From positions 24,248 through 88,247 of the forward strand of contig DASPRB010000105.1 of the NCBI GenBank assembly GCA_035624675.1: 64,000 nt of DNA, in the 5' to 3' direction. This DNA is from Burkholderiales bacterium (lineage in GTDB: Bacteria; Pseudomonadota; Gammaproteobacteria; Burkholderiales; SG8-39). The position numbers were made by a program, and so were the translations under genes. Under the pieces are notes generated by a model, which searched no databases, was not told where the DNA came from, and saw nothing but the letters and a program-made list of their open reading frames with translations. This document shows, piece after piece, positions 1 through 64,000 of this stretch. Numbering within the stretch: the stretch's first letter is position 1; every line of letters starts with the position of its first letter.

Positions 1-304
1 CCTGGGCGAGCGACAGCCGACCGGTAGCGCGGTCGAGCACGATCACGTCTCCAGGGTAAATAAGGTGGGGGTTCTTGATCTGGTCCCTGTTTAGGCCCCA
101 AAGTTCAGGCCACCGCCACGGTGAGTTCGTGAACCGCTCGGCGATTCCCCAAAGGGTGTCTCCTGGCACGACGACGTACCGGTCGGGGGCATTCGGGCTG
201 ATTGCCGGGGGAGCCTTTGGATCCTGTCCTACCGCCTGGCCCCAGGCGAGACTCGCTACGACAAAAGCGAGCGCTGTGATAGACTTACGTAATTGCTCGT
301 ACAT
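1..304 (-). CDS. LysM peptidoglycan-binding domain protein (N-terminal part; gene continues beyond window start)
   Basis: Reverse-strand translation from ATG at 304 gives [101 protein letters not shown] with no stop before the window edge. The N-terminus looks like a signal peptide and is followed by a LysM-type motif ([16 protein letters not shown]). It is absent from the ORF track because no stop lies in the window. Confidence 0.75.
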
Positions 305-448
305 GGGGCCCCCGATCTTTTCTTGGGTCTCCGGGCCGGCTTGAAAGGCCGATTACTCGCACAAATGTAGCATAAAAGCTCAATTAGCTTACATGCTGCC
401 TGAGATTGTGCATGTAATTATTTCACACAGCAAGCGATTTCCTAATTC

Positions 449-952
449 ATGGCGCTCCTAAACATTCTCCGGTACCCCGATGCCCGCCTCCACAAGACCG
501 CGGCGCCGGTGACCGTCTTCGATGATGGGCTGAAGAAGCTCGTCGACGATATGACCGAAACCATGTATGCGGCGCCGGGTATCGGTTTGGCCGCGACGCA
601 GGTCGACGTGCACAAGCAGGTGATCGTCATCGATGTTTCAGAGCGTCGTGACTCCCTGATCGTGTTGGTCAACCCTGAGATCCTCGATGCGACCGGTGTG
701 TCGGACATCGAAGAGGGTTGCCTTTCCGTTCCAGGCATCTACGAGATGGTCGAGCGCGCCGAGCGCGTAAAGGTGCGCGCGTACGACCAGAACGGCGTTT
801 CATTCACGCTTGAGGCGCAGGGCCTGCTCTCGGTATGCATCCAGCACGAGATGGATCACCTCAAGGGCAAGGTCTTCGTCGACTACCTTTCGCAACTCAA
901 ACAGCAGCGCATACGCGCTCGCCTGGCCAAGCAGCTGCGCAAGAGCGCATAG
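449..952 (+). CDS. def: peptide deformylase
   Basis: 167 aa. All three deformylase motifs are present: [17 protein letters not shown] and QHEMDHL. It sits immediately upstream of fmt. Confidence 0.96.
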
Positions 953-1028
953 ACCGGCTTGGAGCGGGAGTCCCCGCTCCGGGCCAATTGCACGGCCGCC
1001 CGCCGGCGGCCAGCGAAGAGCACCGGTA

Positions 1029-1970
1029 ATGCGCATCGTGTTCGCAGGCACAACAGAGTTCGCCGCGCGTGCGTTCGACGCCTTGTTCGATGCGGGGCAT
1101 GACGTACCGCTGGTGTTGACGCAGCCGGATCGACCTGCAGGGCGGGGCATGTACCCGAAGGCGAGCGCCGTAAAGCGGATTGCGCTTGATCGCGGGTTGG
1201 AGGTGCATCAGCCGGCTTCGTTCAAGGAACCCGGCGCACTCGCGCCGATCGCCGCGGCGAACCCGGAGCTGCTCGTGGTCGCAGCCTACGGGCTCATCCT
1301 GCCGCAGGCCGTGCTCGACAGCGCGCGCCTCGGCGCCTTGAATATTCACGCTTCGCTGCTGCCCCGCTGGCGTGGCGCCGCCCCGATCCAGCGCGCATTG
1401 CTCGCAGGCGATCGCGAAACCGGGATCACGATTATCAAGATGGACGCCGGGTTGGACACAGGCCCTATGCTCGCGCAAGCGGTACTGCGGATTGACGACG
1501 CGGACGACGCGGGCACCCTTGAGGACAAGCTCGCGGAGCTGGGCGCGAGGATGATCGTAGATGTCGTGGCCAAGCTCGCAGCGGGCGATGTGCATCCGAT
1601 CACGCAGCCTGCCGAGGGGGTCAGATACGCCACCAAGATCGAAAAACACGAATCCGTCCTTGACTGGACGCGCCCCGCGAGCGAGCTGAGCCGCGCTATC
1701 CGCGCTTTCCGACCCGTGCCTGGGGCCGCCACGTATTTGGGAGGCGACGCGCTCAAGATTTGGCGGGCGCGGCCCACGGAAGCAAGCGGCGCTCCCGGGG
1801 AGGTGCTCGTCGCCAACGTGCATGGCATCGTGATCGCCTGCGGCGAAGGTGCACTTCTGGTTACGGAACTGCAGCGTGCCGGCGGCAGGCGGCTGACGGC
1901 TGCCGAATTTCTGCGCGGCAGATCGCTCGCGCCAGGAACTCGCTTCGGCGCGCTGCGCGAGGAACCCTGA
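1029..1970 (+). CDS. fmt: methionyl-tRNA formyltransferase
   Basis: This is the in-frame ATG at 1029 inside track ORF 810..1970. The N-terminus MRIVFAGTTEFAARAFDALFDAGHDVPLVLTQPDRPAGRG is typical of Fmt. The upstream extension overlaps def and is Arg/Ser-rich junk. Confidence 0.94.
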   Translation: MRIVFAGTTEFAARAFDALFDAGHDVPLVLTQPDRPAGRGMYPKASAVKRIALDRGLEVHQPASFKEPGALAPIAAANPELLVVAAYGLILPQAVLDSARLGALNIHASLLPRWRGAAPIQRALLAGDRETGITIIKMDAGLDTGPMLAQAVLRIDDADDAGTLEDKLAELGARMIVDVVAKLAAGDVHPITQPAEGVRYATKIEKHESVLDWTRPASELSRAIRAFRPVPGAATYLGGDALKIWRARPTEASGAPGEVLVANVHGIVIACGEGALLVTELQRAGGRRLTAAEFLRGRSLAPGTRFGALREEP

Positions 1971-1972
1971 AC

Positions 1973-3274
1973 TTGGCTGCCGGATCTGCCCAAACCCCGG
2001 TCTTGGGCACGCCCCCGCTCGCCGAGCTGCTCTGCGAGACGACGCGGTTGGTTGCGGCCGTCGCGAGCGGGCGCAGCCTAACAGGCGAATTGGAGCGCGC
2101 AGCCGAAGAAGGTGACTTGCCGCGCGCGGCGCTGATCGATCTTGCACACGGCACCTTGCGCCGCTTTGGACGCGTGCAAGCCCTCGAGCGGCAACTGACG
2201 ACGCGCGGCGGAACCGATTTAACGGCGAGCGCCTTGCTGTGGTGCTCCTTCTATGCGCTCGATTCGGGCCGCTACGCGCCCTACACCGTTGTTGACCAGG
2301 CGGTGCGCGCGTGCGGGCCGTTGGGCCTGCACCGCGCGAAGGGTTTTGTGAATGCGGTTCTGCGCCGCCTATTGCGTGACCGAGCAGCGATAGAGGCCGC
2401 GATAGCTGCCGATGAGCAAGCGCGCTGGTGGCATCCTGGATGGTGGATCGAAGCCCTGAGAAGGGCCTATCCCGACAAATGGCAGGAAGTGCTGGAGTCA
2501 GGCAACAGCCGCCCACCGATGGCGCTACGCGTAAATCTGCGGCGCGCCAGTGTGGGTGAATATCTCGCGCGTCTGGAGGCAGAAGGTTTCGCCGCGCGTG
2601 CGCTCGCTGAAGCGACCCTGTTGCTTGAGCGCCCCGTTCCAGTCGCGCGCCTGCCCGGGTTCATGTCCGGCGAGGTTTCGGTGCAAGACGCGGGTGCGCA
2701 ACGCGCGGCGCCCTTCCTGGATCTGGCCGATGGGCAACGCGTATTGGACGCATGCGCGGCGCCGGGCGGCAAGGCCGCACACATCCTGGAAGCCGCGGCG
2801 GTCTCCCTTACAGCACTGGATGCGGACGCGCTGCGCGGCGCACAGATGGAGCGGAACTTCGCGCGCCTGGGCTTGCGCGCTCAAGTGAAGATCGCCGACT
2901 GCTCTCGACTCGACGCTTGGTGGGACGGCGCGGAGTTTGACCGCATCCTCGCCGATGTGCCGTGTTCGTCGTCGGGGGTAGTGCGAAGGAATCCGGACAT
3001 TAAGTGGCTGCGCAGGGCAAGCGACATTGCGGGGTTCGCGAGGCGTCAGTCAGCGATTCTCGATGCGCTTTGGCGCGTGCTCGCACCGGGTGGTAAATTG
3101 CTGTATGTCACCTGCTCGGTCTTCGCCGAGGAAAATGAGTCCGTCATCGGCGCGTTCGGCGCGCGTACGCCGCAGGCGCAGAGGCTTGCGTTGCCGGGCG
3201 GCGCAGCGGCTCAGCTCCTGCCGGACACCGAGCACGACGGTTTTTATTTCGCTCTGCTAACGAAGCGGGCCTGA
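1973..3274 (+). CDS. rsmB: 16S rRNA (cytosine967-C5)-methyltransferase RsmB
   Basis: The C-terminal part of track ORF 1760..3274. It has a NusB-like N-domain followed by SAM-MTase motifs (VLDACAAPGGKAAHILE, DRILADVPCSSSGVVRRNPDIKWLR, YVTCSVFAEENE). The start is uncertain because there is no ATG or GTG after the fmt stop. I placed it at TTG 1973; TTG near 2006 is an alternative. Confidence 0.85.
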   Translation: MAAGSAQTPVLGTPPLAELLCETTRLVAAVASGRSLTGELERAAEEGDLPRAALIDLAHGTLRRFGRVQALERQLTTRGGTDLTASALLWCSFYALDSGRYAPYTVVDQAVRACGPLGLHRAKGFVNAVLRRLLRDRAAIEAAIAADEQARWWHPGWWIEALRRAYPDKWQEVLESGNSRPPMALRVNLRRASVGEYLARLEAEGFAARALAEATLLLERPVPVARLPGFMSGEVSVQDAGAQRAAPFLDLADGQRVLDACAAPGGKAAHILEAAAVSLTALDADALRGAQMERNFARLGLRAQVKIADCSRLDAWWDGAEFDRILADVPCSSSGVVRRNPDIKWLRRASDIAGFARRQSAILDALWRVLAPGGKLLYVTCSVFAEENESVIGAFGARTPQAQRLALPGGAAAQLLPDTEHDGFYFALLTKRA

Positions 3275-3282
3275 GGCAAGCC

Positions 3283-3894
3283 ATGCGAGGCGTCGCCTTC
3301 ATCAGCCGGGTCTTTGCGGCGCTTCTTTTGGCGACTGCGATCCACGCCAGGGCCGCCGACATTATGGTCCACGATGCCAACCTGCGTGCAACCGACGAAG
3401 GCCTGGTGCTTAACGCGGAATTCCGGTTTGACTTCCCAGCGGCTCTCGCCGAAGCGGTTGTCAGCGGCGTACCGCTTTATTTCGTTTTCGAATTCGATCT
3501 CACCCGGCGTCGCTGGTACTGGTTCAACGAGCATCCGGTATCGAAGCAAATGCAGGTCAGGCTTTCGTATCACGCGCTCTCACGGCACTACCGACTCTCG
3601 ACCGGCGTCCTGCAACAGAACTTCGCGACGCTAGAGGAAGCCCTGAGCGTGCTCAGGCGATTGCAGAACTGGCTGGTCGTCGATCGCACGCTCTCGCTTA
3701 CGGATGCCACCTACGACGCCGCGGTGCGCATGCGTCTGGACACTTCCCTCCTTCCCAAGCCGTTTCAGGTGAGCGCCCTCACCAGTCGTGATTGGCAGTT
3801 CGAGTCGGAATGGAAAGTATTCCCGTTCCGACCGCCGCAGCAGCCACCGGCGCCAGTGGAGAGCCGCGAGCCAAAAGAGGCGACCGAGCGATGA
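3283..3894 (+). CDS. DUF4390-like secreted protein of unknown function
   Basis: 203 aa. The N-terminus resembles a signal peptide (MRGVAFISRVFAALLLATAIHARAAD). The body (LVLNAEFRFDFPAALAEAVVSGVPLYFVFEFDL..RRWYWFNE) resembles the DUF4390 family that I recall sitting between rsmB and ntrY in betaproteobacteria. Its stop overlaps the ntrY start (ATGA). Confidence 0.7.
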   Translation: MRGVAFISRVFAALLLATAIHARAADIMVHDANLRATDEGLVLNAEFRFDFPAALAEAVVSGVPLYFVFEFDLTRRRWYWFNEHPVSKQMQVRLSYHALSRHYRLSTGVLQQNFATLEEALSVLRRLQNWLVVDRTLSLTDATYDAAVRMRLDTSLLPKPFQVSALTSRDWQFESEWKVFPFRPPQQPPAPVESREPKEATER

Positions 3895-6032
3895 AAGCCC
3901 TGCTCATCATCGGTGCCGCACTGGCCGGCGTGCTGCTGTTTCTGCTCGCGACGGCGAGTGCCAACACGAGCCTGTTCGAGAAGCACTATCCACTGTTGCT
4001 CGCGCTTAACGCAGCGCTCGCGGCGGTCCTGGCAGGGCTCGTCACGTATCAGGTGCTCGCGCTCGCTCGAAAATACCGTGCGCGCGTCTTCGGCTCCCGG
4101 CTGACGCTTCGCTTCCTGGTCCTGTTCGCCATGATGGCGCTGGCGCCCGGCCTGCTCGTCTACACGGTGTCCGTGCAGTTTCTGAGTAAGAGCATCGAGT
4201 CGTGGTTCGACGTCAAGGTCGACGCCGCCTTGGAGGGCGGTTTAACGCTGGCGCAGGGCGCGATCGATCAAATGCTGTCCGAGATGAACGTCAAGGTACG
4301 TGCGATGGCGCTGGAGCTCGCGGACCATTCACAGCCGGAGCAAGGCGCCATGCTCAATCGGCTGCGCGAACAGGCTGGAGTGCAGGAAGCCGTGATCATA
4401 ACCGGCAGCGGCCGGCTCGTCGCGAGCGCGAGCGAGGACGTGACGCGGCTTGTCCCGGATCTGCCGAGCGCACAGGCGCTTAGGCAAGCGCGTACAGATC
4501 GCGGATATACCGCGATCGACGCTCCCGCCGGCAAGCCGCTCGCTCTGCGCGTGCTGGTCCCGATCAACGCGCTCTCGCTCACCGACGAAGCGCGCTATCT
4601 GCAGTTGCGCCAGACCGTACCAGTGTCTTTCGCGCGCAGCGCAGAAGCAGTCGAAGCCGCCTACCGAGACTACCGTGAGCTGGCGCTGTCACGTCAGGGG
4701 CTTAAGCGCATCTACATTGTCACGCTCACCCTGGCGCTCTTGATGGCTCTTTTTGTTGCCATCGCGCTTGCGGTCATCCTGTCGAACCGACTTTCGGAGC
4801 CGCTCGCCAACCTCGCCCAGGCTACACAGGCGGTCGCGCGCGGCGATTTCTCTAGACGTGCGCCAGTCACGAGTCGCGACGAGCTCGGTGTCTTGACCGA
4901 GTCCTTCAACTCCATGACGCGTCAGCTGGACGAGGCGCGTCGGGTGGTGGAGACGAACCGAGTGGCGCTGGAGACCGCCAAGGCCAATCTTGAGAACATC
5001 CTCGCGAATCTGTCGGCGGGAGTCCTCGTATTCGACCACGACCTTTGCCTAACCATCAGCAATCATGGCGCTGTCTCGATATTGGGCGGTGAACTCGATG
5101 CATTCTCGGGCAAACCGCTCGGCGATTGGAGCGGCCCGCTCGAGACCTTTGCGCGAGCGGTGCGCGAGGGTTTCGTTGCGCACGGCGAGCGTACGTGGCA
5201 GCGCGAGCTCGAGCTGCGCGCCAAGGGTAGAACGCTTCTGGCGCGCGGAGCCGGGCTGCGTGGTTCAACGGGGGGCGGCTTCGTGCTGGTATTCGACGAC
5301 ATTACGCAGCTGATTCAGGCTCAGCGCGCGACGGCTTGGGCCGAAGTGGCGCGACGTCTTGCGCACGAGATCAAGAATCCGCTCACGCCGATCCAGCTTT
5401 CCGCCGAACGCCTCGAGGTGAAGCTGGCGGGCAAGGTCCCGGAGGAAGAGGCCGACATCCTGCGACGTGCCACGCGAACCATCGTAAATCAGGTCACGGC
5501 GCTCAAATCTATGGTAGATGCCTTCCGGGACTATGCGCGCCTGCCGGCGCCGTTGCTCGCCGATCTGGACCTCAATGCACTGGTTACGGAGGTGCTTGCA
5601 CTGTACGAGAATTCGAAGGTTCCGGTCGTCAAGCGCCTGGCCCCTGAACTGCCGGCAGTGCTTGCCGACTCTGCGCAGATCCGGCAGGTCATCCACAACC
5701 TCGTACAAAACGCGCAAGACGCGCTCGAGAGCGGGAGAAGCTGGCGCTCGGCCCCCACAATCGAGGTACGCACTGAAGCGCTTGGTGACCGGGTGCGCCT
5801 GTCGGTGAGTGACAATGGCCCGGGCTTTCCGGAGGAGCTGATGACTCGCATCTTCGAGCCGTATGTGACCAGCAAGCCGCGAGGCACCGGGCTTGGACTG
5901 GCCATCGTAAAAAAGATCGTCGACGAACATCACGGCAGCATTGCCATCGAGAACCGACCCGAGCGCGGTGCGTGCGTGAGTGTCATGCTCCCCGCGCTCG
6001 ACAAGAGCAGGGCCGTGGTCAAGGCGGCGTGA
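3891..6032 (+). CDS. ntrY: NtrY-like PAS/HAMP sensor histidine kinase
   Basis: This is the internal ATG at 3891 (MKALLIIGAALAGVLLF) in track ORF 3792..6032. It has N-terminal TM segments, a HAMP-like region, a PAS-like region, an H-box (HEIKNPLTPIQLSAERL) and N/G boxes (NLVQNAQDA, DNGPGF, GTGLGLAIVKKIV). Confidence 0.88.
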   Translation: MKALLIIGAALAGVLLFLLATASANTSLFEKHYPLLLALNAALAAVLAGLVTYQVLALARKYRARVFGSRLTLRFLVLFAMMALAPGLLVYTVSVQFLSKSIESWFDVKVDAALEGGLTLAQGAIDQMLSEMNVKVRAMALELADHSQPEQGAMLNRLREQAGVQEAVIITGSGRLVASASEDVTRLVPDLPSAQALRQARTDRGYTAIDAPAGKPLALRVLVPINALSLTDEARYLQLRQTVPVSFARSAEAVEAAYRDYRELALSRQGLKRIYIVTLTLALLMALFVAIALAVILSNRLSEPLANLAQATQAVARGDFSRRAPVTSRDELGVLTESFNSMTRQLDEARRVVETNRVALETAKANLENILANLSAGVLVFDHDLCLTISNHGAVSILGGELDAFSGKPLGDWSGPLETFARAVREGFVAHGERTWQRELELRAKGRTLLARGAGLRGSTGGGFVLVFDDITQLIQAQRATAWAEVARRLAHEIKNPLTPIQLSAERLEVKLAGKVPEEEADILRRATRTIVNQVTALKSMVDAFRDYARLPAPLLADLDLNALVTEVLALYENSKVPVVKRLAPELPAVLADSAQIRQVIHNLVQNAQDALESGRSWRSAPTIEVRTEALGDRVRLSVSDNGPGFPEELMTRIFEPYVTSKPRGTGLGLAIVKKIVDEHHGSIAIENRPERGACVSVMLPALDKSRAVVKAA

Positions 6033-6063
6033 TCTCAACAAGGTGCCGGCGTAGCGCTCGTTC

Positions 6064-7311
6064 ATGGCTCAGATCCTGGTCGTAGACGACGAAGTCGGCA
6101 TCCGCGAGCTCCTGTCGGAGATCCTCGCGGACGAGGGGCATCAGGTGCTGCTTGCCGAGAGCGCGGCCTCCGCGCGTCAGGTGCGCGAGCGACAGCGGCC
6201 CGATCTCGTGCTGCTCGACATTTGGATGCCCGATACGGACGGCATCACCTTGCTCAAGGAATGGTCGGCGTGCGGCCAGTTGACCATGCCCGTGGTCATG
6301 ATGTCCGGCCATGGAACCATCGAGACCGCGGTGGAAGCAACCCGCATCGGTGCGCTCGACTTTCTGGAAAAGCCGATTGCGCTGCAGAGACTGCTGACGA
6401 CAGTGAAGCGAGCATTGCGCAACCAGGAGGTTCCCGCACCGCGTGAGCTGTCGCTCGCCGCATTGGGCCGCTCGCCAGCGCTTGCCGATGCCAAGAGGCG
6501 CCTCTCCCAGGTGGCTCTGGCGGCGGCACCGCTCATGTTGCGTGGCGAGCGCGGAATGCAGGCCGAGCTATTCGCGCGCCTTCTGCTCGCTCCCGGGGCG
6601 CCGTTCCTGGTGGGGCCGGAATTGCTGTCCGAGCCGATATCGGAAGTCTTGTCGCGCGCGGCCGGAGGCATCTTGTTTCTCAGCGACCTGACGCGCCTCG
6701 CCCGTCCCGAGCAGAAGAACGTTGAGTTTCTTTTGGCGCGCACGGACAAGTACAAGACGCGCATTGTCTCGTTCTCGCCGTCCGACGCGAAGACCTTGGT
6801 CGAGAAGTGCGATTTCGATCCCGAGTTGGTGACCCGGCTGTCCGAACTCACGCTCAAGCTGCCCGCGCTGCGCGAATGTGCCGAGGACGTGCCGGACCTC
6901 GCAGCGATGATGCTAGCGCAACTGGTGGAAGCGCGCGCTTGTCCGGCACGTCGGATGTCGGTCGCCGCGCTCAACGCGCTGCGCCATCACCCGTGGCCCA
7001 GCAACCTCGTCGAGCTGGAAGGCGTGGTCAAGGATCTCGCGCTGACAGCGCTTCAAGAGGAAATCGGGCTCGAGGACGTCGAGAGAGTGCTCGCGACGCG
7101 CGGCGACGTGCCCGCTGCGCCGCAACTTGGACTTGACCGGCCCTATCGCGAAGCGCGCGAGGCGTTTGAGCGCGTGTATTTCGAGAACCTTCTGGTGCTC
7201 GAACAAGGTAGCATGTCGCGCGTTGCAGAGCGCTCCGGCCTCGAGCGCACGCACCTTTATCGCAAGCTCAAGGCGCTCGGCCTGCCGGTAGGACGGCGCG
7301 ATGAAGGCTGA
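6064..7311 (+). CDS. ntrX: NtrX-like response regulator (REC + degenerate AAA+ + Fis-type HTH)
   Basis: 415 aa. The REC domain contains VVDDEVGIRELL...DLVLLDIWMPDTDGITLL. The C-terminal HTH is SMSRVAERSGLERTHLYRKLKALGL. The central domain lacks a Walker A motif (GERGMQAE where GESGTGKE is expected) and lacks GAFTGA. Confidence 0.85.
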   Translation: MAQILVVDDEVGIRELLSEILADEGHQVLLAESAASARQVRERQRPDLVLLDIWMPDTDGITLLKEWSACGQLTMPVVMMSGHGTIETAVEATRIGALDFLEKPIALQRLLTTVKRALRNQEVPAPRELSLAALGRSPALADAKRRLSQVALAAAPLMLRGERGMQAELFARLLLAPGAPFLVGPELLSEPISEVLSRAAGGILFLSDLTRLARPEQKNVEFLLARTDKYKTRIVSFSPSDAKTLVEKCDFDPELVTRLSELTLKLPALRECAEDVPDLAAMMLAQLVEARACPARRMSVAALNALRHHPWPSNLVELEGVVKDLALTALQEEIGLEDVERVLATRGDVPAAPQLGLDRPYREAREAFERVYFENLLVLEQGSMSRVAERSGLERTHLYRKLKALGLPVGRRDEG

Positions 7312-7354
7312 AAAAGACTAAAATGCGGCCGTTTTCGCCGCGGAGCGGCAAGTC

Positions 7355-8728
7355 GTGAAGATCATTATTCTCGGCGCCGGCCAGGTTGGCGTCTCGGTCG
7401 CCGAGAGCCTGGTATCGGAACAGAACGACATCACAGTCGTGGACGTCGACGCAGCGCGCCTGCGCGCTCTGCACGATCGGCTTGACCTGCGCACGATTCT
7501 GGGCAGCGCATCTCATCCTTCAGTGCTGTCCGAAGCGGGTGCAGACGACGCGGACTTGCTGATTGCCGTCACGCAATCCGACGAGACCAACCTCGTCGCC
7601 TGCAAGCTTGCCGCTCGCATGTTCAACGTGCCGCGCCGAATCGCGCGCATCCGGGCGACCGATTTTCTGGATGACGTCAAGGTGCTCGGGCCCGAGGGCT
7701 TCGACGTAGACCTGTCAATCTGCCCTGAGCAGGTACTGACCGAATACATCGTCAAGCTCGTTGAGTTCCCGGAGGCCTTGCAGGTTCTCGATTTCGCCGG
7801 TGGACAGGTGAGTCTGGTGGGCGTGCGCGCCTACAAGGGCGGGCCGCTCGTCGGCAACCAGCTCAAGGACATCCGGCGGCACATCCCCAACGTCGAGACG
7901 CGCGTGGTCGCGATTTTCCGCCAGGACCGTCCGATCGTTCCCGATGGCAATACCGTGATCGAGGCTGGCGACGAGGTTTTTTGCCTCGCGCCAGAGAAAA
8001 ACATCCGCGAAGTCATGCGCGAGCTGCGGCGCATGGACCGCCCGGTGAAGCGCGTGATGATCGCCGGTGGCGGGAATATCGGCTTGCGCCTCGCACGTGC
8101 TTTGGAGGACGACTATTCGGTGCGAGTCGTCGAGCATAACAAGCGCCGTTGCGAGCTGCTGGCGGCGAGGGTCAATCACGCGCTGGTGCTGAACGGCGAC
8201 GCCACCGACGAGGAGCTGCTTGAGCAGGAGAACATAGGCGAAATGGATCTTTTCGTCGCGGTCACGAACAATGACGAGAACAACATCATGAGCTCCCTGC
8301 TGGCCAAGCGCATGGGAGCGCGACGAGTCGTGGCGCTCATCAATCGCAGATCCTACGTCGACCTGTTGCAGAGCGGCGAGATAGACATCGCCATATCACC
8401 GGCACAGGCGACGATCGGCAAGCTGCTCGCTCACGTGCGTCGCGGGGATGTCGTTGCTGTGCATAGCCTGCGGCGCGGCGCCGCTGAGGCGCTCGAAGCG
8501 GTGGTGCACGGGGACCGGGAGTCCTGCCGGGTCACCGGGCGGCGCATCGAGGAGATCGACCTTCCCCCGGGGACCACGATCGGCGCCTTGGTGCGCGAGA
8601 ACGAGGTAGTCATGGCGCATCACGACACGAAGATCGAAGCGGAGGATCACGTCATCGTGTTCGTGACCGACAAGAAGACGCTGCCGAAGGTCGAGCGGCT
8701 GTTCCAGGTCGGCGCGCGCTTTCTCTGA
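7355..8728 (+). CDS. trkA: Trk potassium uptake system NAD-binding protein TrkA
   Basis: 457 aa with a GTG start. It has two Rossmann-type RCK-N motifs (ILGAGQVG, IAGGGNIGLRLA) and two RCK-C regions. It is adjacent to trkH. Confidence 0.95.
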   Translation: MKIIILGAGQVGVSVAESLVSEQNDITVVDVDAARLRALHDRLDLRTILGSASHPSVLSEAGADDADLLIAVTQSDETNLVACKLAARMFNVPRRIARIRATDFLDDVKVLGPEGFDVDLSICPEQVLTEYIVKLVEFPEALQVLDFAGGQVSLVGVRAYKGGPLVGNQLKDIRRHIPNVETRVVAIFRQDRPIVPDGNTVIEAGDEVFCLAPEKNIREVMRELRRMDRPVKRVMIAGGGNIGLRLARALEDDYSVRVVEHNKRRCELLAARVNHALVLNGDATDEELLEQENIGEMDLFVAVTNNDENNIMSSLLAKRMGARRVVALINRRSYVDLLQSGEIDIAISPAQATIGKLLAHVRRGDVVAVHSLRRGAAEALEAVVHGDRESCRVTGRRIEEIDLPPGTTIGALVRENEVVMAHHDTKIEAEDHVIVFVTDKKTLPKVERLFQVGARFL

Positions 8729-8746
8729 TTTCTCGGACGCGCAGCC

Positions 8747-10204
8747 ATGCAGCGGCTCGCCGTGGTCATCAACCTGCTGGGCGTGATGGTGGTAATGCTC
8801 GCCCTGACGATGCTGTTGCCGCTCGGCGTCTCGCTCTATCTTGCAGACGGTGCAGAGTCGGCCTACGACGCCGCAATTGTCGTGACCCTGGTTGCTGGCG
8901 GCGTTGCCTGGTTGGCGACGCGCGCGGCAAAACGCGAATTGCAGGCGCGCGATGGTTTTCTGCTGGTCACCCTCGCGTGGACGGTCCTTCCCGGGTTCGC
9001 CACGCTGCCGCTGCTTTCCTATCTTCCACGGCTTTCGTTCACCGACGCGTATTTCGAGGCGATGGCGGGCCTCACCACGACCGGTGCCACGGCGCTGGTC
9101 GGGCTCGACCAGCTGCCCCCGTCGATCAATCTGTGGCGCTGCCTCCTGCAGTGGCTTGGCGGACTGGGCATTCTGGTGCTGGTGGTGGGGATCCTGCCTC
9201 TGCTCGGCGTCGGCGGACGCCAGGCGCTGCGGGCGGAAACGCCAGGACCCATGAAGGACACCAAGCTCACGCCGCGCATTACAGAGACAGCCAAGGGGCT
9301 GTGGTTCGTCTATGGCGTATTTACAGTCGCCTGCGTACTGGCGCTGCGCTGGGCCGGGATGTCATGGCTGGACGCCGTCATGCACGCCTTTACTACGATC
9401 AGTACCGGGGGCTTTTCGTCCTACGACGCGAGCTTCAGTCACTGGAATTCGCCCGCCATCGAAGCGGTGACGATCGTGTTCATGATGATCGCGGGCATTA
9501 ATTTCGCGACACACTTCCAGGTCTTGAGAAAGCGCAGCACGGCCCCGTATTTTCTGGACGCCGAGGCACGTGTCTTTATAGCGGTGATCGTCGTGAGCAT
9601 CTTCGGCGTTGCATTGTTCCTGTACGCGAAGGGGGTGTACGCGGACTTCGCCACGGCGCTGCGCTTCACCGCGTTCAATCTGGTGTCGGTGGCCACGTCG
9701 ACGGGCTACTCGAACACCAACTTCGGCGCGTGGCCGCTGTTCGCGCCACTATGGATGCTCTTTCTGGCGTCCTTCGCCAGCTGCTCGGGTTCGACGGGCG
9801 GCGGCATCAAGATGCTGCGTGCGATCCTGATGTTCAAGCAGGCGTTCCGCGAGCTCGCGCGCATCGTGCATCCCAGAGGCTACATCCCCATCAAGCTCGC
9901 CGGGCAGGTGATCGAAAACAACATCATCTTCGCCGTGCTCGCGTTCATGCTCGTGTACGGTAGCGCGATCATCGCGATCACGATGCTGCTCGCGGCGACG
10001 GGGCTCGACTTGGCGACTGCATTTTCGGCGGTAGTGGCATGCATCAACAACCTGGGGCCGGGCCTGGGTCAGGTCGGGCCGAGCGCGAGCTACGCCGGCC
10101 TGAGCGATTTCCAGGCCTGGCTTCTCGTCTGTGCCATGCTGCTCGGGCGACTTGAGCTGCTCACCGTGTTGGTGCTCTTCACGCCTGCGTTCTGGCGCAA
10201 GTGA
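8747..10204 (+). CDS. trkH: Trk potassium uptake system membrane protein TrkH
   Basis: 485 aa polytopic membrane protein. It shows TrkH-type pore-loop signatures (GLTTTGAT, ISTGGFS, STGYSN, GSTGGGIKM). Confidence 0.95.
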   Translation: MQRLAVVINLLGVMVVMLALTMLLPLGVSLYLADGAESAYDAAIVVTLVAGGVAWLATRAAKRELQARDGFLLVTLAWTVLPGFATLPLLSYLPRLSFTDAYFEAMAGLTTTGATALVGLDQLPPSINLWRCLLQWLGGLGILVLVVGILPLLGVGGRQALRAETPGPMKDTKLTPRITETAKGLWFVYGVFTVACVLALRWAGMSWLDAVMHAFTTISTGGFSSYDASFSHWNSPAIEAVTIVFMMIAGINFATHFQVLRKRSTAPYFLDAEARVFIAVIVVSIFGVALFLYAKGVYADFATALRFTAFNLVSVATSTGYSNTNFGAWPLFAPLWMLFLASFASCSGSTGGGIKMLRAILMFKQAFRELARIVHPRGYIPIKLAGQVIENNIIFAVLAFMLVYGSAIIAITMLLAATGLDLATAFSAVVACINNLGPGLGQVGPSASYAGLSDFQAWLLVCAMLLGRLELLTVLVLFTPAFWRK

Positions 10205-10536
10205 CCCGCGCCGTCGTGCACGTGGTGAGCGGTGCTGAACGGGCCGAGCGGCGCGCGTGGATCACCCGCTCTCTGGCGGCGCGGCCCGGATGGGTGGCTT
10301 TCACCCCGCGTGCCTGCCCCTGCTGCCTCGGCCGCGTCGAGGCGCAAGTCCTGCTCGCTCGGCTGCTGCGCGAGCGGCGCCCGGCGCGGGTGCTGCTTGA
10401 GCTCGGCGATGCGCAGCACCTGGCGCCGCTGCAGCGAGTACTCGACGAATGGCCACTCGCGCAATATGTCGAATGGGGTCGCGTGATCCGGTTGCCGGAC
10501 GACGAGCTGCTTTCGCTCGAATCGCTAGGCGCGTAA
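10201..10536 (+). CDS. hypothetical CxCC protein with possible remote resemblance to a P-loop-less COG0523/CobW N-domain
   Basis: 111 aa. The GTG start overlaps the trkH stop (GTGA). Third codon positions are predominantly G/C, as in the neighbouring genes. The sequence VVHVVSG..[no GxxGxGKT]..ACPCCLGRVEAQVLLARLL..RPARVLLELGDAQHLAPLQRVL parallels the COG0523 layout (P-loop, then GCICC, then IVIETTGLADP). Its 3' end overlaps the convergent DUF423 gene by 12 nt. Confidence 0.5.
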   Translation: MTRAVVHVVSGAERAERRAWITRSLAARPGWVAFTPRACPCCLGRVEAQVLLARLLRERRPARVLLELGDAQHLAPLQRVLDEWPLAQYVEWGRVIRLPDDELLSLESLGA

Positions 10537-10905
10537 CAGCGCGAGCGCCAGGGCCAGCCAGCCAAAGATGAATGCACCGCCCCCGACCGGGGTCACAGCT
10601 CCGAGCCAGCGCGTCCCGGTCATCACGAGCAGGTAGAGGCTTCCCGAAAAGAGCAGGATGCCCAGCGCGAGCAGCCATCCGGAGGTCCTCAGCCAGCCGT
10701 TAGCGGGAAGCACGTTGCACAGCAGTCCGACCCCGACCAGGCCGAGCGCGTGCCACATGTGGTACTGCACCGCGGTCTGGTAGACCGCGAGCACCTCGGG
10801 CGCGAGCCTGGCTCTAAGCGCATGCGCCCCATATGCGCCCAGCGCAACGCCTAGCGCAGCGAGCAGCGCGCCCAGCACGATGAACAACTTGCCGGCGCCG
10901 GACAC
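10525..10905 (-). CDS. DUF423 (YgdD/TMEM256-like) membrane protein
   Basis: 126 aa with four hydrophobic segments. The family signature GALLAALGVALGAYGAHAL...YHMWHALGL is present. The start is GTG. Confidence 0.85.
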   Translation of the reverse strand: MSGAGKLFIVLGALLAALGVALGAYGAHALRARLAPEVLAVYQTAVQYHMWHALGLVGVGLLCNVLPANGWLRTSGWLLALGILLFSGSLYLLVMTGTRWLGAVTPVGGGAFIFGWLALALALLRA

Positions 10906-10922
10906 GTCGGCGGAGGACGCCG

Positions 10923-11018
10923 TTAGGAGGATTTCTTCTTGGCGCGATGCGGACGCCTCTTGCCGTAGCTTCCCTTGTAGATCTTTCCGCGCCGTGTGCG
11001 CTTGTCGCCCTTGCCCAT
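10923..11018 (-). CDS. 30S ribosomal protein THX (31 aa)
   Basis: Internal ATG at 11018 of track ORF 10923..11168. The peptide MGKGDKRTRRGKIYKGSYGKRRPHRAKKKSS closely resembles Thermus THX ([20 protein letters not shown]...). A GGAG lies about 9 nt upstream, and a TATAAT (minus strand, 11058-11063) lies just after the metH stop. Confidence 0.8.
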   Translation of the reverse strand: MGKGDKRTRRGKIYKGSYGKRRPHRAKKKSS

Positions 11019-11064
11019 ATGGTCCCGCTCCACCTGTGTATGTGATCCGAGCGCGCGATTATAG

Positions 11065-14793
<3,729 letters not shown>

Positions 14794-14803
14794 GTCGATT
14801 CGT

Positions 14804-14841
14804 AAAACAAAAAGCCCGTTCAGCTTTCGCTTGAAACGGGC
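14804..14841 (-). terminator. intrinsic terminator / attenuator hairpin inside the metH 5' leader
   Basis: The minus-strand RNA reads GCCCGUUUCAAGC-GAAA-GCUGAACGGGC, about 11 bp with two bulges, followed by UUUUUGUUUU. The element ends about 10 nt before the metH ATG at 14793. There is no upstream minus-strand gene it could terminate, because the next gene is divergent. Confidence 0.65.
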
Positions 14842-14869
14842 CCTCTTGCCTGATGCGGCACGCGTCTCT

Positions 14870-14926
14870 TTAGCGGCACTTCTTTTTCACCGCCCGGCGG
14901 CGGGTCGGCGCCCGCAAGCTGAACAT
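14870..14926 (-). promoter_or_regulatory. candidate 18-codon leader ORF ([18 protein letters not shown]) in the metH leader
   Basis: AUG at 14926 and UAA at 14870-14872. Codons 2-4 (UUC AGC UUG) are the 9-nt segment complementary to the terminator 3' arm. I see no clear Shine-Dalgarno sequence, so translation is unproven. Confidence 0.3.
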
Positions 14927-15022
14927 CAAATCGGCGCAGGACGCAGTCTGCCGCCCTACCCCTTTCGTGTCAACCACTTGGCGAGCGCGCGTATAATCCG
15001 GAACCTTCGCGGAGCCACCCCG

Positions 15023-15418
15023 ATGCAGCATCTCCAGCCCAAGGAAGCCTACGCCTTCCTGCAGCAGAACCCGAGCGCGCTGTTCATCGATTGCCGCAGC
15101 GAAATGGAATACCTGTTCGTAGGGCATCCGGTCGGCGCACTGCACGTTGCCTGGAACGACGGGCCGGACTGGGACGTCAACCCGCACTTCGTCGGGCAGG
15201 TGAAGAAGCTGGCCGGCACCAACCATGCCGTGCGGCCGATCGTCCTCATCTGCCGCAGCGGCAATCGCTCGCAAGAAGCCGGGGGAGCGCTGGAGGGCGC
15301 GGGCTTCGCCCGCGTATACAACGTGGTGAACGGATTCGAGGGTGAGATGAACGAGCGCCACCAGCGAAACACGATCGCCGGGTGGCGCTTCGATGGGCTT
15401 CCCTGGGAGCAGTGCTGA
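15023..15418 (+). CDS. rhodanese-like domain protein
   Basis: 131 aa from the internal ATG of track ORF 14543..15418. It is a single rhodanese fold with active-site loop CRSGNRS (LICRSGNRSQEAG). A TATAAT lies at 14992-14997 upstream. Confidence 0.85.
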   Translation: MQHLQPKEAYAFLQQNPSALFIDCRSEMEYLFVGHPVGALHVAWNDGPDWDVNPHFVGQVKKLAGTNHAVRPIVLICRSGNRSQEAGGALEGAGFARVYNVVNGFEGEMNERHQRNTIAGWRFDGLPWEQC

Positions 15419-15421
15419 GAG

Positions 15422-15871
15422 ATGGACGCAATGGCCGACGGCGATTTCAACTCGATCACCGGCAGGTTTGCCTGCGAGGTGCACTGGGGCGACTGCGACC
15501 CCGCGGGCATCATCTTCTATCCGACGTATTTCCGCTGGTTCGACGCGGCGACGTGGAACTTTTTCGCTCAGGTGGGCTACGACGTGAAGCGCATGCGCGA
15601 CGAGCACCTGGCAATGCCGCTGGTGGCCGCGAACTGCGAATTCAGGGCTTCGCCGGTGCATGGCGACCGGTGCGAAGTACGGTCGCGCGTGCTGCGCTGG
15701 GGCGGCAAGTCGTTCGTGCTGTCGCATCGCGTCCTGCGGGATGACGGCACGCTGCTCGCCGAGGGATCGGAGACGCGAGTATGGGCGCGCCGCGCGAGCG
15801 GCCCGGGCGGCGCCCTCAAGGGCGAGTCGATCAGCGAGGAGCTGAAAATGCTGTTTCGTGCGACCGTCTAA
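15422..15871 (+). CDS. 4HBT/YbgC-type acyl-CoA thioesterase
   Basis: 149 aa with hotdog-fold signatures (VHWGDCDPAGIIFYPTYFRWFD...MPLVAANCEFRASP). It starts 3 nt after the rhodanese stop. Confidence 0.8.
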   Translation: MDAMADGDFNSITGRFACEVHWGDCDPAGIIFYPTYFRWFDAATWNFFAQVGYDVKRMRDEHLAMPLVAANCEFRASPVHGDRCEVRSRVLRWGGKSFVLSHRVLRDDGTLLAEGSETRVWARRASGPGGALKGESISEELKMLFRATV

Positions 15872-15880
15872 GGGACGGCC

Positions 15881-16693
15881 GTGGTCGACCCGAAGACGCA
15901 CGATCCGCGCGCCGCGCAGGCCGCGCTCGAGAGCGCCTGCGTCGAAGCGCTGGTCGAGGCTCAGCTGCTCGCGCTGGCCGTCGTGCGTGACGGCATCATC
16001 GTGCATGCGAGCCCGGGCTTTGAGCGCTTGTTCGGCTTCGTGGCGGGCGCTCTTGCGCGGCCGCTCGCCGAGCTGTTCGACGAGCGCGATCGAGAGCGGG
16101 TGTCGCAGGGCGCCCGCGGGGCTGGCGCGGACGTGGTAGCCGCCCGCGGTCTGCGCAGCGACGGATCGCGTTTCGACGTCGAGCTTTCGGCTACGCGCGT
16201 GCGGCTTCCTGACGGGCCGGCGAGCGTCGTGGCGGTGTTCGACATTACGGGGCACGGCCCGCGGCGCGGCACCCCACCTGGCGCGCAGGGCGCGCCGCGC
16301 GAGCCCGCGCGCTGGAGCACGCGTTACGAAGTCGGGATCGAGGTGATCGACGGCCAGCACCGCCACCTGCTGGACCTCATCAATCGCCTGCAGGACGCGC
16401 TGGGGCGGGGCGCGGACCTCGAGGAGTTGGTCGCCTCGCTCAGGGAGTTGGTGCGCTATACCGAGCATCATTTCGCGACTGAAGAGCGCTTGATGGATGA
16501 AGTCGGGGCGAGCGCAGAGCGCCACCGCGGCGAGCACCAGCACCTCCTCGAGGGGCTGATGCGCTTCACGACCAGGCTTGACGCGACAAGTGTGAGTGAC
16601 AGCTCACATTTTCTTCAGGACTGGCTTTTCAGGCATATCGACGAAGTTGATCGTCCGTTTGGGGCACTCTTACGCTCGCGCGGCCAGCGCTGA
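15881..16693 (+). CDS. PAS domain - bacteriohemerythrin fusion protein
   Basis: 270 aa with a GTG start. The N-terminal region is PAS-like (AVVRDGIIVHASPGFERLFGF...RSDGSRFDVELSATRV). The C-terminal hemerythrin domain has the full ligand pattern: IDGQHRHL, EHHFATEE, HRGEHQHL, FRHIDEVD. Confidence 0.85.
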   Translation: MVDPKTHDPRAAQAALESACVEALVEAQLLALAVVRDGIIVHASPGFERLFGFVAGALARPLAELFDERDRERVSQGARGAGADVVAARGLRSDGSRFDVELSATRVRLPDGPASVVAVFDITGHGPRRGTPPGAQGAPREPARWSTRYEVGIEVIDGQHRHLLDLINRLQDALGRGADLEELVASLRELVRYTEHHFATEERLMDEVGASAERHRGEHQHLLEGLMRFTTRLDATSVSDSSHFLQDWLFRHIDEVDRPFGALLRSRGQR

Positions 16694-16733
16694 GCGCGCC
16701 GTCCCACCATTCGTTGCCGTTGACGCCATTAAA

Positions 16734-16751
16734 TGAATGAGCAATCATTCA
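16734..16751. promoter_or_regulatory. candidate TetR-family operator (perfect 7-bp inverted repeat) overlapping a candidate promoter
   Basis: The site is TGAATGA-GCAA-TCATTCA, 24 nt upstream of the SDR ATG (16775). A TTGACG at 16720-16725 lies 17 nt from AATCAT (16743-16748) inside the palindrome. The operon ends with a TetR gene. The motif occurs only once in the window. Confidence 0.5.
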
Positions 16752-16774
16752 ACATTCTTTGAGGAGGCGCGACC

Positions 16775-17521
16775 ATGCGATTGGATGGCAAGACGGCAGT
16801 CGTCACCGGCGCGGCATCGGGCATTGGGCGCGCGACGGCCGAAACGCTCGCTGCGGCGGGCGCGCAGGTGCTGCTGGGCGATGTCGCCGAGGCGAAGGGC
16901 GAGGAGGCGGCACAGGCGATTCGCGCGGGCGGCGGTGCCGCCGACTTTCTCCGCCTGGACGTCACCGACCTCGCTTCGATCGAGGCGTTTCGAGTGACCG
17001 CGGTGGCGCGCCGCGGGCACGTCGACATCGTGGTCAACGTCGCCGGGTGGGGCAGGGTCGAGCCGTTCGTGAAGAACACACCCGACTTCTGGCGCAAAGT
17101 GATCGATCTCAACCTGTTCGGCCCGATCGCCGTGACGCGCGCCTTCCTCGACCCGATGATCGAGCGTAAGACGGGGAAGGTCGTCACCGTCTCGAGCGAC
17201 GCCGGGCGCGTCGGCAGCCTCGGTGAAAGCGTATACGCTGGCGCAAAGGGAGGCGCGATCGCGTTTACCAAGTCCCTGGCACGTGAGATGGCGCGCTTCA
17301 ACGTGAACGTGAACTGCGTGTGCCCCGGTCCAACGGACACGCCGCTGCTTGCGGCGGTGCCGGAGAGGCACCGCGAAGCCTTTGTCCGCGTTACTCCGAT
17401 GCAACGGCTCGCCAAACCTTCCGAGATCGCCGATGCAGTACTGTTTTTTGCCAGTGCGCGCTCCGACTTCATCACGGGCCAGGTGCTCTCGGTTAGCGGC
17501 GGATTGACGATGGTCGGCTGA
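16775..17521 (+). CDS. SDR family oxidoreductase, BadH-like (2-hydroxycyclohexanecarboxyl-CoA dehydrogenase-type)
   Basis: 248 aa. Motifs include [15 protein letters not shown], the catalytic S...YAGAKGG, and the C-terminus [14 protein letters not shown]. The BadH-like subfamily call rests on my recollection of the R. palustris BadH sequence and is tentative. A GAGGAGG RBS is present. Confidence 0.85.
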
Positions 17522-17549
17522 GAATTTCCCAAGGACAGGAAGGAAAGAC

Positions 17550-18368
17550 ATGTACAAACTGAAAGCCGCCGAATGGCGGCCGCAGCACTTCAAGTGGCAA
17601 GTCCAGGACCGCGTGGGCACGATCACGCTGAATCGGCCCGAGCGCAAGAATCCGCTTACCTTCGAAAGCTATGCGGAATTGCGCGACACGTTTCACAAGC
17701 TGCAGTACGCCGACGACGTGCGCGCCGTCGTGTTCACCGGCGAGGGCGGAAATTTCTGCTCGGGTGGCGACGTGCACGACATCATCGGGCCGCTCGTCAA
17801 GATGGACATGACCGGCCTGATGAGCTTCACGCGCATGACCGGCAACTTGGTGAAGGAAATGCGCACCTGCCCGCAGCCGATCATCGCCGCGGTCGACGGT
17901 GTGTGCGCCGGAGCCGGCGCCATCATCACCATGGCGAGCGACCTGCGCTATGGCACGCCCGAGTGCAAGACCGCGTTCCTGTTCGTGCGCGTCGGCCTCG
18001 CCGGATGCGACATGGGAGCCTGCGCCATTCTGCCGCGCATCATCGGCCAAGGCCGAGCCTCGGAGCTGCTCTACACAGGCCGCAGCATGAGCGCCGAGGA
18101 AGGCCTAGCCTGGGGCTACTACAACGAGATCGTCCCGAAGGATAGGCTGCTCTCGCGCGCCCAAGAAATGGCGCATTCGCTCGCCGGCGGACCGGCATTC
18201 GCGCATTCCATGACCAAAAAGTGCCTGCATCAGGAATGGAGCCTTTCGATCGAGCAGGCGCTCGAAACCGAGGCCGAGGCACAGGCGATCTGCATGCAGA
18301 CCGGCGATTTCGAGCGCGCCTACAATGCGTTCGTCAACAAGCAAAAGCCGCAGTTCGAGGGCAACTGA
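17550..18368 (+). CDS. enoyl-CoA hydratase/isomerase (crotonase) family protein
   Basis: 272 aa with crotonase-fold signatures ([40 protein letters not shown]). Confidence 0.88.
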
Positions 18369-19084
18369 TGCCGATCGGCGGCGGCGCCAAACGAGGTCGG
18401 CCCGCCGCTTCACGCCCGCGCGCCGCGCCCTCGCAGCCGCCGGGCTTCGTCGAAAGTCAGGTTGCCGACCCCCGTCTGGTGGAGGAGCGCCGTCGCCAGA
18501 TCGTCGGCGCGGCGGTGAAGCTCTTTTCCGCGCACGGGTACTACACGACCACGATCCAGCAGATCGCGCGCGAAGCCGGGATCAGTACGGGCCTCGTCTA
18601 CCAATACTTCCGCGACAAGGACGATCTACTGCTGCTCGCTTTGATGCAAGTGCTCGAGAGCTATGAAAAGGAGATCCCGCGCGCTCTGGAGGACGTAGGG
18701 AACCCGGTGGCGCGCTTGTGCCACGCGCTCGCCACCTACTGCTCCGTGGTCGACCGCATGCCAGACGCGACGGTCCTGACTTACCGGTCGAGCAAATCGC
18801 TACGTGCCGAGCGCCGCGTTCTGCTGATGGAGGGAGAGGCACGTACCAACCGCCTGCTGGAGGCGTGCATCCGCGAATGCATCGAGACCGGCCACATGAG
18901 GCCGGCAAACGAGCACCTGCTCGCCTATTCCCATGTCATGTTCTGCCATGCCTGGGCGCTGAAGCACTGGGCACTCGCCAAGCGGTATACGCTGAAGCGC
19001 TATGTTGCCGAGGGCCTCGCACTCCTGGTCGAGCCGTTCCTGACCGACAAAGGGCGCGAGGTGTTCCTGGCACTGCAGAGGTAA
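18368..19084 (+). CDS. TetR/AcrR family transcriptional regulator
   Basis: Internal ATG at 18368, overlapping the hydratase TGA by 1 nt. The HTH region is RRRQIVGAAVKLFSAHGYYTTTIQQIAREAGISTGLVYQYFRDKDDLL. The track ORF start at 18221 lies in the hydratase gene and is spurious. Confidence 0.85.
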   Translation: MPIGGGAKRGRPAASRPRAAPSQPPGFVESQVADPRLVEERRRQIVGAAVKLFSAHGYYTTTIQQIAREAGISTGLVYQYFRDKDDLLLLALMQVLESYEKEIPRALEDVGNPVARLCHALATYCSVVDRMPDATVLTYRSSKSLRAERRVLLMEGEARTNRLLEACIRECIETGHMRPANEHLLAYSHVMFCHAWALKHWALAKRYTLKRYVAEGLALLVEPFLTDKGREVFLALQR

Positions 19085-19109
19085 AGCCGAGCAGGCGCGC
19101 GCGACCCGC

Positions 19110-19745
19110 CTACTCCGCGTCCGGTTGTCTCGATGGCTGTGCGCGCTGGAATGCTTCCAGCTGCATGCACTGCTCGAAAATGCGCATCACGCGGGGCGCA
19201 TGCGACAGGTCGCAGCTGAAGCGCTTGGCATTGAATACCTGCGGCACCAAGCAGCAATCGGCCATGCCGGGCACGTCGCCATGGCAATACTTTCCGCTCC
19301 CGCCGCGCTCGAGGTCCGCCTCGAGCTTCGCCATGCCGTCATGGATCCAGTAGCCGTACCAGCGGCTCTTGTCATCCTCGCTGCGCCCCAGCTCGTTTAC
19401 CAGGTAATTCAATGTGCGCTGGTTGTTCAGCGGATGGATCTCGCAGGCGACGAGGAGCGCGAGCGAGCGTACCCTGGCGCGGCCGAGCGGGTCCCTGGGT
19501 AGCAGCGGCGCGCTGGGATGCGTTTCCTCGAGGTACTCGATGATGGCGAGCGATTGCGTAAGCAAGTGCCCGTCGTCGATGAGTGCGGGCACCAGTCCCT
19601 GCGGATTCACGGAGAGGTATTCGGGCCTGCGCTGCTCGCCTCTGGCGAGGTGCACGAACTGCGGTTCGTATTGCAGTCCTTTGAGGTTCAGCGCAATGCG
19701 CACGCGAAACGCAGCGGAGCTGCGATAGTAGGTGTACAGCCTCAT
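19110..19745 (-). CDS. maiA: GST-zeta maleylacetoacetate/maleylpyruvate isomerase
   Basis: 211 aa, the C-terminal part of track ORF 19110..20579. The sequence MRLYTYYRSSAAFRVRIALNLKGL...VNPQGLVPALIDDG...SLAIIEYLEE is typical of the zeta class. Confidence 0.88.
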   Translation of the reverse strand: MRLYTYYRSSAAFRVRIALNLKGLQYEPQFVHLARGEQRRPEYLSVNPQGLVPALIDDGHLLTQSLAIIEYLEETHPSAPLLPRDPLGRARVRSLALLVACEIHPLNNQRTLNYLVNELGRSEDDKSRWYGYWIHDGMAKLEADLERGGSGKYCHGDVPGMADCCLVPQVFNAKRFSCDLSHAPRVMRIFEQCMQLEAFQRAQPSRQPDAE

Positions 19746-20434
19746 AAGGCCGGCACGATTTTCACCTTCAGCTCGCCGACGCCATCGATGCGCGCCTCCA
19801 GCTCGTCGCCGGGCTTGACCGGACCGACTCCCGCCGGTGTGCCCGAAAAGATGAGATCGCCCGGCTCGAGCGTGTAGTACTCCGAGAGATACGCGATTTG
19901 CTCGGGAACCGACCAGATCATGTCGGACAGGTCCGCCTTCTGCCGTTCCTTGCCGTTCACCGTCAGCATGATCGCGCCCTTGGAGGGATGGCCGATGCGC
20001 GCGGCGGGCGTGAGCGCACTGCAGGGCGCTGCCTCGTCGAAGTCCTTGCCGAAATCCCAGGGACGGCCATGGTCCTTGCCCCATTGCTGCAGGTCGCGCC
20101 GCGTCATATCCAGGCCCACGCCATAGCCGAACACGAGATCGTTTGCTTTCTTCGCATCGATGCGCCGGCCGCCCTTGGCAAGGGCCACGACCATTTCCGT
20201 CTCGTAGTGGTAATTGGCAGTCTTGGGCGGGTAATGAACCGCCCCGCCCGGCGCGACCAGTGAATGCGCGGATTTGATGAAGAAGAACGGTGCCTCGCGA
20301 CCATCGCCGCCCATCTCCTTCTGGTGCTCGACGTAGTTTCGGCCGACACAAAAGATGCGTCGCACGGGGAACAAGTCGGAGGAACCGACGACGGGAAGCG
20401 AGGGAGGCGTCCAAAGCGGGATTGCGTAGGCCAT
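19742..20434 (-). CDS. fumarylacetoacetate hydrolase (FAH) family protein, fumarylpyruvate-hydrolase-sized
   Basis: 230 aa with the FAH-fold core (RIFCVGRNYVEHQKEMG...YETEMVVALAK...GTPAGVGPVKPGD). It has a 4-nt ATGA overlap with maiA. Confidence 0.85.
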   Translation of the reverse strand: MAYAIPLWTPPSLPVVGSSDLFPVRRIFCVGRNYVEHQKEMGGDGREAPFFFIKSAHSLVAPGGAVHYPPKTANYHYETEMVVALAKGGRRIDAKKANDLVFGYGVGLDMTRRDLQQWGKDHGRPWDFGKDFDEAAPCSALTPAARIGHPSKGAIMLTVNGKERQKADLSDMIWSVPEQIAYLSEYYTLEPGDLIFSGTPAGVGPVKPGDELEARIDGVGELKVKIVPAL

Positions 20435-20476
20435 GCTGTCCTCTGGGTGAAGTGCCGCGTTCGAAAAAGCGCGATT

Positions 20477-22012
<1,536 letters not shown>

Positions 22013-22019
22013 CGTATTC

Positions 22020-23543
22020 TCATTGCGCCGAACCGAATTCCGCGCTCAATTGCGCGCGCAGGCGAAAGCGCTGGATCTTGCCGGTCGCGGTGCGCGGCAA
22101 TTCTCTCACTTCACGTATCCACTTTGGCTGACTGTGCCGGGGCAGGCCGGCGGCGCAGCGTTGTGCGGCCAAGGCGGCAGCGCCAGGTGCGTCGCGCGGC
22201 ACCACGAACAGCGCCAGCCGGTCGAAGCCGTCCTGATCGGGCACCACGACGCAGGCGGCTTCGCGCACGTTGTCATCGAGCAGCACCGCCTCCTCGAGCT
22301 CGGCCGGGCGGACCCACTGCCCCGCCACCTTGTACAGCTCGTCGGACCTCCCCTGATGGTAGAAATACCCGTCCGCGTCGCGCGTAAAGAGGTCACCCGT
22401 GCAGAACCAGCCGTCGCGAAAGGCGTGCGCGGTCGCGGCAGGATCCTTGTAGCCGAGCGCAAGCGACGGATGCCGTAGCCACAGTACCCCGGGTTCGCCC
22501 GGAGCGACCTCTGCGCCTGCGCCATCGACGATGCGCGTCTGGACGCCGGCGAGCGGCACGCCCGTGCTGCCCTCCCGCGTGCGGCCGGGAAAGTTGGAGA
22601 TCGCATTGCAGAAGGTCTCGGACATGCCGTAGCAGACCAGGATCTCGGTGCCCACAGCGGCTCGCCACTGGCGCAGGATCGCATCAGGCAGACGCTCGCC
22701 GCCGGTGGCCACGATCGGGATGCGCGCAAACGGCGCCAGTTTCTCCCTGGGAAGCGCGAGCAGCCGCCGAAAGAAGGTGGGCACGGTGAAGAAGACTCCC
22801 GGGCGGTGGCGCTCCGCCTGCGCGGCGATCGCCTCGGGCTCTGGCCAGTCCTCGTTCAGGATCGTCGTCGCACCACAGGCGAGAGCACCGGTGAAAGCGT
22901 TGTCCAGCGCGAAGGCGAAGAACAGCTTCGAGGTGGCGAGGATCACCGTTCCGGGGCGCACCGCGGCCACTTCACGCAACAGCTTGCCCGCCTGCGAGGC
23001 GTTTGCGTGGCTGTGCAGGATCGCCTTCGGCCGGCCGGTCGTGCCCGAGGAGTAAAGCCAAAAGGCGGGCTCGTCCGCGCGCGTTGGATGCGAGGCTTGC
23101 ATTGGCGCCGCGTCGCGTGCCAGCGCTTCCAGTGACCCCGGCCCATCGCGCGCGGGCTGGAGCCGCGTGCGGCCGCCCGCCGCCTGCGCAGCGAGCGAGG
23201 CGTGCGCGGGATCGAATAACACGAGCCGCGCTTCACTGTCGGCCAGAATAAAGCCGATGTCGGAGGGGGTCAGGCGGGTATTCACGGGCACAGCGACCAT
23301 TCCGGCCTTGAGCGCGCCCAGGAACGCGGCGCAGAACATTGGCGAGTCGTCCATCAACATGCACAGGCGATCGCCTGTCTCGAGACCCGCGCCGCGCAAG
23401 GCGCTCGCTACCCGGGCCGCAAGCTGCGCAAGTTCGCCGTAGCTGACGCCGCCCTCCGCTTGCAGGATAGCGGGTCGCGCGCGCAGCGACGCTTCGCCCG
23501 CCCGCGCTAGCAGTACGTCGGCTGCGTTGAGTTGGCCCGGCAT
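22020..23543 (-). CDS. AMP-dependent aryl-CoA ligase (benzoate-CoA ligase family), paralogue 2
   Basis: 507 aa from the internal ATG at 23543 (MPGQLNAADV). It carries the same motif set as paralogue 1 (AFWLYSSGTTGRPKA, YGMSETF, GWFCTGD, GRSDELYKVAGQWVRPAELE, PRTATGKIQRF). It ends 7 nt upstream of paralogue 1. Confidence 0.88.
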   Translation of the reverse strand: MPGQLNAADVLLARAGEASLRARPAILQAEGGVSYGELAQLAARVASALRGAGLETGDRLCMLMDDSPMFCAAFLGALKAGMVAVPVNTRLTPSDIGFILADSEARLVLFDPAHASLAAQAAGGRTRLQPARDGPGSLEALARDAAPMQASHPTRADEPAFWLYSSGTTGRPKAILHSHANASQAGKLLREVAAVRPGTVILATSKLFFAFALDNAFTGALACGATTILNEDWPEPEAIAAQAERHRPGVFFTVPTFFRRLLALPREKLAPFARIPIVATGGERLPDAILRQWRAAVGTEILVCYGMSETFCNAISNFPGRTREGSTGVPLAGVQTRIVDGAGAEVAPGEPGVLWLRHPSLALGYKDPAATAHAFRDGWFCTGDLFTRDADGYFYHQGRSDELYKVAGQWVRPAELEEAVLLDDNVREAACVVVPDQDGFDRLALFVVPRDAPGAAALAAQRCAAGLPRHSQPKWIREVRELPRTATGKIQRFRLRAQLSAEFGSAQ

Positions 23544-23611
23544 TGCCCCTCCGACAACCCCGGAGTGGGATTCCGGGATGTCAATTTGGCATCCTAAGCT
23601 ACCGCCCACGG

Positions 23612-23640
23612 AAAAAAAAAGACGGACCCGAAGGTCCGTC
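23612..23640 (-). terminator. rho-independent terminator downstream of amtB
   Basis: The minus-strand RNA is GACGGACC-UUCG-GGUCCGUC, followed by nine U. A second GC-only hairpin (GGCCGCCGGCG/CGCCGGCGGCC, 23662-23685) lies between it and the amtB stop. Confidence 0.85.
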
Positions 23641-23697
23641 TCACAAAGTCGGGATCGGCATGGCCGCCGGCGGTCGCCGGCGGCCCCGCCTTGTCGC

Positions 23698-25128
23698 TCA
23701 GCTTACGACCTGCTCGCCGTGCTGAGTGATGTCCAGGCCCTCGCGCTCCTGCTCTTCCGACACGCGCAGGCCGATGAACATGTCGACCACCTTGAGGATG
23801 ATGAAGGTGGCGATCGCATCGTAGGCCGCAACGGCCCCGACGGCGATCAGCTGGGTGACGAACTGCCCGCCATTGCCTTCGAGTACGCCCGCCGTACCGC
23901 CGATCGCCTTGACCGCGAACACACCGGTCAGGATGGCGCCGACGGTTCCGCCGATGCCGTGCACGCCGAAGGCGTCCAGCGAGTCGTCGTAGCCGAGCAT
24001 GTTCTTCATATAGGTCGCGGTCCAGAAGCAGATCACGCCCCCGGCGATGCCGATGATGAAGGCACCTGTCGGCCCGACGAAGCCCGAGGCCGGGGTAATG
24101 GCGACCAGGCCCGCTACTGCGCCCGAGCACATGCCGAGCAGGCTGGGCTTGCCCTTGGCCATCCACTCCGCGAACATCCAGGCGAGCGCCGCGGTGGCGG
24201 TGGCAATCTGCGTGACGGCCATGGCCATTCCGGCGCGTCCTCCGGCGCTGACCGCCGATCCGGCGTTGAAGCCGAACCAGCCCACCCAAAGGAGCGAGGC
24301 ACCGATCATCGTGAGCACCAGGTTGTGCGGCGCCATCGGCTCCTTGCGGTAGCCGATGCGCTTGCCCAGCACGAGCGCGCACACAAGACCCGCTACGCCG
24401 GCATTGATGTGCACGACGGTGCCGCCCGCGAAGTCCAGAGCGCCCATCTTGGCAAGCCAGCCGGTCGGCGCCCACACCCAATGCGCGATCGGCGAGTACA
24501 CGAAGATCAGCCACATCCCCATGAACCACACCACCGCGGAGAACTTCATCCGGTCGGCGAATGCGCCAGCGATCAGCGCTGGGGTGATGATCGCGAAGGT
24601 CATCTGGAAGCTCATGAAGACCGACTCCGGCACGGCACCCGACAGGCCGCTCACCGTGGTTTTCTCCATGCCCTGCAGGAACAGGCGCGACAGGTCGCCG
24701 ACGAACGAACCCCCGTTGGTGAAGGCGATCGTGTAGCCGATCATGTACCACAGCACCGTGACGAGGCAGGTGACGACGAAGCTCTGCGCAAGCGTGGCGA
24801 GCACGTTCTTCTTGCGCACCATGCCGGCGTAGAACAGGCCCAGACCGGGAATCGTCATCATCAGCACCAGGGCCATGGAGGTGAGCATCCAAGCGGTGTC
24901 ACCGGGATTGATGCTGGGATCGGCGTCCGCCGATACGGCTTCCTTGGGCGCAGGTGCCGGAGCCGCTGCGGGTGCCGGTGCGGGCGCCGGAGTCGCCGCG
25001 GCTGGGGCGGGCGCCGTCGTCGCTTGGGCCAGCAATACGGGCGCCGGCTTGATGTCCTCGGCCGAGACCTGACCGGCGAATGCGCCGATCGCGGCCAGCA
25101 GCGAGAGGATTGAAACGAGCTTTCTCAT
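23698..25128 (-). CDS. amtB: ammonium transporter AmtB (with Ala/Pro-rich N-terminal extension)
   Basis: 476 aa. A signal-peptide-like N-terminus is followed by an AP-rich linker and then the Amt core (DTAWMLTSMALVLMMTIPGLGLFYAG, FAGGTVVHINAGVAGLV, DDSLDAFGVHGIGG). It lies downstream of glnK. Confidence 0.95.
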   Translation of the reverse strand: MRKLVSILSLLAAIGAFAGQVSAEDIKPAPVLLAQATTAPAPAAATPAPAPAPAAAPAPAPKEAVSADADPSINPGDTAWMLTSMALVLMMTIPGLGLFYAGMVRKKNVLATLAQSFVVTCLVTVLWYMIGYTIAFTNGGSFVGDLSRLFLQGMEKTTVSGLSGAVPESVFMSFQMTFAIITPALIAGAFADRMKFSAVVWFMGMWLIFVYSPIAHWVWAPTGWLAKMGALDFAGGTVVHINAGVAGLVCALVLGKRIGYRKEPMAPHNLVLTMIGASLLWVGWFGFNAGSAVSAGGRAGMAMAVTQIATATAALAWMFAEWMAKGKPSLLGMCSGAVAGLVAITPASGFVGPTGAFIIGIAGGVICFWTATYMKNMLGYDDSLDAFGVHGIGGTVGAILTGVFAVKAIGGTAGVLEGNGGQFVTQLIAVGAVAAYDAIATFIILKVVDMFIGLRVSEEQEREGLDITQHGEQVVS

Positions 25129-25137
25129 CTTGATCTC

Positions 25138-25512
<375 letters not shown>

Positions 25513-26301
25513 CTAGAGAGTCTTGCTGAAGGTAACCAGGAAGCGGCCCTTCCCAAGATCGTAGTTGTTCACGCAATAGGGGTTCTGGGCGGATACGCCG
25601 CCGCAGTCGGCGTTCGCGTTCGTGTCGGAGTAGTAGAGGCCGAGCGTTCCGACACCGAGATCCTTGGTCGCGCCGATCTTCCAGTCCGTGTAGCTCGCGT
25701 CGCCATAGTGTCGAACATCCTGATATCCGACGTGGCCTACGAGCCCAAAGCCGCTCCCGAGGTCGTAGTTGCCGGTCAAATCGAAGTACCCGCTGCCCTT
25801 CGAATCTTCGCCCGTGGTGGGATTGACCCATCCGAACAGCTTCGTCACGCTGTACGAGTACTTCGCCGTCAGCCACTTCCAGCTCAACGCGCCGTAGATC
25901 TCGGTCGTGTTGGGATCGAAGCTGCCGAATCCGGTGCCGGGATAGATGTAGCTCAGCGCACCGACGTCGTAGCCGAAGTCTTTGGCGAAGCTCCCCTTGT
26001 AGCCGCCGTACACGTCCCACTCCATGCTTGCGCTGGCGCCGGGTACGCCGTCGCTGATCCAGCTGATGTTCGATCCCCAGGTGCCGAGGTAAAAGCCACT
26101 CGAGTGGGCAAAATCGAACCCGCCTTGGACCGCCGGCTTGCCGCGCGTCTGCGCAATACCGCGGTACAGGTACTCCGAGGCTAGCGATACGTTCCCGGTA
26201 AAGGTATACGGAGGCGGCGTGGTTGCGGCTTGCTGCGCGGACGCGAGCGCTGGCACGCCTATCGCTGCAGCCGTGGAAAGGGCGAGAAGACTCTTACGCA
26301 T
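25513..26301 (-). CDS. TorF-family / NlmA-like putative outer-membrane porin
   Basis: I prefer ATG 26301 (GGGAG 8 nt upstream) over the track GTG at 26310. The protein has a signal peptide (MRKSLLALSTAAAIGVPALASA), then the TIGR02001-like N-terminus (TGNVSLASEYLYRGIAQT) and an aromatic-rich beta-barrel pattern. It is the first gene of the porin-glnK-amtB unit. Confidence 0.8.
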   Translation of the reverse strand: MRKSLLALSTAAAIGVPALASAQQAATTPPPYTFTGNVSLASEYLYRGIAQTRGKPAVQGGFDFAHSSGFYLGTWGSNISWISDGVPGASASMEWDVYGGYKGSFAKDFGYDVGALSYIYPGTGFGSFDPNTTEIYGALSWKWLTAKYSYSVTKLFGWVNPTTGEDSKGSGYFDLTGNYDLGSGFGLVGHVGYQDVRHYGDASYTDWKIGATKDLGVGTLGLYYSDTNANADCGGVSAQNPYCVNNYDLGKGRFLVTFSKTL

Positions 26302-26353
26302 GATCGACACTCCCTAAGTGAATGGAAGAAAAATGGAGACCCCTTCTCGGGTT

Positions 26354-26369
26354 AGCATCCGCCGTGCCA
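26354..26369 (-). promoter_or_regulatory. sigma-54 (-24/-12) promoter for porin-glnK-amtB
   Basis: The minus strand reads CTGGCAC-GGCGG-ATGCT. GG and GC have the exact consensus spacing (TGGCAC-N5-TTGC) with one mismatch. The site lies about 55 nt upstream of the porin ATG. Confidence 0.75.
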
Positions 26370-26430
26370 GGTTATTAGGTATTTATTTTCAAGCGCTTAC
26401 CATCTGTACGACCGGCGGACAGGCGGCCTG

Positions 26431-26447
26431 TGCACTGTCCTGGTGCA
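26431..26447. promoter_or_regulatory. NtrC-type enhancer palindrome
   Basis: TGCACTGTCCTGGTGCA compares well with the enteric NtrC consensus TGCACC-N5-GGTGCA. It is centred about 70 nt upstream of the -24 element. Only one good copy was seen. Confidence 0.6.
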
Positions 26448-26523
26448 GAGCGCCCATGGCTGGCGTCAAACCAGTGCGCCAATAGCTGCGATAAGCTCCA
26501 AGCCTGTTCAAGGGCTCGGTAAA

Positions 26524-26760
26524 GTGATCGATCACAGCGTGCTGGACGAGTTGGGTAAGCGCATCGCCCAGGCAGTGCGCGATGGCCCGGCGCAGGATAT
26601 GGAAAAGAACCTGCGGGCGCTGCTCTCGGCTTTCTTCGATCGCTTTGACCTCGTAGCCCGCGAGGACTTCGACGTACAGAAAAAGATCGTGGAGCGGGCG
26701 CAAGCCAAGCTCGAGGCGCTCGAAGCCCGCGTGACCGAGCTCGAGTCGCGACGCGGCTGA
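26524..26760 (+). CDS. ubiK: UbiK/YqiC (BMFP) family accessory factor
   Basis: 78 aa from GTG 26524 (VIDHSVLDELGKRIAQAV...). The motif DLVAREDFDVQKKIVERAQAKLEALEARVTELE matches E. coli YqiC ([26 protein letters not shown].ELE). The longer track ORF from 26443 would run through the NtrC palindrome, so I rejected it. Confidence 0.75.
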   Translation: MIDHSVLDELGKRIAQAVRDGPAQDMEKNLRALLSAFFDRFDLVAREDFDVQKKIVERAQAKLEALEARVTELESRRG

Positions 26761-26837
26761 CCGTCGGCGCGGTAAACGGCGCACCGTCCGGCTGCGTTTG
26801 TCCTCCAGGACGCCTCTTTTGCGCGTCGGGAGGCAAC

Positions 26838-28337
26838 ATGCCGCTGGCGGTGGTGGCGAGCCGTGCGCTCGCCGGAATCGATGCCCCGGAGGTCACGGTC
26901 GAGGTGCACCTCGGACCGGGACTGCCGGCGTTTCACATCGTCGGCCTGCCCGACGCCGAGGTGCGCGAGGCGAAGGATCGCGTGCGCGCGGCACTGAACC
27001 ACGCGCACTTCGAATTCCCGGCGCGCCGCATCACGGTGAATCTCGCGCCTGCCGATCTGCCAAAGGACTCCAGCCGCTTCGACCTCCCGATCACGCTCGG
27101 CGTGCTTGCCGCGAGCGGTCAGCTTGCGCCCGAGGCGCTGGCCGGCCACGAATTCGCTGGCGAGCTGTCGCTCACCGGCGAACTGCGCCCGGTGCGCGGG
27201 GCGCTCGCCATGGCGCTCCAGGCGCGCGGCGCCGGACGAGCCTTCGTGCTGCCCGCGGACAACGCGCCGCAGGCATCGCTCGCTGAGGGCGCGCGCGTGC
27301 TACCGGTCCGCACCCTGCTCGAGGTCGTCGCTCACCTCACGGGTGAAGCCCGCCTCGAGCCGTACGCCGCGAAGACGTGCGCGGCATCCCCCGGGTATTC
27401 GGATTTCGACGAGGTGAAGGGCCAGCAGCAGGTCAAGCGCGCGCTCGAAGTGGCCGCTGCCGGCGGACACAGCGTCCTCATGGTCGGGCCGCCGGGGACT
27501 GGCAAGTCGATGCTCGCCGCGCGCTTTCCCGGCATCCTGCCGCCGCTATCCGAGGGCGAGGCGCTCGAAGTGGCCGCCGTGCAGTCGGTGTCAAGCGCAG
27601 GCTTCGAAGCACGCCAATGGGGCGCGCGCCCGTTCCGCGCACCGCACCACAGCGCCTCTAGCGCTGCACTGGTCGGCGGCGGGAACCTGCCGCGTCCGGG
27701 AGAAATATCTCTGGCCCACCATGGCGTGCTGTTCTTGGACGAGCTGCCGGAATTCGACCGCGACGTGCTCGAGGCGCTGCGCGAGCCAATGGAATCGGGC
27801 CGCATCTCGATCGCGCGCGCAGCGCGTCAGGCGCAGTTTCCCGCGCGCTTCCAGCTGCTCGCCGCGATGAATCCCTGTCCGTGCGGCCACTGCGGCTCGC
27901 CCGGGGGACGCTGCCGCTGCACGCCCGAGCGCATCGCCCGCTACCGCGGCAGAGTGTCCGGGCCGCTCGCCGACCGCATCGACATCAAGTTGGAAGTCCC
28001 CGCGCCGCGGGACGAGGAGTTGCTGGCGAACGCACCGGGCGAGCCTACCCGCGTCATCCGCGAGCGCGTGATGCGGGCGCGCGCAGTCCAGACCGCACGC
28101 CAGGGCAAGCCCAACGCGCTCCTCGAGACGCGCGAGATCGACCGCCACTGCGGCACGGACCGGGACGGCGACAAGCTGCTGCGCCACGCGCTCGCGCGGC
28201 TGCTGCTCTCGGCGCGCGCTTATCACCGCGTGCTGCGCGTCGCGCGCTCGATCGCCGACCTGGCGGACACTCGAATGATTGCGGCTGAACACGTCGCCGA
28301 GGCGATCCAGTATCGCAGGCTCGACGCCTCGTTCTAG
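26838..28337 (+). CDS. YifB/ComM family Mg-chelatase-like AAA+ ATPase
   Basis: 499 aa. The Lon-like N-domain (VEVHLGPGLPAFHIVGLPDAEVREAKDRV) is followed by Walker A (GPPGTGKS), Walker B (VLFLDELPEF) and a Cys cluster (CPCGHCGSPGGRCRC). Confidence 0.93.
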   Translation: MPLAVVASRALAGIDAPEVTVEVHLGPGLPAFHIVGLPDAEVREAKDRVRAALNHAHFEFPARRITVNLAPADLPKDSSRFDLPITLGVLAASGQLAPEALAGHEFAGELSLTGELRPVRGALAMALQARGAGRAFVLPADNAPQASLAEGARVLPVRTLLEVVAHLTGEARLEPYAAKTCAASPGYSDFDEVKGQQQVKRALEVAAAGGHSVLMVGPPGTGKSMLAARFPGILPPLSEGEALEVAAVQSVSSAGFEARQWGARPFRAPHHSASSAALVGGGNLPRPGEISLAHHGVLFLDELPEFDRDVLEALREPMESGRISIARAARQAQFPARFQLLAAMNPCPCGHCGSPGGRCRCTPERIARYRGRVSGPLADRIDIKLEVPAPRDEELLANAPGEPTRVIRERVMRARAVQTARQGKPNALLETREIDRHCGTDRDGDKLLRHALARLLLSARAYHRVLRVARSIADLADTRMIAAEHVAEAIQYRRLDASF

Positions 28338-28363
28338 GGTCATCTGTTAGAGTCGGCCGGGCG

Positions 28364-29197
28364 ATGGCGACCTATGCGATCGGCGACGTGCAGGGGTGCT
28401 TCGACGAGCTGCAGGCGCTGCTCGCGCGCATCGGGTTCGACGCGGCGCGCGACCGGCTGTGGTTCGTCGGCGACCTCGTCAACCGTGGACCGCAATCGCT
28501 CGAGGTGCTGCGCGCGGTGCGCGGGATGGGTGAGCGCGCCGTGGTGGTGCTCGGCAATCACGACCTGCATCTCGTGTGCCTGTACGAGGGTCACGCCCGG
28601 CGCCGCGACGAGGACACGCTCGACGGACTGCTTGCCGCACCGGATGCCGCCGAGCTGATAGCCTGGCTGCGCACGCGGCCCCTGATGCACGTCGAGGCCG
28701 GCTACGCCATGGTGCACGCCGGCCTGCTGCCCGGCTGGTCGATCGAGCAGGCACGAGCACTTGCGCGCGAGGTCGAGGAGGCGCTCGCCGCGCCGCGCTA
28801 CCGCGAATTCATCGCCCACATGTACGGCAGCTTGCCGGACCGCTGGAGCGACGCGCTCGCCGGCTGGGACCGTTTGCGCGTGATCGTAAACGCGATGACC
28901 CGCATGCGCTTCTGCACGCGCGAGGGGGTCATGGAGTTTCGCGCCAAGGGAATCGAGCCGCCGCCTGGCTATGCGCCCTGGTTCGCGCTGCGCGGCGGGC
29001 GCACGGAGCCCGCGATCGTTTGCGGCCACTGGTCGGCGCTCGGGCTCAAGCTCGAGCCGCGCCTTGCGGCGCTCGATACGGGCTGCGTGTGGGGAGGCGC
29101 CCTGAGCGCCTTGCGCCTGGAGGACCGGCGCCTGTATCAGGTCCCCTGCGCAGTTTATCGCCCGATCGACGAAGCCAGAGCAGCGGAGGAAAGATGA
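28364..29197 (+). CDS. apaH: symmetrical bis(5'-nucleosyl)-tetraphosphatase
   Basis: 277 aa with metallophosphatase motifs GDVQGC, GDLVNRGP, GNHD and VHAG. Confidence 0.93.
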   Translation: MATYAIGDVQGCFDELQALLARIGFDAARDRLWFVGDLVNRGPQSLEVLRAVRGMGERAVVVLGNHDLHLVCLYEGHARRRDEDTLDGLLAAPDAAELIAWLRTRPLMHVEAGYAMVHAGLLPGWSIEQARALAREVEEALAAPRYREFIAHMYGSLPDRWSDALAGWDRLRVIVNAMTRMRFCTREGVMEFRAKGIEPPPGYAPWFALRGGRTEPAIVCGHWSALGLKLEPRLAALDTGCVWGGALSALRLEDRRLYQVPCAVYRPIDEARAAEER

Positions 29198-29607
29198 ACG
29201 ACTGCGTGTTTTGCCGCATTGTAGCGGGGCAGCTTCCCGCGACGCGGGTGTGCGAGGACGCCCACGCCCTCGCCTTCATGGACATCGGTCAGGTCAATCC
29301 CGGCCACGTACTGGTCGCCGTCAAGGCGCACGCCGAGAACCTCTATGAGGTGAACGAAGAGCAGGCAACCGCGGTGGCGCGCGTCAGCCTACGCGTTGCG
29401 CGCGCCATTCGTACGGCGTTTTCCCCCGAGGGGCTGTCGGTATACCAGGCAAACGGCCGTCCCGCCGGCCAGACCGTGTTCCACTATCACCTGCATTTGC
29501 TGCCGCGCCACGCCGGCGACGGCATGGAGCTCACGTGGCCAGTTAAGAACCCGCCGCGCGATCGGCTCGAAGCCTATGCAGCGAAGATTCGCGCGGCCCT
29601 GGGCTGA
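29194..29607 (+). CDS. HIT family nucleotide hydrolase/transferase
   Basis: 137 aa. The internal ATG at 29194 overlaps the apaH stop (ATGA). The N-terminus is CVFCRIVAG and the histidine triad is HYHLHLLPR. Confidence 0.9.
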   Translation: MNDCVFCRIVAGQLPATRVCEDAHALAFMDIGQVNPGHVLVAVKAHAENLYEVNEEQATAVARVSLRVARAIRTAFSPEGLSVYQANGRPAGQTVFHYHLHLLPRHAGDGMELTWPVKNPPRDRLEAYAAKIRAALG

Positions 29608-29615
29608 GCGCAGCG

Positions 29616-30554
29616 TTACCGCCAAGGGCTGAAGCCGAAGGCGGTCTTGTAGCGCTCCTCGATTTCGTCGTGCGTGGGCGCGTGGTTCTGCGCGCCGCGG
29701 TGCGCGATCTTGATGGCGCCCATGACCGCGCCAAGACGCGCGGTCGTGGGCCAGTCCCAGCCCTGCGTGATTCCGTACAGCAATCCGGCGCGGTAGGCGT
29801 CGCCGCAGCCGGTCGGATCGACCAGGCGATCGGCCTTTACGCACGGAATCTCGTGACGCTTGCCTGCGGCATGGACCAGTGAGCCTTGTGCACCGAGCGT
29901 GACAACCAGCGCCTTGAGGTCTTTCGCCAAGTCCTCCAGCGTGCAGCCGGTCTTGTCCTGCAGCATCTTGCCTTCGTAGTCGTTCACCGCGACATAGTCG
30001 GCGAGCGCGATGAACTCGCGCAGCTCGGTTGCGGAAAACATCGGCAGTCCCTGACCGGGATCGAACATGAACGGGATGCCGTTCTGCGCGCACTGGCGCG
30101 CGTGCTGCTGCATGCCGTCCTTGCCGTCCGGGCTGACGATCGCGAGCGTCGCACCCAGCTCGGGACCAATCGGATTCTCGTGCGAGTGATTCATGGCCCC
30201 CGGGTGGAAGGCCGTGATCTGATTGTCATCGAGGTCAGTGGTGATGAATGCCTGGGCGGTAAACTGGCCGCGTACCGTCCTCAACAGGCCCGTGCCGATG
30301 CCGAGGCGTGCGAGACGCTCGAGATAGGGCTGGACGTCCTCGCCGACTGTCGCCATGACGAGGGGCTCCGCGCCCAGCAGACGCAGGTTATAGCCGATGT
30401 TGCCCGCAGTGCCTCCGAACTCTCGTCGCATCTCCGGCGTGAGAAAGCAGACATTGAGGATGTGCAGCTGGTCAGCGAGCAGGTGATTCTTGAAGCGATC
30501 CGGGAACACCATGATGGTGTCATACGCGATCGACCCTGTGACGAGCGTGGCCAA
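29616..30554 (-). CDS. PfkB-family kinase, adenosine-kinase-like
   Basis: 312 aa. There is no ATG or GTG, so I use TTG at 30554 (GGAGA 5 nt upstream), which gives (M)ATLVTGSIAYDTIMVFPDRF. The protein resembles mycobacterial adenosine kinase and has C-terminal DPTGCGDAYRAG. The rest of track ORF 29616..31487 is out-of-frame read-through of the upstream gene. Confidence 0.82.
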   Translation of the reverse strand: MATLVTGSIAYDTIMVFPDRFKNHLLADQLHILNVCFLTPEMRREFGGTAGNIGYNLRLLGAEPLVMATVGEDVQPYLERLARLGIGTGLLRTVRGQFTAQAFITTDLDDNQITAFHPGAMNHSHENPIGPELGATLAIVSPDGKDGMQQHARQCAQNGIPFMFDPGQGLPMFSATELREFIALADYVAVNDYEGKMLQDKTGCTLEDLAKDLKALVVTLGAQGSLVHAAGKRHEIPCVKADRLVDPTGCGDAYRAGLLYGITQGWDWPTTARLGAVMGAIKIAHRGAQNHAPTHDEIEERYKTAFGFSPWR

Positions 30555-30571
30555 GCGATCTCCGTTAAGGG

Positions 30572-31504
30572 TTACGGGAAGAACAGAAACAGCCGGAAGC
30601 CGGTCGCGTGTACGCGCGCGGTGTCGAAGCGCACGCGAACGCTGACGTCCCCTCCCGGGGCGACGCCGCGGGCCAGCAGCTGCCCGAGGCGCGCTGCGTC
30701 GAGGTAATCCGAAGGTTTGAGTACACGGCGCGCGACCGCCTGGTCGTTTTCGTCTGTGAGAGTCAACTCGAGCGAGGGGTATTCCTGCGCGAACGCGGCG
30801 CGATTGCGGATTACGGCGTTCAGCACGATGACGTTCGCATGTCCCGGATCGGCCTGCAGATCGGACGACTCGATGCTCATCAGATCCGAGTGGTGCGGCA
30901 GCCGCAGCCGGCAGCCGAGGACCTCGCAGGCTTCGGCGAGCTGCGGCCTGGCAGCCGGTAGAGCAAGGGCAATGTCGTCCCGGAAATAGAGCGCGAGCTG
31001 ACCGGCGAGCGCGACCAGTGAGATGGTTCCGAGCAGCGCCCACAGCACGGTAAAGCGTCGCGGCGGCACATCGTCCTCGAGGAACTCCGGCTGCGCCAGA
31101 GGCTCGCTGCGAACAGGGCGCGGGGCTAGGGGCGGCGGCGCGGGGCGCACGGGACGCTCGGGGCGCGGGAGACTTTCGGGACGGGGCGCTATGGGCGCCG
31201 CGGGCGGTGCGGGGCGCGCGGGGGCCGGCGGCGGACGGCTCGCGGCGGGCGCTACGGCGCTCAGGTCGAGGTTCAGGGTGATATCCGGACTGGCGGTCGC
31301 AGCGCGACGCGAGGGATCGAACAGTCCGAGTTGCGGCGAAGGCTCGAGCAGGGCCGGCCCCCCTTGCTCGCCAACGAGACAGGACACCGCATCGAACACA
31401 GCCGAACATTTGCCGCAACGCACTCTGCCGCTGCGCGCCACCAGCTGCGCGGGCTGGACGCGGAACGCCGTGCCGCAGGTCGGGCAACGCGTGATGAGGC
31501 TCAC
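30572..31504 (-). CDS. zinc-ribbon (MJ0042-type) + DUF3426 membrane protein
   Basis: 310 aa. The GTG at 31504 overlaps the prmA stop (GTGA). The N-terminal zinc ribbon is SLITRCPTCGTAFRV...RVRCGKCSAVFDA. This is followed by a long Pro/Ala-rich linker, one TM segment (TVLWALLGTISLVALAGQLAL) and a DUF3426-like C-domain. Confidence 0.8.
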   Translation of the reverse strand: MSLITRCPTCGTAFRVQPAQLVARSGRVRCGKCSAVFDAVSCLVGEQGGPALLEPSPQLGLFDPSRRAATASPDITLNLDLSAVAPAASRPPPAPARPAPPAAPIAPRPESLPRPERPVRPAPPPLAPRPVRSEPLAQPEFLEDDVPPRRFTVLWALLGTISLVALAGQLALYFRDDIALALPAARPQLAEACEVLGCRLRLPHHSDLMSIESSDLQADPGHANVIVLNAVIRNRAAFAQEYPSLELTLTDENDQAVARRVLKPSDYLDAARLGQLLARGVAPGGDVSVRVRFDTARVHATGFRLFLFFP

Positions 31505-32394
31505 GCGCGCGCCCCCTCGAGGAGCGCCCAGCCTTCCTCCACTCGTGTCACGTCCAGCTCGATTGCAGGACGGTAGGCTGCGGCCACATCCCCTGCTTGC
31601 GCGGCGAGAATCCCGGAAAGCGCGAGCCGGCCGCGCGAGCGGACGCGTGCCGTGAGCGCGGGCGCAAGCAGGATGAGCGGATTGGCGAGTATGTTGGCCA
31701 CCACCACGTCGTAGTCGCCTGGCGGCAGCGCCTCCGGAGTCGAGCCGCGCACGCTGACGTGATTCGCACGCGCATTGTCCCGGGTCGCGTCGAGTGCCCG
31801 GGGATCGAGGTCTACCGCATCGACCTCGGCCGCTCCCAGTTTCGCAGCGGCGATCGCCAATATACCGGAACCGCACCCATAGTCCAGCACGCGCTCGCCG
31901 CCGTGCAGCGAGCGCTCGAGAAAGTGCAGCGCCAGCCGAGTGCTGGGATGTGTTCCGGTGCCGAACGCCATGCCGGGATCAAGGCGCACGACCGCGGCGC
32001 TTGCATCGGGTGGTTCGCACCACGTCGGGACGATCCACAGGCGATCGCCGATCGGCACCGGCACGAACTGCGACTGCGTGCGGCGCACCCAGTCGTCGTC
32101 CTCGACGCGCGCGACACGAAACGCGGGCGGTGTCTCGAGCCCCGCGGCGCGCGCGCATTCGATCACGAGCTCGAGCAAGTTCGCTTCGAGAGGCAGTAGT
32201 GCGACGACGCGGCTGTGAGGCCAGGCACTGGCTGCGCTGTTCCACGATGGCTCGGCAAAACGCGCGACTTCGTGCGCCGTACCCTCGTCGGCATCCTCGA
32301 GGCTCACGGATTGCGCGCCGTGTGCCAGCAAAGCGTCGGACAACGCCTCGGCCGCGGCCTCCTCGACCTCAAGCGTGAGCGACAGCCAAGGCAT
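31501..32394 (-). CDS. prmA: ribosomal protein L11 methyltransferase
   Basis: 297 aa. It carries the SAM motif VLDYGCGSGILAIAAAKLGA and lies downstream of accBC, the usual arrangement. Confidence 0.93.
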   Translation of the reverse strand: MPWLSLTLEVEEAAAEALSDALLAHGAQSVSLEDADEGTAHEVARFAEPSWNSAASAWPHSRVVALLPLEANLLELVIECARAAGLETPPAFRVARVEDDDWVRRTQSQFVPVPIGDRLWIVPTWCEPPDASAAVVRLDPGMAFGTGTHPSTRLALHFLERSLHGGERVLDYGCGSGILAIAAAKLGAAEVDAVDLDPRALDATRDNARANHVSVRGSTPEALPPGDYDVVVANILANPLILLAPALTARVRSRGRLALSGILAAQAGDVAAAYRPAIELDVTRVEEGWALLEGARA

Positions 32395-32398
32395 CGCC

Positions 32399-33760
32399 TT
32401 ATTTGCCCTTTGGCTTTTGCTCCTGTGCGAGCTTTTGTTCCAGGTAATGGATGGAGACGCCTCCGCGCACGAAGCGGATGTCGTTCAGCAACTCGAGCTG
32501 CAGCGGGATATTGGTCTGGATGCCCTCCACCACCATCTCCGAGAGTGCCACGCGCATGCGCCGGATTGCCTGCTCGCGCGTCGCTCCGTACGCAATCACC
32601 TTGCCGACCATGGAGTCGTAGTTGGGCGGCACGGTGTAGCCCTGGTAGACGTGCGAATCGACTCGGATGCCGGGCCCTCCCGGCGGGTGGTATGAGGTAA
32701 TGCGGCCTGGCGACGGCGTGAAACGGTAAGGATCTTCGGCATTGATACGGCACTCGATCGCATGGCCGCGCAGATGGATGTCCTTCTGGCGGAAGGGGAG
32801 CTTCTCGCCGGCGGCGATACGGATCTGAGCCTGCACGATGTCGATGCCCGTGATCATCTCGGTGACCGGGTGCTCGACCTGGATGCGCGTATTCATCTCG
32901 ATGAAAAAGAACTCGCCATCCTCGTACAGGAACTCGAACGTACCGGCGCCGCGGTACCCGATCTTGCGGCAAGCCTCGACGCAGCGTTCGCCGATTTTGT
33001 CGCGCAACTTGGCCGGCAGCTCGGGCGCGGGCGCCTCCTCGACGATCTTCTGGTGGCGGCGCTGCAACGAACAGTCGCGCTCGCCGAGGTATACCACTCC
33101 CTTGTGGGTGTCTGCGAGCACCTGGATCTCGATGTGGCGCGGATTCTCCAGGTATTTCTCGAGATACACCGTTGGATTGGAGAACGCCGCCTGCGCCTCG
33201 CTGCGCGTCATGGTCACGGCGTTGAGAAGCGCGGCTTCGGTATGCACGACGCGCATGCCGCGCCCGCCGCCGCCACCGGATGCCTTGATGATCACCGGAT
33301 AGCCGATCTTGCGCGCGACGCGGACGATCTCCTTGGGGTCCTCGGGCAGGGACCCCTCGGAGCCAGGCACGCAAGGGACACCGGCCTTGCGCATCGCTTC
33401 CTTCGCGCTCACCTTGTCGCCCATTAGGCGGATGTTGTCCGGACGCGGGCCGATGAAGACGAAACCTGAACGCTCGACTTTGTCGGCGAAGTCGGCGTTT
33501 TCCGATAGGAAGCCATAGCCGGGATGGATCGCCTCCGCATCGGTCACCTCGGCCGCGCTGATGATGGCGGGAATGTTCAGGTAGCTCTGCGAGGCGGGCG
33601 GCGGCCCGATGCACACCGACTCGTCGGCGAGCTTGACGTACTTCGCTTCGGTGTCTGCCTCCGAATGCACGACCACCGTCCGTATGCCGAGCTCGCGGCA
33701 GGCACGCTGGATGCGAAGCGCGATCTCGCCGCGGTTGGCGATCAGGATCTTTTCGAACAT
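32399..33760 (-). CDS. accC: acetyl-CoA carboxylase biotin carboxylase subunit
   Basis: 453 aa. The N-terminus is [17 protein letters not shown] and ATP-grasp motifs are present throughout. Confidence 0.97.
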
Positions 33761-34216
33761 TTAGCCGATGACGAACAGGGGCTGGCCGTATTCGACCGGC
33801 TGGCCGTTTTCGACCAGGATCGCTTTGACCGTGCCCGAGGCGTCCGCCTCGATCTCGTTCATGAGCTTCATCGCCTCGACGATGCAGATCGTCTGACCCT
33901 CCTTGACGACTTCCCCGACTTCGACGAAGGGCTTGGCGTCGGGTGAGGCAGCTCGGTAGAACGTGCCCACCATCGGCGATTTCACTACGTGCCCCTCTGG
34001 CGAGGGCTCGGCGGCGGGGCCCGCCGCGGCTGCGGGCTTCACCTCGGGCGGCGGTGCAACGAGTGGGGAGGGCGCCGGAGCGCTCGCTGCGGGGGTTAGC
34101 GTGATGCCCCCTCCCTTCACGATCTTGACCTTCTCCTCTCCTTCCGTGATCTCGAGTTCGGCGATGCCGGATTCCTCGACGAGATCGATCAGCTTCTTGA
34201 GCTTGCGTAAGTCCAT
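33761..34216 (-). CDS. accB: acetyl-CoA carboxylase biotin carboxyl carrier protein
   Basis: 151 aa from the internal ATG at 34216 ([16 protein letters not shown]). It has an Ala/Pro linker and the biotinylation motif [11 protein letters not shown]. Confidence 0.95.
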
Positions 34217-34266
34217 GACTGGGCCCCCTGAGAGGTCGGTTCGCCACACGGCCGCAGGAGCGGTCG

Positions 34267-34743
34267 CTAGCTTCCGCCTTTCCCGGATAGACGGCTGAGG
34301 GCGTACCCCAGCGCGAAGTCGTAGCCGCGGCTTCCAAGACCACAAATGGTTCCGACGGCAGCATCGGAGAAGTACGAGTGCCGCCGGAACGCCTCGCGGG
34401 CGTGTACGTTCGACAAGTGCACCTCAATGAAAGGGATTTTCGCCGCCAGCAGAGCGTCGCGCAGCGCGACGCTCGTATGCGTGTAGCCAGCCGGATTAAT
34501 GATGATGAACCGGATGCCCTCATCCCTCGCTTGGTGGATGCGATCGATAAGCGCCCCCTCGTGGTTGCTCTGGAAAGACGCCACGACCATCCCCTGCGAG
34601 TGCGCAGCGGCCTTCAACCGGCGGTCGATGTCGGCAAGGGTCTCGCGTCCGTAGAGTTCCGGCTCGCGCGAGCCGAGCAGGTTTAGATTCGGTCCGTGAA
34701 GCACCAGCACGGATCCCGATAAGGATTTGCGCTTTGTTGGCAT
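34267..34743 (-). CDS. aroQ: type II 3-dehydroquinate dehydratase
   Basis: 158 aa from the ATG at 34743, with [20 protein letters not shown] and [12 protein letters not shown]. Confidence 0.94.
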
Positions 34744-34814
34744 TTTCGCAGCAGAACGCTGCATTTTATCGGAATTTCGGCCGTAGTATCCGCTCTGACG
34801 ATGGCCCGGCGCCG

Positions 34815-35342
34815 CTAGCCTTCGAACAACTTTACCAAGTTAGCTTCGAGATCGGGGACATGCAGCATCCCGAGCTTGTGGCCTACAAGGGACCCCGCGC
34901 GGTCAATAAACAAAGTATAGGGCAGTCCGCCCGTAGGGTTGCCGAGCTGTGCCAGCAGCCCGATCGCCGAGGGGTCGCTGATGACGATCGGGTAGCTGAT
35001 CCGAACGGATTTCGTGAATTCGGCGACGTTCGTCGCAGAATCCAAGGCGATTCCCAGGATTTCGCCACCTTTCGAAACAATTTTCTCGTGGCTCGCATCC
35101 AGGAGCGGGATCTCCTGCCGGCAAGGTGGACACCACGTCGCCCAGAAGTTGCAGACGAGCGGTCTGCCCTTCCATTCGGCGATGTGCCGCGCCCGTCCAT
35201 CCAGGTCCACGAAGGACGCGCCATCGAGCACCGCGAGCGGGGCCTCGGAACGTAGCAGGCGGGGCCCGAAGATCGCCCCTGCCAATGCTGCAGCGATCCC
35301 CACCCCTCCCAGGATCAGCGCGTCACGGCGTCTGATGGTCAT
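34815..35342 (-). CDS. TlpA-family thiol:disulfide oxidoreductase
   Basis: 175 aa with an N-terminal anchor ([20 protein letters not shown]) and the thioredoxin motif [15 protein letters not shown]. Confidence 0.88.
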
Positions 35343-35964
35343 TGGTACCGGGTTGCTGCGTCGCCTGCGCGATCAAGGCCCCAACCTCCGGGATCCCTGC
35401 CCGGTCCATCACGCGCCCGGCCTGTGAGGTCTTGAGCGCCAGGCGCTCGTCGCGCGCATCGAACACCGTCAGTTTAAGGGGCGTACCGCTCCAATTGAGC
35501 GACAGGACCGTGACGGCCCGCGCGCGGTCGCCCGAGTATCGCCTTCCTTCGGAAGTCGCGTAGGCGATGCCCCGGTCGAGCAAGAAGATCTCCACCTCCT
35601 TCGCGCTCTCCGGGAACAGTTGCAGGTCGATTTCGGCGTACCGCCCCGCGATGCCGCGCAGCACGGGTCCCGTCAGGTACGGATTGAAACGCTCGAGTGC
35701 TCGCATCGCGTCGAGTGCCACGCGGCGCAGCTCGGCGATGCGCTCCGGATGTTCCTGGGCCTGATACAACGCGCGGTAGGCGCGCAGCTCGGCTTCAATT
35801 TCGTCGTTGGCGGGAAGGGCCTGGCTCTCGCTCGCGCCAAGCTGCCTGGCGGCCTTGCGCTTGGCGAGCGCAAAGTCGTCAATGCCATCCTCGGCCATGA
35901 TGCGTGCCGCCACAGCGGCAATCCGGGCACGGGTACCATTGTGCCGCGATATTTTGCGGCTCAT
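35323..35964 (-). CDS. conserved-looking hypothetical protein (no family assigned)
   Basis: 213 aa from the ATG at 35964 (MSRKISRHNGTRARIAAVAARIMAEDGIDDFALAKRKAARQLG...). Codon usage is coding-like. Its 3' end overlaps the tlpA start by 20 nt. The N-terminus is weakly HTH-like. Confidence 0.55.
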   Translation of the reverse strand: MSRKISRHNGTRARIAAVAARIMAEDGIDDFALAKRKAARQLGASESQALPANDEIEAELRAYRALYQAQEHPERIAELRRVALDAMRALERFNPYLTGPVLRGIAGRYAEIDLQLFPESAKEVEIFLLDRGIAYATSEGRRYSGDRARAVTVLSLNWSGTPLKLTVFDARDERLALKTSQAGRVMDRAGIPEVGALIAQATQQPGTNDHQTP

Positions 35965-36079
35965 TGCAGCGCCTCGTCTGGTTGCGGGAGGGGCGCGCGA
36001 GCGCTTCCGATCGGCCGCATCATAGCGCACGTCAGCCCGGCGGCATCGCGTAGAATCTGCCGCTTTTCGCGGCAGTCTG

Positions 36080-37447
36080 ATGGCCCATCACGTTCATATC
36101 CTCGGCATTTGCGGCACCTTCATGGGTGGCGTGGCCGCGATCGCCAAGAGCGCCGGTTTTCGCGTGACTGGTTGCGACGCCAATGTGTACCCGCCCATGA
36201 GCGACCAGCTCACCAGCCTGGGAATCGAGTTGATCGAGGGCTTTGACGCCGACCAGATCGCGCTCGCGCCTGACGTCTGGGTAGTCGGAAACGTCGTGAC
36301 GCGGGGCAATCCCCTGATGGAGGTCATTCTGGACCGCGGCGAACGGTATACGTCGGGGCCCCAGTGGCTGGCGGACCACGTACTGAGCGATAAGTGGGTG
36401 ATTGCTATCGCTGGAACACACGGAAAGACAACGGTCTCCTCGATGGTTACGTGCATCCTGGAGCGCGCCGGCCAAGCCCCAGGGTTCCTCGTAGGCGGTG
36501 TCCCGAAGGACTTCAACTGCTCCGCCAGGCTGACGGGCGGCCGGCGCTTCATAATCGAAGCCGACGAATACGATACGGCGTTCTTCGACAAGCGATCCAA
36601 ATTCGTCCACTACCGCGCGCGGACCGCCGTCCTCAATAACCTGGAGTTCGATCATGCGGACATCTTCGGCGATCTTGCCGATATCGAGCGGCAATTTCAC
36701 CATTTCGTACGAACCGTACCGCGATCCGGTCTGATCGTCGCAAACGGGCGGGATTCCGCGCTGCAGCGGGTGCTCGCGATGGGCTGCTGGACACCGGTCG
36801 AGCTGTTCGGCAGCGAGGCCGGCTGGTCCGCGGGCGAGCCGGACTCGGACGGAGGCTTCGAAGTCGGCTGGCTGGGAGCATCGGTTGGCCGCATCGCCTG
36901 GACCCAGTTCGGCGAGCACAACCGCTCGAACGCACTTGCCGCGCTGGCTGCCGCGCGCCACGCTGGCGTTTCGCCCGAGGTGGCGATCGCTGCGCTGAAC
37001 TCCTTCGCTGGGGTGCGTCGGCGCATGGAACTTCTGGGCGTGGCGCGCGGCGTTACCGTCTACGACGACTTTGCTCACCACCCGACCGCAATTCGCACCA
37101 CCCTGGAAGGGCTGCGTAGACGAGTCGGCGCGGCGCGCATCATCGCGGTGCTGGAGCCGCGATCCAATACGATGAAGCGCGGGGTAATGAAGGATGCGCT
37201 GGCCGCGAGCCTCGCCGGCGCGGACCGAGTGTTCGTTTACGACGCGCAACTGGGGTGGAATGCGCCAGAGGCGCTCGCGGCGCTCGGCGACCGCTTGCGC
37301 TGCATAGACGATATCGACCGGCTTTCGCTTGCCATTGCCGCCGAGGCGCGCGACAGCGACCACGTGCTCATCATGTCCAACGGCGGGTTCGGCGGTTTGC
37401 ACGGCAAGTTGCTCCATCGGCTTGCCCACGGCCCCGTGGCCCGATGA
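36080..37447 (+). CDS. mpl: UDP-N-acetylmuramate:L-alanyl-gamma-D-glutamyl-meso-DAP ligase
   Basis: 455 aa. The N-terminus HVHILGICGTFMGGVAAIAKSAGFRVTGCD is followed by the Mur ligase P-loop AIAGTHGKTT. Confidence 0.93.
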   Translation: MAHHVHILGICGTFMGGVAAIAKSAGFRVTGCDANVYPPMSDQLTSLGIELIEGFDADQIALAPDVWVVGNVVTRGNPLMEVILDRGERYTSGPQWLADHVLSDKWVIAIAGTHGKTTVSSMVTCILERAGQAPGFLVGGVPKDFNCSARLTGGRRFIIEADEYDTAFFDKRSKFVHYRARTAVLNNLEFDHADIFGDLADIERQFHHFVRTVPRSGLIVANGRDSALQRVLAMGCWTPVELFGSEAGWSAGEPDSDGGFEVGWLGASVGRIAWTQFGEHNRSNALAALAAARHAGVSPEVAIAALNSFAGVRRRMELLGVARGVTVYDDFAHHPTAIRTTLEGLRRRVGAARIIAVLEPRSNTMKRGVMKDALAASLAGADRVFVYDAQLGWNAPEALAALGDRLRCIDDIDRLSLAIAAEARDSDHVLIMSNGGFGGLHGKLLHRLAHGPVAR

Positions 37448-38016
37448 TCGTCTACCTGCACGGTTTTAACAGCTCGCCCGCCTCCCACAAGGCACGCGCT
37501 CTCGCCGCTGCAATGGAGGTGCGCGGGTTGGGAGCTGAGCTCGTCTGTCCGGCGCTGCCGCACGGGCCACAGGCTGCGGTGCGGGTCATCGAAGGCGAAC
37601 TCGCCCGCCTCCGCGCGCGCCGCGTGACGCTCGTCGGGAGCTCGCTCGGAGGCTACTACGCCACGTATTTCGCGGAGAAGAACGATCTGCGCGCGGTGCT
37701 GATCAATCCGGCGATCACCCCGTACGTCGGACTGGAAGCGTACCTCGGCCCGCAGCAAAACCTGTATACGGGCGAGCGCTACGAGCTTACGCGCGCCGAC
37801 CTCGGCGGATGGCGCGCGCTGGCCATAGAGCGCGTCGACCCGGAGCGCTACCTCTTGATGCTCGAAACAGGCGACGAAGTGCTCGACTGGCGCGCCGCCG
37901 CGCGCAAGTACGAGGGAGCCCGCAGCGTGATCCGCGACGGCGGCGATCACACGCTGCGCAGCTTCCCAGAGCATATCGACCGCGTCCTGGCTTTCGCCGG
38001 GCTGGCGCCGCGCTAG
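37444..38016 (+). CDS. YqiA/YcfP-family alpha/beta-hydrolase (esterase)
   Basis: 190 aa. The ATG overlaps the mpl stop (ATGA). The N-terminus is MIVYLHGFNSSPASHKA and the nucleophile elbow is GSSLGG. Confidence 0.85.
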   Translation: MIVYLHGFNSSPASHKARALAAAMEVRGLGAELVCPALPHGPQAAVRVIEGELARLRARRVTLVGSSLGGYYATYFAEKNDLRAVLINPAITPYVGLEAYLGPQQNLYTGERYELTRADLGGWRALAIERVDPERYLLMLETGDEVLDWRAAARKYEGARSVIRDGGDHTLRSFPEHIDRVLAFAGLAPR

Positions 38017-38061
38017 CGTGCGGCCGCGCTTTATATAATCCGCGTTTGAGATGCGGGTCCC

Positions 38062-39945
38062 ATGCACGTCTTGTACGAAGAGGACGGCGAGTTCAAGGTC
38101 GGCGCAGTACTTGCCCAGGCGCCGGCGTCCTATCAGATCGAAAGCCCTCACGGGCGTCGCGCAAAGATCAAGGCCGCGAACGTCCTGATGAGTTTCGAAC
38201 GTCCCCAGGGTGCGGAACTCGTCGCGCAAGGGCGGGACTTCGCCGAGGGGCTCGACACGGAGTTTCTGTGGCAGTGCTGCGGAAGCGCCGAGTTCGACTT
38301 CAGGCAGCTTGCGCGCGACTATGTCGGTCGCGAGCCCAGTCCCGTCGAGGCTGCGGGCGTGCTGTTCAAGCTGCATGCAGCACCCGTGTACTTTCACCGG
38401 CGCGGGCACGGACGTTATCAGGCCGCCAGCGCCGAGGCGCTGGAGCGCGCCCTCGCAGGGCTGGAAAAGAAGCGGCGCACCCTGGAACGCATCGCCGACT
38501 GGCGGATGCGCCTTGTGCGCTTCGAGTGCCCGCCGGAGATCGAGGCACTGCGCGAGGAGCTGCTGTACGCGCCCGATCGAAACAAACCGGAAACGAAAGC
38601 GTTCGAGCAGGCCTGCGAAGACACGGGCCTTGCTCCGGCGCGCCTGTTCGAGCGCTGCGGCCTCCTGTCCGATAGCCATGACTTCCACCTGAATCGCTTC
38701 CTGTTCGAGTTCTTCCCGCGGGGCACGCGCTTCCCCGAGCACGACACTCCGCCCCCGCCGCAGGACCTGCCGCTCGCCGCGGCGCAGGCCTTCAGCCTGG
38801 ACGACGTCGGCACCACGGAAATCGACGACGCATTCTCGGTGAGCCGCGTGACGGACGATGAATTCCGCGTCGGCATTCACATCGCCGCGCCGTCGCTCGG
38901 CATCGCGCCGGGATCGCCGCTCGACGGGCTGGCGCGCGGTCGACTTTCGACTGCTTACATGCCGGGCACGAAGTACACCATGCTGCCGCAGGACGTGATC
39001 GACGGCTACTCGCTCGACGCCGGCCACGTACGCCCCGCGTTCTCCCTGTATCTGAACGTGTCATCGCGGGACTTTTCGCTGCGCGGCCATCACTCGCGCG
39101 TGGAGCAAGTGCGCATCGCCGCCAACCTGCGTCACGCCGAGTATCGGTCGCTGAACGAGACGCTCCCGTCGGGCGCCCGGACGGGAAAGGCCTTCGAGGA
39201 GGAGCTGCACACGCTTTGGCGCTTTGCCTGTGCACTCGAAGACAGGCGCGGCAAACCGAGCGTCAATGCCGGCATGGTCGACTACGTGTTCCGCATCGCC
39301 GACGGGCGCGTCGGCGTCGAGCAGCGCCTGCGCGGCGCGCCTCTCGACAAGCTGGTGTCCGAGCTGATGATCGTGGCCAACACGACCTGGGGAGAGCTGC
39401 TTGCCGAGCGCGACGTGGCCGCGATCTATCGAGTGCAGTCGTCGGGCAAGGTCCGCATGAGCACCTATCCCGAAGCGCACGAGGGACTCGGCGTATCGTG
39501 CTATGCGTGGATGAGCTCTCCGCTGCGGCGCTACGTCGATCTGCTCAACCAGTGGCAGCTCGGCGCGTCGATCGCCGGTCGCCGTGCTCCGTTCGCGCGC
39601 AACTCGGAGACGCTGCTGAGCGCAATGCGCGCCTTCGAGGTCACGCACGCGCGCTTCGACGAGCATCAGCGAGCCATGGAGACTTACTGGAGTCTGCGCT
39701 GGCTCCTTCAGGAAGAGCTGACGTACGCAGACGCGGTCGTGCTGCGCGAAGGCTTGGTGCGCCTCGAGGGATTGCCGCTCACTGTACGCGTGCCTTCGCT
39801 GCCGTCGCTCGAGCCGGGCGTGCGCGTGCGCCTGGAGCTGGGCGAGATCGATCTCTTCGAGCGCAGCCTCGCCTGCGTGTACCGCGAGACGCTGGCGAGC
39901 AACGGCGGGTCGGGCGCCCCGGCTGCGCTGCAAGAGAGCCAGTAG
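38062..39945 (+). CDS. RNB-domain 3'-5' exoribonuclease (RNase II family)
   Basis: 627 aa. The RNB catalytic region contains DDVGTTEIDDAFSV and SSPLRRYVDLLNQWQL. Confidence 0.85.
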   Translation: MHVLYEEDGEFKVGAVLAQAPASYQIESPHGRRAKIKAANVLMSFERPQGAELVAQGRDFAEGLDTEFLWQCCGSAEFDFRQLARDYVGREPSPVEAAGVLFKLHAAPVYFHRRGHGRYQAASAEALERALAGLEKKRRTLERIADWRMRLVRFECPPEIEALREELLYAPDRNKPETKAFEQACEDTGLAPARLFERCGLLSDSHDFHLNRFLFEFFPRGTRFPEHDTPPPPQDLPLAAAQAFSLDDVGTTEIDDAFSVSRVTDDEFRVGIHIAAPSLGIAPGSPLDGLARGRLSTAYMPGTKYTMLPQDVIDGYSLDAGHVRPAFSLYLNVSSRDFSLRGHHSRVEQVRIAANLRHAEYRSLNETLPSGARTGKAFEEELHTLWRFACALEDRRGKPSVNAGMVDYVFRIADGRVGVEQRLRGAPLDKLVSELMIVANTTWGELLAERDVAAIYRVQSSGKVRMSTYPEAHEGLGVSCYAWMSSPLRRYVDLLNQWQLGASIAGRRAPFARNSETLLSAMRAFEVTHARFDEHQRAMETYWSLRWLLQEELTYADAVVLREGLVRLEGLPLTVRVPSLPSLEPGVRVRLELGEIDLFERSLACVYRETLASNGGSGAPAALQESQ

Positions 39946-39952
39946 CCATAGA

Positions 39953-40891
39953 ATGGCGCCAAGTCGACGTCGTGAGGGCAACTTGCAGGCAGCGATCGCG
40001 AGAGGTGGTTTCCGGCCGCCGGATTTCTGGCTGAGGAGCGATCCGCAAACGCGGGTGCTGTACGTATCGGTCGGGATCTCGGTGTTGCTGCATGGCATCG
40101 TGCTCGCGACGCACTTCAGCTTCCCGGAATCGCTTAGCTGGCGATCGGCCAACGAGCCGCTCGAAGTGGCGCTGGTCAATGCAAAGACTCGGGAAAAGCC
40201 GGTTCAGGCCGACGTGCTGGCGCAGGCCAACCTCGACCGCGGCGGCAATACCGAGCAGGATCGGCACGCGAGGACCTCGCTCCCAGAGACCTCGCCGCGG
40301 CATCCTGGCAAAGACCTCGCGGCGGCCCAGCGTCGCCAGCGTCAGCTCGAGCTCCAGCAGCGGCGTTTGCTCGCCGAGGCGCACAAGCAACGCGTCGAGA
40401 CCCCGACCACCGAGCGGCGCGCGCCCGCCAACGATCCGACGCCCCAGGTATCGGGACGCGATCTCGCCGATTTGTCGCTCGCCGCGATGAAGCTGCAGGC
40501 GCAGATCGACCGGCGAATCGAGGAATACGAGAAGCGTCCGCGCAAGCACTTCATCGGGGCGCGCGCGACCGAGTACCGGTTCGCGCAGTACGAGGAAGAC
40601 TGGCGTCAGAAGATCGAACGGATCGGCACGCTCAATTATCCGGCCGAGGCGCGCGGCAAGCTGTACGGCAATCTCCGCCTCACGGTGACGATCCGGCCCG
40701 ACGGCAGCGTCGATTCGGTCGAGCTCGACCGATCCTCGGGACTGAAGGCGCTGGATCAGGCTGCCTTCAAGATCGTGCGCATGGCCTCGCCCTTCGCGCC
40801 GTTTCCGCCAGACATTCGCAAGGACACCGACTTGCTCGTCATCACCCGCACCTGGTTTTTCGGGCAGGGCGACAAGATCTGGACCGAATAG
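39953..40891 (+). CDS. TonB C-terminal-domain protein
   Basis: 312 aa with one N-terminal TM segment (VLYVSVGISVLLHGIVLA) and a C-terminal TonB-type domain (YPAEARGKLYGNLRLTVTIRPDGSVDSVELDRSSGLKALDQAAFKIV). The start is not verified. Confidence 0.75.
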   Translation: MAPSRRREGNLQAAIARGGFRPPDFWLRSDPQTRVLYVSVGISVLLHGIVLATHFSFPESLSWRSANEPLEVALVNAKTREKPVQADVLAQANLDRGGNTEQDRHARTSLPETSPRHPGKDLAAAQRRQRQLELQQRRLLAEAHKQRVETPTTERRAPANDPTPQVSGRDLADLSLAAMKLQAQIDRRIEEYEKRPRKHFIGARATEYRFAQYEEDWRQKIERIGTLNYPAEARGKLYGNLRLTVTIRPDGSVDSVELDRSSGLKALDQAAFKIVRMASPFAPFPPDIRKDTDLLVITRTWFFGQGDKIWTE

Positions 40892-40894
40892 CGC

Positions 40895-41707
40895 ATGACT
40901 GCGCGCTACGCCGTGATCGGCAACCCGGTCGCGCACTCGAAATCGCCATGGATCCACGCATGCTTTGCGCGCGATACGGGCCAGGACATGACCTACGTGG
41001 CGATCGAGGCGCCCCTGGACGGTTTCGTGCCTACGCTGGACGCGTTCCGGGCCGCGGGCGGGTGCGGGGCGAACGTAACGCTGCCGTTCAAGGAGCAGGC
41101 GTTCGCTTATTGCGCCTCGACGAGCGAGCGGGCGCGCGCGGCGCGTAGCGTCAATACGCTGGTGCTCGATCGCGGCGCGGCCTGGGGCGACAACACGGAT
41201 GGAATCGGACTGGTGCGCGACCTCGAGATGAACATCGGCGTGGCGCTGCGCGGCAAGAAGCTGCTGGTGCTCGGCGCGGGTGGCGCGGCGCAGGGCGTGC
41301 TGCAACCGCTGCTGGCGGCCGGTGCGCGGGAGCTGGTGGTCGCCAACCGCACTGTCGAGCGCGCGCGCACGCTGGCTGCGCGCTTTCCAGGGGTCGAGGG
41401 CAGCGGGTACGCCGAGCTCGCTGCACGCGCGTTCGACCTGGTGATCAACGCGACATCGGCCGGGCTGCGCGGCGAGTTGCCGCCGCTGCCGCCGGCGGGC
41501 GAGGCGGGGCCGTTCGCGCCGGGCGCACTCGCCTACGACATGGTGTACGGTCGCGATACGCCGTTCCTAGACTATGCGCGTCGCGCAGGGGCGCGCGCGA
41601 GCGACGGCACCGGCATGCTGGTCGAGCAGGCCGCAGAATCCTTTTTCATCTGGCGAGGCGTGCGCCCCGACACACGCGCCGTGCTCGCCGCCCTGCGCGC
41701 GCGCTGA
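40895..41707 (+). CDS. aroE: shikimate dehydrogenase
   Basis: 270 aa with YAVIGNPVAHSKSPWIH, NVTLPFKEQA and GAGGAAQGV. Confidence 0.94.
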   Translation: MTARYAVIGNPVAHSKSPWIHACFARDTGQDMTYVAIEAPLDGFVPTLDAFRAAGGCGANVTLPFKEQAFAYCASTSERARAARSVNTLVLDRGAAWGDNTDGIGLVRDLEMNIGVALRGKKLLVLGAGGAAQGVLQPLLAAGARELVVANRTVERARTLAARFPGVEGSGYAELAARAFDLVINATSAGLRGELPPLPPAGEAGPFAPGALAYDMVYGRDTPFLDYARRAGARASDGTGMLVEQAAESFFIWRGVRPDTRAVLAALRAR

Positions 41708-41719
41708 GCGGCAGCTCTG

Positions 41720-42418
41720 GTGCGCCGTATCGCCCTCAAGTTGCTTGGCTTCGCCGCCGGACTGGCGGCATTCATATTCCTGGCGCTGCAGGCGTGGTTC
41801 TACGCTCAGGTGCTATGGCTCAGGAACCACGACCCGGCGCAAAGCGCGTTCATGCAGGAGCAGCTCGCGGAGCTGCGCGCGCAAGATCCGAAGGCGCGCC
41901 TGCAGCATCGCTGGGTACCCTATGCGCAAATTTCCGCCAACCTGAAGCGCGCGGTCGTCGCCGCAGAGGACGCGAAGTTCCTTGATCACCAGGGCTTCGA
42001 TTGGGAGGCGATCCAGAAAGCGATCGAGAAGAACGAGCGCGAGGGCAAGGTGGTCTCGGGGGCGTCGACCATCAGCCAGCAGCTCGCCAAGAACCTGTTT
42101 CTCTCCGGCGAGCGGACTTGGGCGCGCAAGGGCGAGGAGGCGCTGATCACGTGGATGCTCGAGAAGACTTTGTCCAAGCGCCGCATCCTCGAGCTGTATC
42201 TGAATTTCGCCCAGTGGGGGGAACGCATCTTCGGCGCCGAAGCCGCGGCGCGGCACCACTTCGGCGTGTCGCCCGCTGCGCTGACGCCGGAGCAGTCGGC
42301 CTGGCTGGCGGCCATCCTGCCCAGCCCGACGCGCTACGATCGCGGCTATACGACGCGCTATCTCGCCGGTCGCGTGCATACCATCCTTGCACGCATGCCG
42401 GCAGCCCAGATTCCCTGA
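41720..42418 (+). CDS. mtgA: monofunctional biosynthetic peptidoglycan transglycosylase
   Basis: 232 aa with a GTG start, a TM anchor and GT51 motifs (EDAKFLDHQGFDWEAI, GASTISQQLAKN). Confidence 0.93.
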   Translation: MRRIALKLLGFAAGLAAFIFLALQAWFYAQVLWLRNHDPAQSAFMQEQLAELRAQDPKARLQHRWVPYAQISANLKRAVVAAEDAKFLDHQGFDWEAIQKAIEKNEREGKVVSGASTISQQLAKNLFLSGERTWARKGEEALITWMLEKTLSKRRILELYLNFAQWGERIFGAEAAARHHFGVSPAALTPEQSAWLAAILPSPTRYDRGYTTRYLAGRVHTILARMPAAQIP

Positions 42419-42471
42419 ACCGCGCGGCGCCGGCTCTTCAAGGCGCCGTCCGCGAGGTCGGGCGGCGGGCT

Positions 42472-43755
42472 TCAGGCGAGCGCGGCAAATGCAGCCCGTG
42501 CCGCAGCGAGCGTCGCTTCGATCTCGGTAGCGCCGTGCGCCGCCGAGACGAATCCGGCCTCGTAAGCCGAAGGCGCGAGGTAAACGCCGCGCGCGAGCAT
42601 CTCGTGGAAGAATCGATTGAATCCTTCGCGGTCGCACTCCATCACTTCGGCAAAGCTGGTTGGCGGCCGCGCGCGGAAGTAGATTCCGAACATGCTGCCG
42701 ATTGACTGCGCGGAGAACGCCACGCCCGCTCGCGCCGCCTCGCTCGCCAGGCCCTCTGTCAGGGCACGGGTACTTGCCTCGATCCGTTCCTGGAAGCCGG
42801 GCGCATCGACGAGCGCCAGCGTCGCCAAACCCGCTGCGACCGCGACCGGGTTGCCCGACAGCGTCCCCGCCTGGTAGACGGGGCCGAGAGGCGCGATGTG
42901 CTGCATGACGTCGCGCCGCCCGCCGAAAGCTCCGACGGGCAGGCCGCCGCCGATGACCTTGCCCAGAGTCGTGAGGTCTGGCCTGATCCCAAAACGCTGC
43001 TGCGCGCCGCCCGTGGCGACGCGAAAACCGGTCATCACCTCGTCGAACAGGAGCAGGGCTCCGTGACGCGTGCACTCGTCTCGCAGCGTTTCGAGAAATC
43101 CGCGTGCCGGCAGCACGAGATTCATGTTTCCGGCGACGGGCTCGACGATCACGCAGGCAATCTCCGCGCCGCGCGCGGCGAACAGCGCATGCACGGCGGC
43201 TAGGTCGTTGTAGGGCAGCACCACGGTGTGCGCGGCGGTGTCGGACGGCACGCCGGCGGAGCTCGGATTGCCGAAGGTGAGCGCTCCGGATCCCGCCTTC
43301 ACCAGCAGGCTATCGGCGTGCCCGTGATAGCACCCTTCGAATTTCACGATGGCGTTGCGCCCGGTGAAGCCGCGCGCCAGTCGAATCGCGCTCATGGTGG
43401 CTTCGGTGCCGGAGGACACGAGCCGGACCATCTCGACCGAAGGCACGAGGCGGCAGATCGCCTCCGCGAGATCCACCTCCGCCTCGGTGGGCGCGCCGAA
43501 CGACAGCGCACGCGCCGCAGCGGTCTGCACCGCGGTAACCACCGCGGGGTGGGTGTGCCCGGCCACCATCGGGCCCCAGGAGCCGACGTAATCGATGTAG
43601 CGGCGTCCCTCGGCGTCCCAGAGGTAGGCGCCGGCCGCGCGCTCGAAGAAGGGCGGCGTCCCGCCCACTGCCCGGAACGCGCGCACCGGCGAGTTGACCC
43701 CTGCGGGAATGCGCAACTGTGCGCGACTGAACAGTTCCTCGTTACGGCTCGTCAT
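42472..43755 (-). CDS. hemL: glutamate-1-semialdehyde 2,1-aminomutase
   Basis: 427 aa from the internal ATG at 43755 ([27 protein letters not shown]). The class-III aminotransferase core is present. Confidence 0.95.
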
Positions 43756-44393
43756 GCTGAAAGGCTCGCTTTGGCGGCAAAAAGGCTGGCATAGGCGCGC
43801 GCTCGCTGCGCGATGTCGGGCGCATCGAATAGATCCGAGATCACGGCCAGGCAATCGGCCCCGGCGCGCAACACTTCCGGCGCGCGCTCCAACGTGATCC
43901 CGCCGATCGCGACCACAGGAGCGCCCAGCGCGCGCGCCGCAGCGAACAGTTCGAGCGGTGCGCGCACGGCCCCCGGCTTAATCGTCGAAGGATAGACGCT
44001 GCCGAACGCCACGTAATCGGCGCCCGCGGCGAGCGCCGCTCGCGCGAGATCGAGCCGGTCGTAGCACGAGGCGCCCAGGAGACGGTCGCCAAGCCGGGCG
44101 CGGGCGCCGACGAGTGCGCCGTCATCGCGTCCGAGATGTGCGCCATCGGCGCCGACCGCCAGCGCGAGTTCCACGTCATCGTTCACGATGAATGGCACAG
44201 CGTGTGCACGACATAGCGCGCGCAGCGCCTTCGCCTCGGCCGTCCGCTGCGCAGCCCCCGCGGTCTTGTTGCGGTATTGCAGCGCCGCCCACCCCCCGAG
44301 ATGCACATATTCGAGGGCTGCGCGAACTTTGGCGACCAGAATTTCGCCGTCTGCGCAGTCGGGCGTAATGGCGTAAAGGCCCGAAAGCTTCAT
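43752..44393 (-). CDS. thiE: thiamine-phosphate synthase
   Basis: 213 aa. It has a 4-nt overlap with hemL. Motifs include [15 protein letters not shown] and ADGAHLG. Confidence 0.9.
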
Positions 44394-45229
44394 GGCGATT
44401 CGTCGTTCGACTCGTGCTTCACGTCGCGCGCCCAGAAGAACCGGTCAGGGAGGAACTGGCCCATCCCCGGGCGAAATCCTCTCGCCAGCGCTTGCCAGGT
44501 GTATTCCTGGGCCTCGCGCACGGCATCGGTCACGGCGAGCCGATTCGCAAGCGCCGCGGCGATCGCCGAGGCGAGCGTACAGCCCGAGCCGTGGTAGCTA
44601 TCCGGCAAACGCTGCCAGCGGTCGCAGCGCACGACCCCCTCCTGCCCGTAGAGCGTATTGACCACGTCGGCGCCCGCTTCATGCGTACCTGTAACGAGCA
44701 AATACTCGCAGCCCGAGGCGAGTAGACGCCGCGCGCATGCGTCCAGACCGGCCGCGTCGCCGCCGAGGTCGTCGCCGTCCCCCGCGAGCCGCCGTAGCTC
44801 CAGGCTGTTGGGCGTGACGATGGTCGACACCGGCAGCAACAGTTCGCGCAGCGCGTCCAACATATCGTCGTTTGCAAGAGGGTCGCCTCGTCCCGAGGCG
44901 AGAACCGGATCGAGGACTAGGGGCACGTCCGGGTAGTCGGATACGACCTCTGCGACCGCCACGATGTTCTCCCGGGAGCCGAGTACGCCCAGCTTGAATG
45001 CGTCGACCGGCATATCCTCGAGCAGGAGCCGCGCCTGGTCGGCTACCCATTCGGCTTCGACGGGGATCAGCGCCTCGACGCCGCGCGTGTCCTGAATCGT
45101 CAGCGCCGTGACGACTGACAGCGGATGGCAGCCCAGGCTCGCCAGGGTAAGCAGGTCGGCTTGCAGCCCCGCCCCACCAGTGGGGTCGGACGCCGCGAAA
45201 GTGAGCACGATGGGGGGCAGGGAAGGCAC
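44390..45229 (-). CDS. thiD: hydroxymethylpyrimidine/phosphomethylpyrimidine kinase
   Basis: 279 aa. The N-terminus is VLTFAASDPTGGAGLQADL and GSGCTLASAIAA follows later. It has a 4-nt overlap with thiE. Confidence 0.93.
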   Translation of the reverse strand: MPSLPPIVLTFAASDPTGGAGLQADLLTLASLGCHPLSVVTALTIQDTRGVEALIPVEAEWVADQARLLLEDMPVDAFKLGVLGSRENIVAVAEVVSDYPDVPLVLDPVLASGRGDPLANDDMLDALRELLLPVSTIVTPNSLELRRLAGDGDDLGGDAAGLDACARRLLASGCEYLLVTGTHEAGADVVNTLYGQEGVVRCDRWQRLPDSYHGSGCTLASAIAAALANRLAVTDAVREAQEYTWQALARGFRPGMGQFLPDRFFWARDVKHESNDESP

Positions 45230-45309
45230 GCGGGAGCTCGCCCCAGGAATCGGGTGCGGCGGAATACGCTAAGATGCCGGGCCATTTTAACGCACCTCGC
45301 AGTGCCCGC

Positions 45310-45495
45310 ATGGCCGATACCGAGCAGAACTTTCGTAGCTGGATGTGTTTGATCTGTGGCTTCGTCTACGACGAGGCCGCGGGCCTTCCCGAGGAGGGCC
45401 TGCCTCCCGGGACGCGTTGGGAAGACGTGCCGATAAACTGGACCTGCCCGGAGTGCGGAGCGCGCAAGGAAGACTTCGAGATGGTCCAAATTTGA
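45310..45495 (+). CDS. rubredoxin
   Basis: 61 aa from the internal ATG at 45310. Two CxxC pairs are present (WMCLICGFVYDE, WTCPECGARKEDF). Confidence 0.93.
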   Translation: MADTEQNFRSWMCLICGFVYDEAAGLPEEGLPPGTRWEDVPINWTCPECGARKEDFEMVQI

Positions 45496-45563
45496 GACCC
45501 GCACTAATTCACGGGCCAAGCGAGGCTAGTTCAACTACACTCTGAAGTTCGGGTGGGGAGGAC

Positions 45564-45983
45564 ATGGCGGGCACGGGGGCACTGGCTGGCGTCAAGGTAA
45601 TGGTGATCGACGACTCGAACACCATTCGGCGCAGCGCCGAGATCTTCCTGCTGCAGGCGGGCTGTAACGTGATTCTGGCGGAGGACGGCTTCGACGCGCT
45701 CGCCAAGATCGCCGACCACCAGCCCGATATCGTGTTCGTCGACATCATGATGCCGCGGCTGGACGGCTACCAGACCTGCGCGCTGATCAAGAAGAACCCG
45801 AAATTCGCCGCAACGCCGGTGATCATGCTGTCGTCCAAGGACGGGCTGTTCGACCGCGCGCGCGGGCGCATCGTGGGGTCGAACGAGTACCTCACCAAGC
45901 CCTTCACTCGGGACAGCCTCATAAGCACGGTGAGCGCGCATGCGCCCGCGCGCGCCAAAGCGGCCGCCGCGGGAGGCGCCTGA
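45564..45983 (+). CDS. pilG: twitching-motility CheY-like response regulator PilG
   Basis: 139 aa. It is near-collinear with P. aeruginosa PilG as I recall it (KVMVIDDSNTIRR...FVDIMMPRLDGYQTCALIKKN...PVIMLSSKDGLFD...YLTKPF). Confidence 0.9.
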   Translation: MAGTGALAGVKVMVIDDSNTIRRSAEIFLLQAGCNVILAEDGFDALAKIADHQPDIVFVDIMMPRLDGYQTCALIKKNPKFAATPVIMLSSKDGLFDRARGRIVGSNEYLTKPFTRDSLISTVSAHAPARAKAAAAGGA

Positions 45984-46002
45984 CAGGACGGAGGACATTC
46001 CC

Positions 46003-46368
46003 ATGCCGATCAAGAAGATCCTGGTGGTGGACGATTCGCCGACGGACCGACAATTCCTGCTCGAAAGCCTGTCGAAACTCGGCTTCCAGGTCGTGCTCGC
46101 CGAGAGCGGCGAGCAGGGTGTTGCGAAAGCGAAGTCGGAGAGGCCCGATCTGGTGCTGATGGACGTCGTCATGCCCGGGACCAACGGCTTCCAGGCCACG
46201 AGGCAGATCGCGCGCGACGAGGCGACCAAAAACATTCCAGTGATCATGTGTACCTCCAAGTCGCAGGAGACCGACCGCATCTGGGGGATGCGGCAGGGCG
46301 CGAAGGACTACGTGGTCAAGCCGATCAACATGGCAGAGCTCGCGGCGAAGATCGCGGCCCTGGGCTGA
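46003..46368 (+). CDS. pilH: CheY-like response regulator PilH
   Basis: 121 aa from the internal ATG at 46003, with ILVVDDSPTDRQ and LMDVVMPGTNGFQATRQI. Confidence 0.88.
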   Translation: MPIKKILVVDDSPTDRQFLLESLSKLGFQVVLAESGEQGVAKAKSERPDLVLMDVVMPGTNGFQATRQIARDEATKNIPVIMCTSKSQETDRIWGMRQGAKDYVVKPINMAELAAKIAALG

Positions 46369-46371
46369 AGC

Positions 46372-46890
46372 ATGGCAAGACGCGTCAGCCTCAGGGAATT
46401 CCAGGAAAGCCTGGCCAGCCGCCTGAAGGCCGCGGCGGGCGAGCCGGCCTCCAGCGCGCGCCTGTCATTCGAGGCCGAGGGAACGCTGTGGCTGCTACGC
46501 CTGGAGAGCTCGGGGGAGTTGCTGCCCGTGCCGCAGATCGATCGCGTGCCGCTTACGCGGACATGGTTCCTCGGCGTGGCGAACGTGCGCGGGATGCTGT
46601 TCGGCGTCACCGACTTCTCCGCGTTCATTACGGGCGCACCCACGCGGCGCGGAAGCGACAACCGGCTGCTGCTTGTGGGTCAACCGCACGGGATCAACGC
46701 AGCCCTGCTGGTGACCCGCCTGACGGGCCTGCACAACCTGGCCGAGTTCGACCCGCTCGAAGGCCGGAACGGGCCGGGCGAACAATGGGTCGAGCGCGCC
46801 TGGCGCGATCACGACGGGCGCGCGTGGCGCGAGCTGGATACCGCGAAACTGCTCGCGCACCGCGACTTCCTCGACGTTGCGGCACCCTGA
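46372..46890 (+). CDS. pilI: CheW-like coupling protein PilI
   Basis: 172 aa. The CheW fold pattern is WFLGVANVRGMLFGVTDF. Its position between pilH and pilJ supports the call. Confidence 0.82.
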   Translation: MARRVSLREFQESLASRLKAAAGEPASSARLSFEAEGTLWLLRLESSGELLPVPQIDRVPLTRTWFLGVANVRGMLFGVTDFSAFITGAPTRRGSDNRLLLVGQPHGINAALLVTRLTGLHNLAEFDPLEGRNGPGEQWVERAWRDHDGRAWRELDTAKLLAHRDFLDVAAP

Positions 46891-46908
46891 TAGATCGTAG
46901 GAGGGACC

Positions 46909-49023
46909 ATGGAATTGAAGATGCCCATCCGTTTCGGCCAGCAGCAGGCTGCGGACTTCGGCGAGAAGTCGCCGCCACTTGCAAAGCGGCTCGCCGAGGT
47001 TGCGGGCGGCACGCAGCGAAGGCCGCTCGCCATGCTGCTGCCGGCGTTCGTCGTGCTCCTGATCATCACGGCAGTGCTGGTGTGGAACAACTACCAGTTC
47101 TCCAAGCACGGGGCTCAGTACATCGCCGATGCGGGGCAATTGCGCATGCTCTCGCAGCGCCTGGCCAAGGCGGCGCTGCAGGGGCTGCTGGGCAACCCGT
47201 CGGCGTTTAGGCAGGCGCAAAACAGCCGTGACACCTTCGCGACTATTCTCGACCGGCTGCAGCGCGGCGGAACGGTGGGCGACGAGCAGCTTCCGCCGAG
47301 CCCTGCGAGCGCGCAGCCCGCGCTTCAGGCCTTGGTGAAGGAATGGCAGCGAACCGAGCGCAATACGGGCACACTGCTCAGGGAACAGCAAATCCTGGTC
47401 GGCCTGGGCAACGCCGTAGGCCAACTGAACGGCGCAAACCCGCGGCTGCTTGATCTTGCCGAGCAGGTGCAGACGCTCAAGCTCGAGACCTCGGCGCCGG
47501 CGCGCGACATCTCCGCGGCTGCGGAGCTAGTGATGCTCACGCAGCGCCTGGCGAAGAACGCCAACGCGCTGCTCGTGGGCGAATCGGTCGACCCCGAGGT
47601 GGCATTCCTGCTCGGCAAGGACACCAACCAATTCCGCTCCACCCTGCTCGCGCTGCAGAAGGGCAGCACGGCACTGCGCATTGCCGCGACCCGCGACCCG
47701 GCCACGTCTGCGAAACTCGAGGAGCTCGCCCTGGCGTTCAAGAGCTACCAGGAGGCCGTCGCCTCGATCCTGGGCAACATGCAGCGCCTGATCTCCGCCA
47801 AGCGCGCGGCGTTCGCGGTGTTCAACGATTCCGAGCCGCTGCTCGGGGCCACGGAGCGACTCGCGACCGCGTACGAGACGGGCCTGGCGCAGGACAAGAC
47901 CGTCTACGCGATCGTTCTTCTGGCGGTGCTGATGGCGGCGGTGCTCGCCGCGATCGCCTATGTGTTCGTGCAGCAGGAGCGCGCCCGTCGCGAGCAGGCG
48001 GAAGTGCACGAGCAGTCGCTCAAGCGCCTGAACGACCAGAACCAGGAGGCGATCTTGCGTCTCATGAACGAGATGCAGAGCTTCGCCGAGGGCGATCTTA
48101 CCGTGCGGGCCACGGTAACCGAGGACATCACGGGAGCGATCGCGGATTCGGTCAACTTCGCCATCGAGGAACTCAAGACGCTGGTCGGGCGCATCAATAC
48201 CGCGGCCGAACAGGTGACCTCGGCGACCCAGTCTGCGCAGCAAACCTCGACCCAGCTGCTCGCCGCCGCGGAGCGGCAGTCGAACGAGATCCGCACCACG
48301 GGTACCCAGGTGCTGGGCATGGCGCGCGCGATTAACCAGGTGTCGGCGAGCGCGAACGAATCGGCTGAGGTTGCGCGCGCCTCGCTCGCCGCCGCGCAGA
48401 AGGGCCAGGCGGCTGTGCACAACGCGATAGCGGGCATGAACGAGATCCGCGAGCACATCCAGGAGACCGCCAAGCGCATCAAGCGTCTGGGCGAGTCCTC
48501 GCAGGAGATCGGAGAGATCGTCGAGCTCATTTCGGACATCACCGAGCAGACCAACGTGCTCGCGCTGAACGCGGCGATTCAGGCCGCTTCGGCGGGCGAG
48601 GCCGGGCGCGGATTTACGGTGGTTGCCGAGGAAGTGCAGCGCCTCGCCGAACGCTCGGGGGAGGCGACCAAGCAGATCGGCGCGATCGTGCGCACGATTC
48701 AGACCGACACCCAGGATGCCGTGAGCGCGATGGAGAAGAGCACGCAGGGCGTGGTCGAGGGCGCCAAGCTGTCGGACGCCGCCGGCCAGGCGCTCGCGGA
48801 AATCGGCGAGGTCTCGCGGCGGCTGGCCACGCTGATCGAGAACATCTCGCGCACGACGCAGAGTCAGGCGAAGGCCGCCGGCTCGGTGGCGCTCAGCATG
48901 CGCAATATTCTCGGCATCACGGAACAGGCCACGGAGGGCACCAAGCGCACCGCCGCCTCCGTGACGCAGATCGCCGGACTCGCGCAAGACCTGCGCGGTT
49001 CCGTGGCGAATTTCAAGCTCTGA
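46909..49023 (+). CDS. pilJ: methyl-accepting chemotaxis protein PilJ
   Basis: 704 aa with a PilJ-type periplasmic region, a HAMP domain and a highly conserved MCP signalling hairpin ([48 protein letters not shown]). Confidence 0.9.
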
Positions 49024-49051
49024 GGCGCCGGAAGCGCACGCCGGCGATGCG

Positions 49052-52000
49052 ATGAGCGCGGCGTTCGACATCGGTCCGCTCAGCTGGGTCAAGAGCGAGA
49101 TCGACTCCTCGCTCGAGCGGGCGCGCGCCGCGCTGCGGGCCTACGGCGGCAGAGCCGATGCGCGCGGCGAGCTGCGCAACTGCCGCGCACACCTGCATCA
49201 GGCCGCGGGCGCGGTGCAGATCGTCGGGCTGGAGGGCGTGTCGCGCTTCTTCGAGGAAACCGAGGCGGTCGCGGCCGACCTCGAGGCCGGCCGCATTGCG
49301 GACGAGCAGAGCGCGGTGCAAGAGCTCGAGCGAGCGCTCACGGCGATCGGCGCCTATCTGTCTGACCTCATGGAGGGCGCGCCGGATCAGCCGCTCAGGC
49401 TGTTTGCGACGCTCCAGGCGCTGTGCGAAGTCCGCGGCGCGCCGCGTCCCGCCGAGGCGGATCTTTTCTACCCGGACCTGTCGCTCGCGCCCCCTCCGCG
49501 CGAGAAACCGGCCGTTCGCCTGTCGCACGAGGAAACCGGCGCCTACCTGCGCAGTCAGAGCACGCGCTTTCAGCGCGCCTTGGTCAAGTGGCTGCGCCAG
49601 CCTGCGGACCGGGACGCGCTCGAAAACATGCTGGCTGCCGTCGACGCGGTGGAACAGACGCAAAGCATCCCGGCACAGCGCGCCTTTTGGTGGGCCTCGG
49701 GAGCGTTCATCGACGCGCTCGCCAAGGGCGATCTTGCGCCCGACCCGGGCGTGCGGCAGGTGGCTACCCACGTGGAGCAGCAGCTACGCCGGCTGGTAGA
49801 GGGCTCGCCGTCGGTAGCCGAGCGCGTGCTGCGCGAGGTGCTGTACTGGGTCGCCCGCGCCGGCGGGGTGGGTGGTGCCGGCGCGCGCGAAGCCGCCAGT
49901 CCTCGCGTGCTGACGGCGCGCCAGGCCTATCGGCTGGAGGGTTCGCTGCCACAGGAGGAAGCGGAGCCGGATATCTCGCAGCGCATGTCGCTGGCGCTCG
50001 CGTTGCGCGAGTCGCTGGCGAGCGCCAAGGACGCCTGGACCAAGTATGCGGCGGGCATCGACAGCGCGCTCCCAGCGTTCGTGCAACACGCGCGCGCGAT
50101 CGCGGAGCGCGGCAGCCGGCTCGGCAACGCCAACCTCGCTGCGCTGTCGATGGAGATTTCGCGCGTGGCCAGCCGTCTGGAAGGGACTTCGCGCGAGACG
50201 ATGACCGAGGCGGTGGCCATGGAAGTGGCCACGGCGCTGCTGCTGGCCGAGAGCGCCGCCGAGAATTACCGCAACCTGCCGAGCGATTTCGACCGCGAAG
50301 TGAGGGTGATGCTGGCGCGCCTGGCGGTGGCCGTATTCGACGCCAAGGCGACCGGAGTCCCGCGCACGGCCGGGCTGATCGACGAGATGACGCGGCGCGC
50401 GCAGGAAAGACTCGCCACCGTGAGCGCGCTCGCCGAGATGAAGGCCAACCTTCACAGAATCGAACAGACGCTCGACGCTTATTTCCGCGATCCGTCGCGC
50501 GCGCAGGAGCTCGGGGCGCTCGAGCCGCTGGTGCACCAGGTGAGCGGCGCGCTCGGGCTGCTCGGCGAAGAACAGGCGCGCGCGGCACTCGAGCGATGCG
50601 CGGCGCGCATCCGCGAGTTCGCGGCGGCAGAAATGCGCCCGCCGCTCGCCGAATTCGAGGAAGTCGCGCAGGTCCTGTCGGGACTCGGCTTCTACATCGA
50701 TGCCTTGCAGCACGGCAAGGCCGATTTCGCGGCCGCGATGCGCCCCGTGGGAGCCGCCGAAGCGGTCGCCGAAGGCGGCGAAGCCGCGGCGCGCAGCCTC
50801 GAATCCGAGCTGCGCAGCAAGGCGCGCAGCACGCTTGCTCTCTACCAGGCGTTGCGCGAGACGCCCCAGGACGAACGCCTCAGAAGCGAGCTGAAGGACA
50901 AGCTGGTCGAAATCCGCGACGACGCGGAGCTCGTGGCGGACGCGGAGCTGCGTGATCAGGCGAGCGAAGCGCTGTTGCAGCTGGAGTCCGCGTCCGTCGA
51001 CCGCAGCCAGCGCCTGGCGCTCTCGATAACCGAGCTGGCGCCACCGCCGCCTCCGCCGTCGGCCGAGGCGCAGCGGCTGAAAGACGCGAGCGACGAGGCG
51101 ATCGACCAGGAGCTGCTCGCCATTTTCCTGGAGGAGGCGGACGGCGTGCTCGCGGCAATCTCCGACAGTCTGCGTGAAAGCCGCGCCCAGCCCGCGTCGC
51201 TTCCGCAGCTTGTGACCATACGGCGTGGCTTCCATACCCTTAAAGGCAGCGGGCGCATGGTGGGCTTGGCGCGCCTCGGCGAGGTCGCGCTGGCGGTTGA
51301 GCAGGTGCTGAACCTCTGGCTGCAGGACGAGCGCAGCGCCACGGCCGAGTTGCACGCCATGATCGAGCTGGCCCATGGGGCGTTCGTCGACTGGATCGCA
51401 CGGCTGCGCGCAGGCGAGACGCAGCCCGACCCGAGTGGCGTGCTGGCGGCGGCCGAGCGCCTCAAGCGGGGCGAGCCGGGAGAGCCGGCGACGCCCCTCG
51501 CTGCGGTGCCGGCACGGGAAGAGGACGTCGTCATCGAGGGCAAGACGATTTCCGCGTCGCTGTTCGCGGTGTTCGGAAACGAAGCTCGCCAGCACCTCGA
51601 TGCGCTCGAGCGCGAACTCGCTTCCGCGGCGGCGACGCGCACGATCGGCGAGGAGCTGATACGCGCCGCCCACACGCTGGCCGGCATAAGCGGCACGGTG
51701 CAGCTGGAATCGATGCACGCGCTCGGCTATGCGCTCGAGGCCGCGCTCGCGCGCCTGCGTTCGCGCGCTACTGCGCCCGATACTGCGGAGCTGGCCGTGC
51801 TCGCGCGCGCCAACGCGTCGCTGCGCGAGATGTACGGCGAGGCGATCGCCCGCCACGCTCCCGCGGCGCGTGGCGATCTCGTGCAGGCGCTCGAGTCCAT
51901 CCTTGGCCGAACCGAGCAGGCACCGGCGGCTGCGCCTGCGCGGAGCGAGCAGCCTGCGCAAGAACGCCGCCAGCGGCGCATCGATGATGATATCGACGCA

Positions 52001-54178
52001 CAGCTGCTGCCGCTGTTCCTCCAGGAAGGTGCCGAGCTCCTGCCGCAGGCGGGCGAGCTTCTGCGCGCCTGGCGCGCCGACCCCGCCGACCTCGAGCGGG
52101 CGAAGGCTCTGCAACGCGTGTTGCACACTTTCAAGGGCAGCGCACGCATGGCCGGCGTCATGAGCCTGGGGGAGCTGACGCATCACATGGAGACCCGGGT
52201 CGAGAACGCGATCGCACTCAAACTCTCGCCGACGCAGCTTTTCGACGACCTCGATCTGTCCTTCGACCGCGTCAGCGTGCTGCTCGAACGGCTGCAAAAG
52301 CCGCTCGAGGAAGCCGTGCCCGCGCGCCCGCACGCGGAAGCGGCCGCGGTACCCGCACTGTCGCCGGAACTCGGGCCGGCGCGCGGCCTGCTGCGTGTAC
52401 GCGCGGACATGCTGGAGAAGCTGGTAAACCAGGCCGGCGAAGTCGCGATCACACGCTCGCGCATCGAGGTGGAGATGCGCGCGCTGAAGGCGGCGCTCGC
52501 TGACCTGACGGAAAACGTCGCGCGCCTGCGCGGCCAGCTGCGGGAGATCGAAATCCAGGCCGAGTCGCAGATGCAGGCGCGCGTACGCCAGGCGGAGGAA
52601 GCCGCGCGGGAATTCGATCCGCTGGAATTCGACCGTTTCACGCGCTTCCAGGAATTGACGCGCATGATGGCCGAGAGCGTCAACGACGTGGCGACGGTGC
52701 AGCAGAGCCTTGCGCGCGTGGTGGACGATACCGACGCCGCGCTCTCCGCGCAGGCTCGGCTGAACCGCGACCTGCAGCAGGACCTGATGCGCGTGCGCAT
52801 GGTGCCGTTCGGTACGCTCGCGCAGCGCCTGCACCGCCTCGTGCGCCAGACCGCCAAGGAGCTCGGCAAGCGGGCGAGCCTCGAGTTGCGCGGAGTGGGC
52901 GTGGAGCTCGATCGCTCGGTGCTCGAGCGGATCACGGGCCCGCTCGAGCACCTGCTGCGCAACGCGCTCACGCACGGCATCGAAGCGCCGGCCGAGCGCG
53001 CGGCGCGCGGCAAGTCCGACAGCGGCGAAATACGCCTCGACGTGCGCCAGGAAGGAAACGAGGTCGTGCTCGCCCTGGCCGACGACGGTGCCGGCCTCAA
53101 CCTCGACAAGATCCGCACGACCGCCATCAGCAAGGGCCTGCTCGCGGCAGCCGATGCGCCGAGCGAGCAGCAGCTCGCCGACCTGATCTTCGTGCCGGGG
53201 TTCAGCACCGTCACGGAAGTCACCGAGATAGCGGGGCGCGGGGTCGGGATGGACGTGGTGAAGGACGAGGTGGGAGGGCTCGGCGGGCGCGTCGAGCTCG
53301 AATCCGCGCCGGGCAAGGGAACCCGGTTCGTCATTCGCCTGCCGCTGACGACCGCGGTCACGCAGACGGTGCTGGTCAAGTCGGGCGCGCGCACCTATGC
53401 CCTGCCCGGCGTCATGGTCGAGCAGGTGCAGCAGCTGCGGCCCGAGCAGCTCGAGAGATTGCGTGCAATCGGCCACGTCGAATGGGCCGGCAGGCGCTAC
53501 CCGTTCGCCTATCTGCCCGAGTTGCTGGGCGAGCCCGGCGCGCCCGAGCACGCCGAGCGGCGCTATGCACCCGTGCTGCTATTGCGCTCAGGCGCGGAAG
53601 CCGCGGCGCTGCTCGTCGACGAGATGGTCGGAAACCAGGAGGTGGTGGTGAAGAACCTCGGGCCGCAGCTCGCGCGCGTGCCGGGAATATCCTCGATTAC
53701 CGTTCTCGGAAGCGGCGAGACGGTGCTGATCCTGAACCCGGTGCCGCTTGTCCGACGCCCGCGACCCGCGCCGCAGCCGGATCTCGGGCGGGCGCCCGCG
53801 GTCCAGGCGACCCGCCCTCGCGTGATGGTGGTGGACGATTCGCTCACGGTACGCAAGATCACCGGCCGGCTGCTCGAGCGTGAGGGCTACCAGGTGACGA
53901 CCGCCAAGGACGGGGTCGAGGCGCTCGAGCGGCTTTCGCTCGGCATCCCCGACGTGATGCTCATCGATATCGAGATGCCGCGCATGGACGGCTTCGACCT
54001 GACGCGCAACCTGCGCGCAGACCCCAAGCTTGCCAAGATTCCGGTCATAATGATCACCTCGCGCACCGCGGACAAGCACCGCGCCTACGCGCAGGAGCTC
54101 GGAGTGAACGTGTTTCTGGGCAAGCCGTACCAGGAACAGGAGCTGCTGGGCCACATCGCCGGCTTCCTCGGGCGCTGA
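49052..54178 (+). CDS. chpA: ChpA/PilL-type multi-Hpt CheA-like hybrid histidine kinase with C-terminal receiver
   Basis: 1708 aa. Hpt-type sites are FHTLKGSGRMVG, AHTLAGISGTV and LHTFKGSARMAG, plus a degenerate N-terminal one (HLHQAAGAVQIVG). These are followed by a dimerisation region, an HATPase domain (DDGAGLNLDKIR, GRGVGMDVV), a CheW-like domain and a REC domain (VMVVDDSLTVRK...DIEMPRMDGFDL). Confidence 0.9.
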   Translation: MSAAFDIGPLSWVKSEIDSSLERARAALRAYGGRADARGELRNCRAHLHQAAGAVQIVGLEGVSRFFEETEAVAADLEAGRIADEQSAVQELERALTAIGAYLSDLMEGAPDQPLRLFATLQALCEVRGAPRPAEADLFYPDLSLAPPPREKPAVRLSHEETGAYLRSQSTRFQRALVKWLRQPADRDALENMLAAVDAVEQTQSIPAQRAFWWASGAFIDALAKGDLAPDPGVRQVATHVEQQLRRLVEGSPSVAERVLREVLYWVARAGGVGGAGAREAASPRVLTARQAYRLEGSLPQEEAEPDISQRMSLALALRESLASAKDAWTKYAAGIDSALPAFVQHARAIAERGSRLGNANLAALSMEISRVASRLEGTSRETMTEAVAMEVATALLLAESAAENYRNLPSDFDREVRVMLARLAVAVFDAKATGVPRTAGLIDEMTRRAQERLATVSALAEMKANLHRIEQTLDAYFRDPSRAQELGALEPLVHQVSGALGLLGEEQARAALERCAARIREFAAAEMRPPLAEFEEVAQVLSGLGFYIDALQHGKADFAAAMRPVGAAEAVAEGGEAAARSLESELRSKARSTLALYQALRETPQDERLRSELKDKLVEIRDDAELVADAELRDQASEALLQLESASVDRSQRLALSITELAPPPPPPSAEAQRLKDASDEAIDQELLAIFLEEADGVLAAISDSLRESRAQPASLPQLVTIRRGFHTLKGSGRMVGLARLGEVALAVEQVLNLWLQDERSATAELHAMIELAHGAFVDWIARLRAGETQPDPSGVLAAAERLKRGEPGEPATPLAAVPAREEDVVIEGKTISASLFAVFGNEARQHLDALERELASAAATRTIGEELIRAAHTLAGISGTVQLESMHALGYALEAALARLRSRATAPDTAELAVLARANASLREMYGEAIARHAPAARGDLVQALESILGRTEQAPAAAPARSEQPAQERRQRRIDDDIDAQLLPLFLQEGAELLPQAGELLRAWRADPADLERAKALQRVLHTFKGSARMAGVMSLGELTHHMETRVENAIALKLSPTQLFDDLDLSFDRVSVLLERLQKPLEEAVPARPHAEAAAVPALSPELGPARGLLRVRADMLEKLVNQAGEVAITRSRIEVEMRALKAALADLTENVARLRGQLREIEIQAESQMQARVRQAEEAAREFDPLEFDRFTRFQELTRMMAESVNDVATVQQSLARVVDDTDAALSAQARLNRDLQQDLMRVRMVPFGTLAQRLHRLVRQTAKELGKRASLELRGVGVELDRSVLERITGPLEHLLRNALTHGIEAPAERAARGKSDSGEIRLDVRQEGNEVVLALADDGAGLNLDKIRTTAISKGLLAAADAPSEQQLADLIFVPGFSTVTEVTEIAGRGVGMDVVKDEVGGLGGRVELESAPGKGTRFVIRLPLTTAVTQTVLVKSGARTYALPGVMVEQVQQLRPEQLERLRAIGHVEWAGRRYPFAYLPELLGEPGAPEHAERRYAPVLLLRSGAEAAALLVDEMVGNQEVVVKNLGPQLARVPGISSITVLGSGETVLILNPVPLVRRPRPAPQPDLGRAPAVQATRPRVMVVDDSLTVRKITGRLLEREGYQVTTAKDGVEALERLSLGIPDVMLIDIEMPRMDGFDLTRNLRADPKLAKIPVIMITSRTADKHRAYAQELGVNVFLGKPYQEQELLGHIAGFLGR

Positions 54179-54182
54179 GCGC

Positions 54183-55610
54183 TCAGGTTCCTTTCACCGC
54201 CTTAAACCGCGCCAGGGTGCGGTTGCGCGCGGCGGCGTGGTCCACGACCGGCGCCGGATAGTGTTCGCCGATCAGGCAACCGGCGGCGCGCTGCTCCTCC
54301 AGGCTCATTTGCCAAGGCGCGTGCACGCGTCGAGCCGGCACGCGCGCGAGTTCGCTCACGAAGCTGCGGATGAACTCGCCTTGGGGGTCGAACCTGCGCG
54401 ACTGAGTCACGGGATTGAAAATGCGAAACCAGGGCTGCGCGTCGCACCCTGTCGACGCCACCCACTGCCAACCCCCGTTGTTCGCTGCGAGATCGTAATC
54501 GTTCAATCTTGCCGCGAACCAGCGCTCGCCGCGGCGCCAGTCAATGCCCAGGTCCTTCACCAGGAACGACGCGGCGACCATCCGCAGGCGGTTGTGCATG
54601 GTTCCGGTGCGCTCGAGCTGGCGCATCGCGGCGTCTACCAGCGGATAGCCAGTGCGTCCCTCGCACCATGCCCGCCAGCTCGCCGGATGGTCGTCGAAGC
54701 GCAGCGCATCGTACTCGCGCCGGAACGCATGCTCGGTCACCTCGGGCCGGCTGGCGAGGATCATGAAGTAGAAGTCGCGCCATACAAGCTCAGATAGCCA
54801 CGCGAGGGCGCCGGCGCCGCCGCGCCGCCACGCATAGCCGGCCAGCTGCCGGATCGAGATGGTGCCGAAGCGCAGGTGAGTCGACAGGTGGGAAGTGCCG
54901 CCCGCGGCGGGAAAGTCGCGCCGCTGGTGATAGCGGTCGATGCGCCGCTTGAAGCGGGCGAGCTGCTGCGCAGCGCCAGACATCCCGGTGGCGACTCCGA
55001 GCGCGGCGAGATCGGTGCGCCGAAAGCCGATCTCCTCCAGCTGCGGGAGCGGCAGGCCCCTCGCGGACGCCAGGCGCGCAGCGAATCTCTCCGTCGGATA
55101 GGGCTTGACGTGGAGCGGCGCCAGCTGCGCCAGCCAGGCGCGCTTGTACGGCGTGAAGACGCTGAAGTCGCCGCCGGCGCGCGTGCGCAGCTCGTTGCGC
55201 TCGAAGATCACCTGGTCTTTGCGGGTGCGCCAGTCGATGCCCGCGTCCTGCAGCGCGCGTGCCACCGTTTCGTCGCGCGCGAGCGCCGCGGGCTCGTAGT
55301 CGCGGTTGGCGTACACGGCGTCGACCCCGAGCTTCCTCGCCAGGCGCGGAATTTCCTCCCTCGCGTGCCCGTGCAGCACGTGCAGGCCGCCGCCGCGCGC
55401 TTCGAGCGCCGCTTTCAGCTCGCGCACGCTCTCCCAGATGAACTCGACGCGCCGGTCGCTGCGGCTGGGCAGAAGATCGAGAATCTCGGTGTCGAAGACG
55501 AAAGCGCAGTGCACCGCACCATGCGCGCCCAGCGCGGCGTGCAGCGCGGCGTGGTCCCCAATACGCAGATCGCGGCGGAACCAGACGAGCGCGGCGGAAT
55601 CCAACGGCAT
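54183..55610 (-). CDS. phrB: deoxyribodipyrimidine photolyase (class I CPD photolyase/cryptochrome family)
   Basis: 475 aa with [16 protein letters not shown] and [35 protein letters not shown]. Confidence 0.92.
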
Positions 55611-55630
55611 GCGCTAAAATATCGTCAAGC

Positions 55631-56191
55631 ATGTCCTCGATCAATCTGACGCATCACTTCCTGATCGCCATGCCCAACATGGTGGATCCGTATTTCGCGA
55701 GGACGCTGACTTACGTGTGCGAGCACAACGATCAGGGCGCGCTCGGCATCGTCGTCAATCGCCCCATCGACATGACCATGCACGCGCTGTTCGAGCGCCT
55801 CTCGCTCACGCTGCGCCACAGCGAGCTGGCCGATGCGCCGGTGTTCTTCGGCGGACCCGTGCAGACCGACCGCGGTTTCGTGCTGCATGCGCCGGCCGGC
55901 AACTGGCAGTCCACGCTCAGGGTGCGCGAGGCGATCGGGTTGACCACCTCCAAGGACGTTCTCGAAGCCGTCGGCCGCGGCGAAGGGCCGGCCAAGCTAC
56001 TGGTGACGCTCGGTTACGCAGGCTGGTCGGCGGGCCAACTGGAGCACGAGCTGTCGCAGAACGCGTGGCTCACGGTCGAGGCCCAGGACGCGATCATCTT
56101 CGACACCCCGGTCGAGGAGCGGCTGCCTGCCGCAATGGAGCTGCTGGGCATCGATTTCGCCCGACTGCAGGATGAAGCGGGCCATGCCTGA
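55631..56191 (+). CDS. YqgE/AlgH family protein
   Basis: 186 aa with [40 protein letters not shown]. Confidence 0.9.
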
Positions 56192-56684
56192 GCGGCGCAC
56201 AACCGGCCAGGCAAGCGCCACACTTCCCCCTCAGTCCGGCATTTCCGCTTCCGAAAGAGCTTCGACGGTCTTGGCGTTCGACTTCGGCGAGCGGCGCACC
56301 GGCGTGGCCGTGGGCGATGCGCGCTTGCGCACCGCGCATCCGCTGAAGCCGATCGCCGCGATCGGGACGGCGCGCTTCAGGGCGATCAGCGCGCTGCTCG
56401 CGGAGTGGCGCCCGGGACAGCTGGTGGTCGGATGGCCGGTCTCGGACGACGGCAGGCCTCACCCCCTCGCGCCGCGCGTCGAGCGCTTCGCTCGCCAGCT
56501 CGAGGATCGATTCGGCATCCCGGTCGCCCGTGTGGACGAGCGCTACACTTCGGCCGCCGCCGAGAGCCGCATGCGCGAGGCGGCGGGCGCGCGCCGCGCC
56601 GCCGCCGCCGCGCGCGCGCGGAAGCTCGATTCGTATGCCGCCCAGCTGATTCTCGAGCAGTACTTCGATGAAGCCGCTGCCTGA
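56184..56684 (+). CDS. ruvX: Holliday junction resolvase-like RuvX (YqgF)
   Basis: [17 protein letters not shown] and [10 protein letters not shown] are present. The start is uncertain: ATG 56172 or ATG 56184, both overlapping the yqgE 3' end. The N-terminal extension is longer than is typical for this family. Confidence 0.8.
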
Positions 56685-57168
56685 CGCCGAGAAGCTGTGC
56701 GCCGGCCTGGTGGCCGAGCTCAAGCCGCTCGTCGGGCCGAACACGGCGATGATCGGGCTTTACACCGGCGGAGTGTGGCTCGCCGAGCGCCTGCACGCGG
56801 AGCTCGCGCTCGCCGAGCCCCTCGGCACGATGGACATCGCGTTCTACCGCGACGACTACAACAAGCAGGGCCTGGCGCGCGACCCCAAGCGCACCCGCAT
56901 CCCGTTCGCGGTGGAAGGACGCGACCTGCTCCTGGTCGACGACGTGCTCTATACGGGGCGCACCGTGCGCGCGGCGATGAACGAGCTGTTCGACTACGGC
57001 AGGCCGGCGAGCATCTCGCTGGTCGTGCTGGCGGACCGCAGCGGCCGCGAGCTGCCGATCTGCGCGCAGCACTGCGGCGCGAAAGTGGACGTGCCTGCCG
57101 ACATGCGCCTGCGCCTGCGCCGCGGCGACGACGGCAAGCTCAAGCTCGAGCTGGAACGTGCAGAATAA
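56668..57168 (+). CDS. pyrR: PyrR (pyr regulator / uracil phosphoribosyltransferase family)
   Basis: 166 aa with the PRTase motif [17 protein letters not shown]. Confidence 0.9.
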
Positions 57169-58111
57169 TCCGCAATTGAACGCCAACGGGGAGCTGCGGC
57201 ACCTCCTGTCGATCGAGGGCCTGCCGCGCGAAGTGCTGCTCGGAATCTTGGACACTGCGGCGTCCTTTGTCGGTGTGACCGAGCGCGAAGTGAAGAAGGT
57301 GCCGATCCTGCGCGGCAAGAGCGTGTTCAACCTGTTCTTCGAGCCCTCGACGCGCACCCGCACCACATTCGAGATCGCCGCCAAGCGGCTCTCGGCCGAC
57401 GTCATCAACCTGAACATCGCGGCGAGCTCGCAGACCAAGGGCGAGTCGCTGCTCGACACCGTGGCGAACCTTTCGGCGATGCAGGCCGACGTGTTCGTAG
57501 TGCGCCACGCTTCGTCGGGCGCGCCCTTCCTGATCGCTCAGCACGTCAAGGCGCACGAGCACGTCATCAACGCCGGCGACGGGCGGCACGCGCACCCCAC
57601 GCAGGGGCTGCTCGACCTGTACACGATCCGCCATTACAAGCGGGACTTCTCAGGCCTGACCGTGGCCGTGGTGGGCGACGTGCTCCACTCGCGGGTGGCG
57701 CGCTCGCTGATCCACGGCCTCACCACGCTCGGCACGCCGGAAGTGCGCGTCATCGGCCCCAAGACACTGCTCCCGACGGGAGTGGAATCGCTCGGCGTGC
57801 GCGTGTTCCACGACATGCGCGAGGGCCTGCGCGGCGCCGACGTCGTGGTGATGCTGCGCCTGCAGAGCGAGCGCATGCGCGGCGCGCTGCTGCCGAGCGC
57901 GCAGGAGTTCTTCAAGCACTACGGCCTGACGGCGGAGAAACTCGCGCTCGCCAGGCCCGACGCGATCGTGATGCACCCCGGGCCGATGAACCGCGGCGTG
58001 GAGATCGACTCGTCCGTCGCCGACGGCCCGCACTCCGTGATCCTGCCGCAGGTCACCTTCGGCATCGCGGTGCGCATGGCCGTCATGAGCATGGTCGCGG
58101 GAACGTCGTGA
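57158..58111 (+). CDS. pyrB: aspartate carbamoyltransferase catalytic subunit
   Basis: 317 aa with [21 protein letters not shown] and [11 protein letters not shown]. Confidence 0.96.
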
Positions 58112-59373
58112 AGATCCTGATCCGCAACGGGCGCGTGGTCGATCCGGCGAGCGGGCGCGACGCCATCGGCGATGTGGCGATCGCCGACGGCCGCATCTGC
58201 GAATCGCTCGCGGGCGAACCCGAGCGCGTCATCGACGCTCGCGGCCTGGTGGTCGCGCCCGGCCTCATCGACCTTTCTGCGCGCCTACGCGAGCCCGGTT
58301 TCGAGTACAAGGCGACGCTCGAATCGGAGATGGACGCCGCGGTGGCGGGCGGCGTCACCAGCCTCGCCTGCCCGCCGGACACCGATCCGCCGCTGGACGA
58401 GCCGGGGCTCGTCGACATGCTGCGCCGGCGCGCCAAAGCGCTTTCGCGCGCCAGGGTATATCCGGTGGGTGCGCTCACCGTGCAGCTCGCGGGCGAGCGT
58501 CTGACCGAAATGGCCGAGCTGGCGGAGGCCGGCTGCGTGGCCTTTTCGCAGGCCAACGCGCCGCTCTCCGATACGCAGGTGCTGTGGCGCGCGCTGCAAT
58601 ATGCGGCCACCTTCGGCTTCCCCGTGTGGCTGCGCGCCGAGGACTACTGGCTGGCGCGCGGCGGAGTCGCGCACGACGGCGAGGTCGCTACGCGGCTCGG
58701 CCTGCCGGGAATCCCGGACTTCGCCGAGACGATCGCGCTCGGTGCGCTGCTTGAGCTGGTGCGCGCCTCCGGCGCGCGCCTGCACGTGTGCCGCCTGTCG
58801 AGCGCCGGCGCGGTGCAGCGGATACGGGCGGCGAAGGCAGAGGGCCTGCCGGTGAGCTGCGACGTCGGTGCGCACTACGTGCACCTCTCCGACACGGATC
58901 TGGGCTACTTCGACTCGCACTGCCGGCTGACGCCGCCGCTGCGCAGCCAGCGCGACCGCGAGGCTCTGTCCGCCGGGCTCGCCGATGGCACCATCGACTG
59001 CATGTGCTCGGACCACACCCCCGTGGACGAGGACCAGAAGCAGATGCCGTTCTCCGAGGCCGAATCGGGGGCGACCGGCCTCGAACTGCTGCTGCCGCTC
59101 GCGCTGAAATGGGGCGCACAAAGGAATCTGCCGCTCGCCAAGACGCTGGCGCGTATCACCAGCGATCCCGCGCGCATCCTCGGCGTGCAATCCGGGCGCC
59201 TGGCGGCCGGGGCGCCGGCGGACGTAGTCGTGTTCGACCCGCAGGCGCCGGTCAGGATAAGCGCCGCGATGCTCAAGAGCCAGGGCAAGAACTCCCCGTT
59301 CCTCGGTCATGAGCTCGAGGGCCGCGTGCGCTACACCCTGGTCGCTGGCAAGCCCGTGTACGAAGGCGCATGA
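58108..59373 (+). CDS. pyrC': dihydroorotase-like protein lacking metal ligands (PyrC'-type ATCase partner)
   Basis: 421 aa amidohydrolase fold, with a 4-nt overlap with pyrB. The sequence reads [10 protein letters not shown] where active type-I DHOases have DxHVHLREPG. Further His-to-Arg changes occur at WLRAED and HVCRLSS. Confidence 0.8.
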
Positions 59374-60197
59374 ACCTGCGTGCGGTGCTTGCCTTGCTGG
59401 TCGTGCTGGGGCTCGCGGCGTGTGCCGGTTCGCCCACCCGACCCGGCGGGTATTACAAGGACGACGGGCCGGGCGAACGCACGCTAGACCCTGCCAAGCT
59501 CGCCGACGCACAGCCCAGGCGCGAGCCGCTCATGCGGGGCGCCAATCAGCCTTACGACGTGTTCGGCAAGCACTATGTTCCGTTTACCGAGCTGCGGCCA
59601 TTCACCCAGCGCGGCCTCGCCAGCTGGTACGGCAAGCGCTTCCAGGGCCAGAAGACCTCGAGCGGCGAGCCCTACGACATGTACGCGATGACTGCGGCGC
59701 ACCCGCTGCTGCCGATCCCGAGCTACGCGCGCGTCACCAACCTCGCCAACGGCAGGAGCGTGGTGGTGCGCATCAACGACCGGGGGCCGTTTCATTCGAA
59801 CCGCATCGTCGACTTGTCGTACGCCGCCGCCTACAAGCTCGGCTACGCGACGGCCGGAAGCACGACGGTCGAGGTGCAGAGCATCATTCCGGGAGCACCG
59901 CTCGTCCAGGCCGCATCCGTGCAGCCGGAACCGGCCGCCGCAGATCCCGCGGCGGCCGCCGAGGCGAGCGGTGTCTACCTTCAGCTCGGCGCGTTCTCGG
60001 CACGCGACAGCGCAGAAAGCTATCGCGCCGCGATCTATCGGCGGCTCGCTTGGCTGACCGACCAGATCCACGTGCTCGCGAGCGGAAGCCTGTACAAGCT
60101 CCATCTCGGGCCGTACCCGAGCGAGGCGGACGCAAGCGCCATCGCGGCGCGCATTCAAACCGAAATGAACCTCAAGCCCGTATTCGTTGTCCGATAG
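59370..60197 (+). CDS. rlpA: septal ring lytic transglycosylase RlpA (DPBB + SPOR)
   Basis: 275 aa. A lipobox is present (VVLGLAAC). The DPBB domain contains ASWYGKRFQGQKTSSGEPYDMYAMTAAH...RINDRGPF. The C-terminal region is SPOR-like (VYLQLGAFSARDSAESY). Confidence 0.9.
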   Translation: MNLRAVLALLVVLGLAACAGSPTRPGGYYKDDGPGERTLDPAKLADAQPRREPLMRGANQPYDVFGKHYVPFTELRPFTQRGLASWYGKRFQGQKTSSGEPYDMYAMTAAHPLLPIPSYARVTNLANGRSVVVRINDRGPFHSNRIVDLSYAAAYKLGYATAGSTTVEVQSIIPGAPLVQAASVQPEPAAADPAAAAEASGVYLQLGAFSARDSAESYRAAIYRRLAWLTDQIHVLASGSLYKLHLGPYPSEADASAIAARIQTEMNLKPVFVVR

Positions 60198-60256
60198 CGG
60201 TCCGCCGCGGCGCTGCGCACGCTCCGGGCGAGCGCTTTCTGGAGAGACAGAACATC

Positions 60257-61384
60257 ATGCTACGCACCTGCATTGCCTTGCTGTTCGCCTTCACCGCCAC
60301 CTTCGCGCACGCCGCGGCGCCGCAGCCGCCCGTCGTCGACGGCCATGCCTGGTTGATCGCCGATCTTTCGAGTAACCAGATCCTCGCCTCGGACAAGGCC
60401 GACGTGCGCTTCGAGCCCGCTTCGCTCACCAAGCTGATGACCGCGTATCTCGTCTTCCGCGCATTGCGCGAAAAGCAGATCGCGCTCGAGCAGCCGGTCC
60501 AGGTGTCGGAGCGCGCCTGGAAAGCCCCGGGGTCGCGCATGTTCATCCAACCGGGTATGTCCGTCACTGTCGGGCAGCTGATCCAGGGCATGGAGGTGGA
60601 TTCGGGCAATGACGCATGCATGGCGCTTGCCGAGACGGTGGCGGGATCCGAGGACGTGTTCGTGCAGATGATGAATCGCGAGGCGGCCCGGCTGGGAATG
60701 AAGAACACGCACTATGCAAACGTCACGGGCCTGCCCGATCCGCAGCACTACAGCACCGCGCACGACATCTACCTGCTCACCTCCGCCCTGATCCGCGATT
60801 TCCCGGCCGAGTACGCGCATTACTACTCGCAGAAGGAATACTCCTACAACCGCATCACGCAGCGTAATCGCAACCGATTGCTATGGCTCGACCCCAACGT
60901 GGACGGTGTCAAGACCGGCCACACGGAAGCCGCGGGCTACTGCCTGGTCGCCTCCTCCAAGCACGGCGAGCGGCGCTTGCTGTCGGTGCTTCTCGGAGCG
61001 CCCTCGGAGCAGGCGCGCGCGGGCGAATCGCTCAAGCTGCTCAATTGGGGCTACCAGTTCTACGACAGCGTCAAGCTGTATGACAAAGGGCAGACGGTCA
61101 AGCAGATCCAGGTGTGGAAGGGCTCCGAACCGACCGTCAACGCGGGTTTCGGCAGCGCACTCATGTTGTCGGTGCCGAAGGGCGACTCCGACAAGCTGTC
61201 CGCGCAACTCGTCTCGCAGCGGCCGCTGGTGGCGCCGGTCGCGCAGGGCCAGCAGGTCGGCATGCTGCGCGTTACGCTGCAGGGCAGCCTACTTGGCGAG
61301 TACCCGCTCGTCGCCCTCGAGCCAGTGACCACGGCGGGGATTTTCGGCAGGGCATGGGATACACTGCGACTGTGGATGAAGTAG
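60257..61384 (+). CDS. dacC: D-alanyl-D-alanine carboxypeptidase (PBP5/6 family)
   Basis: 375 aa from the internal ATG at 60257. It has a signal peptide and the SxxK (SLTKLM), SGN (DSGND) and KTG (VKTGHT) motifs. Whether it is dacA or dacC cannot be decided. Confidence 0.9.
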   Translation: MLRTCIALLFAFTATFAHAAAPQPPVVDGHAWLIADLSSNQILASDKADVRFEPASLTKLMTAYLVFRALREKQIALEQPVQVSERAWKAPGSRMFIQPGMSVTVGQLIQGMEVDSGNDACMALAETVAGSEDVFVQMMNREAARLGMKNTHYANVTGLPDPQHYSTAHDIYLLTSALIRDFPAEYAHYYSQKEYSYNRITQRNRNRLLWLDPNVDGVKTGHTEAAGYCLVASSKHGERRLLSVLLGAPSEQARAGESLKLLNWGYQFYDSVKLYDKGQTVKQIQVWKGSEPTVNAGFGSALMLSVPKGDSDKLSAQLVSQRPLVAPVAQGQQVGMLRVTLQGSLLGEYPLVALEPVTTAGIFGRAWDTLRLWMK

Positions 61385-61394
61385 CGAGGGCGAG

Positions 61395-62261
61395 ATGATT
61401 TTTCTCAACGGCAAGTTCATGCCCATCGAGCAGGCGGCGGTTCCGGTGCTCGACCGAGGCTTCATATTCGGCGACGGCGTGTACGAACTGGTTCCGGTCT
61501 ATTCGCGCGTGCCGTTCCGAATCGACGAGCACCTCGCGCGCCTGGAGCGCAGTCTGAACGAGGCGAGGATCCGCAATCCGTACTCGCGCGAGCGCTGGCG
61601 CGAGATCATCGCGCAGCTGATCGCGCAGCAGCCCTACGAGGATCAGGGCGTGTACTTTCAGGTCACGCGCGGTGTCGCCAAGCGCGACCATGCTTTTCCG
61701 AAGGGGGTGGAGCCGACGGTCTTCATCATGTCGAATCCGCTCGTCAATCCTCCCGCCGAGCTGGTCGAGGCGGGCGCGCGCGCCGTGACTGCGCCCGACT
61801 TCCGCTGGCTGCGCTGCGATATCAAGTCGATCTCGCTCATCGGCAATTGCCTGCTGCGCCAGCTTTCCGCGGACGTCGGCGCGGTCGAAACAATCCTGCT
61901 GCGCGACGGCAAGCTCACCGAAGCGTCGGCCTCCAACGTGTTCATCGTGAAGGGCGATGTCATTCGCGGCCCGGCGAAATCGAATCTGATCCTGCCGGGG
62001 ATCACCTACGACGTCGTGATCGAGCTGGCGCGGGAAGCGGGCATGCCGCTCGACATCGGCGAGGTGAGCGAACGGGAGCTGCGCGCGGCGGACGAGATCT
62101 GGGTGACGTCGTCTTCCAAGGAGGTGCTGGCGATCGTCGATCTGGACGACAAGCCCGTCGGCGCAGGCCGGCCCGGGCCGGCCTTCCGGCGCATGTATCA
62201 GCTGTATCAGGACTTCAAGCGGCGCGTGATGCGCGCTGGCAGGCAGACCGTGGCGGCGTGA
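61395..62261 (+). CDS. class IV aminotransferase (D-amino-acid transaminase-like)
   Basis: 288 aa with DRGFIFGDGVYE and fold-type IV PLP patterns. Confidence 0.82.
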   Translation: MIFLNGKFMPIEQAAVPVLDRGFIFGDGVYELVPVYSRVPFRIDEHLARLERSLNEARIRNPYSRERWREIIAQLIAQQPYEDQGVYFQVTRGVAKRDHAFPKGVEPTVFIMSNPLVNPPAELVEAGARAVTAPDFRWLRCDIKSISLIGNCLLRQLSADVGAVETILLRDGKLTEASASNVFIVKGDVIRGPAKSNLILPGITYDVVIELAREAGMPLDIGEVSERELRAADEIWVTSSSKEVLAIVDLDDKPVGAGRPGPAFRRMYQLYQDFKRRVMRAGRQTVAA

Positions 62262-62263
62262 GC

Positions 62264-62533
62264 ATGATCGAGGTGCGCGAGTCGGCGCTGACCTATCCTT
62301 GCGACTTCCCGATCAAGGTGATGGGCCGCCGCGAGGCGGGCTTCGCGCAAAGCGTGATGGAGATCGTGCTCAGGCACGCGCCGGACTTCCAGCCGGGGAC
62401 GATGGAGATGCGACCGAGCCGGCAAGGGCGTTACCTGAGCCTCACGGTGACCGTGCAGGCGCGCTCGCGCGAGCAGCTCGACGCGCTATATCGGGAATTG
62501 TGCGATCACCCCTCGGTCGTGATGGTTCTTTGA
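62264..62533 (+). CDS. ybeD: YbeD/DUF493 family protein
   Basis: 89 aa from the internal ATG at 62264, with YPCDFPIKVMG. It lies immediately upstream of lipB, as in E. coli. Confidence 0.85.
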   Translation: MIEVRESALTYPCDFPIKVMGRREAGFAQSVMEIVLRHAPDFQPGTMEMRPSRQGRYLSLTVTVQARSREQLDALYRELCDHPSVVMVL

Positions 62534-63174
62534 TGTCCGTGGTGCTCGCACCGGCCGTGCAGCGCCTGCGCGTCGAACGGCGCGGGCTCGCCGCCTACCT
62601 TTCGACGGTCGAAGCGATGCGCGAGTTCACCGCTCGGCGCGACGTCGACACGCCCGACGAGCTGTGGCTGCTCGAGCATCCGCCGGTGTATACGCTCGGT
62701 CTGGGCGCCGATCCGGCGCACGGGCCGCGCGGCGACACCGGGATTCCGGTGGAACGCGTCGAGCGCGGGGGGCAGGTGACCTATCACGGACCCGGACAGG
62801 TCGTTGTCTACACGCTGGTCGATCTCGGACGCCGCCGCCTCGGGGTGCGCGAGTTCGTCGGCATGCTCGAACAATCCGTAATAGACCTGCTCGCCGAACA
62901 CGGCGTGCGCGCCGCGCGCATACCCGGCGCACCCGGCGTGTACGTCGATGGCGCGAAAGTCGCGGCGCTCGGACTGCGGGTTTCGCGCGGCTGCACCTAT
63001 CACGGCCTGGCACTGAACGTCGACCTCGATCTCGCACCGTTCGCGGCGATCGACCCCTGCGGCTTCCCCGGCCTGCGCGTGACGCGCCTGCGCGACCTCG
63101 GCATCGCGCAATCGTGTGCCGAAGCGGGCGGGCGCCTGGCGGAATCTCTCGTTGCGAGGCTCGCGCATGCGTGA
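62533..63174 (+). CDS. lipB: lipoyl(octanoyl) transferase
   Basis: 213 aa. The ATG overlaps the ybeD TGA by 1 nt. Motifs include [12 protein letters not shown] and HGLALNV. Confidence 0.93.
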
Positions 63175-64000
63175 AGCCGGCGCGAAGGAAAAGGGCGCAG
63201 CCAAGACCGCCCGCATCCCGGTGAAAATCGTCCCGCGCGAGCCGCTCGCCAAGCCCGCGTGGATCCGCGTCAAGGCGGCGAGCCCGGGATCGCGCTTCTA
63301 CGAGATCAAGGACATCCTGCGCGCGCAGCGCCTGCACACCGTGTGCGAGGAGGCCTCGTGTCCCAACATCGCCGAGTGCTTCGGCAAGGGCACGGCGACC
63401 TTCATGATCCTGGGCGACATCTGCACGCGGCGCTGCCCGTTCTGCGACGTGGCGCACGGGCGGCCCCTCGCGCCGGATCCCGATGAGGCGCGCCATCTGG
63501 CCGAGACGATTTCGCGCCTTGGCCTGGAATACGTGGTGATCACCAGCGTCGACCGCGACGACCTGAAGGACGGCGGCGCGCGGCACTTCGCCGATTGCGT
63601 CCGGCACGTGCGCGAGCGCTCGCCGCACACGCGCATCGAGCTGCTGGTGCCGGACTTCCGCGGCCGGGTCGAGCGGGCTCTGGAGATTCTCGACTCGGCT
63701 CCGCCGGATGTCTTGAATCACAACTTGGAGACGGTGCCGCGCCTGTACCGCAAGGCGCGCCCCGGCGGGGACTACCGGCACTCGCTCGCGCTGCTCGCAG
63801 AATTCAAGCGGCGCCACCCTGGCGTGCCGACCAAGTCCGGGCTGATGGTCGGGCTAGGCGAAGCGGACGAGGAAATCCTGCAGGTGATGCGCGACCTGAG
63901 GGCCCGGGACGTGGACCTGCTGACCGTCGGCCAGTACCTGCAGCCGTCGCCGCATCATCTGCCGGTCGAGCGCTACGTGCATCCGGATACTTTTGCGATG
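63167..64000 (+). CDS. lipA: lipoyl synthase (3' end beyond window)
   Basis: The ATG at 63167 overlaps the lipB 3' end. The translation is [10 protein letters not shown]...[13 protein letters not shown]...[10 protein letters not shown]...SGLMVGLGE and stays open to the window edge. It is absent from the ORF track because no stop lies in the window. Confidence 0.93.

Follow-up and report, generated by a model that had tools for sequence, protein, structure and literature searches.

A probable SAM-II riboswitch with an inserted hairpin and a terminator expression platform in the metH leader of an uncultured Burkholderiales lineage

SAM-II riboswitches, also described as the metA motif (Rfam RF00521, SAM_alpha), bind S-adenosylmethionine (SAM); a near-consensus promoter usually ends a few nucleotides before helix P1 and terminators follow many copies, implying an OFF switch, and the downstream genes listed include metH (COG0646/COG1410) (Corbino et al., 2005; PMC1273637). 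Among the riboswitch classes of alpha- and betaproteobacteria, none is tied to terminators as often as SAM-II, whose mechanism of gene control then lacked experimental proof (Barrick and Breaker; PMC2258182), and the literature searched yielded no experiment on a SAM-II antiterminator. Using Rfam, Leyn et al. (2014; PMC4239095) reported SAM_alpha in Rhizobiales and Rhodobacterales only, and described for betaproteobacteria a "novel" RNA element, metXZ, in which a pseudoknot is combined with a terminator. A Burkholderia copy located upstream of methionine genes had been catalogued as the small RNA (sRNA) Bp2_Cand287_SIPHT (Khoo et al., 2012; PMC3521395).

Here, the leader of metH from an uncultured Burkholderiales lineage was compared with these elements. 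It belongs to the SAM-II family in both sequence and structure, being an additional copy of a known kind that carries a terminator expression platform, and we put the probability that it is a SAM-II riboswitch acting as a transcriptional OFF switch at about 0.88. SAM binding and the direction of switching are predicted properties of this leader, selective binding being suggested by the identity of the conserved core nucleotides.

Aptamer and conservation of the metH leader

The window, that is the whole stretch of 64,000 nucleotides analysed, contains a 229-bp spacer (14794-15022) separating two divergent genes, metH on the minus strand (11065..14793) and a rhodanese-like gene on the plus strand (15023-15418). 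The product of metH, the presumed regulated gene, is a cobalamin-dependent methionine synthase of 1242 aa with five Pfam domains (S-methyl_trans, Pterin_bind, B12-binding_2, B12-binding and Met_synt_B12). The features on which the original prediction for this spacer was built, namely an intrinsic terminator, its U-tract, a 9-nt complement, a short upstream open reading frame (uORF), a repeat and TTGACA, were all recovered at their positions on the metH strand. Its reading of the leader as a cis-regulatory RNA controlling an intrinsic terminator is supported; it had left the element unclassified and the sensing mechanism open, and Rfam matches in orthologues together with an independent SAM-II model now assign it to SAM-II.

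The aptamer spans about 14937-14863 on the minus strand and comprises P1, a 19-nt loop L1, an optional 20-nt hairpin, an A-rich linker and the tail GCUAAAGAGACG. In the Rfam SAM_alpha alignment, the 5' strand of P1 is GCGCC (14933..14937, also aligned by the independent model R1 described below), and the final L1 nucleotide G is followed by the 3' strand GGCGC (14908..14913), so that the block GCGCC-GAUUUGAUGUUCAGCUUGC-G-GGCGC occupies 14937-14908, with GAUUUGA at the 5' side and GCUUGC at the 3' side of the loop. L1 itself, GAUUUGAUGUUCAGCUUGC (14914..14932), matches the RF00521 consensus GAUUUGacCGGCCGGCUUGCA with a posterior probability of 1.0 and is almost identical across 20/20 orthologues; besides the conserved GAUUUGA and GCUUGC it contains GUUC, which serves as its P2 strand, as well as the 9-mer (14916-14924) and the uORF start codon (AUG 14926), which is not conserved. 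The linker AAAAAGAAGUGCC (14875..14887), equivalent to pseudoknot L3, aligns to the R1 consensus AcAAAUgCa, and its counterpart in orthologues aligns to the UUAAAcAAgUC region of RF00521. The tail (14863..14874), placed by the R1 and orthologue alignments, contains the conserved GCUAAAG and the 3' strand of P2; the segment AAAAAGAAGUGCC-GCUAAAG (14887-14868) is thereby included in a full-length alignment to R1, and the orthologue alignments of linker and tail cover RF00521 positions 42-79. Upstream of metH, the aptamer has a putative promoter just ahead of P1 and a terminator (14841-14804) after P2.

A scan of the entire 64 kb at Rfam gathering thresholds returned no match, and scans by E-value yielded sub-threshold matches only. 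Against RF00521, the window scored 14.5 bits, below the gathering threshold of 36, and aligned over model positions 11-41 only (14937-14908), where GCGCCGAUUUGAU-GUUCAGCUUGCGGGCGC was placed on the consensus GUGGuGAUUUGacCGGCCGGCUUGCAgCCAC with a posterior probability of 1.0. Orthologous metH loci were drawn from one genome per species, and the 20 closest, with a MetH identity of 72-93%, came from Burkholderiales or betaproteobacterial metagenome-assembled genomes. All 20 orthologues recovered share the same leader core, in which GCGCCGAUUUGA-N-GUUCAGCUUGCGGGCGC comes first, then a hairpin that is optional and variable, then ACAAAUnCCGCUAAAGAGACG, and, beyond a spacer that also varies, a terminator GCCCGUUUC...AAGCUGAACGGGC with U's after it, while the motif was absent from the three gammaproteobacterial metH loci inspected (L019, L023 and L026). 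Seven orthologues lack the hairpin, and four of these match RF00521 over its full length (L004, 41.9 bits; L013, 41.7; L007, 40.9; L017, 38.8); the window differs from these four solely by the 20-nt hairpin that separates its linker from the 3' strand of P1. The cmscan search that the original prediction had proposed left the window itself below threshold, and four of its insert-free orthologues lie above that of RF00521. As it had also allowed that a confident match to a known family would end the claim to novelty, the matches in orthologues and the independent model of the window do so.

That model was obtained by scanning metagenomes with the pattern CCGATTTGAN{5,8}GCTTGCGGGCG and aligning 97 insert-free aptamers, from which the window and its orthologues were excluded (alignment A1, covariance model R1). 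Searched against the 64 kb, R1 gave a single significant match: aligned over its full length to 14942-14857 of the minus strand, it reached 44.2 bits, with an E-value of roughly 1e-10, and no other match was better than E = 2.7. Within A1, covariation was seen at the outer P1 pair 5:38 (AU 32, CG 23, UA 9, UG 7) and at the P2 pseudoknot pair 23:61 (UA 38, UG 12, AU 11, CG 5), and the covariation score of 0.167 exceeded all slid controls and compared with 0.086 in shuffles, none of 500 being as high. The 21 close orthologues show little covariation because almost nothing varies among them. The register of P2 in the tail was taken from mutual information and pair counts, the canonical register being derived from 109 sequences (x2:z3 paired in 97%; mutual information of 0.30 for x3:z4). 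The window agrees only weakly with the family at P2, where its helix is short, as is P2a in this subfamily: in the canonical register it forms C-G, U-A, a bulged U, and then G-C and G-U, with the C-G and U-A falling at the two best-supported pairs.

Upstream of P1, a -35 box TTGACA (14968..14973, minus strand) was read from the sequence, followed 17 nt later by a weak -10 box CAGACT (14945..14950, minus strand), which matches the consensus at 3/6 positions and ends 7 nt before P1. In 11/21 orthologous leaders TTGAC keeps its place relative to the aptamer, preceding L1 by 41-43 nt, and the -10 position in orthologues reads CAGACT, CACACT, GACAAT or TAGAAT; the earlier suggestion that TTGACA belongs to the metH promoter is plausible, and transcription from TTGACA/CAGACT would start a few nucleotides before P1. 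A simple consensus scanner reported neither promoter nor terminator in the leader, a result of little weight with so weak a -10 box and a bulged stem, the latter probably being why the hairpin was missed. The stretch from the U-tract to the metH AUG contains no visible Shine-Dalgarno sequence.

Conservation also bears on whether ribosomes, not a ligand, could set the switch, as in trp and his leaders, with translation of the uORF across the 9-mer deciding between terminator and antiterminator. The 18-codon uORF does exist and overlaps the 9-mer, its start codon (AUG 14926) lying inside the conserved GAUUUGAU / GAUUUGAUG of L1. This AUG is present in 11/21 leaders, which encode peptides of 8-72 aa, and is replaced by GAUUUGAA, GAUUUGAG or GAUUUGAC in 10/21. 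The uORF of the window contains no methionine codons past its start and is preceded by no Shine-Dalgarno sequence; a conserved uORF with regulatory codons, as expected of a leader-peptide attenuator, is not what the orthologues contain. Moreover, the AUG lies within the aptamer loop, whose conserved nucleotides are accounted for by SAM-II. Ribosome-mediated attenuation, one of the mechanisms originally proposed, is therefore rejected because its start codon is not conserved, and we regard it as extremely improbable.

Covariance models for SAH, cobalamin and SAM-I riboswitches found no match up to E = 10 (14500-15300 or 14795-14975), in agreement with the earlier observation, made by eye, that the leader lacks the SAH and cobalamin types. 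Weak matches to anti-hemB, ar45, P9, PK-BYV and Ms_IGR-8, all with E above 2 and some on the terminator hairpin alone, were discarded. The direct repeat GUGCCGC x2 was likewise set aside as a functional element: its first copy is the junction of linker and tail, its second lies in the unconserved variable spacer, and no function is indicated.

The inserted hairpin

At the junction of P1 and the linker, the window carries the optional hairpin CGACCCGCCGCCGGGCGGUG (14888..14907, minus strand), with the stem CCGCC/GGCGG and a folding energy of -10.2 kcal/mol. It is because of this 20-nt insert that the window falls below the Rfam threshold. Inserts at the same site occur in 13/20 orthologues and in 10/114 SAM-II copies from metagenomes; their sequences are unrelated (for example CCGCC/GGCGG, CCAC/GUGG, CCGGCA/UGCCGG and GCCGG/CCGGC), and nearly all of them form hairpins. 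A hairpin at this site, the base of P1 and the start of the linker, would be able to point away from the ligand pocket. The original statement that the leader lacks the compact spacing of SAM-II is literally true, but the exclusion of SAM-II drawn from it fails, the spacing being explained by the optional hairpin after P1.

The hairpin and the short P2a might nevertheless be taken to reshape the pocket for SAH, methionine or another methionine-cycle metabolite, making the leader a new riboswitch class or a SAM-II look-alike. Other riboswitch classes are known to include variants whose specificity has changed, and a P2a of unusual shortness and a score under the Rfam gathering threshold would both fit such a variant. 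The core, however, is identical to the RF00521 consensus in GAUUUGA, GCUUGC and GCUAAAG, stretches that include the uridines through which, in its crystal structure, SAM-II contacts SAM. Four metH orthologues without the insert pass the Rfam threshold, and the insert is optional, variable in sequence and placed at the P1 base away from the pocket. A new class or a changed specificity is, on these grounds, very improbable, and the SAM-II assignment is preferred.

Published alignments bear on the same site. The SAM-II alignment of Corbino et al. (2005; PMC1273637) has at most 5 nt there, while Figure S2 of Leyn et al. (2014; PMC4239095) includes inserts after GGGCGC in copies from Burkholderia, Ralstonia and Cupriavidus. 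The Rfam SAM_alpha model misses copies bearing an optional hairpin after P1, a blind spot that plausibly explains both the restriction of SAM-II to Rhizobiales and Rhodobacterales in the 2014 survey, with its "new" metXZ element, and the existence of an antisense "sRNA" family (RF02424) for the same RNA.

Terminator and predicted strand exchange

The intrinsic terminator on the minus strand is the hairpin GCCCGUUUCAAGC-GAAA-GCUGAACGGGC (14841..14814; 5' arm 14829-14841, 3' arm 14814-14824), with an energy of -15.2 kcal/mol alone and -17.5 kcal/mol with its flanks, followed by the U-tract UUUUUGUUUU (14813..14804), which ends 10 nt before the metH ATG (14793). In L1, the 9-mer GUUCAGCUU (14924..14916) is perfectly complementary to AAGCUGAAC (14826..14818), giving 10 bp when a G-U pair is counted and a duplex of -14.1 kcal/mol; we estimate at about 0.006 the probability of finding by chance, within about 100 nt, nine nucleotides perfectly complementary to the terminator arm. 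Within the aptamer, the 9-mer falls in L1, the strand that makes the pseudoknot. A second complementarity links the tail to the 5' arm of the terminator, GAGACG with CGUUUC and GCU with AGC.

Conservation across orthologous leaders, proposed earlier as a check, was assessed for both elements. The terminator hairpin is kept in 20/20 orthologues, and a complement of at least 8 bp between L1 and the 3' arm is present in 17/21 leaders, the helix being broken in L003, L007, L016 and L056; in orthologue L014 the two strands have changed in a compensatory manner (GCUC:GAGC). The prediction that the 9-nt segment could compete for the terminator 3' arm is supported. The spacer between aptamer and terminator varies among orthologues in sequence and length, and its small hairpin UGCC-GCAUCA-GGCA (14847..14860, minus strand), which holds the second GUGCCGC copy, is not conserved. 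The minimum free energy fold of the whole leader had a z-score of -1.5, which is uninformative for a pseudoknotted switch.

These complementarities suggest a model of four segments, namely L1 (1), the tail (2), the terminator 5' arm (3) and the terminator 3' arm (4). With SAM abundant, the L1-tail pseudoknot and its triplex (1:2) would be stabilised, leaving the 5' arm free, so that the terminator (3:4) would form and RNA polymerase would halt at the U-tract, 10 nt ahead of the metH AUG, keeping metH off. With SAM scarce, the tail would pair with the 5' arm (2:3, through GAGACG with CGUUUC and GCU with AGC), this pairing forming first during transcription, and L1 would capture the 3' arm (1:4, GUUCAGCUU with AAGCUGAAC); the terminator would be blocked and metH transcribed. 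How 2:3 and 1:4 share this work is given here as we infer it. The computed energies are -15.2 to -17.5 kcal/mol for 3:4, -3.1 kcal/mol for the ligand-free 1:2, -13.7 kcal/mol for the 2:3 hairpin (GAGACG:CGUUUC and GCU:AGC plus spacer pairs) and -14.1 kcal/mol for 1:4.

Both pairings were also examined family-wide. Whole-locus permutation of RNAduplex energies gave no locus-specific signal for L1:3' arm pairing (median rank 0.45), nor for tail:5' arm pairing; it was insensitive, as the established P2 failed too, with the conserved AGCUU/GCUAAAG blocks dominating, and shuffle controls and an in-register test were used for this reason. In 80 metagenomic loci having a SAM-II aptamer and a terminator, tail:5' arm complementarity exceeded that of composition-matched shuffles (p<=0.05) in 32/80 and L1:3' arm complementarity in 18/80, compared with 1/80 and 6/80 for control pairings. 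The in-register extension of the L1:3' arm helix was 1.93 against 1.60 in permuted sets, a value reached in 14/2000 permutations, and contiguous L1:3' arm helices of at least 7 bp occur in 14 loci with different sequences (GUUC:GAAC, AUUC:GAAU, CAUC:GAUG, GAUC:GGUC and AUC:GAU). The 3' arm residues left unpaired in the terminator were not enriched overall for L1 pairing (5/22); in three individual loci (L087, L119 and L177) such residues do pair with L1.

Taken together, the complementarity between L1 and the 3' arm is real and probably contributes to antitermination, and tail:5' arm pairing would be the more general antiterminator; the L1:3' arm match may follow in part, by transitivity, from mimicry of the tail by the 3' arm. 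Extended to terminator-type SAM-II riboswitches at large, the proposal is that a four-segment strand exchange includes, in the ligand-free state, a second pseudoknot (L1:3' arm) beside tail:5' arm pairing, and that the P1-base hairpin is a recurrent accessory hiding many betaproteobacterial copies from Rfam; we offer this generalisation tentatively, at somewhat less than even odds. Terminator arms that mimic the two pseudoknot strands provide a concrete and mutable model of how a pseudoknot aptamer could drive a terminator. The mechanistic gain is incremental and involves no new principle.

Relation to described elements

By way of premature termination, SAM is predicted to exert feedback repression on metH in this uncultured Burkholderiales lineage; for betaproteobacterial metH, the element is missing from the 2014 regulon reconstruction. 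The value of the leader lies in an explained database blind spot, in the joining of separate names, and in a testable four-segment model of the expression platform.

Bp2_287 (RF02424), the Rfam family derived from Bp2_Cand287, covers the metH leader from end to end (model positions 1-174; 23.5 bits, E 0.005), with the match on the plus strand, antisense to metH, and its consensus, when reverse-complemented, reads GCGUCGAUUUGAUuucaGCuUGCGGACGC, hairpin, AAACaGCuaaaGCG and terminator. This full-length match raises the possibility that the element is an independent trans-acting sRNA gene ending at the terminator, homologous to Bp2_Cand287 of Burkholderia; the B. pseudomallei homologue was detected by RT-PCR (PMC3521395) and, according to a passage in a further report (PMC9373788), the S. 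meliloti metZ SAM-II riboswitch is predicted to release an sRNA, RZ, upon termination. The score, however, is far below the RF02424 gathering score of 70, and the antisense match is simply the reverse complement of a SAM-II aptamer and terminator. The element is always directly 5' of a methionine gene and co-oriented with it, and any trans role of the terminated leader would supplement a riboswitch function, not replace it; an independent sRNA gene thus appears quite unlikely, and the SAM-II riboswitch is retained. The Burkholderia expression platform of Bp2_287 differs from that of the metH leader in sequence and lacks the L1:3' arm complement.

The metXZ element (PMC4239095, Figure S2) shares the blocks GCGCCGAUUUG, GCUUGCGGGCGC and AAAUnCnGCUAAAGA and a terminator with the metH leader, in which its six conserved regions (GCGCC, GAUUUG, GCUUGC, GGGCGC, AAAUnC and GCUAAAGA) are present and are then followed by the terminator. 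It differs in location, having been published upstream of metXW or metZ with one copy per genome, whereas metH lies downstream here, and in name, its authors having considered it novel and not SAM-II. The sequence of Bordetella BB4554 appears in both the Leyn and the Corbino alignments, and metXZ is for this reason identified with SAM-II. Recognition of the insert therefore unifies three named RNAs, SAM-II, metXZ and Bp2_287, and merged entries would tidy the record.

The four regions of the trp attenuator resemble the four-segment reading proposed here. SAM-V (RF01826), a relative of SAM-II that likewise binds SAM through a pseudoknot and triplex, gave no cmscan match in the metH leader, whose nucleotides at the consensus positions are those of SAM-II.

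SAM-II itself (RF00521, the metA motif; PMC1273637) is the family to which the metH leader is assigned. The leader resembles it in P1, in an L1 of the form GAUUUGA...GCUUGC, in the A-rich linker and GCUAAAG tail, in an L1-tail pseudoknot of canonical register, in a promoter before P1, in the terminator and in its methionine-gene target. It differs by the 20-nt hairpin placed after the 3' strand of P1 and ahead of the linker, by a short and bulged P2a, and by its host, an uncultured Burkholderiales lineage and not an alphaproteobacterium.

Promoters and translation start around the metH riboswitch

On the plus strand of the metH/rhodanese spacer, a perfect TATAAT lies at 14992-14997, 25 nt 5' of the rhodanese ATG (15023), which is also preceded by a GGAG near 15010. 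Read on the metH strand, the TATAAT site corresponds to ATTATACG and is conserved in most of the orthologues where the divergent rhodanese gene is retained; this spacer thus contains two back-to-back promoters. At four betaproteobacterial metH loci (L005, L006, L008, and L009), the rhodanese gene is replaced by a co-oriented upstream gene, which ends just 5' of the riboswitch (...CUGCACUGA), and a TAGAAT-type -10 box stands immediately 5' of the P1 helix. The riboswitch thus retains a promoter of its own despite the different neighbourhood.

Between the aptamer tail and the terminator, the window carries only a small UGCC-GCAUCA-GGCA hairpin, while an extra GC-rich hairpin (e.g. GGGAGACUCGUCUCCC) occupies this spacer in three orthologues (L008, L017, and L018). 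The stretch that separates the terminator U-tract from the start codon of metH, at 14794-14803 on the minus strand (ACGAAUCGAC AUG), contains no recognisable Shine-Dalgarno sequence; at the same location, a GGAG is present in some orthologues and absent from others.

Occurrence of the P1/L1 core

Among the 120 metagenome loci recovered by scanning for the P1/L1 core (L081-L200), a MetH-like gene was found near the core in only seven, in one of which it lay approximately 1.2 kb away. The orthologous leader L003 may be a decaying copy, since it bears GAUUGC in place of GCUUGC in the L1 loop, together with a divergent terminator. Elsewhere in the window, the sequence at 27113-27128 on the plus strand (GAGCGGUCAGCUUGCG) weakly matches part of the SAM-II L1 consensus (7 bits, E 2.7), accompanied by neither P1 nor the tail. 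This match is most likely due to chance.

Correspondence with described RNA families

The SAM_alpha matches in the leaders of the window, L017, and L018 are overlapped by Rfam matches to RF02424 (Bp2_287, "Burkholderia sRNA"), all full length and antisense to metH (14809-14990, plus strand; 2302-2463, minus strand; and 2326-2483, minus strand, respectively). In the reverse complement of the RF02424 consensus, a SAM-II aptamer can be read together with an inserted hairpin and a terminator. The family thus appears to describe a SAM-II riboswitch, but with the model built on the wrong strand.

In a 2014 survey, SAM_alpha was reported in Rhizobiales and Rhodobacterales only (Leyn 2014, PMC4239095), plausibly because inserts drop many copies below the Rfam threshold. 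When Figure S2 of that survey was compared with the alignments in Additional file 6 of Corbino 2005 (PMC1273637), SAM-II core sequences were found in the betaproteobacterial "novel metXZ RNA element" described in the former, and the Bordetella BB4554 sequence proved common to both.
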